A program made the position numbers and the translations under genes. The notes below the pieces were generated by a model. It was not told where the DNA came from. It did no database searches and saw only the letters and a list, made by a program, of their open reading frames with translations. From NCBI GenBank assembly GCA_965153285.1, contig OZ229119.1: a DNA stretch of 64,000 nucleotides; one strand, written 5' to 3'. How positions within the stretch are numbered: the first letter of the stretch is position 1; the number at the start of each line of letters is the position of its first letter. Below are positions 1 through 64,000 of the stretch, in pieces. The stretch is from Podarcis tiliguerta. Lineage: Eukaryota.

Positions 1-603
1 TGTCTCAAATTTACAAAATGCAAATTCTGTTAATTGGAACAGCTCTATACATTTCCATAACCCATTTTGCTAGCCTACAAAAGAAAGAAGTCCCATTTTA
101 ATCAGATTTTAAAAGAAAATTACAATGACAAACAGCATATTTATTAAGGCATTCAACCCTGCTAAAAAGCACTCTCCCTTTCAGAAACTTTGTACGGGGA
201 AGCAGTAAATAAGCAAAATTGTTTGCTATTCTGCGTGGGAACAGAAAACATTGCCCTCACTGATGGGGTACCATCATAAAGCCAAATCTGATTAGCTATG
301 GTGTTATCATGCTGTCAAAATTATTCCCAGAAGCCCATGATCACCCATGAAGAGTGAATGTTGAAAGCCATTCCCTTGCTCTGAATTGCCTTCAAAGTCT
401 TGTCTTGTAGCCAAATCTGATGCTCTACATGGCATAACGGTATCACCACACTGACAACACTGTTCCTGAATGGCTAGAATCAATGCCTATTGAAAAATGC
501 ATGGAAAATATAGCTTCGGGTATGGGGGGGGGGGGTATTTTGTGGTTTTTTTTTCAAGTTTTGGGAACATTCAGTGCCTCTCTGATAATTATATTTATTT
601 ATT

Positions 604-705
604 GACCCGAGTTCAAATCCCTTCTCGGCCATGCAGCTCATTGAGTAAGCTTGGGCCATTCCCTATCTCTCAGCCTACCCTAAGGGTAAAATGGAGAGGA
701 GAACA
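604..705 (+). mobile_element. MIR/CORE-like tRNA-derived SINE fragment
   Basis: B-box-like gagttcaaatccc followed by the ggccatgcagctcattgagtaagcttgggcc...tctctcagcctacc core typical of squamate CORE-SINEs. Confidence 0.6.
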
Positions 706-1710
706 GGACTGTCACCCCTGTCAGATGGGAATCATTGAGCCATGACTTTGCCTAACAATATTCAGGCGTGGTGTGTGTAGCTCAGGGAAAAAAATTACTA
801 TAGTATGAGCTGTTTTAGGAAACAAGTCCATCTGCATTTCAAGAAGCTCAAGTTTGATTTTAATATGATTTAAGTTCCAATTGAAGCCATAGTCTGAGCC
901 AAGTAAAATTAACAAGGTACTCTGCTTTGTAGTTTGTGTATGTCTGACGCAGTCAACATCTAAAAGCTAATGCTTCCTCTCAAGTAAAACAGAAAAAATG
1001 CTTACAGAATAAGAAGAAAAAAATCAGAGCTCAAAGTACTTTCATACATTTAGTAATCTTTCTCTTTTGGTCTTGCAAATATTTTAATCTCCTAAGAAGT
1101 TGATCCAGTAAAAAGATATCATCAAACCAATTGTATTCACAATGCGATTTATTACTACCATATCTGTTTAATTACAAAATATTTGGCAGAAAAAAGCAAA
1201 ACTATTAGAAATCAGATACCTCCGTAGCAAAGAAACTTCCTACTTTGAAGAATGAACTCTGCCAACAAGCAAGCTTGTGCTTTGCTGAAGTGAAGCTGAA
1301 ATTTCTTAATGATTGTGTCCTCTTCCTCTCTACAATAACATCATGTCTTAAGTGTCTTCAACTGCAAATCTCACTGAGGTAGACAGATTTTCATCGGCAG
1401 TGCATTCTAAGGAATAAACTGTAGCTAAAATACTGAACCATAAAACAGAAAAGGATTTGAAATTTGACTTTAGCTACAACTATAATCAAGCCCTGGATGT
1501 TCACCCCCAGTTGAGCTAACAAATGTTTAAGTCCAGTGGGAAAGTCGACTTGAAAGCCATATGCCATATGCCAGGGGAAAAGGTACAGGACGAGGGAGAC
1601 AGTGAGCCCTTCTAAACTTTTACTATTTTGCTGAATTTGGTGCTAAAATTGCACCCAGAAAATTCTGGTTATGCAAGTGAAGTGGATCTGGCACATCTGC
1701 ACAAGAAACT

Positions 1711-2120
1711 CCAATTCAAGGTGCTGGATTTGGCCTATAAAGCCTTAAATGGCTCAGGACCGCAATACCTCAAGGACCATCTCTCTCTGTATGAACTGAT
1801 TAGGACCCTATGCTTATCATCTGAGACCCTTCTTTGGGTGCCTCCTCCACAAAAATCCGGAGGGCAGCAACACGAGAACAGGCCTTTTCTGTGGTGGTTC
1901 CCCTTTTGGAATGCTCTCCCCAGGGAGGCTCACCTGGCACCTTCAATAGACATCTTTAGGTGGCAGGCAAAAATGTTCCTCTTCTCCCAGGCCTTTGGCT
2001 AATTAAACCATCTCTGGTCTTTTAGACTGTGGGGGTATTATTTTTGTTTGTTATCATGGTATATGTTTTTGTGTATTTATTGTCCTGTGATCTTTGGATG
2101 AAGGGCAGTATAGAAAGTTT
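1711..2120 (+). mobile_element. L2 LINE 3' end (ORF2 C-terminus and 3' UTR), degraded
   Basis: Translation FKVLDLAYKALNGSGPQYLKDHL...WNALPREAHLAP...FRWQAKMFLF matches the L2-clade ORF2 C-terminus; T-rich UTR follows. Confidence 0.8.
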
Positions 2121-5100
2121 AACAGCAGCAGCAGCACAGCAGCAGCAGCAACAACAAAGAAACCTGCTTCCAAAAAAGAAAGAGACTTTTTGAAGTAAGA
2201 AAAGTCCTCTGGAAAAGTGTGGCATGACAATTGATTGACCTCATATAACCTCCCTGCAAACAAATCAGAATGTATACGCAATAAAGAGCTGATATTATAT
2301 ATTCTCCCCACAAACTTTCCCCAAACAAACCAGGATGAATACTCAAGACACAGGTCATCTGGAAGCAACATCCACCATGCCTTTTCCTCCAGTTGCATCA
2401 ATTTCAATTTCACATCTATCCCATCTTTCCTCCAAGGAGCCAACAAAAGCATCACAACAACCTTTTGGAGCAGGCTAGGTTGAAAAATAGCAACTTCTCT
2501 GAACAATGCCACACACAACAACCTTCAAAATGGAAGCTCCAGCATTTTCCCTCAATACTGCTCAGGCCACTTTCAGAAGCTTTTCATCAGTGCAGTAAAA
2601 TGGGCATCAGTTAATCACTTAAATGGGAACTGCCCCCACTTCCGCTCATGCATCCTCACTGGAAGATCACTGGGTGGGCTGGTCCCAAGGGCGCACAGTA
2701 TAGTACAGCTGCCCTGGTGCTGGTGCTCTGGTTCAGCTGCAGAAATTCTACACCCGCCCACATGCATGCTCACTGCCAGCTAATGCAGGCAGCCCCGTTT
2801 GCACAGGGGGTACATTCTGAGGCCCTGCACGCACCGGCGAAGTCGCATATAACTGAAATCCATTGAGTAAGCCTGCAAACACCCTGCTCCGCCCCACTCC
2901 ACTCTACCCTGCACCCCATCCCTGTTCTTTAGTGATGTTTCAGTGACATCTTTATGGTGTTTCCGGGTCATTCCGGGTTCGGCGTGATATGCACATTTTG
3001 AACACATGTAAATGGGGAGCTGCCTGTAGCATTCTGCAGGTTTGAAAGCATTAACATATCGTTAAACACAGATTTCTTTATAAAATGTCTGCATTTCAAA
3101 TGTATCTTTATAATTCCCAGCACTAGTGGAATGCATATACTGTAATTTGAGAATATCTGTGTTTAAAAGTCTCATTCCCATTTTTTAAAAAGAAAGATTA
3201 ACCTGAGATCTCTCATTCTTGGATATTCTGGTTGCCAAGCCGTATAATGGCTGCTGAGCTGTTTTATATCACACACAGCATTTCAAAGTACACGTAGGTG
3301 TGCGTGTATGTGTGTACAATTCCACTTTCCTTTATACCTTATGCGTGTTTGAAAGGAACAGACTATTTTCAATATTAATAACCTGGCTTTTCAACACCCT
3401 ACCAAGCCCCTGACTCATTTTGGAGGGTCCTTGTCCAGAAAAAAACAGTCATATTATCTAAGAACCAAACTGAGGTCTGTGAATGGGCCAAGTACAAACA
3501 CATCCAATTTGTTCTTTCTTAAGGAGTCTTGGGAAACCAACTGGCTGGGAATTCATGGATGCAGTCACAGGCAGCAGCTCTAGAGGAAGATGCAAAATGT
3601 AAAAACCTGGGTGGGATTAGCAACGTTAAAGGTTACAGTAGGTTGCGTCTAGGTGGTCAGAAGTCACCCTCATGCACATAACAAATTGATCCTGTGTGAA
3701 ACTAAGCCCACTGAAATCAATGGACAGGGCCAGCCCAATAAATTTTACTGCCTGAAGCAAAGCAGCACGTGGCATCCTTCCCCACAAAGGTGCACGGTGC
3801 CCCTGAGCACGCGCAGAATCAGCGTTAATGGAACGTTTTCTTTAAGACCAGTACATAAGCCAAACATAATGTGCACTACGATGATACCTGCTGCATCTTC
3901 TGATACGGGTCCTGCAGACCTGAAGAACTGAGGCATGATCAGAGCTGATTATTTGCTACAAGTCACAGTATATTTTGTGGTTTTATGCATGCTTTATATC
4001 CTCCTTTTTGCTGTCTTTACCTGTGAGGAATTAGTTTTGCAGCCTGATTCACCCATGTTGGAGAGGCTTAAGAACAACAGCACAAGGGAGGAGCTGCTGC
4101 CACTGTCCCTTAGCACTTTGCCTAACAGTAGCGCTAGCCCCGCAAATGGGCTTCGCTGAACCAACTCTGTGCTGAATGGGGTTGTTAGCAGCACTTAGTA
4201 TGTAGGGATTAGCCATCAAGTTGTGAGTCTCTATGCCCTTTCCAGCAGCAGCTAAAAAAACCCCCCCACACTGACTGGGAGGATAGAAAATCACAACATT
4301 GTCGCCAAGCTGCATGAGGCAAATGCTCCTAAAACAGGTCTAAGCAACTTGCAACTCCCCAAGTCAAACACAGGCTGCCAGCCATGTATGGTGTCCTATT
4401 AGGAACAGGACACCCCCATCCAACCCCTTTTGAAGTCTCAGTCAGACAACAAAGTCAAAAGGTTCATCATATATCTCTGCAAAACATTAAGAGCTCACCA
4501 CAGGAAGGCCATTTGGGGCAGCAGGTGAAGCTTTGTGAAGCTCTCCCTGTAGCCTGTCTTCCAGCCTTTACAAATCTATTTTGGGTGTGGCTAAAACAGC
4601 AAATTGAAAGAAACAAGCAGGTCTTTGAAATCATTAAATCACAGAAGCAAGCGAGCCTCATTCCTTTAATTAGAAGTCCCCATGCCTGCATTCCACATTC
4701 CTGGACTGTTCACAACAAGCCTGGATTTGGGCTCAGTGGCTAAGCCTGGGCTTAGCTTTAAAACACCAGCCGAAGACTGTTCCTTTAAAGTTATTCAACC
4801 TGTTTCCATCAGATCAGACTCTCTACTGCCCATCCAGATACTGGAGGGTGTTCTTACAGTGTGGTCTGGAAGGTGTTTGTTTTTCCTAGCTGATATCTGT
4901 CTGTATTCTGAGAAGCAAAAGACCTCAGCCTCTCCAGTACATAACTGAGAATGAGGCTGTACGCCTGGCTATTGAAGATAACATTGGTAGGAACGCAGTG
5001 CTCTGGGCAAGGAAGAAAGAGAACTTGGCATTTCTTCTGAGAGGCTGAGTTCCCCATCCCTTTAAACATTCTAATTATGGATGCCGAGTTCTTAGAAGCA

Positions 5101-7199
5101 AACTCAAACTGCACCACATTCTCATTGTTACTTGCCCTGTTAAATGACAGGCAGTGTGTCAATTTGAGGCAGAGCAAATGAACAGGACTCCACCTCTCCT
5201 GGAACAGTCCAAATGCATCGTCACATTTTGCCCTTTGCTTCTTCTTCTGAACAGCCCACACCATGGGCGCTGGCACTGCTACAGGAATGAATGAAAGACT
5301 TTATGGCTGAAAATACACCAATATACCATTAATCAAGTTTTGGAAATTCCATTTCCTCCCTCAGCTGGCCTGCTCCAATGATTGCTACTTACAATGGACA
5401 AGTTGTCTGTTCTGGACCTGGCAATATATGTTTAGAGGTGATGATCAATGTCTCTTGCATCATTCACAGAATCACAGATGGAGGAGACCCAGAGGAACAT
5501 CAGTCCAGTTATGTTCAACATTTTCAGATCTGGGACTGGGTCACACCTTTTACGTGGATCCCACGTTTAACATTTCTCCATCTCCATCCTTCCCCTTCTG
5601 TTTCCCCCCTCCCCAAACAAAAGAGTGCACCAACCCACCACTCAAAGCACAATGTTCTAGTTTGAGCTGCTTGCTTAAAGGCTACCAGCTGAACCATGTC
5701 TACACAACGCTAATTTGTAAATTGTGAGGATTTCAACTCCGCCAATCAAGTGATTTCCCAGGGCGACTCATTCCTGAAGCTTCCAGATAAACCCACTTTG
5801 CCCTAATTATAATGCACCACAAGGAGCCAAAGGCAAATTTATTAGCTATATGGTCAGCATTGTTTACAATAACAACAAATAAGGGGGGAACTATATTAAA
5901 ATTATGTAAGAGCAAAATGTTCCCAGCAAAGACTTGCACACAAAATGATTAATGTTTGTGTGTCACATTATAAATGCTGAACAATCAAATATGTAGAGAG
6001 TCAATAATTTACTGAAATATATTGATTTTGCTTCTTCTAACAGCTTGTAGCAGAAATCAGAGCTTAATATTACCTTTTCCTGCACGTCCTCTGTTTCTCT
6101 GCCTCGTCTTCTCTCATGCACTTGCACATGCACACACATGGTGAAAATTGCTACTGATCTTACCACCTTGTGGTTGGTGTGGCCAAAACAAATGCTTGTA
6201 TGTGTGATTGTGGTAAGAAAACTCTTCCTGACTACAAGAGCTCTCCCAGGGATTGCACCACAAAGAGAAAGCTAGAGCAAAGAAAGAGTCTCAGGCCAAA
6301 GACACTTGCTTGGTTAAATTAGTAGTTGCTGCTGCCTTAAAACAGCAGAAAGTTATAGAAAGGGAGAGAAACCTCAAGCTACACAAGGAAAGGGAAAAGA
6401 CCAAGCCTCCTTCTCAATGCAGTTCTTCCATTAGCATAGCAGACTTCCACTAGCACAGCCAAACTTTCCCCTCAGATCCTCTCCCCTGCACACCCTCAAA
6501 TTCTGCCCTAGAGGGTTGGAGACCCTCCAGAGGACCCTCCAGAGGGCAAGAAGAGCAAGTGGAAGTCCCATGGCACAAGATGAACTGCACGTGAGCCGTG
6601 TTGGATACGACCCATAGAAAGTAGGGTTCTGGAAAATGGGGTGGTGGGGGGGAACATCCCTAGTCTATTCCAAATGTTTTGGTTTGAGGCAAGACTAAGT
6701 ATGGGCCAGAACTTAAACCCCACCCCTTGTTGGCATTCGCTGCATTCAGTGAGCATCATCACTGTCCTCCAAGCACCCATGATAGTGTCAGAAGGGCTTC
6801 TGAGCTATTCTTTCCAGAGGATGAATTATCAGGCTCTCCATCTCAAAACACAGCTTCAGAAACAGCATTCAACGCAGTGTGAGATGGGGCTGCCAGAAAA
6901 AATAAGCTAGGGAAAACCCCAGGTGTAGGCGCCAAGCTTCCACCTCAGGTGTTCTCACCCAATGTACACAATAAAGAAACAATAAAATCTGTTTCTATTT
7001 TGACATGCTTTAAAACAAATGCATATAATTGTGTTTAATTGTTGCAACCCATACTGGGGCCTTAGGGCAAAGAGCAGGTAAATTGTGACAACAGTAACAG
7101 TAATATAATTATCACCACCATAAACAATGGAGGTTAGAAATAAGAATGAGAACTGTGGGCGGGGGGGGGGGGGGAAGCAGCTGAAGATACCACGAAAGC

Positions 7200-7534
7200 T
7201 ATCTTTGGAATTCTCACTTGTCCAAATTTTGCAATACAGTTTTCCAACAAAATCATGTGTACAAAATGCATATATAGGGGCAAGTGTGCCTAGAAATGCA
7301 TATATTAGTAAAAATAAAATATAGAAATACATTATATTAGGAAATTTCCTGTAAAAATGTTTAACAAAACTGCATACAAAAATATGTATATAAGCAGAAA
7401 TGCACAATAAAATGATGGAGAATACTTCTGATGACTTATTTTTAAGTTGCAAACTGATGCTGGAATGTGGAGAACTGAACTTGGGAAAATGCCAAACTAA
7501 GTTAAACTGAAATGGATGAATCCATCCACCCCTA
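7200..7534 (+). mobile_element. Non-autonomous DNA transposon (hAT-like), same family as 47541-48607
   Basis: AT-rich body (tgtgtacaaaatgcatat...ggaatgtggagaactgaac) shared with the copy at 47.5-48.6 kb; ends in ccccta. Confidence 0.6.
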
Positions 7535-10094
7535 CCGGCTATGGGTATTCTGTAGATGGGCCTTGGATGTGACCCAGCAAGGCTCTTCCTATGCTCTTAA
7601 TTGAATAGGTTTCCAGGGTTTTTCCTGGGCTTAACCCCAAAGACTTAAAGCCCTATGCAGTATTGGTCCTAGGTACTTACAGAAAAGCATCATCCCACTA
7701 TTCCTCCTGGTACCTTAAGATGGCCATGAGTGAGGACTAGGCTAGTTGTGCCAACAGAGATGTAAGAATCCAGTTCTGTCCTCTTTAAACTTTGAAAGCA
7801 GAAGGTGTGTGGCTTGAGACCACAGCACAGGGGAGGGAACTGTAATTTGTCTCCCCAGCACTATTTTCATGCTGAAAACTTTCTCCCCGCCTCCCCCAAG
7901 CTATTTGTCCTGACTAGATAAACATATGTGCATGCGTTCATTCATGCATCTCAGTAGTCACATCTAATTTGGTCTTAAGTCTCTGATTTTTGTTGTCTTC
8001 GTTTCTAGAGGTTCTGTGATTGATTAAAAGATCCAGGGACTTTCCCCCAGTGGTTCCCTCCTTTTGGAGATCCCCGACAGAAGCCCCGCTGGCAAGTTCA
8101 TGCCAGACTTTTAGAAGCATAGTTAAAAGCAAGAAGGGCTTGTTTTTGTTCTTTTTCCTGGTTCTGATTTCTGGGTGCTACTGCATTTTTCCTTGTGCAA
8201 GTGTGTGTGGTTCTTTAACAGTGAGCTGCTTCCAGAGCCCTCATGGCTAGTAACGTGTCTTATGAATGCTAGAAATAAATAAATCTGGCCCTGTTTGCAA
8301 AAGAACAAGGAAGGGATGGGGAGAACTACAGGCAGCCGTGTGACTAACTACCCAATGTATTATATGCGTGGGATATCAAGCAACAGGTGCTGGATCAGGA
8401 CTAACCCAAACAGAAGAGGATAGGGAAAACAAAGCGCCTGGAAAGCTACAAAGAAAGAGACCTGTTGGTGCTAAACAGATACTGTATGCACAGGTGGGCC
8501 GATGTTTACTGCGCATCTTCCCCCACCCCATTTCAAAACACTGAAGGATGGCTGGCAAACACAGCAAGACATGAAAAGATGTTCTCGCTTGGTTACATTT
8601 TAAAGGGCAGACACATGCTGATGCTATAGGATGAAACAGTTGTTTCATTTGCAGATTTAGGGAGCCCAATTGAAAATGCTGCCATAAAGATTTTTGACTG
8701 CTGGGTTTTGTGCTGATTCTGAGCTCTCTTTGCTTGTCATGGCAGTTTTGTATAGCTGGCAGTCTATACAAAAGCTCACTGAAAGCATCAGTTCTGGATG
8801 GCATTTCTTTGCTATCTGACAGCAGCTCCTGGGTAGATAATTGTGAAATATTTCAAGTGCTCACGATACAGGAGCAGTGCCAATTATTCTCCACTTTTAC
8901 TTTGGTGAAAAAACTATAAGATAGAGGTCCTCCCCATCTAGACCAAAAAAATAAAAAAAAATGGCAAAATATTTACTTAGTTTTATCCTGCTAGGCATCA
9001 TATCCCCCTCTACTGCTTTTGTGGTCCCCCCCCCCACTGCCCAATCTCTCCCCCCTCGGCTGCTTCTTTCCTGGATTAGTCATCTGGGTGTCCACACCCC
9101 AAACATATATCCCCAAATGGGATGATGCCGCACCTGCACTGCCAGCCACAGTCACGAAAGAAGGAACATTTGACTACACAGTGATGTCACTTGGGAGGAC
9201 AATGTACACACCGAAGGAAGCATTTTCACAAATAATGCTGGGAGGCAAACAGTGAAGAAGAAGTGTTTTGGCACTGACAAGTAATGTTTGCAAAGTCACT
9301 ACCATCATCATAATCTCCAATACTGACCACATCAATAGCCAAGTCAGAACACTCAAGAAATGAAAAGAAAATGCTATTTATTTAGGTTGAGATATTATTT
9401 AAAAGAGGGGAAAAAATTTACATTTTTGCTAGTCAATTATCAGTGGGCACACAGTTATCAGAGGAGGAATGACTGCTGGGAGGCGCTCAAAAAGAAGAAA
9501 TGCCACGGTGCATCTGCAGCAGGAGGAGCAGACGCCTTCATCAGGTGCAACAAAACATGTCAGTCTCTATGGCCACAGAAGATGCTGCAACCTTCCAGTG
9601 GTTTGACTTCACCCCCAAAGGCAGACTCCTCCATTGTCTCCCGAGACAGGCAGATGCCAAGGACAGCCAGCAGTGAATGAGGAAACACATGGTTTGATAC
9701 GGCTCCCTGGGTGACCTTGAGCTAATTATCTCACAAGGTTCTTGTGAGGGAAGGAAAAGGGATAACCTGAAGTACATGGCCTGATGGGAGATGGTGTACA
9801 GAGTCCCCTCTGCTACTATGCAGCAAGCATGCCAGAAAGAACATTAAAGAAACCTCCAGTGAGCACTCTCACTTTCACCTCACTTTTATCCTGAACACAT
9901 CAGTCCCATGCACAGGGTTTGTCTCTTTCCACTATATAACACAATATGTGCATCTGGCCGTGCTCAGCAATCTGTGGACTTGCCTTGTAGCTTGCCTGAG
10001 AGTGGCCATGGCAGCAACGGCCCCTTGTTTAATGAGTGTCCTTACCTACAGCACCACTAAGTTACCAGACACGTAAAGTACCACTTCCTCGGTT

Positions 10095-10401
10095 CAGTGG
10101 TGGAGGAAGCCGCTTGGGCATCTGGGGTGGGGTGAGGGTGGGGGACACCGCAGGGCCTCTGGGGTCTGTCTGCCTCCTCCCACTCAGCCACCCTGCAGCT
10201 GGAGGGGAGGCAGTGGGTGGACCGTTTGGACAGCGCAAAGCCTGCGCACACCCAAGCCACCACGTCTCTCCCAGGAGAGACACATGGCTTGGGCGCACTG
10301 CAGGCCCTGAGGTGAGTGCCGCCCAGCATTTTGTCACCCCCCCCCCAGTGGTGACACCTGGGGCGGCCCGCACCCACAGCACCCACCTTCCTCTGCTCCT
10401 G
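10095..10401. mobile_element. hAT-family MITE
   Basis: TIRs cagtggtggaggaag / cttcctctgctcctg; 8-bp TSD cctcggtt / cctaggtt (7/8). Confidence 0.8.
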
Positions 10402-10962
10402 CCTAGGTTGTCATTGAATGTAAGCCGCATTTAGCTAGCCTGCATCTAGTAGTCTAACAAAGTCACCTAGAATGTTTATATGGACAAAACCAGCACTTGG
10501 AAAGCCTGCATCCCATGCTCAGGGAGGTGAACGGACAGGATATGCAGGGTTCAAAGTGGCTCACTGGCTCAGGAAGAGGGTTAATAATCAGAGCATGATG
10601 TGATACCGGTAGAAGCAAACAAGGAATGAAATTGCTTGATTCATGAAAACGAAATGAGCAAAGGCTCAGCCAAGGAGCTCCAGACATGAGAGTTGAAAAG
10701 GTTTCCAACAATATCTTCCTGCTTTGTTTTTGAGACATTTCTGTGAAGCTGGGGCCAAGATAGGTGAATTTCAATTAAAACTAGGATGAAAGCTCTTGGA
10801 AGGGCTTTCAAAGAAATAAGAACGTTGATAGCAAAGAATTCCACATCTGCTGGATGCAGCCTCACATACACATATGATCCACTCATGATCATGGGTGATA
10901 GTTCACTGCAAGAGACTTGTGAAAGCAATTAAGGACAGGTCCACAACAAGCCATTAGGTCCC

Positions 10963-11794
10963 TGTGGAAAAGGTTTGGCTAGAGAGGCAGCCTGGGAGCC
11001 CAGGAACCAGAGCCTCCCACAACTGCCTTGGTACAGGGTGTAGCATTGGGGTAGGAACATGGCTAGGTGCTGCAACATCCCTCTTGTGGCTCTCACAGAG
11101 AGGAAAGGGCAGGCCAGAAGAACAGTGGGTCAAAGGGCCTTGTGGGGATGCCCCCTGTGAGGCACGGCCGAGACTTAAAAGCCAGCAGGGCAGGAGCAAG
11201 GAGTCAGCTTGGAACACTGCACAAGGAACGCTGCTTGGCACACAGAAGAAGTAGATGGCAGAGAGTGTGGGAGAAAGAGATTGAAAGCTTGCATGAAGAG
11301 CGAGAGAGTATAAGAAACTGAAAGTTTGCATGAGTAGGGGAGTGAGAGAGACTGGGAGAAAGCTTGGATCATGTGTACAGGGGAGCTTTATTTGGGGTTG
11401 AGGAGAAGCCCTGGCACAAGAGGGACCAGGAGGACTGGACTAGAAGGTCCTCCCTGGAGAGTGGGAGGAAGGTGGAAGGACAGGAAAGGAGTGTAGGGAA
11501 GTCTGTGAGGAAGGACTCTGCGATAAGCTCAGTGGCGAGCCAGAGAAGTGTGTGTGCTGTAAAACCAAACAACCAACAAAACCCTATGGATAAAAAACAA
11601 CAACCAACCATAGGCGAACTCCTGAACTCCTTCAGGAAGTAGAACCCCACCAGGTGAATCCTGCAGGAAGGGAACACACTGCCATTCTGTGGGCTTCCTT
11701 TCCAAAATCTATAATACTCCCATTCGTCAAAGCCCACAGGATCAATGGGGATGCTGTCTCTAATGCAGAACAGAGGTTGCAGACCCAAGCCGCA
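10963..11794 (+). mobile_element. Probable solo LTR
   Basis: TG...CA ends (tgtgg...ccgca); 5-bp TSD gtccc/gtgcc; purine-rich body without a credible ORF. Confidence 0.55.
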
Positions 11795-14700
11795 GTGCCA
11801 TTCCCAGTTTAAAGATGAGATTAGCAGATGGTGTCCAGGGCCTGCAGCAGACTTGAGAACTGCAAAGTAAGGTTTTTGAGCAGGAACTCAAAACAATCTC
11901 AAACTTTTACTAGCTGATGCCAGTAAAGGAGCCATTAATTTCAGCCACTACAGAACCACAAGTATATGTCCTCAGATTCCATAATGGAAGAAAGGTGATA
12001 TATAAGTATAAAACAATAAATAAACCAAAATTTCTCCTGCAACCTGAAACCTGAGGGATATAAGCACATCTCTTCTGCTGCTATTCTGCCTCTACTTTCA
12101 CAGCCCATGTGCTGTCGTCTCTTTGAGAAATCTAAGATAGCCTTGGATACTATTTAAGTCACTAGCTATGGTGAAGCAGAAACAGAAAGCCCAGAATAGG
12201 AAAAAATGGAGCCAGGAGTTGCCCATTTCCTCAGTTTCCCAATCAGATAGTGAACGAAAAAAGGAGAGCTGCAATGTTTACTCAATTAATAGTTTAGATT
12301 AATGAATTAAAAACCTTTTAACTGACTAATAAGATGCTACCAATTTATCAAGCAGATTTTTTAAAAAGTATTTTTCACACAGGTACTTATAAAAACTGTG
12401 ATTGGCAAATGCAATTTTGAAAGATGCATTCCCCTCTTCTCTTCCACCAGCCGGCGTACCTCTTATAAGCTGATGCCTCCTATGGTGCACTTAGGTACCA
12501 CCTGAAAACAAATAAATGTGTCCCTCTTGATTTAGGACTATTGTTTTCAATCACATGCAAGTTAGAACATGTTTAATCAATCACTCATTCTTTATTCAGG
12601 TGACAGCGCAGGGCGGGGAGAGGGGAGACGTCCTCAGAGGTAAACACCAGGCTGCTCTTTTTGAACCATCCCTAGCAAACAGCTGCAATAACTCTTGACT
12701 TTAGCCAACTGAAGTAAGTTTTCCATCACGATTGATTCAGCTTCTGGGAGTATCACAAAATGTTTATGAACATTTCAGCTGCCCAGAAATGTAAAAGTGT
12801 GGCTGCAGGTGAGCAGACTGCATGACTGACTGCTTCTCCATTTAAAAACCATCCCTGAACATACAGAAAATAGCATGTTGGAGAAAGTTAGGTTGGCAGG
12901 CCAGCTTTCTATGTGCAAGGATATGTTTCTCCCCCATTAAATTAGCCTTCAAATGGTAACTCCTACCCCTCACCTGAAACCAGAAATGATGCAGTCCAGG
13001 AAAAGCTCCCCTGCTTAATTTTGCTGACTGTACAAGCTGGTGTTAACTTAACATGCAGTTGGTAAGGCTTAATTGTGATGTGTGGTAAAAGTAACTTGTG
13101 ATAGATAGCTAATTTCCCACAATTGTGGTTTGTGAAAATTTGCACAGAGTAGTAGTCCAACACTTCCAGGAATTGTTGGAGTGGGATACTCGCACAATGG
13201 ATATTTGCAGAATTCACATGTTACGAAGGTTTGAAAAATTACACTGACTTGTGATCACAAACAACCCTACAGCAACCCTACAGAGTTTTGCAGAAACACT
13301 TTATATTGCAGTCTATTACCCTACAGAGAAACAGCAAAGGTTCTCTAGAGAGAAACATGGTTTTCTTTACCATTAAAACTATTTTAAAACTAGCCCCCAG
13401 AGTTTACATTCAGCAATATTGCACATTACCAAACACTGGAGATTTGGAAGCATGGGTTATTGTCCTCCCAACTGTAGCTTGTGAACAAATTAATAGCGAT
13501 GCCACAAATATAAAACACAGTGGAGCCACAAGAACTGTTCCTTGTTTGATACTTGCCAGTCCCTGCCACCACTGACTTCAGCAAGCTACTGGAGGTCCCA
13601 ATTTGCACTTTATTTGGCAAGCATTTTTGCAGCTGTAAGCTACACTCAGCATGAAATGGAGACGCATACTTGTAAACATGCAAGAACATGTGCTGGACAC
13701 ATGCGGGGAAGTCCTGATTAGCCACAGCTGCCTGATGCATGCCCACTCCATTGCCACAGGCGCATGCCTCTGCACACATACACTTGTGGCAAAAAGAGTG
13801 AACCCACCCCTTAAGGAGATGGCATGGCTTTTTATGCCTGAATGGCAAAAACTGGTCCACAGGTGGCTCGCCTCTCTTCTTTTTGAATGGGCCTTGCAAA
13901 CTGAGAGCCTTTCAACTTGAGATGCAGCAAAGTGAACTTGGGGCGCTTGGCATGTAGCTTGCAGAGCTAAGCCTGCTCTGAGCTAAGCCCCATCACCAGC
14001 TCTGAGCCCTCCCTGCGCCTGTTTCTGAAAGTTTGATTCAGGAACCATAAGGATACTTTTCCATAATAGTAGAAACTAAATCCTGACAAATTGCTCCTGA
14101 GCCTACTTGATAACACCAGTTTGCAACAATGCAATTGTGCACATCACACAAAGCGTTAAACTATTTTGGAACCATGGCCTGAATAGCATTAGCTGAGGCA
14201 GACTATGGTGTCACTCTTCAATATAAGAACGAATGATCTGCAACATATTTTCTGGAGCGAGTACCTTGTGCCAGAAAAGGTTAGAACAAGTAGCTACAAA
14301 CTGCTCTTCTGCAGCCAGAATAGAAACAATATTGCCGTGGTCAGCAGTCCATGGGTTCAGTCCATAGTGTGAAGTCAGCTATTCACAAGGCAGCCTGCCT
14401 GTTGGGCCCTCTGCCATCCTGACAGTACTGGATAGGAAAAATAACCACCCATGTCGTTTTACTCTTTGGTGCTTGGTTAGGGGTCGGGATACAACACTGG
14501 CATACAAATCAGACATGACACATTTCATGAGAAATACTGGGGGTAGGAAGCTACTCCAGCGTGAATTCAAATTAAGCCTGGTGCAATGTAATCTTGGTTA
14601 CACCCCTTACGATGCTGCCGAAGGTGGAGCTCAGACAGGTTCGGTGGATTCTCACCATCAGTGTTGCCACTTTCAAAGTGCACATACAGACTGCAAATAT

Positions 14701-15628
14701 ATGCACACACAACCTCATACAGTCAAGCTAGACAACACCCCTTTCTCTAGTTTTCAAAAATAATTGTCTCCGTTATTTGTACTTGTTCATTTCTACAGTT
14801 CATCCTTTATCTGTTTTGTTCCTTTAGGGCAGCCTCTGACTGTTTCAGAAAGAGTGCTGCTAGATCGTTTGCTGGTCTGCATGTGTTTCATTAAACCACT
14901 GCCAGTACTATTAATAGAAACAATTGTTTCTTTTGGAAATTTTGCATGGATGCTGCAATCTACTTTTCTGCTTTCCCCACTCAGCAGTGAACATGCTTAA
15001 TAACACAATCAGGAAAGTGATCTCATATGGATTCATTTGCAGCATGGGAGAGGGAGAGAGAGAGAGGGAGAGAGAGAGAAGCAAAGATCTCAAAATAATG
15101 GGAAACTGATTGATTTACTGAATGTGAAACAACTTTCCTGCAAGAGAACAGGAGAGCCTAATGTTTGAATGAAAACAAAAAATATTCCAGAGGTTTCACC
15201 TTTTACAAGCCTCAAGCTGTGCATTAAACAGGCTGCATCCATTTAGAGTGCAAAGGAACAGCTCCATATTAGCAGATCCTAGTAAAAGGCTCCCAGGCTA
15301 GTTTGAATTCAGATGATTCCTTGTACCTTTCTCCTCACACCCCCAGCCACAACCCCAGCACACCTAAAGCCAATCCACATTGCTTTCCCTCTCGCAGCTC
15401 CTGCAACGTAATAGTTTTCCTAAACCTAGGCATTAAAAACGTATTTTTTTAAATGGGAAGACCTAGAGATTCCATGTTATAATGAGATCCTAGAAAAAAT
15501 GGCATCATAAAGCAGCTACGGTTTGTGCTTCCCTTCAGCCCCCACCCCTCTTTTTTTAAGGAAAAGGAAAATGCTGCATGTTCTCAATGGCTTCTTCCCC
15601 CCTTGATGGAAACAAAGACTCACGTTAC

Positions 15629-16110
15629 CTTTCCCTCCACCTCCACAGGAGCAGCGGCGGCGGCGGCGGAGCAATTCAGATTTCAATCCCCCTCTTCCCA
15701 GAAAGAAAGCATCCCATTAAATCCAGTTTCCTCGGGCCTTTGGCCTAACAGACAGAGGCGGCGGCGGCAGCAGCATCCATTTGTGAGGACTCGCTGGCAT
15801 GGAGGCGCAGCCCTTTCTCTCGCTCGCTGCTGCTGCTGCTCTGCCCGCGTCTGCCAGGAGCGCTTTCCCTGGGCGACCACATCCCCGGCCCCGACGCTGC
15901 TGCTAACGGTCTCTCGGAGAGAGGGAGCCTGGCTCGACTCCAGAGCGCGCCGCCGCCACCGCCTCCATCCTCCGCAGCTCCGCCGGCCGGCCGGGGGGCG
16001 AGACACAAACACACAGGGCGGGAAGGAGGGAGGAAGGAGGGAGGAGGAGGCGGCGGCGGGGCCCGCGCTCGCCCAGCGGCTGAGATTCTGCGCGCGTCTC
16101 GCTGCGTCCT
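15629..16110 (-). other. Probable non-coding first exon (5' UTR) of an unidentified minus-strand gene; 5' boundary approximate
   Basis: Lies within the CpG island; ends at donor AAG|GTAACG (15629/15628) with a second GTGAGT donor 5 nt downstream; every ATG seen between 15968 and the donor closes before the donor. Confidence 0.6.
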
Positions 16111-16560
16111 GAGGCGGCTCGCGGAACTCGCCGGCGGGCGCGCCACTCGAGGACCCTCTCTCTCTCTCTCTCGCGGACCCGGCGGAGGCGCAAGGAGGCC
16201 GCGAGCAGCAGCCGGGGCCGGAGCGGAGGGAACCGCGAGGCCGAGCGGCCGGCGAGGCGCAGAGAGGCTCAGGCACCGCCACACACGCCCTTCAGCAAAA
16301 AAGGGCCGGGTTCTGGAATGGGAGCAGAAAAACAAAGAAAGGCGGCCACCTCGGCTTGCTGCTCTTCCCTCCGCTTTCCGGCGCAGGAGCCGCGGAGACT
16401 GAAGGAAGAAGGGCGAGACCGAGAGGGATCCCCCAGGAGGAATCCGGGGCTCGGCGGCTCCTTCCTTCGCGCACAAACCCCTCAGTCCTCGCTCGCCACC
16501 GCGGCCAGTCGGCTAGATGCGAGCTCCCCCTGGCCAGGGCATGCCAAGTCTCTCGGCTTT
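15650..16560. promoter_or_regulatory. CpG island / promoter
   Basis: Abrupt GC- and CpG-rich block with GGC/CGG repeats in an otherwise CpG-depleted window; not recognisable as a repeat. Confidence 0.9.
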
Positions 16561-17777
16561 TTACCTCGGTAACTAAAAGGGGCTGGTAGGTAGGAAAACC
16601 TTCGAAATGCTCTTCTGTCCGTGAATTCGTGTTCTGCCAGACAAGCAGCCCCAGGAAGTGGGAAAAGATCAAGGGTGGGGAAGCCATGGCCACATATTGC
16701 TGGACTGCAACTCCCATCCCTCCCGGCCCCAACCATTGGCCAACCATTCTTGCCACCCAAGCCAGATCCCGAACTCTTTGTGGCTGTGAAGAGTTGAGCT
16801 TTGAAGACATGTTGAAGCAAACATATAAGCAAGTTTGCTGAGTGTGAAAAGCAACTCAGATTTCTGTCAACCAGAATTAAAACAGCCTCGCTGATATGTG
16901 AGGGACTGATACCACCTGGACCGTCGTTGACTCTTTTTCAAGGTAATGCATCAAATTCTCATAGCCAACTCAGCAGTCGGGTATGAGAATCTGAGGCTGT
17001 CTTAAAATGCAAAGTCAAGTGAATTTTGAGGATAATAACCTTGACATGGTGGTGGGGTGATGGATTGTCTTTGCAGAGGTGGTAGCTGGTCTTGTAGATG
17101 ATTTTATATGGCAAAGTTAAAACTTCCAGAGCATGGCCTGAGACAGGAGGACATCGGCTGCAATTCTAGAGCCAGACCTCAGTCATAAAATAGGTGCAGC
17201 AGTAACCAAGGAAAGAGCACATCAAACCATGTGGAGAGAATTCATCCTTCACTGGCAAATAGAGCCTCTCCCTGCATATCTGGGCCTATGGGATAAGGCT
17301 TCCACATCACAGAATATGACTTGAATACATACTTGAGATTCTGCAATTGTCTAGAATTCAGCAGGTTACGATTGGATCTGCTGTTCAACCTTTTGAGCAC
17401 ATACTAAAATAATTACTGTATTGGCAAAACCAAAAGGACAATATTGGGGATGCGAATAAAACCCGTCCCTGGTAACACAGTGATCCCCTTTTAGCATCCG
17501 GTCCTTGTCTGCCTTTGCCCCACCTTTGGGGTCAGTTTTCTGGTCACGTTGGAGGGAGATAAGACGTTGGGTCATGCAGATGATTTCTCTTCCAGGCTGC
17601 CCACCCACTGCTGCAAGCGCAACTCATGCACCCACTCTGCCCCACTTGCTCAGCCATGCTGCTGCTCCGCCCCACTCACTCAACCCCAGCCACCACCACA
17701 GGTCCAGAGCCCTCGCCTGCTTCCACCCATCGCCACAAGCTCAGCTTGCTCAGCTGCTGCCTCTCTCTCTCTCTCTT

Positions 17778-19884
17778 TTTAAATAATATTTATTAGAAGT
17801 TTAAAAGTTACAGGAAAAAAACACAAGAAAAAAAGAGAGAGAAAAAGTAAAAAAATACATAAAAAGAGAACAAAAAACACAATACATCAAAACACAAAGA
17901 AAAAGAAAAACAATTAAAAACACATCTAATATTTATCCTTATCTTTCATTAACTTATTTCCTCAACCTCCTCACACCTCCCTTTTTTGTATTCCAGTTAT
18001 TAACTATATCAGCAAATCCTTTCCCTCTTTTACTGCTTTCTGTCATTTAATTATCTTAATTTATTTTAACCTTATCTTACCATCAAAACCTTAAAATTTA
18101 TTTATACTTAACTCCTTATAATGTTTCTACTGAAGTCATGTAATTTCATTCCAACATTTCCCAACGTTCATTAATTTTACAATATTTCTCTAAATAGATT
18201 TTTTAATTTTTTTTTCCAATCTTCTTCCACCGTCTCTTCTCCCTGGTCTCGGATTCTGTCAGTCCTTTCTATCAGTTCTATATAGCCCATCAACCTGGTG
18301 ATCTTCGAGGCTCTTAACTCTTCTCCATGTCCCTTCTGCAGGTCTTCTTCATATTTATGCGTACATTTTACTTCATCTTCTGCTGAGCTTGTTCTTAGTT
18401 TCCTTCCTTTGGTACCGAGGAGTAGGTCCCGGGGGAACTCCATCTTGACAGTTCCTTTATTCCTTCTCGACAGGTCAGCCCATACTCCATAGTCAGAACT
18501 AAAGTCCAAAAGATGTTTCAGGACATGTTCCAAAGTCCCTTCGAGGCTAAGGGCCTCCACAACTCCAATCTCCCCCTGGCCCAGATCCGAATCACAAAGT
18601 CCAGAGCATCCCTTCATAAGGGAGTCTGTCCAACTTTCCTTCTCCGATCCAAGCAGGACACCATCTCTCCAAATCTGACTTTCAAAATCAATCACACATG
18701 GCATCAACTTGTATCCATCAAATTGACTCTGTGAAGATGAGACCTTCACTTGTATTGCTTGGGATTCAGGAGCAGTTTTTTCCATCGTCTTCTCCACAGC
18801 TTGCCATTTCGAGATGGGTTCCTGAGTCAATGCCCGAATATTTTCTGTATAGATGTTCACTTTTTGTCCAAAATCAGTTGTTTTTTGTCCCAAATTGTCA
18901 ATTTTAATAATCATCACATCCGTCTTCTCATGAAGTTGTTCCAGTAAAGCACTTATCTTGCAAAATGCATTCACCAAGGCTTCTTGTTTTGACATTCTTG
19001 TCCAAGGTCACTTTATTTCTCACGGTCCTTGATTCTAACTGGAAAATTCCCCAGCTCCACTTCACTCCTGCAACAGTTTCAAAAGCTCCCTCTAGAGGAC
19101 ACAATTTCTATTTGTATCTGTCCTTTTAGACCCAGATCCAGTAACAAAGTTAATTTTCAATTTTCAGTTACTTTTTCTCCTTTTTAAGTGCAGAGGCAAA
19201 CAATGGAAACAATGTATATCTCTTATTTAGCTATCTGTCAGCATATGTTCTATTCCCAGTCAATGAGTTTTCCCAAACCGTCAAACTTACTGACAGCCCG
19301 GTCCCAGGTTCAAAACGGTGGTAATTTATCTCTCCTGCAGGCTTAAACAGTCCAAAAATTTTCCCCTCTTTTCCTGCTTCCAAGGGGGGTTTAATATTTT
19401 TGAATGATGAAAATTTAGTCCTTTACAAAGGGCTTTTCCCAGACTTTAGCTTGCGACGTCTTTGCTTTGATCTATTTACAAAAAGGAAGGCGGACTTCCT
19501 GTTTAGAACCTTCCCGCTTCAGTGCTGAATTACGATATTTGAAGATCCAATTTTCCGTTCTACTTACGAGTAGTTGTTTAAAGTCCAATTGTCCACAGGA
19601 AAAAGTCAGCGCTCTCCGGCAACAGCAATGCGGCTTCACTCCGTGAAAAAAGCAGTCGATTCGAAGCACCGCGCCGCTCACCCCACGTCGCTCCGGATCC
19701 CCGAAACCAGGTTTCCCCGCGAGTAGGGGAGGCGCAAAAGGTGCCAGCCGAATCCCAGGTCCACAGGCTTCTCCCGCCTGTGGTTTTTAGTGGGTCTCCG
19801 CCTCGCCGTGGCAGTCCAGACCCTAGTTTTTGCGGAGCGGGTTCCTCCAGATTAGAGGAAATCCACCATTGCCGGAGGTGCTAA
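17778..19884 (-). mobile_element. Internally deleted L1-derived element (~2.1 kb)
   Basis: CpG-rich 5' UTR starting acctccggcaatggtgg, one ORF, L1-type 3' UTR with AATAAA and A-tail, candidate TSD ctctctt. Confidence 0.7.
18177..18995 (-). CDS. 272-aa ORF of the L1-derived element (coiled-coil-like N-terminus; C-terminus like the end of L1 ORF2)
   Basis: ATG-initiated, uninterrupted ORF; C-terminal RLMGYIELIERTDRIRDQGEETVEEDWKK resembles the end of squamate L1 ORF2. Confidence 0.5.
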   Translation of the reverse strand: MSKQEALVNAFCKISALLEQLHEKTDVMIIKIDNLGQKTTDFGQKVNIYTENIRALTQEPISKWQAVEKTMEKTAPESQAIQVKVSSSQSQFDGYKLMPCVIDFESQIWRDGVLLGSEKESWTDSLMKGCSGLCDSDLGQGEIGVVEALSLEGTLEHVLKHLLDFSSDYGVWADLSRRNKGTVKMEFPRDLLLGTKGRKLRTSSAEDEVKCTHKYEEDLQKGHGEELRASKITRLMGYIELIERTDRIRDQGEETVEEDWKKKLKNLFREIL

Positions 19885-20399
19885 CCTCTCTTGCTCCCTT
19901 CACCCCATGCCGTCTCCTTCCTTGCTCCCTCACCCCCCTTGCCTGCCTCAGCCTGGAGCATGCGTAATCCATTGCCAGCGGGACAACAGACTAATACAAA
20001 TAGCACAGAGAGAAATATTACAATGGATTCAGGAAGATTCTAAAAGCACCAATCATAAATCTTAAATGCTGAAGTTTTGCTTCAGAGTAAAATATTTTCT
20101 CTTCTTTGTGTCATGTCTGTAATCTAGATTGGTTCTAGAGACTGCTGTCCAAAAGGGGTGGCTGCAGTTACTTGATAGGCATTTGAAAATCCTCTCCTTG
20201 ATTAAGTCATCCATGCCCTTTTCTCTCTGTGCTGAATGAAGAAAGAAGCTATGACTATGACCTTGCTATATGCTCACCCACAATGTCATTGTCCTCATTG
20301 CTTGCACAGCCTACTTCTGCTCTCAGATGGACCCACTGCAGGGTAACGCAGAATCAATCTGCAATGAACTTTTTTGGTAAAAACAAACAAACAACCCCA

Positions 20400-21700
20400 C
20401 AATTTTTATTGCTTTTTAAACAAATACAATAACCATTAAACATTTATCTAGCAGTACCTCTAATGGTGTGTGTTTTATCCATTGTCTCTAGACCTACACC
20501 TAAGCATCCAGCATTCAAACATTCCAATGTAACCTCTCCACTGAGAATATTGAGCAATTGGTACTGCATAAGAAGGTCTTGATTTTGGTCATTAACATAG
20601 CTAAAGAAAGGGGTCCACGTTTCTCTATACGTTATGCCTTCAATTGCCCTCCTGTGTCTAGTGCAGGCTTCCTCAACCTCGGCGCTCCAGATGTTTTGAG
20701 ACTACAATTCCCATCATCCCTGACCATTGGTCCTGCTAGCTAGGGATCATGGGAGTTGGGTGTCAAAAACATCTGGAGGGCCAGAGGAAGCCTGGTTGAG
20801 TGAGACTCTCAGACATTGCTGTATCCCAGATATTATTTCCCCCTATGCTCAGGGGTATTTCAGCCTGGTTCTTCCATTGCTGAGCTATCACTAATTGTGC
20901 TGCGGTCAGTAAGAAGCCTACTAGTTCACTGTGGCACAGGGGGGAGCCTAAATCTATTTCCAAAGATAGTAGGGCTAAGGCAGGATTTGGAGAAAGGGGT
21001 TGCCCTGTAATTGCGGATATAATGGAAATTACTCTCTTCCAAAAGTTTTTAACATAAGGGCATTCCCACCAAACATGAATAACTGAACCAAGCTTTCCAC
21101 AGCCTTCCAATATAAAGGGGAAAGAGAGGGATTACTTTTTGCCAGCCTGACTGGCATCCAGTGCCATCAGAGGATGACCTTGAGGGAGGCCTCTTCTTAG
21201 CGAGCTGAGATGGTTTAGAACGGGGAGTAGTCCAGTGCCTTTCAGTTGGGTGGCCTACATCTGATTCCTATACAACTGAAGGCTTCTAGCACCCCCACCT
21301 GCACTTCCTGATCTAATAGATTGCTGTATATTTGGGAAGCGGCACCTTTCAGGCCATATGCTGGCCTGCTGCATAAGGATTCAAACAAGGGAAGTGTCTG
21401 TAGCCCTGCACTCCAAACGAAGTGCAAAAGAATGAGTCTGAGCTACCTGAAACCAGGTAGTATGAGTGTCTTTTAATTTACCTTGCAATTTCTCTTGGAA
21501 AATTATATGGATTGTGTAAATGCCTACATCCTCTCAATCCTTGAACAGTTGATAGTTATTTGTGTATCTAAAAGCTGGATGATTCAGGAATGGGACCACT
21601 GGTGAAGGGCCACTGTTTTGCTCCATGTTCTCCACACCATCAGTACTGATCTAGTAAATGGATTGTCTATTTTCCTTACCTCCTTTCAAGGACAAAGGTA
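20400..21700 (-). mobile_element. L1 LINE 3' fragment, degraded; right boundary approximate
   Basis: GCGKLGSVIHVWWECPYVKNFWKRV...LLTAAQLVIAQQWK is the L1 ORF2 C-terminal Cys-rich domain; AATAAA and A-tail near 20405 on the minus strand. Confidence 0.8.
20664..20794. mobile_element. Palindromic hAT MITE inserted in the L1 fragment
   Basis: caggcttcctc...gaggaagcctg TIRs; ctccagatgttt/aaacatctggag inverted core; TSD gtctagtg/gttgagtg. Confidence 0.8.
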
Positions 21701-22044
21701 AGAAGAGGTAGCCTCTCATTGAAGGTGTCAAAGGCACCATGTCAAGTTGGACCCAAGGGTCCTGTGTTCTTCTGCTGAGCAATGGGATCAAGGATTTGAT
21801 TTGAAAAGCAGCATAGTTACAGCAGTAATTCCCCATTCTGTGCCATGTGGGACTGGATGCTGCGAGGCAAATTACCAAAAACTAAAGTTTCCTGTGAAGC
21901 CAAATTTCATCCCTACCCCATTGAGGAGGCTGCCTGTTGCCACCTCCATAATTCCTGTGCTCTAACATGATCTCCTTCCATTCAGTCTCCACTGGGCGAT
22001 TCTGGCATGGTGTCTCAACATCAGATATGAGCTGAAGACTCAGT

Positions 22045-22196
22045 TGTAAGAACCGTTTGACAGTGGAATGGACTCTCTCAGAAGCTGGTGGAATCTCCTT
22101 CATTGGAGGTTTTTAAGCTGAGGTTGGATGGCTATCTGTCATGGATGCTTTAGTGGAGATTCCTGCCTTGCAGTAGGTTGGACTAGATGACCCTTG
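22045..22196 (+). mobile_element. CR1 LINE 3' fragment
   Basis: cagtggaat...tctccttcattggaggtttttaag...ggttggactagatgaccc is the CR1 ORF2 end and 3' UTR. Confidence 0.8.
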
Positions 22197-24306
22197 CCTT
22201 GTGGTTGTCTGAAGTGACACAAACCATCAGCTTGGTGAAACACCACAGCAATTCTATTGTTCTAATAGAATTACCTGCTCATAGAGGCACACACAAGAGA
22301 AACACAGCGGATGGGGTTTTCTAGGGTGGATCATTCTTATTCTTACACATCCTAAGAGTCAACTTTTGTGGATGTAAAAGAAAAGTATGCCTCCAATTTT
22401 TTATTCTGAAAAATTAACGATGCCTCCTCTAGCAGAACTCTGGAAAATGTTGCTTTCAAGTGTGTAGAGTCTAGAGGAAAGCAAGTTCTGACAAGGCAGA
22501 AAATAAGCCAGGGGAAACTGCAGCTTCCGGGCATTCCTACAGCACCACAAACTTGTCTTGAAGAAGATGGAAAGATGGTGAGATCAAATAAGAAGGGATG
22601 GCATTGCAGAAATGGAGGTGAGAGAAATGGATTAGTCAATCCTGGCTGCTTGGAACCATAAGGGGATAATGGGCAGCATTTTCTCTCTGACAACTGGGGC
22701 TAAGAAATGTCCTAAACCTGGGACTTGCAAAAGTGTCTGGGCATGCAATGATAAGAAAAGCTGAGCTACCCTTAATTCTGCACGATGGGTACATCCACAA
22801 TTATTAGCCAAGCTGAACAGAATATTCAGCCTCATATGAAATGTGTTCGTTCATATATGCTTTGATTGCCAAAACATGGGAGTAAATAATTAGTGAATGC
22901 ATCATTCCAAACTATGATCTGAAATGTCCCTTATGGGCTGCTTCCAGAGACGGGCTAAGTGAACAATTGGTCTGACCTACTGTGACAGTTCTAACATTCT
23001 TATGTTTCATTCAGTCCTGACTTATGATCAATTGCGCTTTTGAGATTCTTAAATAGAGAGCCCAAAGCAGCAACCCAGAAACCACAGACAGCTCACTCAA
23101 AAATGCAAAGCGGAATCAGTCATAAAAGGCACCTAATTTGTGTAATGAAATCCAGCCAAGATGACCTGTAAACAACAGAGGGGATAAAACCTATAAAATA
23201 CTAAGTGTCATTGCACACTGTATTTCAAACTAGATGTAACTTCAAGTCAGCTGAATTGTTCTCAAGATGTTCCCAGTTAGCTCTCAGGAAACAGTGTTTA
23301 GAGTCAGCAAAGGCTTTCTTTTTTAACCCGCCTCCTCAACTAGTTCCCAGGGCAATCTCCTGTGCAGGAATGGTGGGAACAGAGAAAGGATTTGGTCTTC
23401 GATGAAATACGCCTCCAGGGCTTCAGCTCAATTTTCACACAGAGTACACTTAAAATAATCTCTAAAAGCCAGCGGGAGAAGTCAACGCAATAACTCCTCC
23501 ATTCATTAGAGTTAGAAAAGTGTGGTTTTGGCAGCATGCTGTACTGTTCGATAGGCACATTAAACAGAGCTGGGATGTCTATAACTCATGCTCAGTGTGA
23601 GGCAGCAGAATATTTAATAGGGGGAAATGCTGGGATTTTGTCCCATTGACCCTGGAAAGTGGGGCCTCGTGCAACACATATACATTTTGTCCTTTCTAAG
23701 GTGCTCTCCTATTCAGCACAGTTGCCTTAGAAGGCTGAAAAGAGCAAACTATCCTATTATGGGATTCTTCTTCTTCTTCTTAGCCTGTCACTTTGAGTGT
23801 TTGAAATGAACTTTACAGGAAACCATTTTTGTGTGGAAAATGGTATATACATTTTGCTGAGAGATCCTCACCCACTGCATATATATATAAAGGTCTCAGC
23901 TCTAAAACTATCACTATTCTCAGTCCTTCTATAAGTTGAACAAATTCATGTTGGCTGTGATTGTATTTTCATTTTCATTTGCAAGAGTTTAATAGAAGAT
24001 TGTTCCAGTTTTACAAGGTAATCACCACAGGATTGCCTACAGTAAATCCCCACAGAGTGTAATCAGGACAGGCTTTCCCTGAAAACATTTTTCTGACCCC
24101 AAAAGACCACAGTCCTATGTATAATTGCATGCACACTAGTCTGGAAGTGTACTTAGGAAAAGACTGAGTGTATGCACTGAACCACAGCCCATTCAACCTA
24201 ACACCTTAAAACAGCTATCCAAATTACAGGACATTATGATTGCCAAACCTTGTTTCAGTAGAGCTCTTGAGTAACCGTTTGCTTGTCTGAGAACATTTGA
24301 AATGGT

Positions 24307-24602
24307 AGTTATAGGAATTTTGTTTTTAAAAGCATTGCAAAACCGGGGGCGGCAGCGCTCCATATAGCTGATAACTGTATCACATTTCTAACACCTGTAT
24401 CCGAGAATTGGAGATGGGGGTAAGGGAGGCAGACAGTGTGATTACTTCCTATAGTTGTGTCATCCCCTCCCAGCCGTTTCATAGATACAGACATTGACAC
24501 TGCAGTGTTGGGGGAGATGACTATGTTAGTGAAGTTTGCCAATCACAGGGTCACCCAGACAGTATTCCAGAATCTTTGTTCCCAGTTCAGCTCGGCTGAA
24601 CA
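24307..24602 (-). mobile_element. Short solo LTR nested in the Copia fossil
   Basis: Minus strand begins tgttcagccg and ends cctataac(t); flanks tggt/tgga; Copia-like coding residues on both sides. Confidence 0.5.
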
Positions 24603-24688
24603 TGGATATGTTTGCAAGATGAAGCAAACTTCCAACTATACTTCTGAATTTGTCAGCATCCTCAGGCTCCTTTTTTCATCATATTGTT

Positions 24689-25457
24689 TGTGGTTCGAGG
24701 ACCCCCAACCCCCGTGAGGTGGAAATAAACACACAAGGACGCGTGGTATAAGGTTTATGGGCATGGAAAAGGCCACAACTTTATTGGTTACTGCAATGCA
24801 AAGGTATTGGCTTAGGCATTGGATGACCACAGCAGAGGGGTTGAATCATCAGTAGGGTAGGCGGAGCCAGTTGATGCCTATCCAACTATAGGCTCACCCC
24901 TGATGTCACCGGGGTCGTGCCATGGCCTCCAGCCAAGCAGGCATCGGACAGAATACACGACCGCCGGATTCCTTTAACGGAATACCCAAATCGAAGGCGT
25001 AGGCGATGGCCACACCTAGCCTTCCCACACAGCATAACACCCAAATCCAATGCCTAACCTACCCACCAATACCACAAAAGTTGTGACGATTGCTACGAGG
25101 TAGGCGAAAAAACCTATAGGCCTAATGCCAACAGGAAAAACTCCTACCAGGCCCCCAGACAACCGGGCGACCAACCTAAGGTCCATAGCAAGGCCAGAAG
25201 AAAACTTGAGCCCTGAGCTAGAGGGAGTGGAGGGTGGGTGACTCTCGAAGCAGCGACGTAGAAAGAGGCTGAGGAGGGGGCCGGCCCCAGCATATATACT
25301 AAGGTCAAGCCCTCCCCCTCTACGGGCGGCTCCAGGTGGGAGCCGCCTCCTGGGCGTGAGGCACCGGCCAGGTGAGCCGGAAGAAGCAGGGGCTCCCGCC
25401 CCTGCGTGGGCGGGGTTGGAGCTCCCGTCCACAACCACTCCCCTCCCTTCTGGGAGG
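24689..25457 (-). mobile_element. 3' LTR (24689-25433) with polypurine tract, Gypsy/ERV-like
   Basis: tgtgg...ccaca termini; minus-strand TATA (tatatatg) and AATAAA; PPT agaagggaggggagtggt directly upstream; CpG-rich, so probably young. Confidence 0.75.
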
Positions 25458-26850
25458 AGAGTCTTTCTGGTACTCTATAGTCACTGGAGTAGCAACCGGC
25501 TTACAAGTTTCCATGCCATTGTACTCCAGCAGATCCTGAATTTTACTGCTTTGGCTGATCAGAAAGAGTCTTATTTCTCTCTTTCTATCTATGTGCTCAG
25601 ATATTTTTTCACTAACCCTATATCCTTGATCTCAAAATGTGCTTTTAAACCTTCTTCAAAAAATTCTTTCTGTTTATCTGAACCATATATCAGCAGATCA
25701 TCAACATACAACCAAATGACTAATTCAATCACCATAATTACAAATATGCAAAAAATTATTAGCTTTGCTTTGCTCAAATTTAAGACCTCTCAACAGTTTT
25801 TGATTCTAGAATTTAGCTGCTTGCTTAAAACCATAAATGGCCCTTCTTAGTCTTCACAGGTAGTTTACAATCAGGGCCAGCAACTTGAATGAAGTTGAAT
25901 TGAGTGTTGGACTATTGCTGAAATGAGCAGCAGAAAAGGAAATGAAGTTTTCACATTTTGTCATCAAAAGTGACCTCTATGGTGACCTAGAAGAAGAAAC
26001 TTACATGGTTCAACCACAGGGTTTTGTGAAAGACCTGGGTTTGGTGTGTAAACTGACAGTATGCACTAACAGGTAGTTAAAAATATTTTAAATAACTATA
26101 TCTATGTAATAATGCTTTGTTTTTATCTAGTGCAAAGTCTGCACTGAATGAGCTGCAGGAAGCATTAGGGTCACACATCCACCCCTTTCCTCATCCTTTG
26201 TGTGCAGGGGAGGGAGACTGAAAGAATCCACTTTTGATCTCAAATAAGTGGCATTTTCCTGCTACGCTGGAATTCAGAAAGCTGACTCTTATAACTCTAC
26301 TTGGCTCCAACAAGCCAGAATCAAACCATAGTTTCAGAACTTACTTTGCTCACTACTAGCCATGCTTAGAATAAAACCAAGTTTCCTAAATGCAGTCTAT
26401 GGTGAATTCAAAACCAAAAGTGAAAATTTTCCATTTCCTTCCTGACACATAATGAAGAAGCAGTAGTGAGGGTGCAAGCCCAGGGTCATTTTTCTAATTC
26501 TAAACCATGATTTAGCATTATACCCAAACTAGGCTTCAAAAATCCATAAAACTACTAAAAAATCCATAAAGCTACTGTCAATACCATTATCCTCATTCTT
26601 CAAATGGGGTGTAGAAGAAGCCTGAAAGATGGTGGCCTGCCTAAGGATTTTAATAGACTTCTTGGCTCACAGCTCATACTCTAAATCACCACAATACCCC
26701 AGCTTCATTTGCATTGGAAGGTCAGCATGTGCATTATATGTATGTACATGTTAGAAATGCTTTAAAAGGTTTCTAATTTTAATTATTCATTTTTATTTGT
26801 CGAGTATACAGATTTATACCTGTGATGGGAAATCCCTCCCATTTTCTATA

Positions 26851-27081
26851 CAGTGGTACCTCAGGTTACAGATGTTTCAGGTTACAGACGCTTCAGGTTA
26901 CAGACTCCGCTAACCCAGAAATAGTATCTCGGGTTAAGAACTTTGCTTCAGGATGAGAACAGAAATCGTGTGGCGGCGGCAGGAGGCCCCCTTAGCTAAA
27001 GTGGTACCTCAGGTTAAGAACAGTTTCAGGTTAAGAATGGACCTCCAGAACGAATTAAGTTCTTAACCCGAGGTACCACTG
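26851..27081. mobile_element. Tc1/mariner (Tigger-like) MITE
   Basis: TIR cagtggtacctc / gaggtaccactg, TA TSD, internal caggttacaga repeats. Confidence 0.9.
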
Positions 27082-27143
27082 TATAGTAAATCACATTAAA
27101 ACCCCCATCTCCAAGCAGTGCAAGATTTCAGGGGTTCCAGGTG

Positions 27144-27625
27144 TGTGATTAAGGAGAAGAGGTTTGTGTTTCCTTTTGGGAATGAGGCGAGCGGAGACTG
27201 TGGTGTCTTTATGATAGATGGTTTATTTACACATATATGCAACCTGAGTCTACAATAGAGGGGTTCGCAGCATTAACACCCCCAAAGAGTCTTGTTTCTT
27301 CCATAGCCACAGCCTGGGATTCCAGCAGAAATCGGCCATCATGCTCTGGTTCTCTGGCTTTCCAACCTTCAGCTTTTTGCCTTCAGCTTCTGGCTCCTGC
27401 AATTCCTTCCCTAACCTCTCTATTCTAAACTCTGGCTTTATCTGTTTAAGGCGGCAGGGTGGGTGTGCGTTCTTCGCTCAGCAGTGCCATGATCCTTTGT
27501 TCTCTTAATGGCCCATCAACCAGGCAGCTAGTCTGGCTATTTCCCAGAATTTGAAGGCTTGATTAGTTTATAACACTTGCTGGATCCAGGGATTATAGGA
27601 GTCTGGCACCCACAAACTCATAACA
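27144..27625 (-). mobile_element. Probable solo LTR
   Basis: tgtga...taaca termini; AATAAA on the minus strand near the left end; no TSD found. Confidence 0.55.
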
Positions 27626-30528
27626 ATATAGTAATTCATCAGTTCCATAGAATCTGACATTTAATTAAATAGAGCCTATTGCTAAGAATTATAATGTCAT
27701 AAAAGCCATTCTTAAATAAATGAACAATCCATCCAGAAGAATTTCAATGTTTAGACTGCAATCATAAGACTGAATTCCTATGAACACTTACTTGGGAATA
27801 AGTCCCATTGATTTCAGTTGGACTTTTGAGTAAGCAAACATAGAAGCAGCTTGCATGGGTGCTTAGTAGGATGGATGGATGAGGTATGGCACCTTGGGTG
27901 GTCTCTGCCTAAAAAAGCTGCCCTTTAAATCGTTTCATAAATCAATCACTGTTCCTTTAAAATAAATGAAACTTACTTCCAAGTTTAGTAGTGCAGCACA
28001 CACTCTGAAGGCAAGTGTGGTATCTTTGGTTTAAAAGATCAGGCAGCAGATGGCGGAAAGAGCCCCGACAGTCCAGAGCAGAGCAGACAATTACTGAGAT
28101 GGATGACTCTAGCTTGGTATGAGGGAGGTCCCAATGTTCATACCAGGACTGTAACCGAAGGAGAAGGCCTGAAGGCCTGAAATATTAAGGAAATGAACAT
28201 ATGGATCTCAGTTTTTTAAAAGTCAACCAGTTAACCAGTCATTCTCAGCCTGGAAATACAGAACCATTTACTTGTGGTGTGAGCCACACCTGTGGCTCTC
28301 CGATGGCTCCTTGCCTCAGCCAGCTTGGCAGAAAGTAAACACAGCCAAGCTGGAATTAACACAGGTACGCCAGTGCACACTGGACAAAGAGCAGGCCCAC
28401 CCTCTTCTGAACGCGGAAACTTTCAACCACGCTGGCAACAAACAAACAAATCAGACACCCCCCTCAAAAGGCCTAGATTGAAGAAAGCAGGCGTGTGGAA
28501 CCCTTTTCAGCCTGAAAGTTGCATCCCTTTCGGGAACAATAGCGGTGGGTGTGGCCAGAGGCAAAAGTGGGCAGAAAAATTAATGTAAATGTACCTATGC
28601 CAATAAAGCTTTGAGAATCTGACACACCTCTCTATCCTCCATCCAGACAACCAAGGCTGTATCCTGACCTTTCAAACATCATGAGAATGATATTAGCTAT
28701 ATCGTTCTAAAACATCACAGGGCACCGTTAAATTAAAGGTGTTCCTCATCTTTAACAATGCAGTTTCCCTACTGTCGTGTCCTGGTTGCTCTGCAGAACC
28801 CTCTAGTGGGTTATGTGTTATAGTAACACATTTTTAATTTTCAAGAAAACGTACTGCATTCGTTGCATTATGACAATCATTCCTTAACCCTTTGTTAGAA
28901 ACCATGAGTGTAGATCCACCCCATGAGGCATTATCAGAGTTCCAGGACACATTTCAGTCAGGCCAGAACACAAGGGGGGCAAAGTAGGTCCAGTAAGAGA
29001 CATGACATATCTCACCCAAATGTATGTGTTATTAAAAATACTTTATCATAAAATAGGCAAGGGTGTTGGGGTTGTTTGTTTTTTACTCATTTTATTCCAT
29101 TTTTTTAAGGCTGAGAATGGCATTGAAAAATCTGGAAAAGTATGCAATCTGAAGGCTTAGATTGGGAAGTGCAAATTAGACTAGTTTACTGAAAAATGCA
29201 AACCAGATAATTTTTTTGTTCATCTCTAGTTAGAAGCAGCATGATAAACTGCTTGACCAAGGACTCTTCTTAAGTTATTATATCTTCTTAAGTTATTATA
29301 TTAGACCATCAACAGCAATGCTGAGAGGATTTGCAGAGTCCTTTTAAGGATATATATGCATTCCTCTTTTTATTAAAAAAAATCAAGACTCAAAAGGACA
29401 GATTCCCTTAAGTAAGAGAGAACTGGGTCTCTGAAAATGTTATTTTAATAACTTCATGCAGCAACATTTTAGGCTAATATAAACAGGATATGCTGTTTTA
29501 CATCACTAAAATCTGTTTGATACAGATGGAAATCTATGCAAATTTAATAATTAATTCTTCAACAAAAACTCATACAATTAATCAGTTGATTTTTGTTTAG
29601 TTGGGTGCAAAGCCTCTGCATCGCAATGTTCATTAGCAGAAATGTTTGTACTGCACCGAACTTGTCATGTAGCAGCAAGCAGTGGCAGCAAAACAATGGC
29701 AGCACAATCCCACGTGAAGCATGTAGGGAGAAGATATGTTTAGAAAAAGGAACTGATGAATTATCTGGATTAAAGAGTCTAGACATGGGAGGGCTTTTTA
29801 ATCATGATGGAAGATGAAGATGAAACAAATCTTAATGGCAGAACAATATTCATTGAAAATCATTCACTGTTCATTTTAGGCTCCCAGTTTGCAGCAGGCC
29901 CAACACCTTCTCTTGCCTTTTGCAAAAACTTATTTCCTTAGCGCTTATGAGGGAAAGCAGATAAAATACTCTGATGATTGACAAAATAAAATAAAATATG
30001 GCTTGTCTGCACCGTTTCTGCTACCACAGCTGTCCTTTGACAAGATGGATGTTTTATTCCAAGCCAAGCAACTGCCAACACATTCCAAAGGCAGAGAAAA
30101 GGGATTAAAAGCTATTGAGGCAAGGCAAATTTATAGAAAAATTAAACAGAACAAGTGAGAACATTGACTCTGAACACACCATACGCATCATATTTTTGGT
30201 GCTGTGTAAACCGAAAGACACACAGGATTGCTGGAAATAAAGAGCACCATGTTCTGAAATAGTGGGTAAGCACAGATTTGCTTTCCATAGAAGCAATCAG
30301 CCAGAGAAAGGTGCAATGTTGGATTTGGTGCTCCGAGAGGAAGGGACGTGAGGGCACTGCTCTGTCTGTGCACACAGTGCAAAAATTATCTTGTGGTACG
30401 TTTCATATTTGATGTACTTGGTTTTTCCTGCACAGAGATTGTGTATAGTCTTAAAATAGAAGCAGTGTTCCCCATACTCCATGTCTCTCTTTCTCACAGG
30501 CACCACCCCCACCCCTTCATTCATCCGA

Positions 30529-30854
30529 TGTCATGGACTGGCTGGACGCAGAGGGATGGTGGGACGAACCAGCTGGGGAACCCCCAAGGGAAGAAGGATC
30601 AGAGCCTGAGGAATGGTGATGGGTCAATGATTGGTGGACAGAGAGAGAAGAGGGAGAAGGATCAGAGCTAGAAGCTGCAGCAGGAGAGTGGGATGAGGGA
30701 GGCCAGACCTACTGGGGATAAGCTGCTGTGCTCATTAGGCCTGACACACCACCAGATCTGTGCAGATTGTGCTCTTGCTATTAAAGAGTTAACTCCAAGT
30801 TGCATGGTCACTGACTGACTGATTGATTGATTGATTGCCAGTTGGCTCCTGACA
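30529..30854 (+). mobile_element. Solo LTR (Gypsy-like)
   Basis: tgtca...tgaca inverted termini, ATTAAA near the 3' end, partial TSD tccga/tccat. Confidence 0.7.
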
Positions 30855-31907
30855 TCCATTCACACCGTACAATCTTTCCTCTCTCTGTGTCACCCTCCTT
30901 TTGCCTCTCCCTTGACCTCAAGGACTCACCACCTTATCCTTTCTTTCCCTTCCTCAGAGACCAAACCACAGATGGGCGTGGCTAGAATGTAAGCTCCCTC
31001 CTCACCTTGTCTCTTGTTCTCATCATTTCACTCACAGGCTACACTGCATTATCACTAGGAGAACAAGAGAGAAGACATGGAGCCTGAGCGAGGGAGGATG
31101 GATCACAAGACGCACTAGATCCCACACTTTGTGGCCGGATGAGAACCAAGGGAGCGAGGATTAGGGGGAAATTGTCTGGGTGAGAGTCAGAGCATGGGCA
31201 GGAACCTTCAGCCCAATGAGGCCTGCCAATCTGAACTCAATTTCCCCCTATTTCCACCCACCTATCTTGCAACTGCTGTCATCCAATGTCAGGTGTGGAG
31301 TAGGTAAAACTGCAGCTGTAAAGGAACAATTGAGTATGTCGTCAGTTGCTCATTTGCAAGCTCAGGCAAATGCAAGTATGGTTCCTATTGGAAACTCCCA
31401 AGTGGATCTGATGTCTGCCAAAAGTAGCACACCTTGCATTCGGCACCAAACCCAAACATGGCTTGCACTGGGCACAGTTTAAATCTGGCACCCAATGCAA
31501 ATTATGCTGCTTTTGGCCAGGGTTGGATCAGGTGCCTGATGGGTGGGCAGCCCTGCCCATTTGCCAGACATGGCCTTCTTTGCTCCGTGTTTGGCTACAA
31601 TCTGATCGCGCCCTCCAGCCCAAGGTGGTTTCCATGCGTTACTACATGCTCCTGGGGATTTGCATGCCCTTCACCACCACGTGCTGCTCGGAATGCTGAA
31701 GTTTGGCACGGGGTCAAAGCTCACGGGGATTTAGCTCTGCAAGGTGCAGAGTGTCTTTCCCTCACCTCTTGGTAACTACAACTAGTTCTCTACACACACC
31801 TGGCAGGCTTGAAACTTGTGAACTTTCCCATTTCAAAAATTAAGAAAAAGGGCGTTAGCCATTTCACATGTTTGTTAATAAATACATACCAAATCTCTGC
31901 ATGTTGG

Positions 31908-33129
31908 TATTCTCAGCATACTGCCGGAGAGAACAGCTGGTGGTAAACTATCAGAAAACCAAAGTCATGGTTTTCGCAAGGAAACATAGATCACATAGCT
32001 GGAGCATGAACAACCACCCAGTTGAGCAGGTTAAAGCCTTTAAATACCTGGGCATAGTCTTCCAGGCATCGGGGTCATGGGATGTACACCAAAAATGTGT
32101 TAAAGAAAAAGCAGCCCAAAGTGCTAAGACGTTTTTTCCATACAAAGGGCGGGAAATACATCCCAGCAGCCCTAGAAGTTTTCCAAGCCAAATCTTTGGC
32201 GCAGATACTTTACGGGGCCCAAATTTGTACGGGTAATCATTGCAGTATTCTTGAAACTGTCCAATCCAAATTTTAAAGGCAGATTTTTTCTGTACCACCT
32301 TGTGTCCCAAATGCAGCATTACGACTGGAGGCAAGTCTTCCCTCTGTAGAAGCTCGGTCCTGGCAAAGAACTCTTAATTATTGGCTCCGTCTAAATTTAA
32401 ATCCACCTGGTATACTTCCCTTAGTGACACAAGACCCCCATAAAAGTGTGTGGCTTAAAATTGTGCACCAAAAACTCCTCTCCTGCGGACTCCACCCACA
32501 TCAGCTTCTCACGATGGGCTTTATTAAAGCAAAAAGGCTAATTGGACAGCGTCTGAAGGACATAGAGCAACAGAACAATCTGGCCATTATAAAGAAATTC
32601 TGTCCTTGGTATGCCTCCCCCCCCCCTCAGTTTGATTCCCTGGCACCATATTTGTATAAATTAACTATCCCAAAATACAGAAGTGCCTTCATACTGGCCA
32701 GATTGGATGTGATGCCCTCTGCCGTACTTGAGGGCAGAGACCAAAAGATTCCAACTGTGAAACGACTCTGCCCCTGTGGAGACGGCAATCTGGAAACAGT
32801 GGCTCATGTTCTCCTGCCCTGTCCCCTTTATAAAGATCTGAGGAATGAGATCATTACCCCACTCTAACTTACCATCCCAGGCCACCCTTCAGAGGCCACA
32901 CTGTTCTTTCTTTTACCAGATCAAAATGATCAGACAACAGCAAAGGTTGCTAGGTTGATCGAGGGTGCAGTGAGATTAAGGGCCACTATCTGAACGATAA
33001 TCTTGGTCATTTGATTGCCCTTTTTACCCATAGCTGTCTTTTTTATTTGTATATATTTTATTTGTATATATTGCTTGTTTTATGTTGCTATGGCCGTTGG
33101 CTAATGCGAATAAAGTTTATCTTATCTTA
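31908..33129 (+). mobile_element. RTE-X-like LINE, 5' truncated and frameshifted
   Basis: KTKVMVF...FKYLGIVF RT thumb; C-terminal RLCPCGDGNLETVAHVLLPCPLY zinc knuckle; AATAAA plus (ttatc)n tail; exact 12-bp TSD tctgcatgttgg. Confidence 0.85.
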
Positions 33130-33930
33130 TCTGCATGTTGGACATAATCTGTATTGGTGCCTACATGTGTAGTGCTAGAGAACACGTGTAAGCCTGATAA
33201 TGTGTCAAAATAACTGGTGAAACTGGAGGGTAAAAACCACTGGTTATCAGGTGTACATGGCATTCTACATGTTCAGGTGCCAAAGCATTCCGTCCACTGA
33301 ACCTAGGTGAGTCCAAATGCCAAGAAGGGAGCAAAGAGAGGGAAGTTTGCTCTGGGGGCAGAACAGATGGGCAGCTTCCATTCTGCTCATTCAGGATACA
33401 GCATGTGTAAAAAAGTGACTCAGTGATTAGCATGGGAATGTCTGCAGGATTTTTACTAGTGCTACATCACAAGGGGTTGACCTTATATCGTAGTACATGA
33501 ATATATTGAAATAAATTAGAAAGTGAAATATAGCAGTTCACTATGGAACTCTCTTTGTAACTCCAAATCTCAGAGTAAAATGTCAGAAACTTGGCAGACA
33601 TACACACTTCCTAAGATTTCAATATATATACAGTATATATTTAAAGCAAACCTCTGATCATATATAAAGTTTTTTGTTTTTGCTTATGGAGAATCAGTGG
33701 AGAATGGAGGGGCCACTGCATGTGAATATCAAATAATTATGGCATCATAAGGGTCTCTATCTGTCACAGAAACACATTCTTATCACTGCGCATGTTACAT
33801 GGGTTTGGGTATGAGGTGAAGGGTTATTGGAGCAGATTCCCAAAGTGACAGCTGTTAGTGGGCTACTGCCAAAGGGAAACATTCTACCATTGTTTTGACT
33901 CTCGTTCCTGAAACAATTACAAGAAGAATG

Positions 33931-33982
<52 letters not shown>

Positions 33983-33984
33983 TC
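33931..33984. repeat. (TTTC)n microsatellite
   Basis: Directly visible tandem repeat. Confidence 0.95.
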
Positions 33985-34624
33985 AAAATGTGCAATTTGG
34001 CATGCTTAAAAATGTTCCTAAATATAGAGCCTAATGAAGGAAAGAGACCAGTTTTGAAGGAGCTGCATTTTAAATGAACCCATTTTGTTTATGCTGCAGT
34101 CGAGTATCATTTTACTGATGTGGCTGCTCATACATCACTGTGCTAATGAGGCAATGAGTAACCAGGCGACACAAGGCCTGCTTTATTTCCAGATCCTACA
34201 ACTTCAACCAACTGAACAACCAGAGTAACGGGGCAGGACCAAGGCATGGATGAAATACTGCTACTACTACTACTGTTACTACTACTGTTACTACTAATAG
34301 GAACTCTTCTCAATATACTAGCTCCATCAGTTGTGGTGACTTTAATCATACACAGAGGACCACATGTGACAGAAATGAGTCAACTAGCTTAGGAAAGAAA
34401 TAGCTGGGATCTCACCCCCAGCTTCTCCTTGCCTCCCTACCTCCATCACTGCAACCTGTGCATCTTCTCTCCCCAGCCAGGGGGGGAAAGAGGATTGCAG
34501 ATACTGATGATGCCTAGTGAAGACAAGCAATCGAATCAATGGCACAATCTCTTTCTTCTAAATTAAGTAATCTACACTCAGAAACAAAGATCCTGTTGTG
34601 TGTCAGAACTACATCAGCTCTGAG

Positions 34625-34627
<3 letters not shown>

Positions 34628-34677
<50 letters not shown>
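34628..34677. repeat. (GA)n microsatellite
   Basis: Directly visible tandem repeat. Confidence 0.95.
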
Positions 34678-34680
<3 letters not shown>

Positions 34681-35441
34681 GTTGAAGGTATGGAGTCAGT
34701 AAGGGAAAAATCACTGGGTTTCTTGCTTGAGTTAGCTGGAACTTGGGCAGCTTGGGGAGGTTCACACAAATTGTACTTGGGGGATCTGTTGCTTGCTGAA
34801 GGAGTGCCTTTTTGTTCCCACAGTGTAGATATTTAAATAAAGCAAATAGTACAAAACCACCACAAGACTCCAGTGCTTTCTCCTCTAAAGCAACCTAAAT
34901 CCAGTAGAGCTGATTCTGCTGGAATTTCTCACCACTTGGCTACAAACATGAGAACAAATAAGCACTCTCAGCCCTCCGAATGACTGCATATGTGCCAGTG
35001 TTTTGAGCATAAGCTGACAGGACATATAAGGAGCTGCCTGATATTGAGCCCGGTCCAGTTGTGGCCAGCGGGGTGGCATGAGTGGGGCTGCATTGCTCTC
35101 CTGGCTTCTGACCACCACAGGCCACTTCTGCTTACTAGGAAAAGGAACGGCAAAGGAGCTTGGCGGTTGCAGGCATACGTGGGGGCAAGAGCCAACACAA
35201 GCTGCTGTGCTTGCACCAAGCTGAGTTTGCTGCTGCCTTGCCCTTCTCTTGCTCTCAGGAAGCAACAATAACAGTGTTTGGAAGCTGGGAGAGCAACCCA
35301 GATCCACCTGTGCCACCCTGGTCAACTCCACCTTCTACCCTAGAAAACAGCAATTTTGGAAGGTCTCAGGGGGACTTATTTCCCAGGCGTGTTGCCAGAG
35401 ACGGAATATGATGGGACCTTGTATGCAAAGCATGCATTCTG

Positions 35442-35582
35442 TAGAATCAGAGAATTGTAGAGTTGGAAGGGATGAGGGTGGGCATCTAGTTCAACCCCCT
35501 ACAATGCTGGAATCTTCTGCGCAACGTGGAGCTCAGACTCATGACCCTAAGATTAAGAGTCTCATGTTCTACGGATAGAGCT
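35442..35582 (-). mobile_element. tRNA-Lys-headed SINE with CR1 tail
   Basis: Minus strand reads agaacatgagactcttaatcttagggtcatgag (tRNA-Lys-like), then ggggttgaactagatg...attctctgattcta CR1 tail. Confidence 0.75.
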
Positions 35583-35624
35583 CAGTCGATTATGGCTCCT
35601 CCAAAGTTATGTGATCAGGTCTTT

Positions 35625-35817
35625 GTTGTTGTTTAGTCGTTCAGTCGTGTCCGACTCTTCATGACCCCCTGGACCAGAGCACACCAGGCACTCCTGTCTT
35701 CCACTGCCACCCGCAGTTTGGTCAGACTCATGTTTGTAGCTTCGAGAACACTGTCTAACCATCTCATCCTCTGTTGTCCCCTTCTCCTTGTGCCCTCCAT
35801 CTTTCCCATCTTTCTCC
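35625..35817 (-). mobile_element. BovB (RTE) 3' end
   Basis: BovB 3' terminus (gagtcggacacgactgaacgactaaacaacaa); 11-bp TSD atcaggtcttt. Confidence 0.9.
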
Positions 35818-35906
35818 ATCAGGTCTTTACATCAAAGCAAAGCCAAACAACCCTTGACAGAGCTAGATTATGTTTACTGCTAAAACTAATACTTGCATTG
35901 TTACAT

Positions 35907-36044
35907 TGTCAGTTGGTTAGAGCATGGGCTGATAATGCCAAGGTAGCAGGTTCCATCTCCATATGGGACACCTGCATTGCAGGGGGTTGGGCTAGATGAT
36001 CTCCAGGGTCCTTTCCAACCCCACAATTCTATGATCTCTATGAT
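35907..36044 (+). mobile_element. tRNA-headed SINE with CR1 tail
   Basis: tcagttggttagagcat...gcaggttc head followed by gggggttgggctagatgat...attctatga tail. Confidence 0.75.
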
Positions 36045-37228
36045 CCCTGTGTACTTGAGCATATTGAAGACTTCTGTTAATTTACAGCACCATCAGTAAT
36101 TATTAGCAATAAGTGCACTATTATGCTCTGAAACACAGCACTGCCAATTTGCTATTTCATAATGAAACACAGTGGAAATGGAATGTGTAGATGGAAAATG
36201 TACTCCCAGCTTACCAAGAAGCTAAGAATAATCACGCGACCCCTTCCCTCCCCCCACCTGCCCTGGAAGGGATGTAAAGCCAGGCGTCAATCAATTGCCA
36301 TGCTTGTTAGCGAAATAGTGGATTTGGGGGCTATTTACTACCCTAGGCAATGCTCTTTCTTAGCATTTTCAGCTAAGCATGAAAATGCATGTGTATTTCT
36401 CAAACCATGTTTTTCTGAAGGTCATGGCTAGCTGACATTAGGGTTTGAAACAGCCTAGTAAAAAGTGAAAAGTGGCATTTAAACTTAATTACAGGTTAAC
36501 GCTAAAGAGCAAGGTAAACCAAAATATTTTTGTTGAGGACAAGGGTCCCCCTAAGCAATAGAAATGCAAATTAATATTCTCCTAGCAAGGACTATGCAGA
36601 TATGTACAACATGGCCAGGCAGTTATTTTGTAATGCCAAAAATCATACGGGGATGGGGAGGGTAGTTCTGTAGCTTTAAAATGGACATTAAATAAATAAA
36701 AATAAAAATAAAAAATTATTATTTATACCCCAACCATCTGGCTGGGTTTCACCAGCCACTCTTTTAGAGGGAAAATAGAAAGAGATCCATAATATGCTTT
36801 CTCTTGCATTACAAGTCTGCCAATGCATATGTGTTTTGCACTTGTAGGTCCAACATTATAGACATGATTCCACCAAATATCCATGTAGCTCCTCTTTGCT
36901 GCAGAAATAAAAAAGGGCTGAGGAGAAATAGCATGTTCCCTATTATTACTTCAAACAACTATGTTGACCATGATGTCAGGCAGGAGTGCAGTCTTCCAGA
37001 TGTTGTTCCCTTCATCTCTGAACACTGGTCATGACAAGAGTCCTACAACCTCTGGAAGGCCACAGGGTAGCCAACTCTGAGGTAGAGGCATGTTGCTCCT
37101 ACCTGAACCCTTATTTTCTGGCTGCCAAACTGGGAAAACGGGTTCATTCTGGTCCTCACTGCAGCCCTTCATCCCAATGAAGACAATGCCCACTCCCATT
37201 AAGCACCTCAGCTGCTAAAGCAGGACAT

Positions 37229-38161
37229 GTTGTTGTTGTTGTTTAGTCGTGTCCAACTCTTTGTGACCCCATGGACCAGAGCACACCAGACACTCCTGTC
37301 TTAACAGCATCATCTTTTAAGATTTTAAATAGTTCAGCTAGGATGTCATCACTTCCATTGGCCTTGTTATTAGCAGTGCTTTCTAAGGCCCATTTGACCT
37401 CACTCTCCAGGATTTCATTCTCAAGGTCAACAACCATACAATCTGGGGTATCTGGGACATCCGTATCTTTTTGGTATAATTCCTCTGTGCATTCTTGCCA
37501 CCTCTTCTTAATGTCTTCTGCTTCTGTTAAGTCCTTACCACTTTTGTCCTTTATCATGTCCATCTTTGTGTGAAATGTTCCTTTCATATTTTCAATTTTC
37601 TTGAACAGATCTTTGGTTTTCCCCATTCTATTGTTTTCCTCTATTTTTTTTACACTGCTCGTTTAAAAAGGCCCTCTTGTCTCTCTTTGCTATTCTTTGG
37701 AGGTCTGCATTCAATTTCCTGTATCTTTCACTATTTCTCTTGCATTTTTCTTGCCTTCTCTCCCCCACTATTTGTAAGGCCTCGTTGGACAGCCACTTTG
37801 CTTTCATGCATTTCCTTTTCATTGGGATGGTTCTCATTGTTGCCTCCTGTATAATTTTACGAGCCTCCATCCATAGTTCTTCAGGCACTCTGTCTATCAA
37901 ATCTAAATCTTTAAATCTTTTTCTCACTTCCACTGTGTATTCATAAGGGATTTGATTTAGATTGTATCTTACTGGCCCAATGGTTTCCCTTACTTTCTTC
38001 AGTTTAAGCTGGAATTTTGCTATAAGAAGCTGATGAGCAGATCCACAGTCAGCTCCAGTTCTTGTTTTTGCTTTCTGTATAGAGCTTCTCCATCTTTGGC
38101 TACAGAGAATATAATCAATCTGATTTTGATTCTGCCCATCTGGTGATGTCCATGTGTAGAG
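37229..38161 (-). mobile_element. BovB LINE, 5' truncated and internally deleted
   Basis: LYTWTSPDGQ..NQIDYILCSQRWRSSI..ADCGS.HQLLIAKF..LFKILKDDAVK joined directly to the 3' tail; 9-bp TSD gcaggacat. Confidence 0.92.
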
Positions 38162-40185
38162 GCAGGACATAGGAAAGGCATAAACCTAATTCACGCGCAA
38201 CATTAACCCATGGCTTAGTATTATGTGCACAAGTAGAAAGTTGCCTTGGGCTCGTGTGCTGACTTTCCTCTCCTGCTTAGTGAAGCATGCAAGCCTCAAT
38301 CTCATGGTTTGAAGTTGGGTTATTTGGAAACTTACCAGATTCTGTTTTATGCCACAATCGCTCATTGCCATGTAACAGCAAAGCAGGCAAACAAGGCAAA
38401 TGAACAGGAAGAAAATGAAAAAGACATGTGCCTCCCATTACACCTCACTAACCTCTCTAAGGGCCAAACTGCAAGTTAGGTGGAGACCCATGATCAGACC
38501 ATCTGAAGTTTAGGAACTGAGGAAGCTGCCTTATACTTAATCAAACCATGTTTCTTCACCTAAAAGCCATGGCCGCGGCTAATAGAATTATTGAGTAAGG
38601 GGCTTGTTTGGAGAATTGGTACTGGGGGAAATAATTAAACTCCCCACCCAATTACAAACACAGACACCACACGGCTGCTTTTAGAAAAAGAAACAGGCAT
38701 TAACATGTAGTTTGGCCCTCTGATGACGCAGCAGATGTTTTCCCTTGCCACTGTCATCCCTGCAAGTCTCCCAAACTGTCCCAAACTCATTCATTTCTTG
38801 ATCTCTAAACACTTTACTTTGTGCAAAAGAAATCATACTAAGTGATAAAACAAGAAAAGAAAGATTAATATAATGGTGGCTAACACAATGGCCTTTGCCC
38901 CACTGATTCTGGCATCGTCTGCCAGCAAACCATAAATCCGAGTCAATGGGAAACCAAGTCTTGCTCAGATATTTGTACTGGCAACTGTTCCCCACTTGGA
39001 AAGGATATTTTCTTCTCGGCATGACAACAAAACGTCTTCAATAATAACAATAAACTCTAGAAAATGTACACATATAAAGATAGCGTCTGTTGTCAGAGGA
39101 CTCATACAGCTAGACCACTAATTTTGTAGAGCCCCTTTCTTTCTTTATAACATCATACATTAAATCTGGGGAATCTATTTCTCCTCTAATAACTTTTGGA
39201 ATTTCAACAAATCTTGGTGCTGGTGGATGGATGCATCAAGGCCGCTTTCAAGAATTTTTCTTGAAAGGAAAAATAAAAGAGGCTATAGCAAAGCTGCTCT
39301 GTATTATGATCAATCACGGCTTAATCAGATTTGATGCTTAAACAGGACAGGCAGAATTGTTCAGCTGCAACAGATTGTTTTCTGTTTGTCTGAAGTCATC
39401 CTGGGTTTCTCCTCCCCCCCCCACCCCCAGCAGCTTCCTGTAGCGTTACATGTAAGAAGATAATGAAAAACAGGAGAGAACGTGGGCAAAATTATTCTTG
39501 TCCGGTACATGGCAGAATATGCAATTCAGGAAATTATGAGACCAATTAAATGAAGCAGCCACTGTGTCAGATACTTTGTTCAAAAAAGAAGGGGAGGGGG
39601 GAGAGAGAGGGTGTTCAGGAAGACACATGATGCCAAATTCCTTATCTTTACAACACTGAGAATTGCTGCGTCTGAGAGAAGAGAGTGTAGGAGCTCTGGG
39701 CTGATTCACACCTTAAGGACAGAGGTGGAATTGTAACTCAGAAGGAGGCAGCCTCTGGCCTCCCTGGACAATTGACAGGCTACGTTATCAGTCTGCCATC
39801 ATGCAGACACACCAAGAACTAAAGACCTGGGCAGAGCCAATAGCTAAAGCACACGATCTTCTTCACAGGCCACACATGGAAAATATTTTCAAGGGATTAA
39901 ACATTTGCAAAACAGGTAATTTCCCCTAACCTCGCTCATAAGACAGGCTAGGGAAGTATGCCCATTTTACAGATGGAATACATAGTGAGGTAAAGTGATG
40001 TCTATGAAGACCCGTTGCTGGGAATTGTGGGTGGGAACGTCTCCTGCTTCCCAAAGGTATCTGGATCTGGGTAGCAGCTTTCAGTTTGAAACGGGAAGAT
40101 CAACTATTTTTTTAGTTCTGTGTGAGCACCTATCTTTTAAAAAAAGCAGTTATTTTTCCTATTGCCTAGTATTGGATTGCAATTA

Positions 40186-40389
40186 CAGTGGTACCTCGGG
40201 TTACAGACGCTTCAGTTGACAGACTCCGCTAACCCAGAAGCAGTACCTCAGGTTAAGAACTTTGCTTCAGGATGAGAACAGAAATCGCGTGGCGGCAGCA
40301 GCAGGAGGCCCCATTAAAGGCTAAAGTGGTGCTTCAGGTTAAGAACAGACCTCCAGAACAAATTAAGTTATTAACCCAAGGTACCATGG
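40186..40389. mobile_element. Tc1/mariner MITE, same family as 26851-27081
   Basis: cagtggtacctcgggttacagacgc start, body similar to the other copy, TA flanks. Confidence 0.88.
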
Positions 40390-41404
40390 TAATAGGTATG
40401 GACCCATAGAGGAGTTACGCTTTGAGCCATTTTAATATAAATATTTATGTGGTGAAGATCTCAGCGGCTGCCCAAAAAAGAGCAGAGCACAACAAATTAA
40501 AGGAAACTCTTTAAAGCTGCATCTGAAGACCTGCCCAATCGGAAAATTGTCCCCACTGCACCCCCCCCAAAACTAGATGCCCTTAACATTGAATTCCTTA
40601 TCTGTTTTGAGGCACAGGCGGACACTCCCCTTAAAAAAGAGATTTTATTGTGGCCACTCTGAATAGATGGCCTTTACAGTGTTTATGTTTTCTCGCAACC
40701 ACAATAGATTAGAACCCTTTTCAGAAAAAAAGGAGGGAGTATTTATTTACGCAGCTGTGTGCGAGCCATTTGTGGACAGGTGCAGACTGTAGCTCTGGGA
40801 CATTGTGTGGTATAAAAAGAATGGGATTCACATCAATTGGTGGAACATCCTGCTGGCAAGACTTGATTTCATGAACAGACCTCAGAATCAAGACATGTTA
40901 TTTACTTTCTGAGATCAGAGGCTGATTTAGGGAAGCACGACTGGTTTGGTCCCACTGGGTGCAGAGTCTCAGGGCCACTGCGGGGGGGGGGGGGGGCTGC
41001 AACTAGGATGTAGAATGGAAGGGGAAAGGTGGAGGGGAGCACAGACTCACAGGGCGCCACTGAAATGTGAGACCCTAAGATCTTCCACTGGTGAGATGGT
41101 CTAGGAGAGAACATCTCCTACTCAGAGCTTGCAGGGCAGCAGCTGAAGAAGGAGCAAAAAGGGGTTTCCTTGTGTGTGTGTTTCTTTGTGGCTGATTAGC
41201 TGCTCTCCCTGTGCAAAGGTCAGAGGGGGCTGTTGAAACCCTAGTGGTGCACACAGTTTGATCCATCTTTTAGATTTAGGGGAGCTAGTCTCAAACGTTT
41301 GTTGGGGGAGACCTAGGTTTTTTGGGGGGGGAGTTATTTGTCCTGTCTTCACGCTTTTTATGATGCAGGACCGCTGTAGCCACCCCCAACAACACGTTCT
41401 CAAG

Positions 41405-42432
41405 ATGGAGGGGGAGGGAACAGCTGCAGTCGCCTGCGGTTCCTGCGCAATGTTTGCCATCTTGTAAAGGTTGCAGGCAGCTTTACCTGCAGCAATTGCA
41501 TGTTGATTGCCCTCTTAGAAGACAAAGTCCAGCAACTGGAGGAACGTGTAGCTACGCTCCAAAGAATTAGAGAGCTGGAGCTCTTCTTGGAAGCAACAGA
41601 GCACACCGTCTCCACCAAGGAGGAGACAGGGGACTCCCCTGAGAAGGAGGCTAGTTCACCAACACAGGAGCCAGATATATGGAGAAATGTGACTCAAAGA
41701 AGTAGGAGGCCCAGGGTTCGCTCTGATTGTTTAGAAATACACAATCGCTTTGAGGTCCTCTCCCCTAGCATGGAAGACGAAGAGCAGATTCCATTTGAGG
41801 ATCTCTCCCTCATTACAGTCGATCAGGTATATGAAGACGAGCAGCAAAGTCAGAACTCAGGGAATGTGCAGGTGACCTTGGAACGGACAGCTCACGGAAG
41901 AACCCCGACCAAACCTAAGAGGAGGCGTGTAGTGGTGATAGGGGATTCCCTACTGAGGGGAACAGAAGCAGTGATCTGTGGGCCTGACAAGATGTCTCGG
42001 GAAGTGTGCTGTCTCCCCGGGGCTAAGATCCAAGATGTAACTGAACGACTGCCAGGAATCATAAAACCCACTGACAAATACCCCTTCCTCTTGGTTCATG
42101 TGGGAACCAATGACACTGCAAGCAATAGCCTCCAGAAGATCAAAAGAGACTACGAGGCTCTGGGCAGGAAATTGAAGCAATTAAATGCACAAATCGTCAT
42201 CTCATCTGTCCTCCCAGTTGAACGACGTGGCCCAGGGAGAGAGGGGAAAATAGTGGAAGTAAACAGCTGGCTTCGCAAATGGTGTAAACAGGAACGGTTT
42301 GGATTCTTAGATCACGGACTGCAGTTTTTTGAAGATAGACTTCTGGCAAGCGATGGGCTGCACCTCACAACGGTTGGGAGGAATGTTTTTGCCAAAAATC
42401 TCAGAAACCTTATCAGGAGTGCTTTAAACTGA
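41405..42432 (+). pseudogene. CR1 ORF1 (zinc finger, coiled coil, SGNH/GDSL esterase), one frameshift near 41465
   Basis: CGSC...CSNC zinc finger split across two frames; esterase blocks VVVIGDSLLRG, HVGTND and DGLH. Confidence 0.9.
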
Positions 42433-42437
42433 CTAAT

Positions 42438-44403
42438 GTGGGGGAGGGAGACAGTGCTCCTGAAGGTAGGAGTCTATCAATTGATGAAGATGATCATCCA
42501 AATGTCATAGACCAAATGGAGCAAACAGCACGCAGACCTAGTGGTGGGAGGAAAAAATCCTTAAATAAGAGACACGGGGGAATGATTAATGGACTTCAAT
42601 GTCTGTACACTAATGCGCAAAGCATGGGAAATAAACAAGATGAGCTTGAGCTCTTGGTACAGCAAACTAAATATGACATAATAGGCATCACTGAAACCTG
42701 GTGGGATAAGTCCCACGATTGAAATGTAATAATGGAGGGATACAATCTATTTCAGAGAAACAGACCAGACAAGAAAGGAGGAGGAGTGGCGTTATATGTC
42801 AGGGATGTGTATACCTGTGAAGAGATCCAAGATTTAGAACCTCAAAGCCAAAGTGAGAGCATTTGGGTCAAAATTACGGGAGAGAAGAATAACAGCGACC
42901 TCATTGTGGGAGTTTACTATAGATCCCCAAGCCAAATGGAGGACATAGATGATGCCTTCCTGGAACAGATGGCCAAGCATGCAAAAGGAAGGGAGATAGT
43001 AGTAATGGGGGACTTCAATTACCCGGATATTTGTTGGATGTCAAACTCAGCCAAGAGCATAAGGTCAAACAGATTCCTCACTGGCCTTGCAGACAACTTC
43101 ATTGACCAGAAAGTGGGAGAAGCAACAAGAGGAACAGCCATTTTAGATCTGGTCCTAACCAATGTTGATGACCTGGTTAGTGGGGTAGAAGTGGAAGGAT
43201 CACTAGGCGCGAGTGATCATGCTCTTCTGAAGTTTACTATACAGCGGAAAGGAGCAGCCAAGCATACTAGGACTCAATTTCTTGACTTTAAGAAAGCCGA
43301 CTTCATAAAACTTAGGGAAGTGCTGAGTGAGATCCCATGGACAGTAATACTAAAAGGAGAGGGAGTTCATGATGGCTGGGAGTTTGTTAAGAGGGAGATA
43401 GTAAAAGCACAACTTCAGGCAATACCAATGAGACGGAAACATGGAAGGTGCCTAAAGATGCCAGGGTGGCTATCTAAAGAACTTTTAACTGAGTTAAGAT
43501 TAAAAAAGGATGTGTACAAAAAATGGAAAAGGGGGGAAACCACCAAAGAGGAATTCAAACAAATAGCCAGCACGTGTAGACACAAAGTCAGAAAAGCTAA
43601 AGCACAGAATGAACTCAGGCTTGCTAGAGAGGTTAAAAGCAACAAAAAAGGCTTTTATGGGTATGTTCGTAGCAAAAGGAAGAACAAAGAAACAGTGGGG
43701 TCACTCAGAGGAGATGGTGAAATGCAAACAGGGGACACAGAAAGGGCTGAACTCCTCAATGCCTTCTTTGCCTCAGTCTTCTCCGATAAAGAAAACAATG
43801 CCCGACCTGAAGAATTTGGAGCAAATGATTCAGCAGAGGAAACACAGCCCAGAATAACTAAGGAGATAGTACAAGAATACTTGGCTAGTTTAGATGTATT
43901 CAAGTCTCTAGGGCCAGATGAACTGCATCCAAGAGTATGAAAAGAACTGGCAGATGTGATCTCAGAACCACTGGCAGTCATCTTTGAGAATTCCTGGAGA
44001 ACAGGCGAAGTCCCGGCAGACTGGAGGAGGGCAAATGGTGTCCCTATTTTCAAAAAGGGGGAAAGAGAGGACCCAAATAATTACCGCCCAGTCAGTCTGA
44101 CATCAATACCAGGGAAGATTCTGAAGCAGATCATTAAGCAAACAGTCTGTGAGCACCTAGAAAGGAATGCTGTGATCACCAATAGTCAGCATGGATTTCT
44201 GAAAAATAAGTCATGTCAGACTAACCTGATCTCGTTTTTTGACAGAATTACAAGCCTGGTAGATGAAGGGAACACAGTGGATGTAGCCTACCTTGATTTC
44301 AGCAAGGCATTTGACAAGGTGCCCCATGATATTCTTGTAAAGAAGCTGGTAAAATGCGGTCTTGACTATGCTACCACTCAGTGGATTTGTAACTGGCTGA
44401 CTG
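42438..44403 (+). pseudogene. CR1 ORF2 (APE endonuclease and N-terminal RT), two nonsense codons
   Basis: YTNAQS, GITETW, GDFNYPDI, SDH, NYRPVSLTS and YLDFSKAFD all in one frame, with TGA at 42720 and 43938. Confidence 0.93.
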
Positions 44404-45354
44404 ATTGATTGATGAAAAAGTGCTTTTCCCCCCTGAGATGCTAACTTTCTCTCTGCATGTCATTCCTTGAACAGCTTCCTGTGCCAAGATAAGGCTTGCT
44501 TTCATTGCTGTGCTCATTTTGACCAGTGTTGCGTGGAGCGAAATGCAACCAGTGGGCTGAAAAATGTCCCCCTCCTACCTCCTTGGGTTTCTGGTGTGGC
44601 CTTCTCAGATATTGGCACAACATGGGGTGTGTGTGATTTGGCTGCTGCCCTGTGCTCACCATTGTGAGGGCTGAGGGGGTGGTGGTGATGCCTCCCCAGA
44701 TGCTGCTATTGTCTGTAGGTTGACTGCAATGTCACAAAAACATTTGGCAGCTGAGCAGGTATAAATGTGGGCCAAGGCACAAGCCTCGGCAGTTGCCCTC
44801 CCCAGAGAGAAATGGGCAGCTCGGTGGCACTCAGCCCTGGTGGTCTCCTGCCCCGTGGCGGCAAGCTGGCAAGCGGAAGGAGGCAATCGCCCGGTGCTGG
44901 GATGCTGTGGAGCAAGGAGAAGGCAAGTACAAAATATACTTGCTGGTGAGATTGCTACCTGAAGGCGACTGATATTCCGCTCTGCAGCTGGTTGATGTCT
45001 GGCAATGGACCTGGCAAGGCTGCAGCTGGTGGGTGGTTGTCGGAAGAGTTTGTATTCAGGCTAGTGGATGCCGCAAGGCTACGCTGGCTGAGATGGATGC
45101 AAACTGGTTTGGAAGCCTTGTTTGTTAACAGGCAGCCAAACAGAGGAGTTGTCGGGGGGATGCTGTTGGATGGTGGCCATTCCCCTCACCTGTTTGCCTT
45201 TGCCTTACAGGGATGTCCAGAGCTGGTGAGGTTTTCCCCAAGTCCCGCCTTCAAAATCATGAAGAGAACTGCAGGACGTCCATATTAACATCGGAGAAAT
45301 GAACGTGAAATACTGGCAGTGAGCAATGGACAAGGCTGTGACGCTTTGAACAGG

Positions 45355-45730
45355 AATGGCTTCCCCTCAGGGATTCTGGGAACTGTAGGTAGTTAAGGGA
45401 ATGGAGAGTTGTTAGGGTGGTTAAGGATTAGGATTTGGGTTAAGGTTAGGGTTAGGGTTCCCTTCTTGTCAGGGAACTCTGGGAGTTGTAGCTCTAGTTA
45501 AGGGTTAAGGGTTAGGGTTAGGTTTAGAGTCAGGGGTAGTGTTAGGATTAGGGGTAGGGTTTCCTTCTTGGCAGGGAACTCTGGGAGTTGTAGCTCTGGG
45601 AGGGGAGTAGGGGGTCTCCTAACAACTCTCAGCACCCTTTTCAAACTATAGCTCCCAGATTCTTTGGGGGAAGGAGCCATGAGTGTTTAAAGCGGGTTGA
45701 TAGTGCTTTAAATGGTGTGGATGTGGCCCT
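45355..45730. mobile_element. Squamate MITE (ctgggaactgtag / ctatagctcccag type) carrying degenerate (TTAGGG)n arrays
   Basis: Inverted atggcttcccc...ggggaaggagccat termini; internal ggttagggttaggg tracts. Confidence 0.65.
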
Positions 45731-47186
45731 GGCCTCGCTCACCCCACTGCCTCTTATTATTGAGGAATCGAAAGGATTTCTCCATTCAGATCTCTCGGAA
45801 ACAGGAAGAAGAAAGACTTTGTATCTCATGCCATTTTGAAATGTCTTAACGTGAAATGCCAATAAAGGTATTTGTATTGTATTGTATTGTATTGTGATTA
45901 ACATGGGAAGTGGAATGGTAAAATGTTAATGAGGTGGACATGATACTTCTGTAAACTGGCATGTTTCTTGTGGGCGTGGAAGGAGGGACTTGTGGCCGGA
46001 CAAGCGACTTTATAAGATGTGTTTTTCCTGATGATGTGCCTGATCTTGGGTTACCCCCCTTGCAAGTGTGTATAATAAAAAGGTTTCCTAATTCACCCAT
46101 TTTGTCCAGATCACTTTATTTAAAAGGATCCAGTGAACTTAACTCAAAGGAACCAGTTTATTTATGTCTCACAAAGGGGGGGGGGACACCACAGCTGCAC
46201 ACCCACCTCCCTTCCCTGCCTGCTATCTCCCCTTCCTCCACCCCACTGGCAGTGCATCCTCCCCCCACCCCCTCCCCAAAAAGCTCGCTGTGACCCAAGA
46301 CGTTTTGCACTCACCTGAACCCTTGCAGGGAAAGGGGCAGGGCACAATGGGAAGGGGCGTGGCAACTGGGCTGCTTAAACCACGCCCCCTTTCCAACGGA
46401 AGCGGCATGGAGGGGTCAGTATCCAGCACCCCCTTCTCTGCCTTTCTTGAACTCTTTGACTTTAACCCTTAAGACTATGCAAGTGAAACAGCCACCATCC
46501 CTCCCTGAGTTTTTCAGCAAGGTCTTCCCTTTTTAGGGGGTGGGGTGAAATGTACTTTTGTTTAAACCGTGAGGAGGGAGAAAGGGAAGAATAAAGACGC
46601 AGAGTCAGCTTCCAGGACTAATGAAAAGATTGTTTAGCCTTCGACAGGCAATTCTTTGGAAATAAATCAGAGGAAGGGTTACACGCCTCAGCCTGAGTAG
46701 ACATCCATCCCAATGCACTTTGGTATCATTAGCACAAATGGAATACGCCTCTGGTATTTCTTTTCATTTAAGGTGCCCTGAGAGGGTAGGCATATTATTC
46801 AGCAGAGCTTGTATTTCCCTTTCCGACATGATGTGGGGAGAAATACCAATCTCATGACTCCATGGGTGGTTTATTCAGGGGCAGGTGGGGGGACGTTTAT
46901 ACTCTGCACTCACATTCTGCACAACTCATGAGACACTACAGAAATAAACTGCCTGCTTGGCATGAAAGAAGCTAAGCCACATGAGATGAGGCCTGATACT
47001 GGCTTCACCCCAAGTCTCTCTCCCAATCTCACAAGGCCAGGAGATGCCAAGCTATGCCCTTGTGATATTTGAGGCCATGGCACCCAGGAAGCTTCCTTCT
47101 GTGCCTGCTGTATTCTCCTTCTCTGCAGGCATTGCCACAGGTCAGGGAGAGCATTTTCTTCCCCTCATCACAACTGACAAAATGGC

Positions 47187-47538
47187 ACCACAGCACTTGG
47201 GCTTGCCGATCAGAAGGTTGGCGGTTTGAATCCGCACAACGGGGTGAGCTCCTGTTGCTCTGTCCCAGCTCCTGCCAACCTAGCGGTTCAAAAGCACGCC
47301 AGTGCAAGTAGATAAATAGGTACCGCTGCGATGGCAAGGTAAACGCCGTTTCTGTGCGCTCTGGTTTCTGTCATGGTGTTCCGTTGCGCCAGAAGCGGCT
47401 TAGTCATGCTGGCCACATGACTCGGAAAGCTGTCTGTGGACAAACACTGGCTCCCTTGGCCTGAAAGCGAGATGAGTGCCACACCCCATAGTCACCTTCA
47501 ACTGGACTTAACTGTCCAGGGGTCCTTCACCTTTTTTT
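47187..47538 (+). mobile_element. Sauria SINE
   Basis: cttgccgatcagaaggttggcggtttgaatcc...gcaagtagataaataggtacc...caggggtccttcacc. Confidence 0.92.
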
Positions 47539-47780
47539 ACACGGGGTGGGGAGGAGTGGGGGGGGGATTCAATTCAGTTCTCATTTAAATACAAACCTAC
47601 CTAATTCACACTGAAACAGTACATGGACTGAAACATAGCCATCCTTTGAAATTCACACCTCTCCAAATTTTTCATTGCAGTTCTCCAGCCAAGTAATGTG
47701 TACAAAAATGCATATGCTAGGATAAAGTGTCTACCACAATGCAAATAATAACATAAACAAATGTGTATATTGAAGTGTAT

Positions 47781-47964
47781 GGGGTGTTAGGGGAGGAGTA
47801 GTACTTCTGGTAGCGGACACGTCATGCTTCTTTTGAGGAAGCTTGTCCACTTTTGGTCTCCATCCTGCAGTCAGCTCTCACCTTTGGCTCCTAGAAGCTG
47901 TCAGCATGCGACAGCGGCCACACCCTGGGAACGGCTTCCACTGGCCGGCTAAACCAGGTGAGGG
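47781..47964 (+). ncRNA. HDV-like self-cleaving ribozyme (predicted)
   Basis: Hand-folded nested double pseudoknot: P1 47781-87/47920-26 with G1-U wobble, P2 47875-83/47956-64, P3 47886-88/47917-19, L3 UCCUAGAA, P1.1 CC/GG, P4 CGGC/GCCG, J4/2 CUAA with C47949. Confidence 0.75.
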
Positions 47965-48460
47965 GAGCCGATGGGTTTTAAACCCTCAGTGAGTTAGGGA
48001 CTCACTGCATGTGAAGACAAGCTCTGGCAGATTGGGTGGACGAAACCAAGAATGGGTCCAACAGTCAAGAAAGGTGTTGTAGAGGGAAGTGAGGGGCCTG
48101 TCAACCTGGGAACATAGCCGATCTAGGAGAAGGAAAGCTAACCTCTGCTGCCTTGCAGGATATCTTCAGGAAAAGAAAAGGTTAAGAAGTAAACGCCACA
48201 AAACCAGAGTGGAGTCTCCAAGATGGCTTCTTGTATGCCTCCTTCTGGCAGCCAAGCTGGTGCCAAATGTCTTATTCGGTTTTCCTTTCGACCCCATCAG
48301 TGAGGCCAAGAGAGTCTTGTCATCTGGGCAGCCCAGGACCTCCATGCACAAAGCCCAGCCTTGCACCCAGGGAGGTTACTTTGGCACTGCTAACACAGCA
48401 GATTGGCTTCATTCCCAGAGGCACACTCCACTGTCTCTCAAGACAGACGGATGCTAACTA
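47781..48460 (+). mobile_element. Non-autonomous RTE-derived retroelement (5' UTR fused to 3' end, no ORF)
   Basis: RTE 5' UTR motif gatctaggagaaggaaa; RTE-type 3' end cactccactgtctctcaagacagacggatgctaac; interrupts an older DNA transposon. Confidence 0.75.
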
Positions 48461-49935
48461 GAACATTAGGGGAAATTTGTAGTAAAATGCTGATTAATTT
48501 TCATGGGAATTTTTAGCACCCCCCTGCCCCCCTAATTGTTGTGGAAATGTGGAGGACTGAACCACATGCTAGAAACTGAATAAACCAAACAAATCTGTTT
48601 ATTCCTACATTGAAATAAGAGCCAGTTCTGTCATAATAATTATCCTGCATTTATATCACTTCTGTGTAAGAAATGGTGTGTTCATTCACATGTATGAAGA
48701 ATGCAGTGTGGCGTATCTATTTATCTTATGGGGCAGTGAACAAAGTTATATCCCACATAGGAGAATTGTCATGCATGAAAGGAGTCTTCAGTACATAACA
48801 GTCTCTGTGCGATTAGGCCTGCTTTCTGAGGCTGGAATTCTCCACTGAGTCTACAAAATCCTTTCCCAAGGGCACATTGTCTACAGTCTTATTGAGCACC
48901 TTGTTGATGAAAAATTACTAGAGCCCTTACTGCCTGGATGGCTATTCATCTATACAAAACTGGAATACATTCATACTACAAAAGTGTATTGGTTTTAAAT
49001 CAGTTAAACTCTCACAGCTTCTTCCGAAAAATATTGGGAACTGTAGTTTGGTGGAAATCCTCTTGGTGAGAAAATGATGACCTTTGTTAGTGCTGAAAAG
49101 GGAATAGGTTTTGAACTGGTTTAAGTCTATAATGCATCTATGCCATTAATAAAAACTGGCAGATTGGGGAGCCCTGACCTGTACACTTCATAGGTGAAGA
49201 AAATTTGGGGAAAGAGGTGGACTAGAAATGCAACAAACAAACAAACTTGCAATGTGGGGGCAAATGAGCACTCTCTCACGTGCACTCTGAGGTGGCGTGA
49301 GCGCTTGAGCAGATTGTCCTCATTTTTTGTTTTGTTCCTTCTAAGCTTCTTAGTGTGAAGGCAGTTATCCCATGGCTTCGTATCATGTAAGACAGATGGC
49401 CAGACCAGGAAATCAAAACCTCCCTGTTTGCTTTATGGGGCTCCTTGCCTTATTTATGTAGTTATAAGTGCCAGTTGTACTTTGCCTTCAGAGAAAAATA
49501 ATAATGAAACATTTAAAAAACTGCTCCTGGGATTGGGGAAGGAGGTGATATCACAGGTACCAGCCAATCCACACCACTGACAGCTAGTTTCTGTTGTAGA
49601 CTTGCAGACCCAGTTATTTCAGGGACTGACCCAGGTGATGAAAAAGCACATTTGAACTGACCACAGCAAGGCCTATCAATCTGTATCTGCTCCATTTCCT
49701 TAGTTTTACACAGAATTTAAGCGGTGTGCTTTATTTCAGGTTTGCTAAACCTGTGGCCATTCAAACCACTTCAAAATGATAGGCAAACATACTGCTTTCC
49801 CCCACCCCATTCCCCATGAAGTAGGAATCCCAGCCTGCATTTTTAAGATAAACAGCTCTCAGTCTGACACATAAAGACAGTTGGGTTTTGGTGCAGTCTG
49901 CAGCAATCAGTGACACACTATCCAACTGAGAAGTC

Positions 49936-49936
<1 letters not shown>

Positions 49937-49989
<53 letters not shown>

Positions 49990-49993
49990 TATT
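49937..49993. repeat. (TTA)n microsatellite
   Basis: Directly visible tandem repeat. Confidence 0.95.
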
Positions 49994-52900
49994 AGAAGAA
50001 GTTGAAAGCAGAATTAGGTGAAAGCAGAATTCCGAACAGCAAAACTAGAAAGGAATTAAAAAGAGTTAGCTATATCCATGACTTCACCAGGTAGTTGTAA
50101 GGGGAAATTAAGAGGAAGGTCTGTACGCACAGATTCTGCGTGATGAGGTCTCCTGCTTTTCCCAGGGTTCCTGGTTGTGCACAAAAGTAGTACACCTGTG
50201 CAAGCCTCTGGGGCTGATGATGTAAGGGTCGGGGCCGGGGCTGGCCTGTTAGTTGCCTGAACAGACTAAGGAGGACCAGGGTTTGGAAAGCAAGCTCAAT
50301 ATTTTGAAGGAATAAGACGAGCAAAGTCAGAGATATGGAAGAGGAGAGGATGGTATAGCAGCAGGAGAATAAGTGAAAACTCAAAACAAGAAGCACCATG
50401 TTGTGAGAGGAGAGAGGATGGAAAAGAAGGAGGAAGAGTAGCCGAGAGAAGATTATCTTCCTTATACCTTTAGTGTTCCAAGGCACTGAAGAAGAATCCA
50501 GTTGCTATGACTTCTGGCCTGTTCTTCAACTGGTCACCTTGCCCAACATCCCACCCCCTTCTCATAGTCAGAATTCTGACATACAACACACAGGAAGAGG
50601 ATGGCCCAGGTGACCAGGGAGGGATAGGGTGGGACGTGCAAGGGTTGCACCTTCTCTTTGGGATTAGAACATTTCTAGGCAAGGACTTTGCAAGCTTATT
50701 GGGAGGAGACAGCTAACTCTTTCTAACTCTTTGCCCAGTCACGTTGCGTGGAGTGACATTTGAGATGGTTTTGAAGGCTCCAGCTTGGACAAAATTGCTA
50801 AGGAAACCTTTTTTAAAAGTGTTTTGATTGGGCAGATGGAATTTTAAAAAGTGGGGCAGGGAGGAGAAAGAGAGCCTAAGGCAAAATGTGACATAAATTT
50901 GGAAATTCATAATTAGGGAAAATATCTGAAGAATGCTAAGGGAAGCTAAAAGAATATCTGTGGGAGTAGGAAAAACTATACGTTACACACCATGGTTTAA
51001 CGATCAGTTTGCCACCATTTTTACTGGAAGAGCACTCTGAAACCTAGACATTTAGCAAGTGACATTTCCTGCACCACTTATTTCCAGGAAAGACTTCACA
51101 CCAGCATAATCTGTGTGTGTGTCAGGATGCTGTTCACAACTCAGGAGCAGCTCCAGTAAAAGACTCGCCCGCTCCTGCTATGCTCCACCACAGAGTCATG
51201 TGGCCCCTGCGCATTTGAACAGAATATGCTGGGATACAAATGACTGCACAAAGCATTGCTTTTCAAACTAGGAATGTTTATGCTCGCATTGAAATGCCTT
51301 TTCTGTTTCTTTCACAACTGCTAAGACTATCAGTGATCACTGAGTTTTCCTTTCATATTTTTAAAATTATTACAGTCCAAAGCAGAGGGAGATGGGTGGG
51401 GCAAAAACAAATACCATACTGGTGAGCAATCAGAATTAAAACTGTGGTAAAACTGCTCTCAGTAAAGCTATTTCCCACGACACAACTGCATTCAGTATAA
51501 CCCACAATTGGACAGGCTGCCAATCACTTGCTGTGTCTGCTCAAAGCAGGACCACTTTGAAACCCTAAAGATCACTTAGAGCTTTCTCTGGTCAGGCTGA
51601 AAAGGAATAATCTACAAACACCTGAGAAATGAAATTTTATTTCAAGAACAGACTTCTCGCAAGATATAACTGGGGTGGGGAAGGAGTAGGGGGAGTGACG
51701 ATAGGAAAACTGGAAATAAACAAAAGTTGCACTGAACGTGTCTGAAAACGAGGCTGAAAACCCAATTGTGTGAGAGAATTATTTCTGAATAGCCCTATTC
51801 ATGAAAAAATAATTCTTTCATCACATGAATTATTAGTTGGCCTGGTCGTGTGCCAAACCTGGTTAAACCAAGTCAAGTTTACCCAAATTTCCTCCTGCAA
51901 TTTCTATTCCTTCATCCCCCTTTCGATATCAAGGAGTTGTTACATGCTCCTATGTTCCAACAATGCCCTTGCCCAATTACTGAATGTGCCCCATGTGTAA
52001 AACTGGCTGTGACTCTCTGATAAGGGTTCGCTCAGTGACAGACGCAAGTTAAATGGTTAGGCCCTGTGTGGTAAGTAAGTATTTGGGAAAGGGAAGATGC
52101 CACTTGTTTTGCAAGTTGTAAACCCAAAGACCCAATTCAATACACTATCAACTAGACTTTCCCAAGCCTGCCATGTGGAGGAGGATGGCTGAAAACAAAT
52201 AATTCAGAAGCAGCTTCTGTGCCACGGTGAGCAAAGCTGTCCACGTAGAAATTCCCTCTTCAGACCATACAACTAGTTGCTCTTTTTCTCCTTCCAAACA
52301 TTCCTTTCCTACAGCCAACAGCTTCACACACAAATCATGGAAGGTGGCCAGGAGGCCATCTTCACGGTGTGTGCAAGGCAGACATACGCAGCTTTGGGAC
52401 GAGTTAGGGGTTAAATAATGATTGGGGGAGTCCAGAACCTTTAATAGCTGCATAGAGCAATGCATTTTGGCAGGTGAATCTTGTTATGCAGGGATGAAAA
52501 TCCTCTTCTCCAGAATTATTAAAGGTATATGCTAAAAGCCCTCTAAGGGCAGGCACACTTTATCGACTTAAAACTCAGGGAGGTAGTTCCCTCCTGTACT
52601 TCAAGTTGCGTTTTACATTTCTGTATGCACCATATGATTACATTATTTGTTTTCCCTGCATTACCTGATTTGTTGCTGTGCATCTGCAACCACCCCAACC
52701 ACTAGTCTATGAAGCCACTATCTATGCATGCACAAAAGGTTTCTAAAATGTAACCTCAACTTACATTTTACAATCAGATGTAACTTGGTTTAAGAGAAAG
52801 TGCATCAACCAGCAGTATTTCTCTAGAAACTGCAAGATACGTAACAAACTGTCATGAATTCTCTGCTTCAAACGGAAGTTGTGGAAGTTTACCCAAGCCA

Positions 52901-55572
52901 CAGTAAATGGTGCACAGCCTAAGGTGGAATCTGCATACATATAAAAGATGTTCTGAAATTGCTTTTTTAAAAGTGTTTTTAAAATACATTGAATTTTCCA
53001 TAAGGCTCACCATTGCCATCTAGTGTCACATTATATATTGCACTTAAAACACCCTTAAAATGTTTTATTTTCAGCAGTATAGCTGAGTCTTTAGTTACTT
53101 ACAGAATGAGTGGCCAACATGCAACATCAATGTCATATGGGTTGCCAAAGTGGTGAAAAGAATGTGGTGGCACAGCTGGGCAGGAACAAGAGGGTTTGTG
53201 GGCCTGGCTAGGGCAATAAAAAACCTCCCCTCCCCTCTCCCCTTCTTCTCTAGAACTGCAGTGGGAGCAGACGGCACTCCTCCCTCGCCTGAGGGTGCAC
53301 AGAAACCAAGGCCAGCCCCATTGCTTGGCTAGGAATCCCACAAGTGTCTCTCCCCCCCCCCCTTACAAATGCAATATTAATGCATTAACTAACTAACCAT
53401 TTGCTGCCCTTTCATGGCACCTCACTCTGCCTAAGGCAGGGTGCTCACCTACGCTGTGAAATAACTCACCCCTTCCTTCCCACATTCCACAGTCTGATCC
53501 CTCACTGACTTACACTCAGACACAGGTGCATTTGCAACTCTAGTAAGAAAAGACACCCTTTTGAAGCAGCCCTCAGGGTTCATTACAGCTGACAACTTTT
53601 GCCCACAGAATAGGGTCAGACCCCTCAATACGTGCTGAGATATGGAAGCTAACACAAAATCAAAGGCTGTTGTGCAAGGAGCGTATTAAGCAAAACCCCT
53701 GGAAGGTTATTCAACATACGGATGTTCAAAGGAGACCTAGAATATATGGCAAAATCACCCCCAAGCAAATGCTCCTCTGAGAAACAATATACATATCAAA
53801 TTCACATCATGTAAAATCTCTGGGGAAACAAAAAGAGCTTGTTCTGGTGGAAGGGGCGGGTCTCAAACAACACCTGATATAATTAGTTCCACTGAGAATA
53901 CAGTTTGTGAAATAAAGGGTGATCAGGTAAACCAGCAGCTAATAGGAATGGTGAAAAATAAGACTCCTGTCTCCTCCCAGCTCCCTCACCCACCTGGGAA
54001 TCCTGAGCCCATTTGAGCAGAACCGCAAGCTAAGAAATCAGGTTACATTTCACTTCCAATCCTCCGGAGGATGATTATAAAAGAGGCAATTTGCCTTGTT
54101 AACTCTCCCACCTACAATCAGAGCTTAGTGGTACTGGGAAGCACTGAAGAAAATAATCTTTCAAGGGCTTGATCCACTCATGGTTAATGGGGTGAGAGGC
54201 TTTCTGGAGCTTGGCATGCAGCCACACATATCTTGATTAATTTAATGACAGTTTAGGTTTAGCAGTGTCTTTGGGTGACCGGATGCCAACAAAGAACCAA
54301 GAAGAAACAGGTCTAGTTTTTCCTCTGCTTCAGGTGAGAAGGCTCACCTGGCAAAATTTCTTCCTGTCCATAACTTACGCAAAAAGTTTGCCTTTAAAAA
54401 ACGAATTTTGGGTCCCAGCCAGTTCGAGTCCTACTCAGAGCAGACGGATTGAAATGAATGTTTGTGGCTAATGAAGGTTTATTCCTATTAATGGATGCAT
54501 AACTGAGTTGGGTACAGCATATTTTGTTAAGATATTTTGTGCTCTCTTCACTTCCCAGAGTAGCAAGACATTTTATAGAGGGACACATGAGTGTTTGTTT
54601 GGATGAGAGAGCACTGGAGACTTGGGATATCCTTGCAATACTTTATTGACAAATATATGAGTGGAGCATCGAAGAAGCAAAGAACCGCTCCTGTGGCCGG
54701 CAGCCCAATTGCGAGTCCTGCTTAGGATTTGAAGAAAGGTTCTTCACCTCCTTTCCAGACTAGACTGCAAAAAGTCTCCACCCAATATATAGGGTATTAT
54801 GATGGGTATTATATTCCAAGGCTGGAAAAGGATTCCCAGTTTTCACATAACATATTATTAACAGTCTTCTGCCAAACTATTGACACACCCTGCACCCAAG
54901 TCAGGCATTACTGTAATGTAGGAAAAGCCACAGAGTTTGGACCATTCACAGGGCTACAAAGAGAACATCGATTCCTCCTTCTTCCCCATTTTCTGCTTCC
55001 CAGCACTCATACCACGTCTATGATCCACATATGTTTATCCATACAGAAAAATGTAAAACAGAGGGGTGAAGAGGGAGAAAGAGAGAGAAATAAATAAATA
55101 ACTTAATGGGGATGATTAAGATTGGACATTGCCAATTATTCTTCCTCTTATGGCAAAAACTAAACTGAGACAGGAAGTCCTAACTTGCTGGCAATATTCC
55201 AGCCCACAGAGATCAACCAGAGGGTCTCTGATACTACACTCTAAGCATTTGGCACAACAGACGGAGTTTATTTGTAATGTAATTTATCCTGGAGGCTTCC
55301 AAGCTCCTGCTCCCAATTTTAGAAACATTAGTTTTTTCAATGGTTTACATTTTCCCACCACTTATGTGAGAACTGAAATTTTCCCCTCAGAAAAATGTGT
55401 CCCTGTGTCAGAGGGCTTTGCCCTAAAAATATCAGTAGGAAGACAAGCTAAATATAGTACAGAATCAAAACTTCAAATTCTTGAAAAGTACCCAATATAA
55501 GCAGCCGTCTAGGGAACTAATGCAAGGAAATGTCTATGCAGTCTCAGAGAGATTTTATATATGTACATTTTC

Positions 55573-56035
55573 TGTTATAGTAGTCCTATATTCTGTTTAT
55601 GTAGAGTTCAAAGGTAGGATATGAGACATTCCGGCCTCAAATAATCTGCAATACCCTGACTTCCAAAAGTGGGGTACCACAGTGTTTGAAATATACTCAG
55701 AGTTGCAAAGTGATTTCATGCTCTTTATTCAGCTCATAGTGGTGAGGAGGAATGAATGAAAGTCCCCTCAAATATACATTATTTACACAATAGGCTGCAC
55801 ATGATTGGCTAATTCCGGAATTCTACTGTAAGCCAATCAGGTTGTGGATTCACTTGTATCAGAAGCATGATTGGGTGGTTCCTGCCAACCAATCATACTG
55901 CTGCATTGTTCTAGGACCAATCAGACTGCTGCATTCTGAATCCTAGGACCAATCAGACTGCTGCAGATTGGATCCTATTGTTATAGGACCAATCAGACTG
56001 CTGCAGTTTGGATCCTATTCAACTCAGTACATAAC
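55573..56035 (-). mobile_element. LTR, probably solo, with tandem CCAAT repeats
   Basis: tgttat...ataaca inverted termini; three copies of taggaccaatcagactgctgca; minus-strand AATAAA near 55725; no TSD found. Confidence 0.7.
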
Positions 56036-56333
56036 AGGGTTCCATCCTAGGCCCATTGTTCTTCAACATCTTCATAAAGACTTGGACAAAGGAACTGAGG
56101 GGATGCTCATCAAATTTGCTGATGACACCAAATTGGGAGAGGTAGCCAATGCCGCAGAAGATAGAATTGGGACTCAAAATAACCTTCACAGATTGGAAAA
56201 CTGGGCCCAAATTTACAAGATGAGTTTCAGGAGGAACAAGAGTGAGGTTCTGCACTTAGGCAGGAAGAATCAGATCCACAAATATAAGATGGGGGACACC
56301 TGGCTTACTAGCAGAACATGTGAAAAGAGTCTG
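56034..56333 (+). mobile_element. CR1 RT fragment
   Basis: QGSILGP (frameshifted) then DLDKGTEGMLIKFADDTKLG...VLHLGRKN. Confidence 0.85.
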
Positions 56334-57189
56334 GGGGGGGGGGGTCATTCTATATCGAGTGATCCAAGTTTTAATGTTTTTTTCCCCCTCATGTCATCCA
56401 ATTTTCTTAAAATTTTGTGCACTTGTTGAATGATGAAAACTAAGATAAGAGCATGGTGTCCTGCTTCACAAAGGAGCTTGGGGCTGGTGTTGTTCAGTGG
56501 AGTCGGCCGTGAGGGCCGGGCCGGCACGCAGCAGTCTCCATTCGCCCTCCACGTCCCACCTCCCTGGCACCATGGAAACATGCTTCACCGCTGCTCACAC
56601 AGGCTGTCCTTTGTCTTCAGAAAAGACAAAACTGTCGTGGGGAGACCCCTAACTCTTTTTTTGACAACTAGCTCTATGTTCCAAATTTATATACCGCTTA
56701 ACGTTTTTGCCACAGATCTCTACACACTTTACAGAAATGATAAAACAAAAACACAAAAATAAAATAATACAAATAAACATCAGAACAGAAGAAATGTATT
56801 GTAAAAAGGCCATTATCAAAACATAATTTTCCACAGCTGTAAAAGGGAAAGTGACATTAAGTATGGTACTAAGTTTTCTCCCCACAGACAGTTCAGTGAA
56901 TTTTTATAAAAGTTGAACATCCAAATGACCAGATCCTGCATAAAATGTTGCTAAATACCAACATTGAGCATTGAGCAGCATTGGGATAATTGTCAATTTG
57001 GCTAATGGGCTGCAGGTCCCCACCCATGCTGTAGCCAATAAAAAGCACAGGAGACAAGATGAAACCTCATGGTACCCACAAGCTGATAGACACGGGGTAG
57101 AACAGCCGTTCCCCAGCATCACTTTCTGGCCCACCCTGCCAGATGAGAAAAGAACAACTGAAGATCAGTATCACCTGTTTCCATCCCAG

Positions 57190-57590
57190 CTGAAAGACAC
57201 CCTTCTGAGGACGTGCCTGAGGCATGCCCCTCTCTGAGGTCAGAAGAGGTAGTCTCCTGGGTCCTTCACCCAGGTAAAGTTGGCAAGGATGTGAAGGAGA
57301 CACCACTTTATGAAAAAAAGCAAACCTGCCTCCTTCCTTGAGGTTATTCTTTTAGCAGGTGGATGCTATTTTGTTTTCAAACATGGTTGTCTCTGGCTGC
57401 CAGGGATGCTGTGAAAACCTTGCTGTTTCTGATTTAAGCTGTTTGTTTTCTTAATGACTACATTCAGATTTTAATGTCTTATGACTGTTTCTATTTCTTT
57501 TTTATATAAAAAAGCATTTTATTTTATTTTATTTTATTATGAATTGCTTTGAGTGCCAATTTGCACAGAATGCAGCTTATAAATGTAATG
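57190..57590 (+). mobile_element. Degraded L2 3' end
   Basis: Weak resemblance to the L2 3' region with a T-rich UTR and tgaattgctttgag...tataaat tail. Confidence 0.45.
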
Positions 57591-58354
57591 CATTTAGGCT
57601 CCAATGCGAGCTTGTTTACTGCCTCCACAATCCCTGCATAAAACCTCCAGTTTCCAATTGCCATACCGTCTGGACAATGAATGCAAACAGGTCTCTGAGC
57701 CCTTGAAGATATACAGTATTGGTTTATATAATTTCCAGGGAGGAGCCCACAGTTTAGCCCTCAGATTCTCTGCCAGCAAAATCTCCTGGGCCCAGCGGTT
57801 CTAAGTAGTGTTGGAAAACTGACCACAAGAATTACACATGTAGATGAGTTTACAAGTTAAACCTCACAACAGACATCTTGTAACTTTTGCCAGGTTTCTG
57901 ACAGGAGATAGTCCTTAGTGGCCTACCAGATGCGAGTTTATGGTGTCCAAGAATTTGACCTTGGATAACTTTTTTAAAAATTGAAACAAAGCATTCTCGA
58001 AATGTAATGCAGAAAAACCAGTTTAAACGACATATGGTCAGCTGTTTTTTGAGGAGTAGGTGAGCAAACTGGAAGTGATGGATGTAGAAATAGTGTTGCT
58101 GTTGTTGAAAGAAAGAGAGAGAAGGAAGGTTTGCCTGTGCAAATGGGGAAGGCGAAAAGCCAAGAGGGTTAATTTTGTTGGAAAGACTTCATCCTGAGAA
58201 AAAGAACAGGGTGCTTTTTCTCCTCTCCTGCGGGGTAAGCCTAGCTTCCTCACACCCTTTAATACTGTAAATAACAGATGCATTTGCTTCCAATTTTCAA
58301 CTCTGACCAGAGTATTTGTGCCACCTAACATACTACAGTAACATACTACAGTAC

Positions 58355-58731
58355 GGGACGCGGGTGGCGCTGTGGGTAAAACCTCAGCGTCTAGGACTTG
58401 CCGATCGCATGGTCAGTGGTTCGAATCCCCGCGGCGGGGTGAGCTCCCGTCGTTCGGTCCCAGCTCCTGCCCACCTAGCAGTTCGAAAGCACCCTTAAGT
58501 GCAAGTAGATAAATAGGTACCGCTTTATATAGAGGGAAGGTAAACGGCGTTTCCGTGTGCTGCTCTGGTGCCGGTTCGCCAGAGCAGCTTCGTCACGCTG
58601 GCCACGTGACCCGGAAGTGTCTCCGGACAGCGCTGGCCCCCGGCCTCTTAAGTGAGATGGGCGCACAACCCTAGAGTCTGTCAAGACTGGCCCGTACGGG
58701 CAGGGGTACCTTTACCTTTACCTTTACCTTT
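58355..58731 (+). mobile_element. Sauria SINE, full-length and young
   Basis: gggacgcgggtggcgctgtgg head, intact CpGs, (acctt t)n-type tail acctttacctttaccttt, TSD aacatactacagta. Confidence 0.96.
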
Positions 58732-60251
58732 AACATACTACAGTATTAGGTACTGCTGGTTGAAAAGCACTGGATTAGACAGTGCCAACTGTACAGGTTG
58801 CATCAAGGCATATTAGGACAAAAAAGAGCAGTGGGCATTCTCTGAAAATGTAAAAGCCATCAGTCATTCATATCTGGTAGGGGTTTGCACAAGCTCAGAC
58901 TCCAATTCAACACTCTATAGAAGAACCCAACTTGGCTCAGACTCATTTGGATGCTGCCTACTTTGACATGGCGGGGGGGGGGGTGTCTGAGTAATATTTA
59001 TTCCTACCGCACCCCATTCACTACTGGGATATTTTTAAAAGCTATGTTTTTCTTTTAACATCATTGCATGCAATGTGTAGACATAGTAGCCTTTCCAGAG
59101 CGAATAAAGCATGACAGATTACAGGCAATAGGTTCAGGCATTTTGTACTGGACAACTCTAATTCCCCCCCCCCCAAAAAAAAAACCTCTTGATTTTTGGT
59201 CAAAATTGGGTTAAATTTGCAGGCAAGTTTGCTCCTTCTGAGGGCATGAATGCTGCCAATTTTCACAGTTGTCACAGTTAGTCACAGTAGTTTTCCTGCA
59301 AAAGCAGCTGTCACAGGTTTGGGGTGGCTGAAAATGACTTTTTGTGGGCAACTGGTCTGAAAACTGCAGACATGAAAGAGGTGACCATGGGTAAGAAACC
59401 CGCCAAATTGCAGACAAATAGGTCCAGGACCTTTTGTGCTGGGCACCTTTAAACTGATTTTGTGTTGGGAAGAACTTAAAGGGATTCGGTTTCTGGGTAG
59501 AAATTAGGTTCTTTGGTTATAAGCAAAATCTGTCAGTTGCAAAGGAGTTCTCTCTCCCCCCTCCTCTTTTGACCTTGGCATCTTCCTTAAGCTTACAGAG
59601 AGATGTGTTTTTCTCTTGCAAAGTTGCTCCCCCCTAAAAGAGGATACAGATAAAATTATTTCATTTGATTACCAGATTCTTCCTCTCCTCACTGTGGTGC
59701 TTGTTCCCGCTTCCCCCGTCATCACATGCTGGCATTGTGGCCCTCTGGTAAACTGAGAAACATTCATTTTTCCTTCAACAAATGCTTTCCTGTAGCACTA
59801 TTTTGATTTCTGGATTTCAGAGATGCCACAAAGAATTTCAGGGAACCCTTCTTCAACTTGTACCACCTCATAGAGATCGTGTTTCACTCCTGATAAATCC
59901 CAAATATATCCAAGACACACTACTCAGAATCCAAATTTGATATCTACCTCTGAATCTGAATGTGTGATCTGAAAAACCTTGTATGATACACACTTTTATT
60001 GGTAAGGGATAGCACCCAGGCCACAATCCTAAACAACAGCCAATGCAAGGAAATAGTTCCCCATAGCAAACTAAAAGAAGTATTTATTGCCTTAATAATC
60101 TGGATTTATATATGCATGATCCGCTAGTACTTACTTTATTTCTCCCTATAGCCATCTTTCACAAATGATGCATGAAGTTATTTGGGTACCTTTGGGTGCC
60201 TTGGGTACTGATGACTCATTGTTTTGATTCTTGCCTCATTTCAGGACAATA

Positions 60252-60617
60252 CAGTGGTGCCTCGCAAGACGAAAATAATCCGTTCCGCGAGTCTTTTCGT
60301 CTTGCGGTTTTTTCATCTTGCGAAGCAAGCCCATTGACGGATTAGCGCTATTAGCGCTATTGGCACTTTAAGGGCTAAAACGGCTTTTTAAGGCTTAAGG
60401 GATTAGCGGTTTTGCTGCTAAAATGCTTTTAGCAGCTTAGCGATTCAGAAAAAGGGGTTTTGGAGCAAAAAAACCCCGCAAAATTTTTCGTCAATTTTCG
60501 TCTTGCGAAGCAAGCCCATAGGGAAATTCGTCTTGCGAAGCGCCTCTGCAGACGGAAAACCCTTTTGTCTTGCGGGTTTTCCGTCTTGCGAGGCATTCGT
60601 CTTGCGGGGCACCACTG
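60252..60617. mobile_element. Tc1/mariner (Tigger-like) MITE
   Basis: TIR cagtggtgcctcgcaagacgaa / ttcgtcttgcggggcaccactg, TA TSD, internal gtcttgcg repeats. Confidence 0.92.
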
Positions 60618-62971
60618 TAATCAACTCCACCTTGGTTAGCCATCTTTGCATCCCCATGATATGTCTCCCATCTGCCTCTCAGCATCACAAACTTGGATAT
60701 TAAACTGTTTCTCATCAGTGTGAGTGTGAGACTTCATCTCTGGACATTTTGTTTTGTCGAACTAAGGAGCAAGACACAGAGCCCGGATGGAGGGAAAGTA
60801 ACTCTTTAAGAACTTTTAAGAAATGTGCATTTGTCTCTTGCAAATATAAAATTGAAAGGGCAAAATTGCTTCAGAAAACATAAAAAGCTGTTTTAGATGG
60901 AAGCAGGTCATTGGCCCAATGAGGCCAAAGGTTTCCAGATTATTTTTTAAAATGTTGTTTTGGAGGAAAGAAGGGCGAATTCAGATGGGTTACAGAAATG
61001 GTAGAATTTATTGTAGAGCTGGGGTGCCTTATTGGGAAGCAGCAACAATCTATCTCTCTCCCCCCTTTTCAAAAACACCATCAGGCTATCTCTGGTGGCT
61101 GGGCAGGCACCTTTCAATACACAATCTCCTCTGCCCCAGAATCCAGTTGCGTCATAACATGGGGCACAGTGGGTGAAAAAATGGGGACTATCTGTTTTTA
61201 TCCCACCGTGCCCTAAGAATGACATGAGGCCATAATGACATGAAGCTGATGAGTGGGGATCAAATACTGCTTTTAGGAAGAATCACCTGCCGCCAGTGCA
61301 GAACTGAACCCCATCATGCTGCCCATAGATTTGAGGGAAATTGCCTCACAGGCTGAATTGGACCCCCTGGAGCTCTATGACTGGCACACAGACCAGATGT
61401 TCCTCATCCCTGCCATATATCTAAATGTGTTGCATATACCACAATATTATTTGTTGTTCTTCTCAACTATGAAGCACTGGGTGGCCATAGGCATCGCTTG
61501 CCCCAGCCAGTCTCACAGTATTGTTGTGAAGCCAATGTCCCACCTCAGAAGAGCATCCAAGCCTGCATTCTCATGAGCAGTGGAATTCTTACGGAATTCC
61601 ATTCACAGTGTTGTGTTTCTCTCCAGGGTTGGAGCCAACTGCCACCAGCCCCAGTCAGCATGACCAGTGGTCAGAGATGATGGGTGCTGTAGCCCATCAA
61701 CATCTGGAGGGAACTCCATTGGTGTGTCAGGTACCTGAAACATATTTTATCCTTTAAAACAATAAACTAAAAATACAAGCAAGTGCTTACAAGTGCTTAC
61801 TTAAATAAGCATTCACGTGGTACTTTAAAAAATGGGGGTAAAGGCTGCAGGCCACCTGATGCATGGGAAGGAGAAGATTGACAACCCAATCAGCACTTGA
61901 ATCCGAGGATGAAACATGAAGGTGAAAGGCTTGCTGTGCTGCAGGAAATACCAACAACACACCAAGCTTTGTTTAAAGTATCTTTGCATGCCCCTTAAGC
62001 CCTTTGAGGAATGGTGAGATGCAGGCCTAATTCATAAGTTTATTTTGTCTTCAGCAGTCAAACAACGCTCAAGCCATTTGGCTTTCACTATTTACTTAGA
62101 AAGAGGCTTGCCCTGGTGGCAGGAGGCAGGAGCTAGTGTTCCGTCTGAGATCATTGCCATGGCACTTTAGTTTCAGCTTATTTGGGGGCAATCAGTGTTG
62201 GTGAAGAAGCAAACAGCAGAAGAAAATGGGCCTTTGCCAAGGCAGAAACACTCTTGCTGGCTCTAAAAAAATCTGGGGAAACCAGGCTAGGGAAGGTCAT
62301 AAAGCACAATGTAAACTTTATTTTAATATGCCTAGTGAAAAAATATTCAGCCGAAAACTTAATGAGCCTCTTGTACTTTCTCAAACGTAGCTATGAAAAG
62401 CCAGCCAGGTGCAGTTCCTTTGCTTTCTCAGACAGATTTTTATCGTCGTATCAGATTATTTTTCTGGCAACTAAGAGTTTTAAATGTTTTACCCCCCCCC
62501 CCAAAAAAAAACCTTTCCTGTGCCAACAATGAAACTGAGCAAAATGATTTTAGGAGGGAAAGACACAGGGAAAAAAGTAAAGTACTTTATTTAACATTTG
62601 GGTCTAATTATTCCTTTCTGTGACTTTCTCTCTCTTCGGTAAGAAAAGCTGCTTGAGACTCATAAATGCTTAAACATGGAACTGTAAAGTCTGACGAGTC
62701 TCCAGGGGCTGCAGAATCTGCTAATTTTCAAGGCAAAACACTGTAGAGCAACCACAGTTCCTGCAACACCTTTACAACATCCCGCCTGTACTTCCTGGGG
62801 CAGTTAACGTCCATTGACACAATCCATGTACTTCCACAGTGTTCATTACGTTATGGTGCTCAATGCGTAGGGCAGCAGATCACAAAGGGCTCAAATGATA
62901 TCAAAAAGGTCCCAGCAGCTCATTCTGAACCCACTAGCATCAGCTGAACGGTACTGATCTGGATTCTTACT

Positions 62972-63104
62972 GGAGCCAAGTGGCAGAGCATCAGACCCTT
63001 AATCTCAGGGTTCTGGGTTTGAGCCCCACATTGGGTGAAAAAAATCCTGCATTTCAGGGGGTTGGGCTAGATGACCCCTTTCAGGTCTACAATTATGTGA
63101 TTCT
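62972..63104 (+). mobile_element. tRNA-Lys-headed SINE with CR1 tail
   Basis: agagcatcagacccttaatctcagggttctgggtttgagccccacattggg followed by gggggttgggctagatgacc. Confidence 0.78.
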
Positions 63105-63223
63105 TTCTCCCTAACTGGAATAAATATCCCAGTCTGGTTCCTTGAGATGCCAAATTTCTCTGAATGCCATTCCACCATTTTTTTCTCCTCTGAAGAAGTC
63201 CTCATTCCTCTTTCTTAGGTTTA

Positions 63224-63560
63224 AAGGATAAAAGGTAAAGGGGCCCCTGACAGTTAAGTCCAGTCGCGAACAACTCTGGGGTTGTAGCACTCATCTTGCT
63301 TTAAAGGCTGGAGAGCCGATGTTTGTCCGCTTCCACAGACAGTTTTTCCGGGTCATGTGGCCAGCACCGTTTACCTTCCCGCCGGAGCGTTACCTATTTA
63401 TCTACTTGTACTTTGATGTGCTTTTGAACTGCTAGGTTGGCAGGAGCAGGGACCGAACAACAGGAACTCACCCTGGGGGGGGGGGGGGATTTGAACAGCC
63501 AACCTTTCGATTGGCAAGCCCAAGCAGCTCAGTGGTTTAGACCACAGGCACCAATGTCCC
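63224..63560 (-). mobile_element. Sauria SINE
   Basis: Reverse-strand Sauria SINE body (tacctatttatctacttg); 13-bp TSD tttcttaggttta. Confidence 0.92.
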
Positions 63561-64000
63561 TTTTCTTAGGTTTAGTACATATTTATTTGGAAGTAGGATC
63601 CACTGAACACAGCGGGGTTTATTTCTGGGTAAATGTGGAAAAGATTGGAATGTATTCCAATCTAGCAATAACCAATTTCTATGCTTGCTCTTCAATGATC
63701 ACAGACCACCTCTTTCTGTAGAATCTGCCTGTACCCTATAGTCATCATTAAATGTCCTTCTCTTTGAGGAATGGGGAAACAATGGGGAAACTTTGTGGAA
63801 ACTCTCTCACTGGGGAAACTTGCCTGGTGTCAGCATCATCTGCCTTTACTTGCCAATCAAAAAATTTAGCTAGGCATTTAAGACCTTGATTTAACCACAA
63901 TGCGGTTTGATTCTGGCTTGTGTTGATGTTCACCTTTTAACCGTGTAGAGTAGGATTTGTCCTTTTTTCTATTTATTGATGGCTGAACACTTTCATTATT

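Follow-up and report, generated by a model that had tools for sequence, protein, structure and literature searches.

We describe two covarying long-range pairings that probably brace a predicted self-cleaving, HDV-like fold at the 5' end of a retroposon in the genome of Podarcis tiliguerta; comparing related sequences, we give this reading a probability of about two in three. The retroposon lies in a stretch of 64,000 nucleotides of contig OZ229119.1 (assembly GCA_965153285.1), called the window below. The helices of the fold, the conservation of a hairpin located inside loop L3, and the covariation of both contacts are observed in alignments of the family with its relatives. Contact A links a bulge of J1/2 to L4, and contact B links the loop of the L3 hairpin to a hexamer located downstream of P2 (Table 1).

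Table 1 Positions, in the window, of the retroposon copy and of the parts of its HDV-like 5' end.
Feature	Position	Strand	Description
RTE-type non-autonomous retroposon copy	47772..48459	+	~690 nt, no ORF, decayed; (AAC)n tail at the 3' end of the family
Family P1 5' strand	47772..47778	+	First GGGGUGU; element 5' end; predicted cut just before it
Second GGGGUGU	47781..47787	+	Normally the base of the J1/2 stem; paired by RNAalifold with the 3' end of J1/2
J1/2 small hairpin	47794..47808	+	6-bp helix; 95.8% paired, 3 double-changed pairs
J1/2 bulge	47819..47824	+	Partner of L4 in contact A (5' side)
J1/2 apical hairpin	47825..47840	+	Holds 4 of the 6 CAUGCU bases; helices 3-4 of alignment A2, 3/5 pairs double-changed
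P2 5' strand	47877..47884	+	Pairs with 47955-47962; 98.4% paired, 2 double-changed pairs
P3 5' strand	47886..47888	+	Pairs with 47917-47919; invariant in 8/8 rows
L3 core octamer	47889..47896	+	U20, C21, C22, G25 and final A invariant
L3 hairpin	47897..47915	+	In relatives, stem of 5-6 bp and loop of 5-8 nt; contact B uses loop positions 47904-09 as its 5' side
Linker, P3 3', P1 3', P1.1	47916..47928	+	G linker 47916; P3 3' strand 47917-19; P1 3' strand 47920-26; P1.1 GG 47927-28
P4 with L4	47932..47947	+	97.5% paired, 3/5 pairs double-changed; 3' side of contact A at 47938-43
J4/2	47948..47954	+	Predicted catalytic C47949 (C75 equivalent)
P2 3' strand	47955..47962	+	
Downstream hexamer	48007..48012	+	3' side of contact B; 45 nt past P2, before a conserved GAAG

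The retroposon family and its relatives

The window element is homologous to other copies from position 47775 to about 48458. A DNA search of the P. tiliguerta genome gave 2,476 first-look candidates, of which 40 were scored, the other copies having 83-88% identity. With the hairpin left unspecified, a search pattern matched 257 times in this genome and a control pattern 0 times, while the 2 matches to a pattern for a second L3 type were both copies of the same retroposon family. The copies share about 700-950 nt, starting with GGGGUGU and ending with the (AAC)n tail. Target-site duplications can be recognized by eye in copies L009, L014, L022, L027, L028 and L029, and that of L028 ends immediately before the first GGGGUGU; the window copy was inspected for one, and none is clear. 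The copies differ mainly at CpG sites, and changes in one pairing partner are not correlated with changes in the other, which means that the copies are decaying neutrally and that the hairpin was already present in their ancestor. No covariation was found among them (Fisher p 0.42), as expected under neutral decay. The element also contains a 10-bp inverted repeat, 48258-48267 and 48380-48389.

The retroposon may be a bipartite LINE derivative: of the features expected of one, the tail and, in several copies, the duplications are present, and the 5' part matches relative L044 over ~270 nt. A partner LINE was not found in the P. tiliguerta genome, where the best AP-endonuclease matches belong to another family, and the AP-endonuclease elements L202-L226 of this genome have a 5' end unrelated to that of the retroposon. 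Other elements were seen along the way. One of them is another AP-endonuclease/RT family of this genome (L218, minus strand, at about 2778-2926; also L205, L209, L210, L223 and L226), whose 5' end is unrelated but allows an HDV-like fold to be drawn, J1/2 being 3 nt and L3 7 nt in length and P4 long; the candidate P1 is 7/7 in 6 of 9 loci, G.U allowed, but its first base is C. Many contigs carry stop-free frames of 1,036 amino acids, dozens in all, that are 32% identical to the L044 endonuclease; they are a young second LINE family, presumably BovB-like. In the window itself, segment 41380-44408 (+) is a broken LINE, which we take to be of CR1/L2 type; its ORF1 is GDSL-esterase-like and its ORF2 has an AP endonuclease. 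The long stem-loop of the window at 45573-45665, with weak, sub-threshold Rfam miRNA scores, is probably a short inverted repeat.

Relatives were collected by a pattern scan of metagenomes, which gave at least 118 loci; 16 were retained by eye as homologues and 102 were discarded as chance. A covariance model made from 8 rows recovered 16 of the 16 homologues, and 1 of 32 tested chance loci gave a weak partial match (L057, E 0.19). Clade A comprises 8 rows, namely L044, L058, L060, L146, L104, L129, L130 and the window retroposon family. Clade B consists of 8 loci among the matches listed, 5 of which were placed in the tree with 100/100 support. Independent lineages in the comparison number only about 10. 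Viral contigs (0 and 13 pattern matches) and prokaryote genomes (8 matches) were scanned as well, and inspection showed no homologue among the matches.

In 3 of the 3 loci scanned (L044, L104 and L067), the leader runs into a single ORF with an AP endonuclease and a reverse transcriptase. Protein relatives with this layout are found in fish, amphioxus and tapeworm; none carries a clade name, and no protein match among the relatives is named RTE. We infer the RTE affiliation from the layout of leader and ORF and from passages of Kojima 2018 (PMC5786205), which name RTE as one of the clades that have ribozymes at the 5' end and bipartite derivatives. The element 5' end of L129 has its terminal P1 strand twice, 20 nt apart, which fits 5' ends duplicated during insertion.

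The HDV-like core and the L3 hairpin

The full fold model was evaluated on a structure-blind MAFFT alignment of the 8 clade-A rows, named A2. It pairs 94.4% of 340 cells and includes 14 double-changed pairs, and 0 of 500 shuffles equal it. Unprompted, RNAalifold recovered P2, P3, P4 and the L3 hairpin, together with a further hairpin that follows P2 and a long J1/2 stem in which the bulge is left unpaired. P3 is invariant and thus gives no covariation evidence. P1.1, formed by the CC of L3 and the GG that follows P1, is present in the window copy and in 33 of the 57 copies of this genome; the GG occurs in every listed relative except L129 and L138, without covariation. In the L3 octamer, column identity is 1.0 at positions 1, 2, 3, 6 and 8 over 10 lineages, and G25 is invariant though absent from the search pattern. 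In HDV-like L3 loops, U20 and G25 form a reverse wobble, according to passages of PMC6326823 and PMC3774820. The J4/2 sequence CUAA is found in 54 of 57 copies of this genome; its second base is a U, compared with a purine in the CRRA design descriptor given for the catalytic-C motif in a passage of PMC6326823. The conservation of P3, of the P1 3' strand and of J4/2 is partly by construction, because these were part of the search patterns.

Two GGGGUGU strands could provide the 5' side of P1. The first is compensated as a P1 strand in L044, and in L058 and L074, and it is the sole pairing candidate in L044 (compensated), L058, L119 and L130. The second is the only intact candidate in L001, L067, L071 and L138. 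Among the 16 hairpin-bearing rows, 14 have a 7/7 candidate and 2 are truncated, so that a 7-bp opening helix with a purine at the cut site is found. The family most likely cuts just ahead of the first GGGGUGU (47772), which also marks the end of the element; the P1 strand that is intact in the window copy lies 9 nt further downstream.

The L3 of the family is 26-29 nt long, compared with U20-U27 for the canonical HDV L3 in a passage of PMC1874588, and the fold is therefore classed as a variant rather than as a canonical HDV-like form. A sequence-only reading of the window had expected that descriptors with a short L3 would miss it, and this is the case: at the cognate site, 0 of the 16 hairpin-bearing rows were found with L3 of at most 12 nt, and 12 of 16 with L3 of at most 35 nt. 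No HDV-type family of Rfam matched at E≤10 in window positions 44000-54000, nor in 5 relative loci. For the dispensability of U27, which the same reading had stated, no supporting passage was found in PMC9901934 or PMC1874588.

The reading had also drawn an HDV-like fold with a hairpin inside L3, and it had placed the L3 octamer, the hairpin, G47916, P3', AGCAUG, CAUGCU and ggcca/tggcc at positions that are all correct. The fold is supported by helix covariation in the clade-A alignment. The perfect 6-bp hairpin (47897-902/47910-915), with its 7-nt loop, is real, with pair probabilities of 0.97-0.99 in four folding windows. It does sit in L3 as proposed, but it is ancestral to the family and was not inserted in the window copy. 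In 20,000 draws from the window background, 0.6% of random 20-mers form a perfect 6-bp hairpin, and 5.3% of random 97-nt stretches contain a hexamer exactly complementary to one of the loop; by these chance levels the hairpin stands above chance and the AGCAUG/CAUGCU match alone does not. Folded in isolation, 47889-47919 is not unusual (z -1.36), and support for the hairpin comes from its conservation.

This conservation is broad, as had been asked of other copies. Among 57 distinct rows from 60 loci of the P. tiliguerta genome, 26 have all six hairpin pairs, 22 have five, 7 have four and 2 have none, and among the metagenome matches listed the hairpin is present in 15 of 16 relatives, L080 being the exception. 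Pairing in the 5-bp stem holds in 80 of 81 cells, and 3 of its pairs have one-sided changes; the sixth pair is variable (C-G, U-A, A-U, U.G or missing). Changes in the five core pairs are one-sided only, apart from a double change that comes from the misaligned L080 row. The covariation support for the stem is modest because the stem hardly varies: its sequence conservation is 0.96/0.85, against 0.75 for P2 and 0.45/0.57 for P4. A register in which the 5' arm is slid by 3 nt onto P3' is 97.5% paired, nearly as good. The exceptional sequence (L080:2400-2630) has a 7-nt L3 and lacks both the hairpin and the J1/2 bulge, and its P4 is rebuilt partly from a 12-nt duplication. As a single sequence, it may stand for a lineage that genuinely lacks the hairpin, or it may simply have decayed.

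Taken by itself, the copy in the window is an ordinary, decayed repeat. It keeps P3, P1.1, U20, G25, C47949, the hairpin and contact B (with one G.U), while contact A is broken, with 2 of 6 pairs. G47884U, a position that is G in 52 of 57 copies, breaks one P2 pair, and L4 at contact A reads CCAC where the family has CGAC. The first P1 strand is broken by two mismatches or by a 3-nt truncation, and the second GGGGUGU is the sole intact P1 5' strand, 7/7 with 47920-26 and a G.U first pair. With contact A, one P2 pair and the native P1 lost, the window copy is predicted to cut slowly at 47780/81 or not at all. The minimal core is retained in 9 of 57 copies of this genome. Copy L002, on the same contig about 470 kb distant, has several diagnostic changes in common with the window copy, including the P2 G-to-U change and those in L4; this likeness reflects either local duplication or a subfamily that spread with its ribozyme already weakened.

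Long-range contacts and their possible role

Contact A consists of six Watson-Crick pairs in 11 of the 13 listed relatives that hold both sides, and of 5/6 pairs in the other 2. A model alignment blind to this contact, named A3, put the clade-B hexamer into the same columns. On A3, 78 of 84 cells are paired and 4 of the 6 pairs are double-changed. None of 500 shuffles reaches the observed pairing or score, and 27 of 500 reach the number of double-changed pairs; in tree simulations without a pairing constraint, 0 of 1,500 runs match at each of three rates. Our reading of the alignment and the tree suggests about six separate double changes. The core of the contact is likely 5 bp, the sixth pair competing with local stems. 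Taken together, these comparisons argue strongly for contact A as a covarying long-range pairing, which we consider very probable.

For contact B, 47 of 48 cells are paired in clade A when the alignment is anchored on GAAG. On the plain MAFFT alignment, 46 of 48 cells are paired, a level reached by 1 of 500 shuffles. A U-A pair is replaced by C-G in L060 and L146, with a U.G intermediate in L129, and L060 and L146 together represent one clean double-change event; L058 is altered on both sides, for which two register slips may account. In 6 of 8 clade-A rows, the 6/6 partner of the loop is unique among about 200 windows. Of 27,028 six-pair helices scanned, 7 pass, of which three are contact B, two are P2, one is the J1/2 hairpin and one pairs the loop with the 5' end. 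Tree simulations without a pairing constraint matched contact B in 0 of 1,500 runs at each of three rates; without L058, the matches are 8, 2 and 0 of 1,500, which is modest against the ~27,000 helices scanned. In the 8 loci of clade B, the hairpin is kept, the loops vary and the GAAG motif is missing, with a weak, G.U-rich match at a similar distance. Contact B is thus probably a covarying pairing of moderate standing, weak or absent in clade B. The covariation agrees with the earlier guess that the hairpin makes a tertiary contact, but the covarying partner is 48007-12 and not CAUGCU.

In the mechanism that we favour, the retroposon would be co-transcribed from host promoters, and the ribozyme would cut before the first GGGGUGU by means of C47949, which would free a precise element 5' end from the host transcript. 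R2 and L1Tc ribozymes free the element 5' end in this way, according to passages of PMC6765202. Contact A would fold the J1/2 domain of ~100 nt back onto the P1-P1.1-P4 stack. Contact B would tie the P2-P3 stack to the downstream leader, and it could hold the hairpin in register so that P3 is left free. Together, the two contacts may stabilize the active fold from outside.

The main rivals are a switch timed by transcription and a role after cleavage. In the first, the hairpin region would hold the ribozyme off until the downstream hexamer, once transcribed, captures the loop; in the off-state, the 5' arm would be slid onto P3', or the loop would be paired with the P1 5' end (47776-81). The slid register has the high pairing given above but no double change. 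The loop/5'-end pairing passes the helix scan (91.7% paired, 2 double-changed pairs), but it is G.U-rich, it is mismatched at its centre in L060 and L146, two sequences in which contact B is repaired, and L058 is misaligned at its 5' end in that scan. Cleavage by a silkmoth R2 ribozyme needed downstream sequence, according to passages of PMC3774820, which is in line with such a switch. On balance we consider the switch unlikely. It is less likely still that the hairpin and the contacts serve the cleaved RNA, in 5' protection, translation initiation or protein binding, rather than catalysis. Passages of PMC6765202 and PMC11331408 describe such functions for R2 and L1Tc ribozymes, and the hairpin stem is more conserved in sequence than P2 or P4; contact A, however, connects two arms that both belong to the ribozyme, and bracing would be compatible with a role after cleavage.

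Other pairings of the hairpin region are far less probable. The AGCAUG of the loop (47903-08) is an exact complement of CAUGCU in J1/2 (47823-28) in the window copy, and the sequence-only reading had taken these as a contact. This pairing can form, with G.U allowed, in 31 of 57 copies of this genome, against 21 of 57 for contact B, and 5/6 pairs are found in L104. However, it is 6/6 only in the window family and 3-5/6 in the 7 other clade-A rows; 29 of 44 cells (65.9%) are paired, and 71 of 500 shuffles are as high. It fails as a conserved contact because four of the CAUGCU bases lie in a covarying J1/2 stem. The CA of CAUGCU resembles CpG decay (CA in 29, TG in 15 and CG in 1 of 57 copies), the match is within the 5.3% chance level, and the pairing probability in folding is 0.0, although nested folding cannot show pseudoknots. 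We regard this contact as very improbable. The reading had further proposed that GCU (47897-99) competes for P3, but this has a probability of 0.0 and would leave no GG for P1.1.

Kissing-loop dimerization is known from retroviral dimer initiation, and the loop palindrome GCAUGC, self-complementary in 4 of 8 clade-A rows, might join two RNAs likewise. This was rejected as highly improbable, since the palindrome is broken in L058, L060, L146 and L130 with contact B kept, and it is absent from clade B loops. Least credible is an incidental resemblance to HDV with a ggcca/tggcc stem (47916-20/47942-46) formed instead: nested folding of the window copy alone misses P1 and P2, a method that cannot model pseudoknots, while the stem has a probability of at most 0.02 in the folding windows, is 72.5% paired without a double change, and is equalled by 358 of 500 shuffles, and P1, P2 and P4 covary.

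Relation to known systems

Non-LTR retrotransposons of the R2, R4, L1Tc, baggins and RTE types reportedly carry HDV-like ribozymes at their 5' ends (as Ruminski is said to have described in 2011), and an HDV-like ribozyme on an RTE element is already known. Peripheral tertiary contacts accelerate the hammerhead and hairpin ribozymes. With both partners of each covarying contact named, the question of peripheral acceleration can be tested directly; constructs ending at P2 would lose contact B. The long L3 hides such ribozymes from Rfam and from short-L3 descriptors, and HDV-like ribozymes of animals may therefore be undercounted. We suggest, tentatively and with somewhat less than even confidence, that a widespread animal RTE lineage carries an HDV-like ribozyme with two extra pseudoknots, a clamp between J1/2 and L4 and an arm from the L3 hairpin to the downstream leader, both needed for fast cleavage. 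In that case peripheral tertiary contacts would activate a natural ribozyme of the HDV family, and its cleavage would be timed by the transcription of about 60 nt past the core.

The family shares with the HDV-like ribozymes of non-LTR retrotransposons the 5'-end position, P1, P1.1, P2, P3 and P4, as well as U20, G25, the C of J4/2 and a long J1/2. Unlike those ribozymes as described in passages of PMC5786205 and PMC6765202, it has a 26-29-nt L3 with a hairpin, and contacts A and B. No L3 hairpin, J1/2-L4 pairing or pairing of the loop with downstream sequence was found in the portions of the literature consulted, although the figures or supplements of Ruminski 2011 may show such RTE variants; passages of PMC6326823, PMC4870747, PMC12222951, PMC11331408, PMC9901934 and PMC1874588 contain neither the L3 hairpin nor the contacts. 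As an element, the retroposon resembles the bipartite non-autonomous RTE LINEs RTESINE1/2, WALLSI3 and Bov-A, as presented in passages of Kojima 2018 (PMC5786205), in that it is short, lacks an ORF, begins with a LINE 5' end and has a microsatellite as its tail; it differs from them in that the AP-endonuclease elements found in its own genome (L202-L226) have an unrelated 5' end.

Two systems come closest in their dependence on peripheral sequence. In silkmoth R2 elements, cleavage needs a 35-nt part of J1/2 (S. cynthia) or downstream sequence (B. mori), and duplicated P1 strands can shift the cut site, according to passages of Eickbush 2013 (PMC3774820); in these passages the partners of J1/2 and of the downstream sequence are not named and an L3 hairpin is not mentioned. 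In drz-Agam-2-1, the P1.2 domain, with a structured J1/2 and an extended P2, speeds cleavage almost 1,000-fold, and peripheral tertiary stabilization had not been proposed before for the HDV-like family, as stated in passages of Webb 2016 (PMC4908430). The structured J1/2 domain and the extended P2 are common to drz-Agam-2-1 and the window family, whereas the window family shows, unlike drz-Agam-2-1 as described in those passages, two covarying base-paired long-range contacts.

What the first reader, a model, noticed from the sequence alone, without database searches (positions are those of the whole stretch)
47781..47964. Complete HDV-like ribozyme fold at the apparent 5' end of a lizard retroelement
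Seen, in canonical order: P1 GGGGUGU (47781-87) pairs ACACCCU (47920-26) with the G1-U wobble. An 87-nt J1/2 holds its own stems (ggaca/tgtcc, gcttc/gaagc). P2 CUCUCACCU pairs AGGUGAGGG (9 bp) and P3 GGC pairs GCC. L3 is UCCUAGAA, with U, CC and G at the HDV U20, C21-C22 and G25 positions. GG directly after P1' forms P1.1, P4 is CGGC/GCCG, and J4/2 is G-C-U-A-A with putative catalytic C47949. G1 lies within ~8 nt of where the host transposon sequence stops. Established: HDV-like ribozymes process the 5' ends of R2 and invertebrate RTE retrotransposons. Inference: a multi-copy self-cleaving RNA family in lizards that frees the element from read-through host transcripts and could cut pre-mRNAs when inserted sense in introns. 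The top of P2 is imperfect in this copy, so it may be weakened.
Basis: partly seen in the sequence, partly recalled or inferred. Interest (0 to 1): 0.9.

Follow-up and report, generated by a model that had tools for sequence, protein, structure and literature searches.

The report
Candidate HDV-like ribozyme heading lizard retroposon
The first 184 bases of a short non-coding retroposon can be drawn as a hepatitis-delta-type self-cleaving RNA, with one unusual extra hairpin. The match is better than chance within this window. Whether it really cuts itself could not be tested, because no other copies could be fetched.

Summary
The description left out two things. L3 is 28 nt, not 8: UCCUAGAA, then a 6-bp hairpin, then G. 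Three more bases (ACC) lie between GCUAA and P2'.

A canonical descriptor does not match. A descriptor relaxed after the fact matches only this site in the window. Its chance expectation is 0.012 per window, or 0.0005 with P2 as long as observed. That gives about 8, or 0.3, over the 673 windows scanned so far. Rfam finds nothing, and the folding energy is no better than shuffles.

The fold starts where a host repeat stops (about 47780). The element ends at 48457 in a 62-nt tail also found at 9596-9660, so it is an ORF-less retroposon. An 8-base duplication (TTAGGGGA) could instead be a target-site duplication, which would place P1 in host DNA.

No homologues could be fetched, so covariation and the pile-up of 5' ends are untested. 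First readers flagged similar folds on other pieces of this genome, and those notes are unchecked. My odds: real HDV-like ribozyme family about 0.45, chance about 0.3.

The parts
47770..47780 (.). End of the host repeat. Possible left copy of a degenerate target-site duplication (TTGAAGTGTAT).
   Evidence: Alignment to the other host copy at 7174-7513. Empty-site reconstruction is best with the left join at 47772-47781.
47781..47787 (+). P1 5' strand. G47781 is the predicted first base after the cut (cleavage between 47780 and 47781).
47788..47874 (+). J1/2, 87 nt. It folds as a long imperfect hairpin closed by 47791-98/47858-66, like the P1.2 helix of the large drz-Agam-2 ribozymes.
   Evidence: PMC4908430
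47875..47883 (+). P2 5' strand. It is followed by UU (47884-85), which faces CC 47954-55 as two mismatches.
47886..47888 (+). P3 5' strand (GGC)
47889..47896 (+). L3 core UCCUAGAA. U, CC and G fall at the positions of HDV U20, C21-C22 and G25.
   Evidence: The HDV numbering is from my own knowledge.
47897..47915 (+). Non-canonical hairpin inside L3: 6 bp with a 7-nt loop. It is followed by G47916.
47917..47928 (+). P3' (GCC), P1' (ACACCCU) and the P1.1 GG
47932..47947 (+). P4 hairpin: 4-5 bp with a 6-nt loop
47948..47955 (+). J4/2 GCUAAACC, with the putative catalytic C47949
47956..47964 (+). P2 3' strand
47965..48395 (+). Body of the element. It has no credible ORF, no Pfam match and no protein relatives.
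48396..48457 (+). 3' tail module with a stem-loop, ending in GATGCTAA. It is shared with 9596-9660.
   Evidence: nhmmer E 1.2e-4. Smith-Waterman score 30 against shuffles 12.7 +/- 1.3. Alignment.
48459..48473 (.). Resumption of the host repeat. It holds TAGAACAT (a possible right target-site duplication copy) and TTAGGGGA 48466-73, which repeats 47787-94 (the rival target-site duplication).
9596..9660 (+). Second copy of the 3' tail module only. Its upstream sequence is unrelated.

Best explanation
Bases 47781-47964 are the 5' head of an ORF-less, LINE-dependent retroposon (47781-48457). [quoted passage not shown] Inferred mechanism:
1. The element has no promoter of its own and is transcribed as part of a longer host transcript.
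2. The RNA folds into the nested double pseudoknot. J1/2 is closed by its own helix, which brings P1 and P2 together.
3. C47949 acts as the general acid/base, and the chain is cut between U47780 and G47781.
4. The RNA now starts exactly at the element's first base. The partner LINE's reverse transcriptase recognises the 3' stem-loop tail and copies it.

What is shown: the helices, their order, the conserved L3 and J4/2 letters, the position at the host/element boundary, and the shared 3' tail. What is inferred: folding into the pseudoknot, catalysis, tolerance of the extra L3 hairpin, and the partner LINE being of RTE type. This particular copy may be decayed even if the family is active.
For: - All five helices lie in the HDV order with G1-U, U at -1, L3 U-CC-G, and C followed by UAA.
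- It is the only hit to the relaxed descriptor in 128 kb. There were 0 hits in 16.6 Mb of random sequence. The expectation is 4.6e-4 per window at the observed P2 length.
- G1 falls at the point where the host repeat stops. Empty-site reconstructions joining at 47772-47781 score 25-26.5, against 21 when 47781-94 is counted as host.
- The 3' end is defined by a tail shared with 9596-9660, and there is no ORF. So this is a non-autonomous retroposon, the context in which HDV-like ribozymes are known.
- The pseudoknotted model is about as stable as the nested minimum-energy fold: -52.7 plus -13.2 for P2, against -66 kcal/mol.
- Active R2 ribozymes have J1/2 loops of 23 to over 700 nt and mismatches at the base of P2. 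One active R2 ribozyme has atypical L3 spacing (PMC3774820).
- A helix closing J1/2 activates the large ribozyme Agam-2-1 (PMC4908430).
Against: - An L3 of 28 nt with an inserted hairpin was not found in anything I could read. The strict descriptor fails.
- No Rfam family matches, even at E up to 10 on 206 nt.
- The folding energy is no better than shuffles (z = -0.2). The minimum-energy fold pairs L3 with P1'/P1.1 instead.
- The descriptor was fitted after seeing the candidate. Scaled to 673 windows, it predicts 0.3 to 8 chance hits.
- TTAGGGGA occurs at both 47787-94 and 48466-73. If it is a target-site duplication, P1 lies outside the element.
- No second copy of the 5' part and no homologue were available, so there is no covariation evidence and no evidence on 5' ends.
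Confidence: 0.45

Rival explanations
1. This is chance complementarity. The element's 5' region happens to contain P2, P3, P4 and a CUAA string. The 7-base partner for P1' lies in flanking or target DNA, with TTAGGGGA as a true 8-bp target-site duplication and the element starting at about 47795. There is no ribozyme.
For: - A perfect 8-mer is duplicated at 47787-94 and 48466-73.
- A 7-mer complementary to P1' within 200 nt upstream is expected a few percent of the time. P1+GG alone occurs about 119 times per 128 kb of random sequence.
- The relaxed descriptor predicts 0.3 to 8 chance hits over the windows scanned.
- There is no Rfam hit, and the folding z-score is -0.2.
- G-rich strings like the first 18 bases recur nearby, at 47544-60 and 39409-27.
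Against: - Eight bases (CTAGAACA) separate the end of the shared tail (48457) from the 8-mer, so it does not abut the element.
- Counting 47781-94 as host lowers the fit to the other host copy: 21 against 25-26.5.
- That stretch is G-rich, whereas the host repeat is 37% G+C.
- The full fold at this quality has a per-window expectation of 4.6e-4.
Confidence: 0.3
2. The 5' head is a real, conserved structure of the retroposon or its parent LINE, but it does not self-cleave. It might serve reverse-transcriptase or ribosome binding or RNA stability, or be a descendant of a ribozyme that lost activity when the hairpin was inserted into L3. Alternatively, the family is active but this copy is dead.
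For: - The L3 insertion and the lengthened J4/2 lie in the catalytic core, where spacing matters.
- An R2 ribozyme that lacks the L3 G folds correctly but is inactive (PMC3774820).
- HDV-like folds are also credited with protein binding and IRES-like roles (PMC6765202).
- The element's CpG observed/expected ratio is 0.28, equal to the window mean, so this copy is not evidently young.
Against: The catalytic C, the L3 U/CC/G and the G1-U pair are all intact in this copy. That is unexpected after long neutral decay of a dead motif.
Confidence: 0.15

Closest known systems
[quoted passage not shown] Sources: Ruminski et al. 2011, cited from other papers and not held in the library; PMC3774820; PMC4908430; PMC6765202.
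   Same: - Nested double pseudoknot with G1 at the element's first base.
- Long J1/2 with its own closing helix.
- 3-bp P3, L3 with U-CC-G, and C-U-A-A in J4/2.
- Mismatches at the base of P2.
- A promoter-less retroposon that needs release from a co-transcript.
   Different: - A 19-nt hairpin inside L3 (28 nt against 7-8).
- An extra G before the catalytic C.
- The host is a lizard, where I found no report of such ribozymes in the held library.
- Activity is untested.
HDV antigenomic/genomic ribozymes and the mammalian CPEB3 ribozyme
   Same: - Helix order and a 7-bp P1 with G-U at the cleavage site.
- The L3 start UCCU.G and the J4/2 sequence GCUAA resemble the viral ribozymes. That comparison is from my own memory of those sequences and was not tested.
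   Different: - Those are compact (about 68-85 nt) with a short J1/2 and an 8-nt L3.
- Rfam models of these families do not match this sequence at any E up to 10.
Bipartite non-autonomous RTE elements (for example MAR4, RTESINE2, WALLSI3, RTE-N families; PMC5786205)
   Same: - Short and ORF-less.
- The 5' end is retained and the 3' tail is LINE-type with a stem-loop.
- No tRNA-like head: ARAGORN finds no tRNA just upstream at 47100-47600, and Rfam finds no family on the element.
- That paper itself links retention of the 5' end to a possible ribozyme.
   Different: - Membership of the RTE clade is not shown here. The window holds no RTE coding sequence.
- The tail does not resemble the BovB-type tail of the neighbouring SINE.

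Membership tests
HDV-like self-cleaving ribozyme | Nested double pseudoknot: P1, P2, P3, P1.1 and P4 in the order P1-P2-P3-L3-P3'-P1'-P1.1-P4-J4/2-P2' | tested here: met
   All helices are found at the stated coordinates.
HDV-like self-cleaving ribozyme | P1 of about 7 bp that starts with G1, usually as a G-U wobble; P1' immediately follows P3' | tested here: met
   The P1 strands are 47781-87 and 47920-26, G47781 pairs with U47926, and J3/1 is 0 nt.
HDV-like self-cleaving ribozyme | 3-bp P3 closing a short L3 (7-8 nt) that carries the P1.1 cytosines | tested here: not met
   P3 is 3 bp and L3 starts UCCUAGAA. But L3 is 28 nt because of the hairpin at 47897-47915. The strict descriptor gives 0 hits.
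HDV-like self-cleaving ribozyme | Catalytic C as the first base of J4/2, followed by purines, then P2' | tested here: inconclusive
   C47949-U-A-A is present. A G precedes it, and ACC follows before P2'. ACC can be read as an extra A plus two U.C mismatches at the base of P2 (PMC3774820).
HDV-like self-cleaving ribozyme | Match to a curated covariance model (Rfam HDV, CPEB3 and drz families) | tested here: not met
   No hit at E up to 10 on 7 kb or on 206 nt, and none at gathering score on the whole window. As far as I know, these models represent pseudoknots and large insertions poorly.
HDV-like self-cleaving ribozyme | Covariation that supports the helices across homologues | not testable with these tools
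   No homologue was obtained.
HDV-like self-cleaving ribozyme | Mg-dependent self-cleavage 5' of G1, abolished by changing the catalytic C to U | not testable with these tools
   This is a bench assay.
Non-autonomous LINE-dependent retroposon (claimed RTE type) | A conserved 3' tail shared among copies, with sequence that varies upstream of it and differs after it | tested here: met
   48396-48457 matches 9596-9660 and the similarity stops at GATGCYAA.
Non-autonomous LINE-dependent retroposon (claimed RTE type) | Insertion into a recognisable target, with a target-site duplication | tested here: inconclusive
   The element splits a host repeat. Two candidate duplications compete: a degenerate 8-11 nt one that abuts both ends, and a perfect 8-mer offset from both ends.
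Non-autonomous LINE-dependent retroposon (claimed RTE type) | 5' and 3' ends homologous to an RTE-clade LINE | not testable with these tools
   There is no RTE or BovB coding or reference sequence in the window or in any reachable collection.

The most novel reading that the evidence does not exclude
Squamate RTE-lineage retroposons, and possibly BovB itself as unchecked scan notes suggest, are headed by an active HDV-like ribozyme whose L3 loop carries an inserted helix. Such a structural subclass would escape the descriptor and covariance-model searches used so far. It would give lizards thousands of self-cleaving RNAs, including sense copies in introns that can cut host pre-mRNAs.
Probability: 0.35. 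Interest if true: 0.75.

Novelty: new variant of a known kind. Interest (0 to 1): 0.5.

Why it matters
- HDV-like ribozymes are established at the 5' ends of R2, RTE, L1Tc and related elements, mostly in invertebrates and protists. In the papers I read, the examples named in amniotes are the CPEB3 ribozyme and a predicted R2 ribozyme in zebra finch.
- A high-copy ribozyme family in lizard retroposons would extend the 'cut yourself out of a host transcript' strategy to amniote LINE-dependent elements.
- It would explain why bipartite non-autonomous elements keep the exact LINE 5' end.
- It would show that the catalytic L3 loop tolerates a helix insertion. That would widen the motif used in ribozyme searches.
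- It would also predict cleavage of host pre-mRNAs at sense intronic copies.

Tried and rejected
- Second copies in the window: blastn and nhmmer found none for the 5' part. Only the 3' tail recurs, at 9596-9660.
- Protein route to other copies: the 122-aa ORF in the element has no Pfam match and no relatives.
- RTE or BovB coding fragments in the window: none. The only LINE is a CR1/L2-like element at about 41500-46500.
- Exact-pattern scans of the metagenome, viral and prokaryote genome collections were all blank.
No RNA 5' ends or paralogue variation were obtained.
- Scan-notes look-ups by sequence and by relatives were blank.
- Paper searches for these sequence strings, and for HDV-like ribozymes in BovB or reptile RTE, found nothing relevant. 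Ruminski et al. 2011 is not held.
- Alternative P3 (GGC/GCU, which keeps L3 at 8 nt and puts the hairpin in J3/1): considered and judged less stable than GGC/GCC plus the 6-bp hairpin.
- A very relaxed descriptor to look for a fold upstream of the second tail copy gave 25 sites on one strand, so its hit at 8871 means nothing.
- The GGGGT..GGGGAGGAGT repeat at 47544-60 and 47781-99 as a target-site duplication around the left host segment: rejected. The G-run belongs to the host repeat's own start.

Full report
**What is in the sequence.**
- P1 GGGGUGU (47781-87) pairs with ACACCCU (47920-26): six Watson-Crick pairs plus the G1-U wobble, with U at -1.
- P2 CUCUCACCU (47875-83) pairs with AGGUGAGGG (47956-64): 9 bp, one of them G-U.
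- P3 GGC (47886-88) pairs with GCC (47917-19), and P3' directly abuts P1'.
- GG 47927-28 can pair with CC 47890-91 (P1.1).
- P4 is CGGC(U)/(G)GCCG at 47932-36/47943-47.
- C47949 sits in GCUAA.
J1/2 as a whole is also closed by an 8-bp helix, 47791-98/47858-66.

The description left out two things.
- L3 is not 8 nt. After UCCUAGAA come a perfect 6-bp hairpin (47897-47915) and one G before P3', so L3 is 28 nt. A sister note, s1-827774, acknowledges this.
- J4/2 is GCUAAACC. There is a G before the C, and three bases (ACC) before P2'. On the other strand, UU sits between P2 and P3.

The UU and the CC of ACC can be read as two U.C mismatches at the base of P2. Eickbush and Eickbush report that about a third of R2 ribozymes have mismatches there (PMC3774820). 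That leaves the L3 hairpin as the one serious departure from the canonical fold.

**Is it more than chance?**
I wrote a descriptor search.
- A strict canonical version (L3 7-8 nt, no extra J4/2 bases) finds nothing in the window.
- A relaxed version, built after seeing the candidate, allows L3 up to 30 nt, up to 3 extra J4/2 bases and J2/3 up to 2 nt. It finds exactly one site in both strands of the window, and that site is this one.
- In 16.6 Mb of first-order Markov sequence with the window's dinucleotide make-up it found none.
- Factorising the search gives 3.8 partial matches (P1+GG+P3+UCC) per 128 kb. The conditional probability of the remaining features is 0.0032 for P2 of 6 bp or more, and 0.00012 for 9 bp or more.
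- The expectation is therefore 0.012, or 4.6e-4, per window.

That is clearly unusual for one window. Multiplied by the 673 windows of this genome read so far, it comes to about 8, or 0.3. The descriptor was also fitted after the fact. The fold alone therefore does not exclude chance.

Other tests gave no support.
- No Rfam family matches at E up to 10, on 7 kb or on 206 nt, and none matches at gathering score in the whole window. As far as I know, these models represent pseudoknots and large insertions poorly.
- The minimum free energy of the 184 nt (-66 kcal/mol) is no better than shuffles (z = -0.2).
- The nested minimum-energy fold keeps P2 but pairs L3 with P1'/P1.1.
- The pseudoknotted model is about as stable: -52.7 for the nested part plus -13.2 for the P2 duplex. 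It is feasible but not favoured.

**What the surrounding element is.**
- Downstream there is no LINE ORF. The longest frame (48089-48457, 122 aa) has no Pfam match and no protein relatives.
- nhmmer found that the last 62 nt (48396-48457) recur at 9596-9660. Smith-Waterman scores 30, against 12.7 +/- 1.3 for shuffles.
- The similarity stops sharply at GATGCYAA, and the sequences upstream of the tail are unrelated.
- The tail contains a stem-loop in which a C-to-U difference keeps the pair as a G-U wobble.

This is the signature of a LINE-type 3' tail module used by non-autonomous retroposons. It fixes the 3' end at 48457 and the orientation as +.

The element splits an AT-rich host repeat. The other copy of that repeat lies at 7174-7513 and is 79% identical. 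I could not verify that the partner LINE is of the RTE clade. The window's only LINE is a CR1/L2-like element at about 41500-46500 with esterase ORF1, APE and RT domains. The tail also differs from the BovB-type tail of the SINE at about 47190-47541.

**Where the 5' end lies.**
This is the crux, because the ribozyme reading requires P1 to belong to the element.

I rebuilt the empty site for every pair of joins and aligned each reconstruction to the other host copy.
- The best joins are left 47772-47781 and right 48456-48465, scoring 25-26.5.
- This puts the left boundary at or within a few bases of G47781.
- It suggests a degenerate target-site duplication: TTGAAGTGTAT at 47770-80 and TAGAACAT at 48459-66. 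Both align to the host's TAGAAATACAT and both abut the element.

A rival exists. The 8-mer TTAGGGGA occurs at 47787-94 and again at 48466-73. If that is the true target-site duplication, the element starts at about 47795 and the P1 5' strand is target DNA. Three points count against this.
- That reconstruction scores only 21.
- Eight bases separate the tail's end from the 8-mer.
- 47781-98 is G-rich like the element (53% G+C), unlike the host repeat (37%).

I put about two to one on G1 being the first base of the element.

**Comparators.**
None could be obtained.
- The window holds no second copy of the 5' part.
- Scans of the metagenome, viral and prokaryote collections were blank.

Covariation, the pile-up of 5' ends and RNA ends are therefore untested.

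The scan's notebook lists at least ten first-reader notes on other pieces of this genome. They describe the same kind of fold at the 5' ends of RTE-type elements (168-183 letters, with the 'extra hairpin') and of BovB (128-131 letters). If those notes are right, P1 lies at a fixed distance inside the element in independent copies, and the target-site-duplication rival would be settled against. They are unchecked notes by the same kind of reader. I treat them as the first thing to test, not as support.

**Comparison with what is known.**
- HDV-like ribozymes release R2, RTE, L1Tc, Baggins and related elements from co-transcripts (PMC6765202, PMC3774820, PMC5786205).
- In R2 ribozymes P1 and P1' are separated by 23 to over 700 nt.
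- A helix that closes J1/2 ('P1.2') accelerates the large ribozyme Agam-2-1 by nearly three orders of magnitude (PMC4908430). The 87-nt J1/2 here has just such a closing helix.
- One active R2 ribozyme (jewel wasp) has atypical spacing in L3. I found no report of a helix inserted in L3.
- I found no paper in the held library on HDV-like ribozymes in BovB or reptile RTE elements. Ruminski et al. 2011 is not held.
- Kojima (PMC5786205) already proposed that a 5' ribozyme explains why bipartite non-autonomous RTEs keep the exact LINE 5' end.

**Verdict.**
The most likely reading, at about 0.45, is a genuine HDV-like ribozyme head of a non-autonomous retroposon, of a variant type with a helix in L3. 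This copy's activity is uncertain. Chance complementarity, with P1 supplied by target DNA, is about 0.3. A conserved but non-cleaving or decayed structure is about 0.15. The question can be settled quickly with the genome's other copies and a standard cleavage assay.

Noticed in passing
window 41500-46533 (+): Decayed CR1/L2-like LINE. ORF1 has a GDSL-esterase domain (41500-42432), followed by an APE endonuclease (42732-43940) and the start of a reverse transcriptase (43956-44408). The rest is broken into short frames.
   Followed up: partly
window about 47190-47541 (+) and 63230-63264 (-): SINE that I recognise from memory as Sauria-type, ending in a BovB-like tail (…ACTGTCCAGGGGTCCTTCACC T-run). 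A second fragment of that tail lies at 63230-63264. ARAGORN calls no tRNA in the SINE head.
   Followed up: partly
window 9596-9660 (+): Second copy of the 62-nt 3' tail module, attached to unrelated upstream sequence. One C-to-U difference in the tail's stem-loop keeps the pair as a G-U wobble. The 5' limit of this second element was not found.
   Followed up: partly
window 7174-7513 and 47613-47780 + 48459-48616: Two copies (79% identical) of an AT-rich repeat that starts with a G-run. Our copy is the one split by the retroposon. It also has a C-rich insertion at about 48516-48537 that the other copy lacks.
   Followed up: partly
window 47544-47560 and 47781-47799: GGGGT..GGGGAGGAGT occurs twice, 237 nt apart, differing by a 4-nt indel. 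The first copy sits in the G-rich start of the host repeat. It is probably a low-complexity coincidence, but this was not explained.
   Followed up: partly
window 49936-49994: (TAT)n microsatellite: 19.7 copies, 96% matches.
   Followed up: no
window 45573-45665 (+): Long hairpin inside the LINE, with weak sub-threshold similarity to the miRNA precursor models mir-1805 and mir-674 (24-26 bits, against gathering scores of 64-93). Most likely a repeat-derived hairpin.
   Followed up: no
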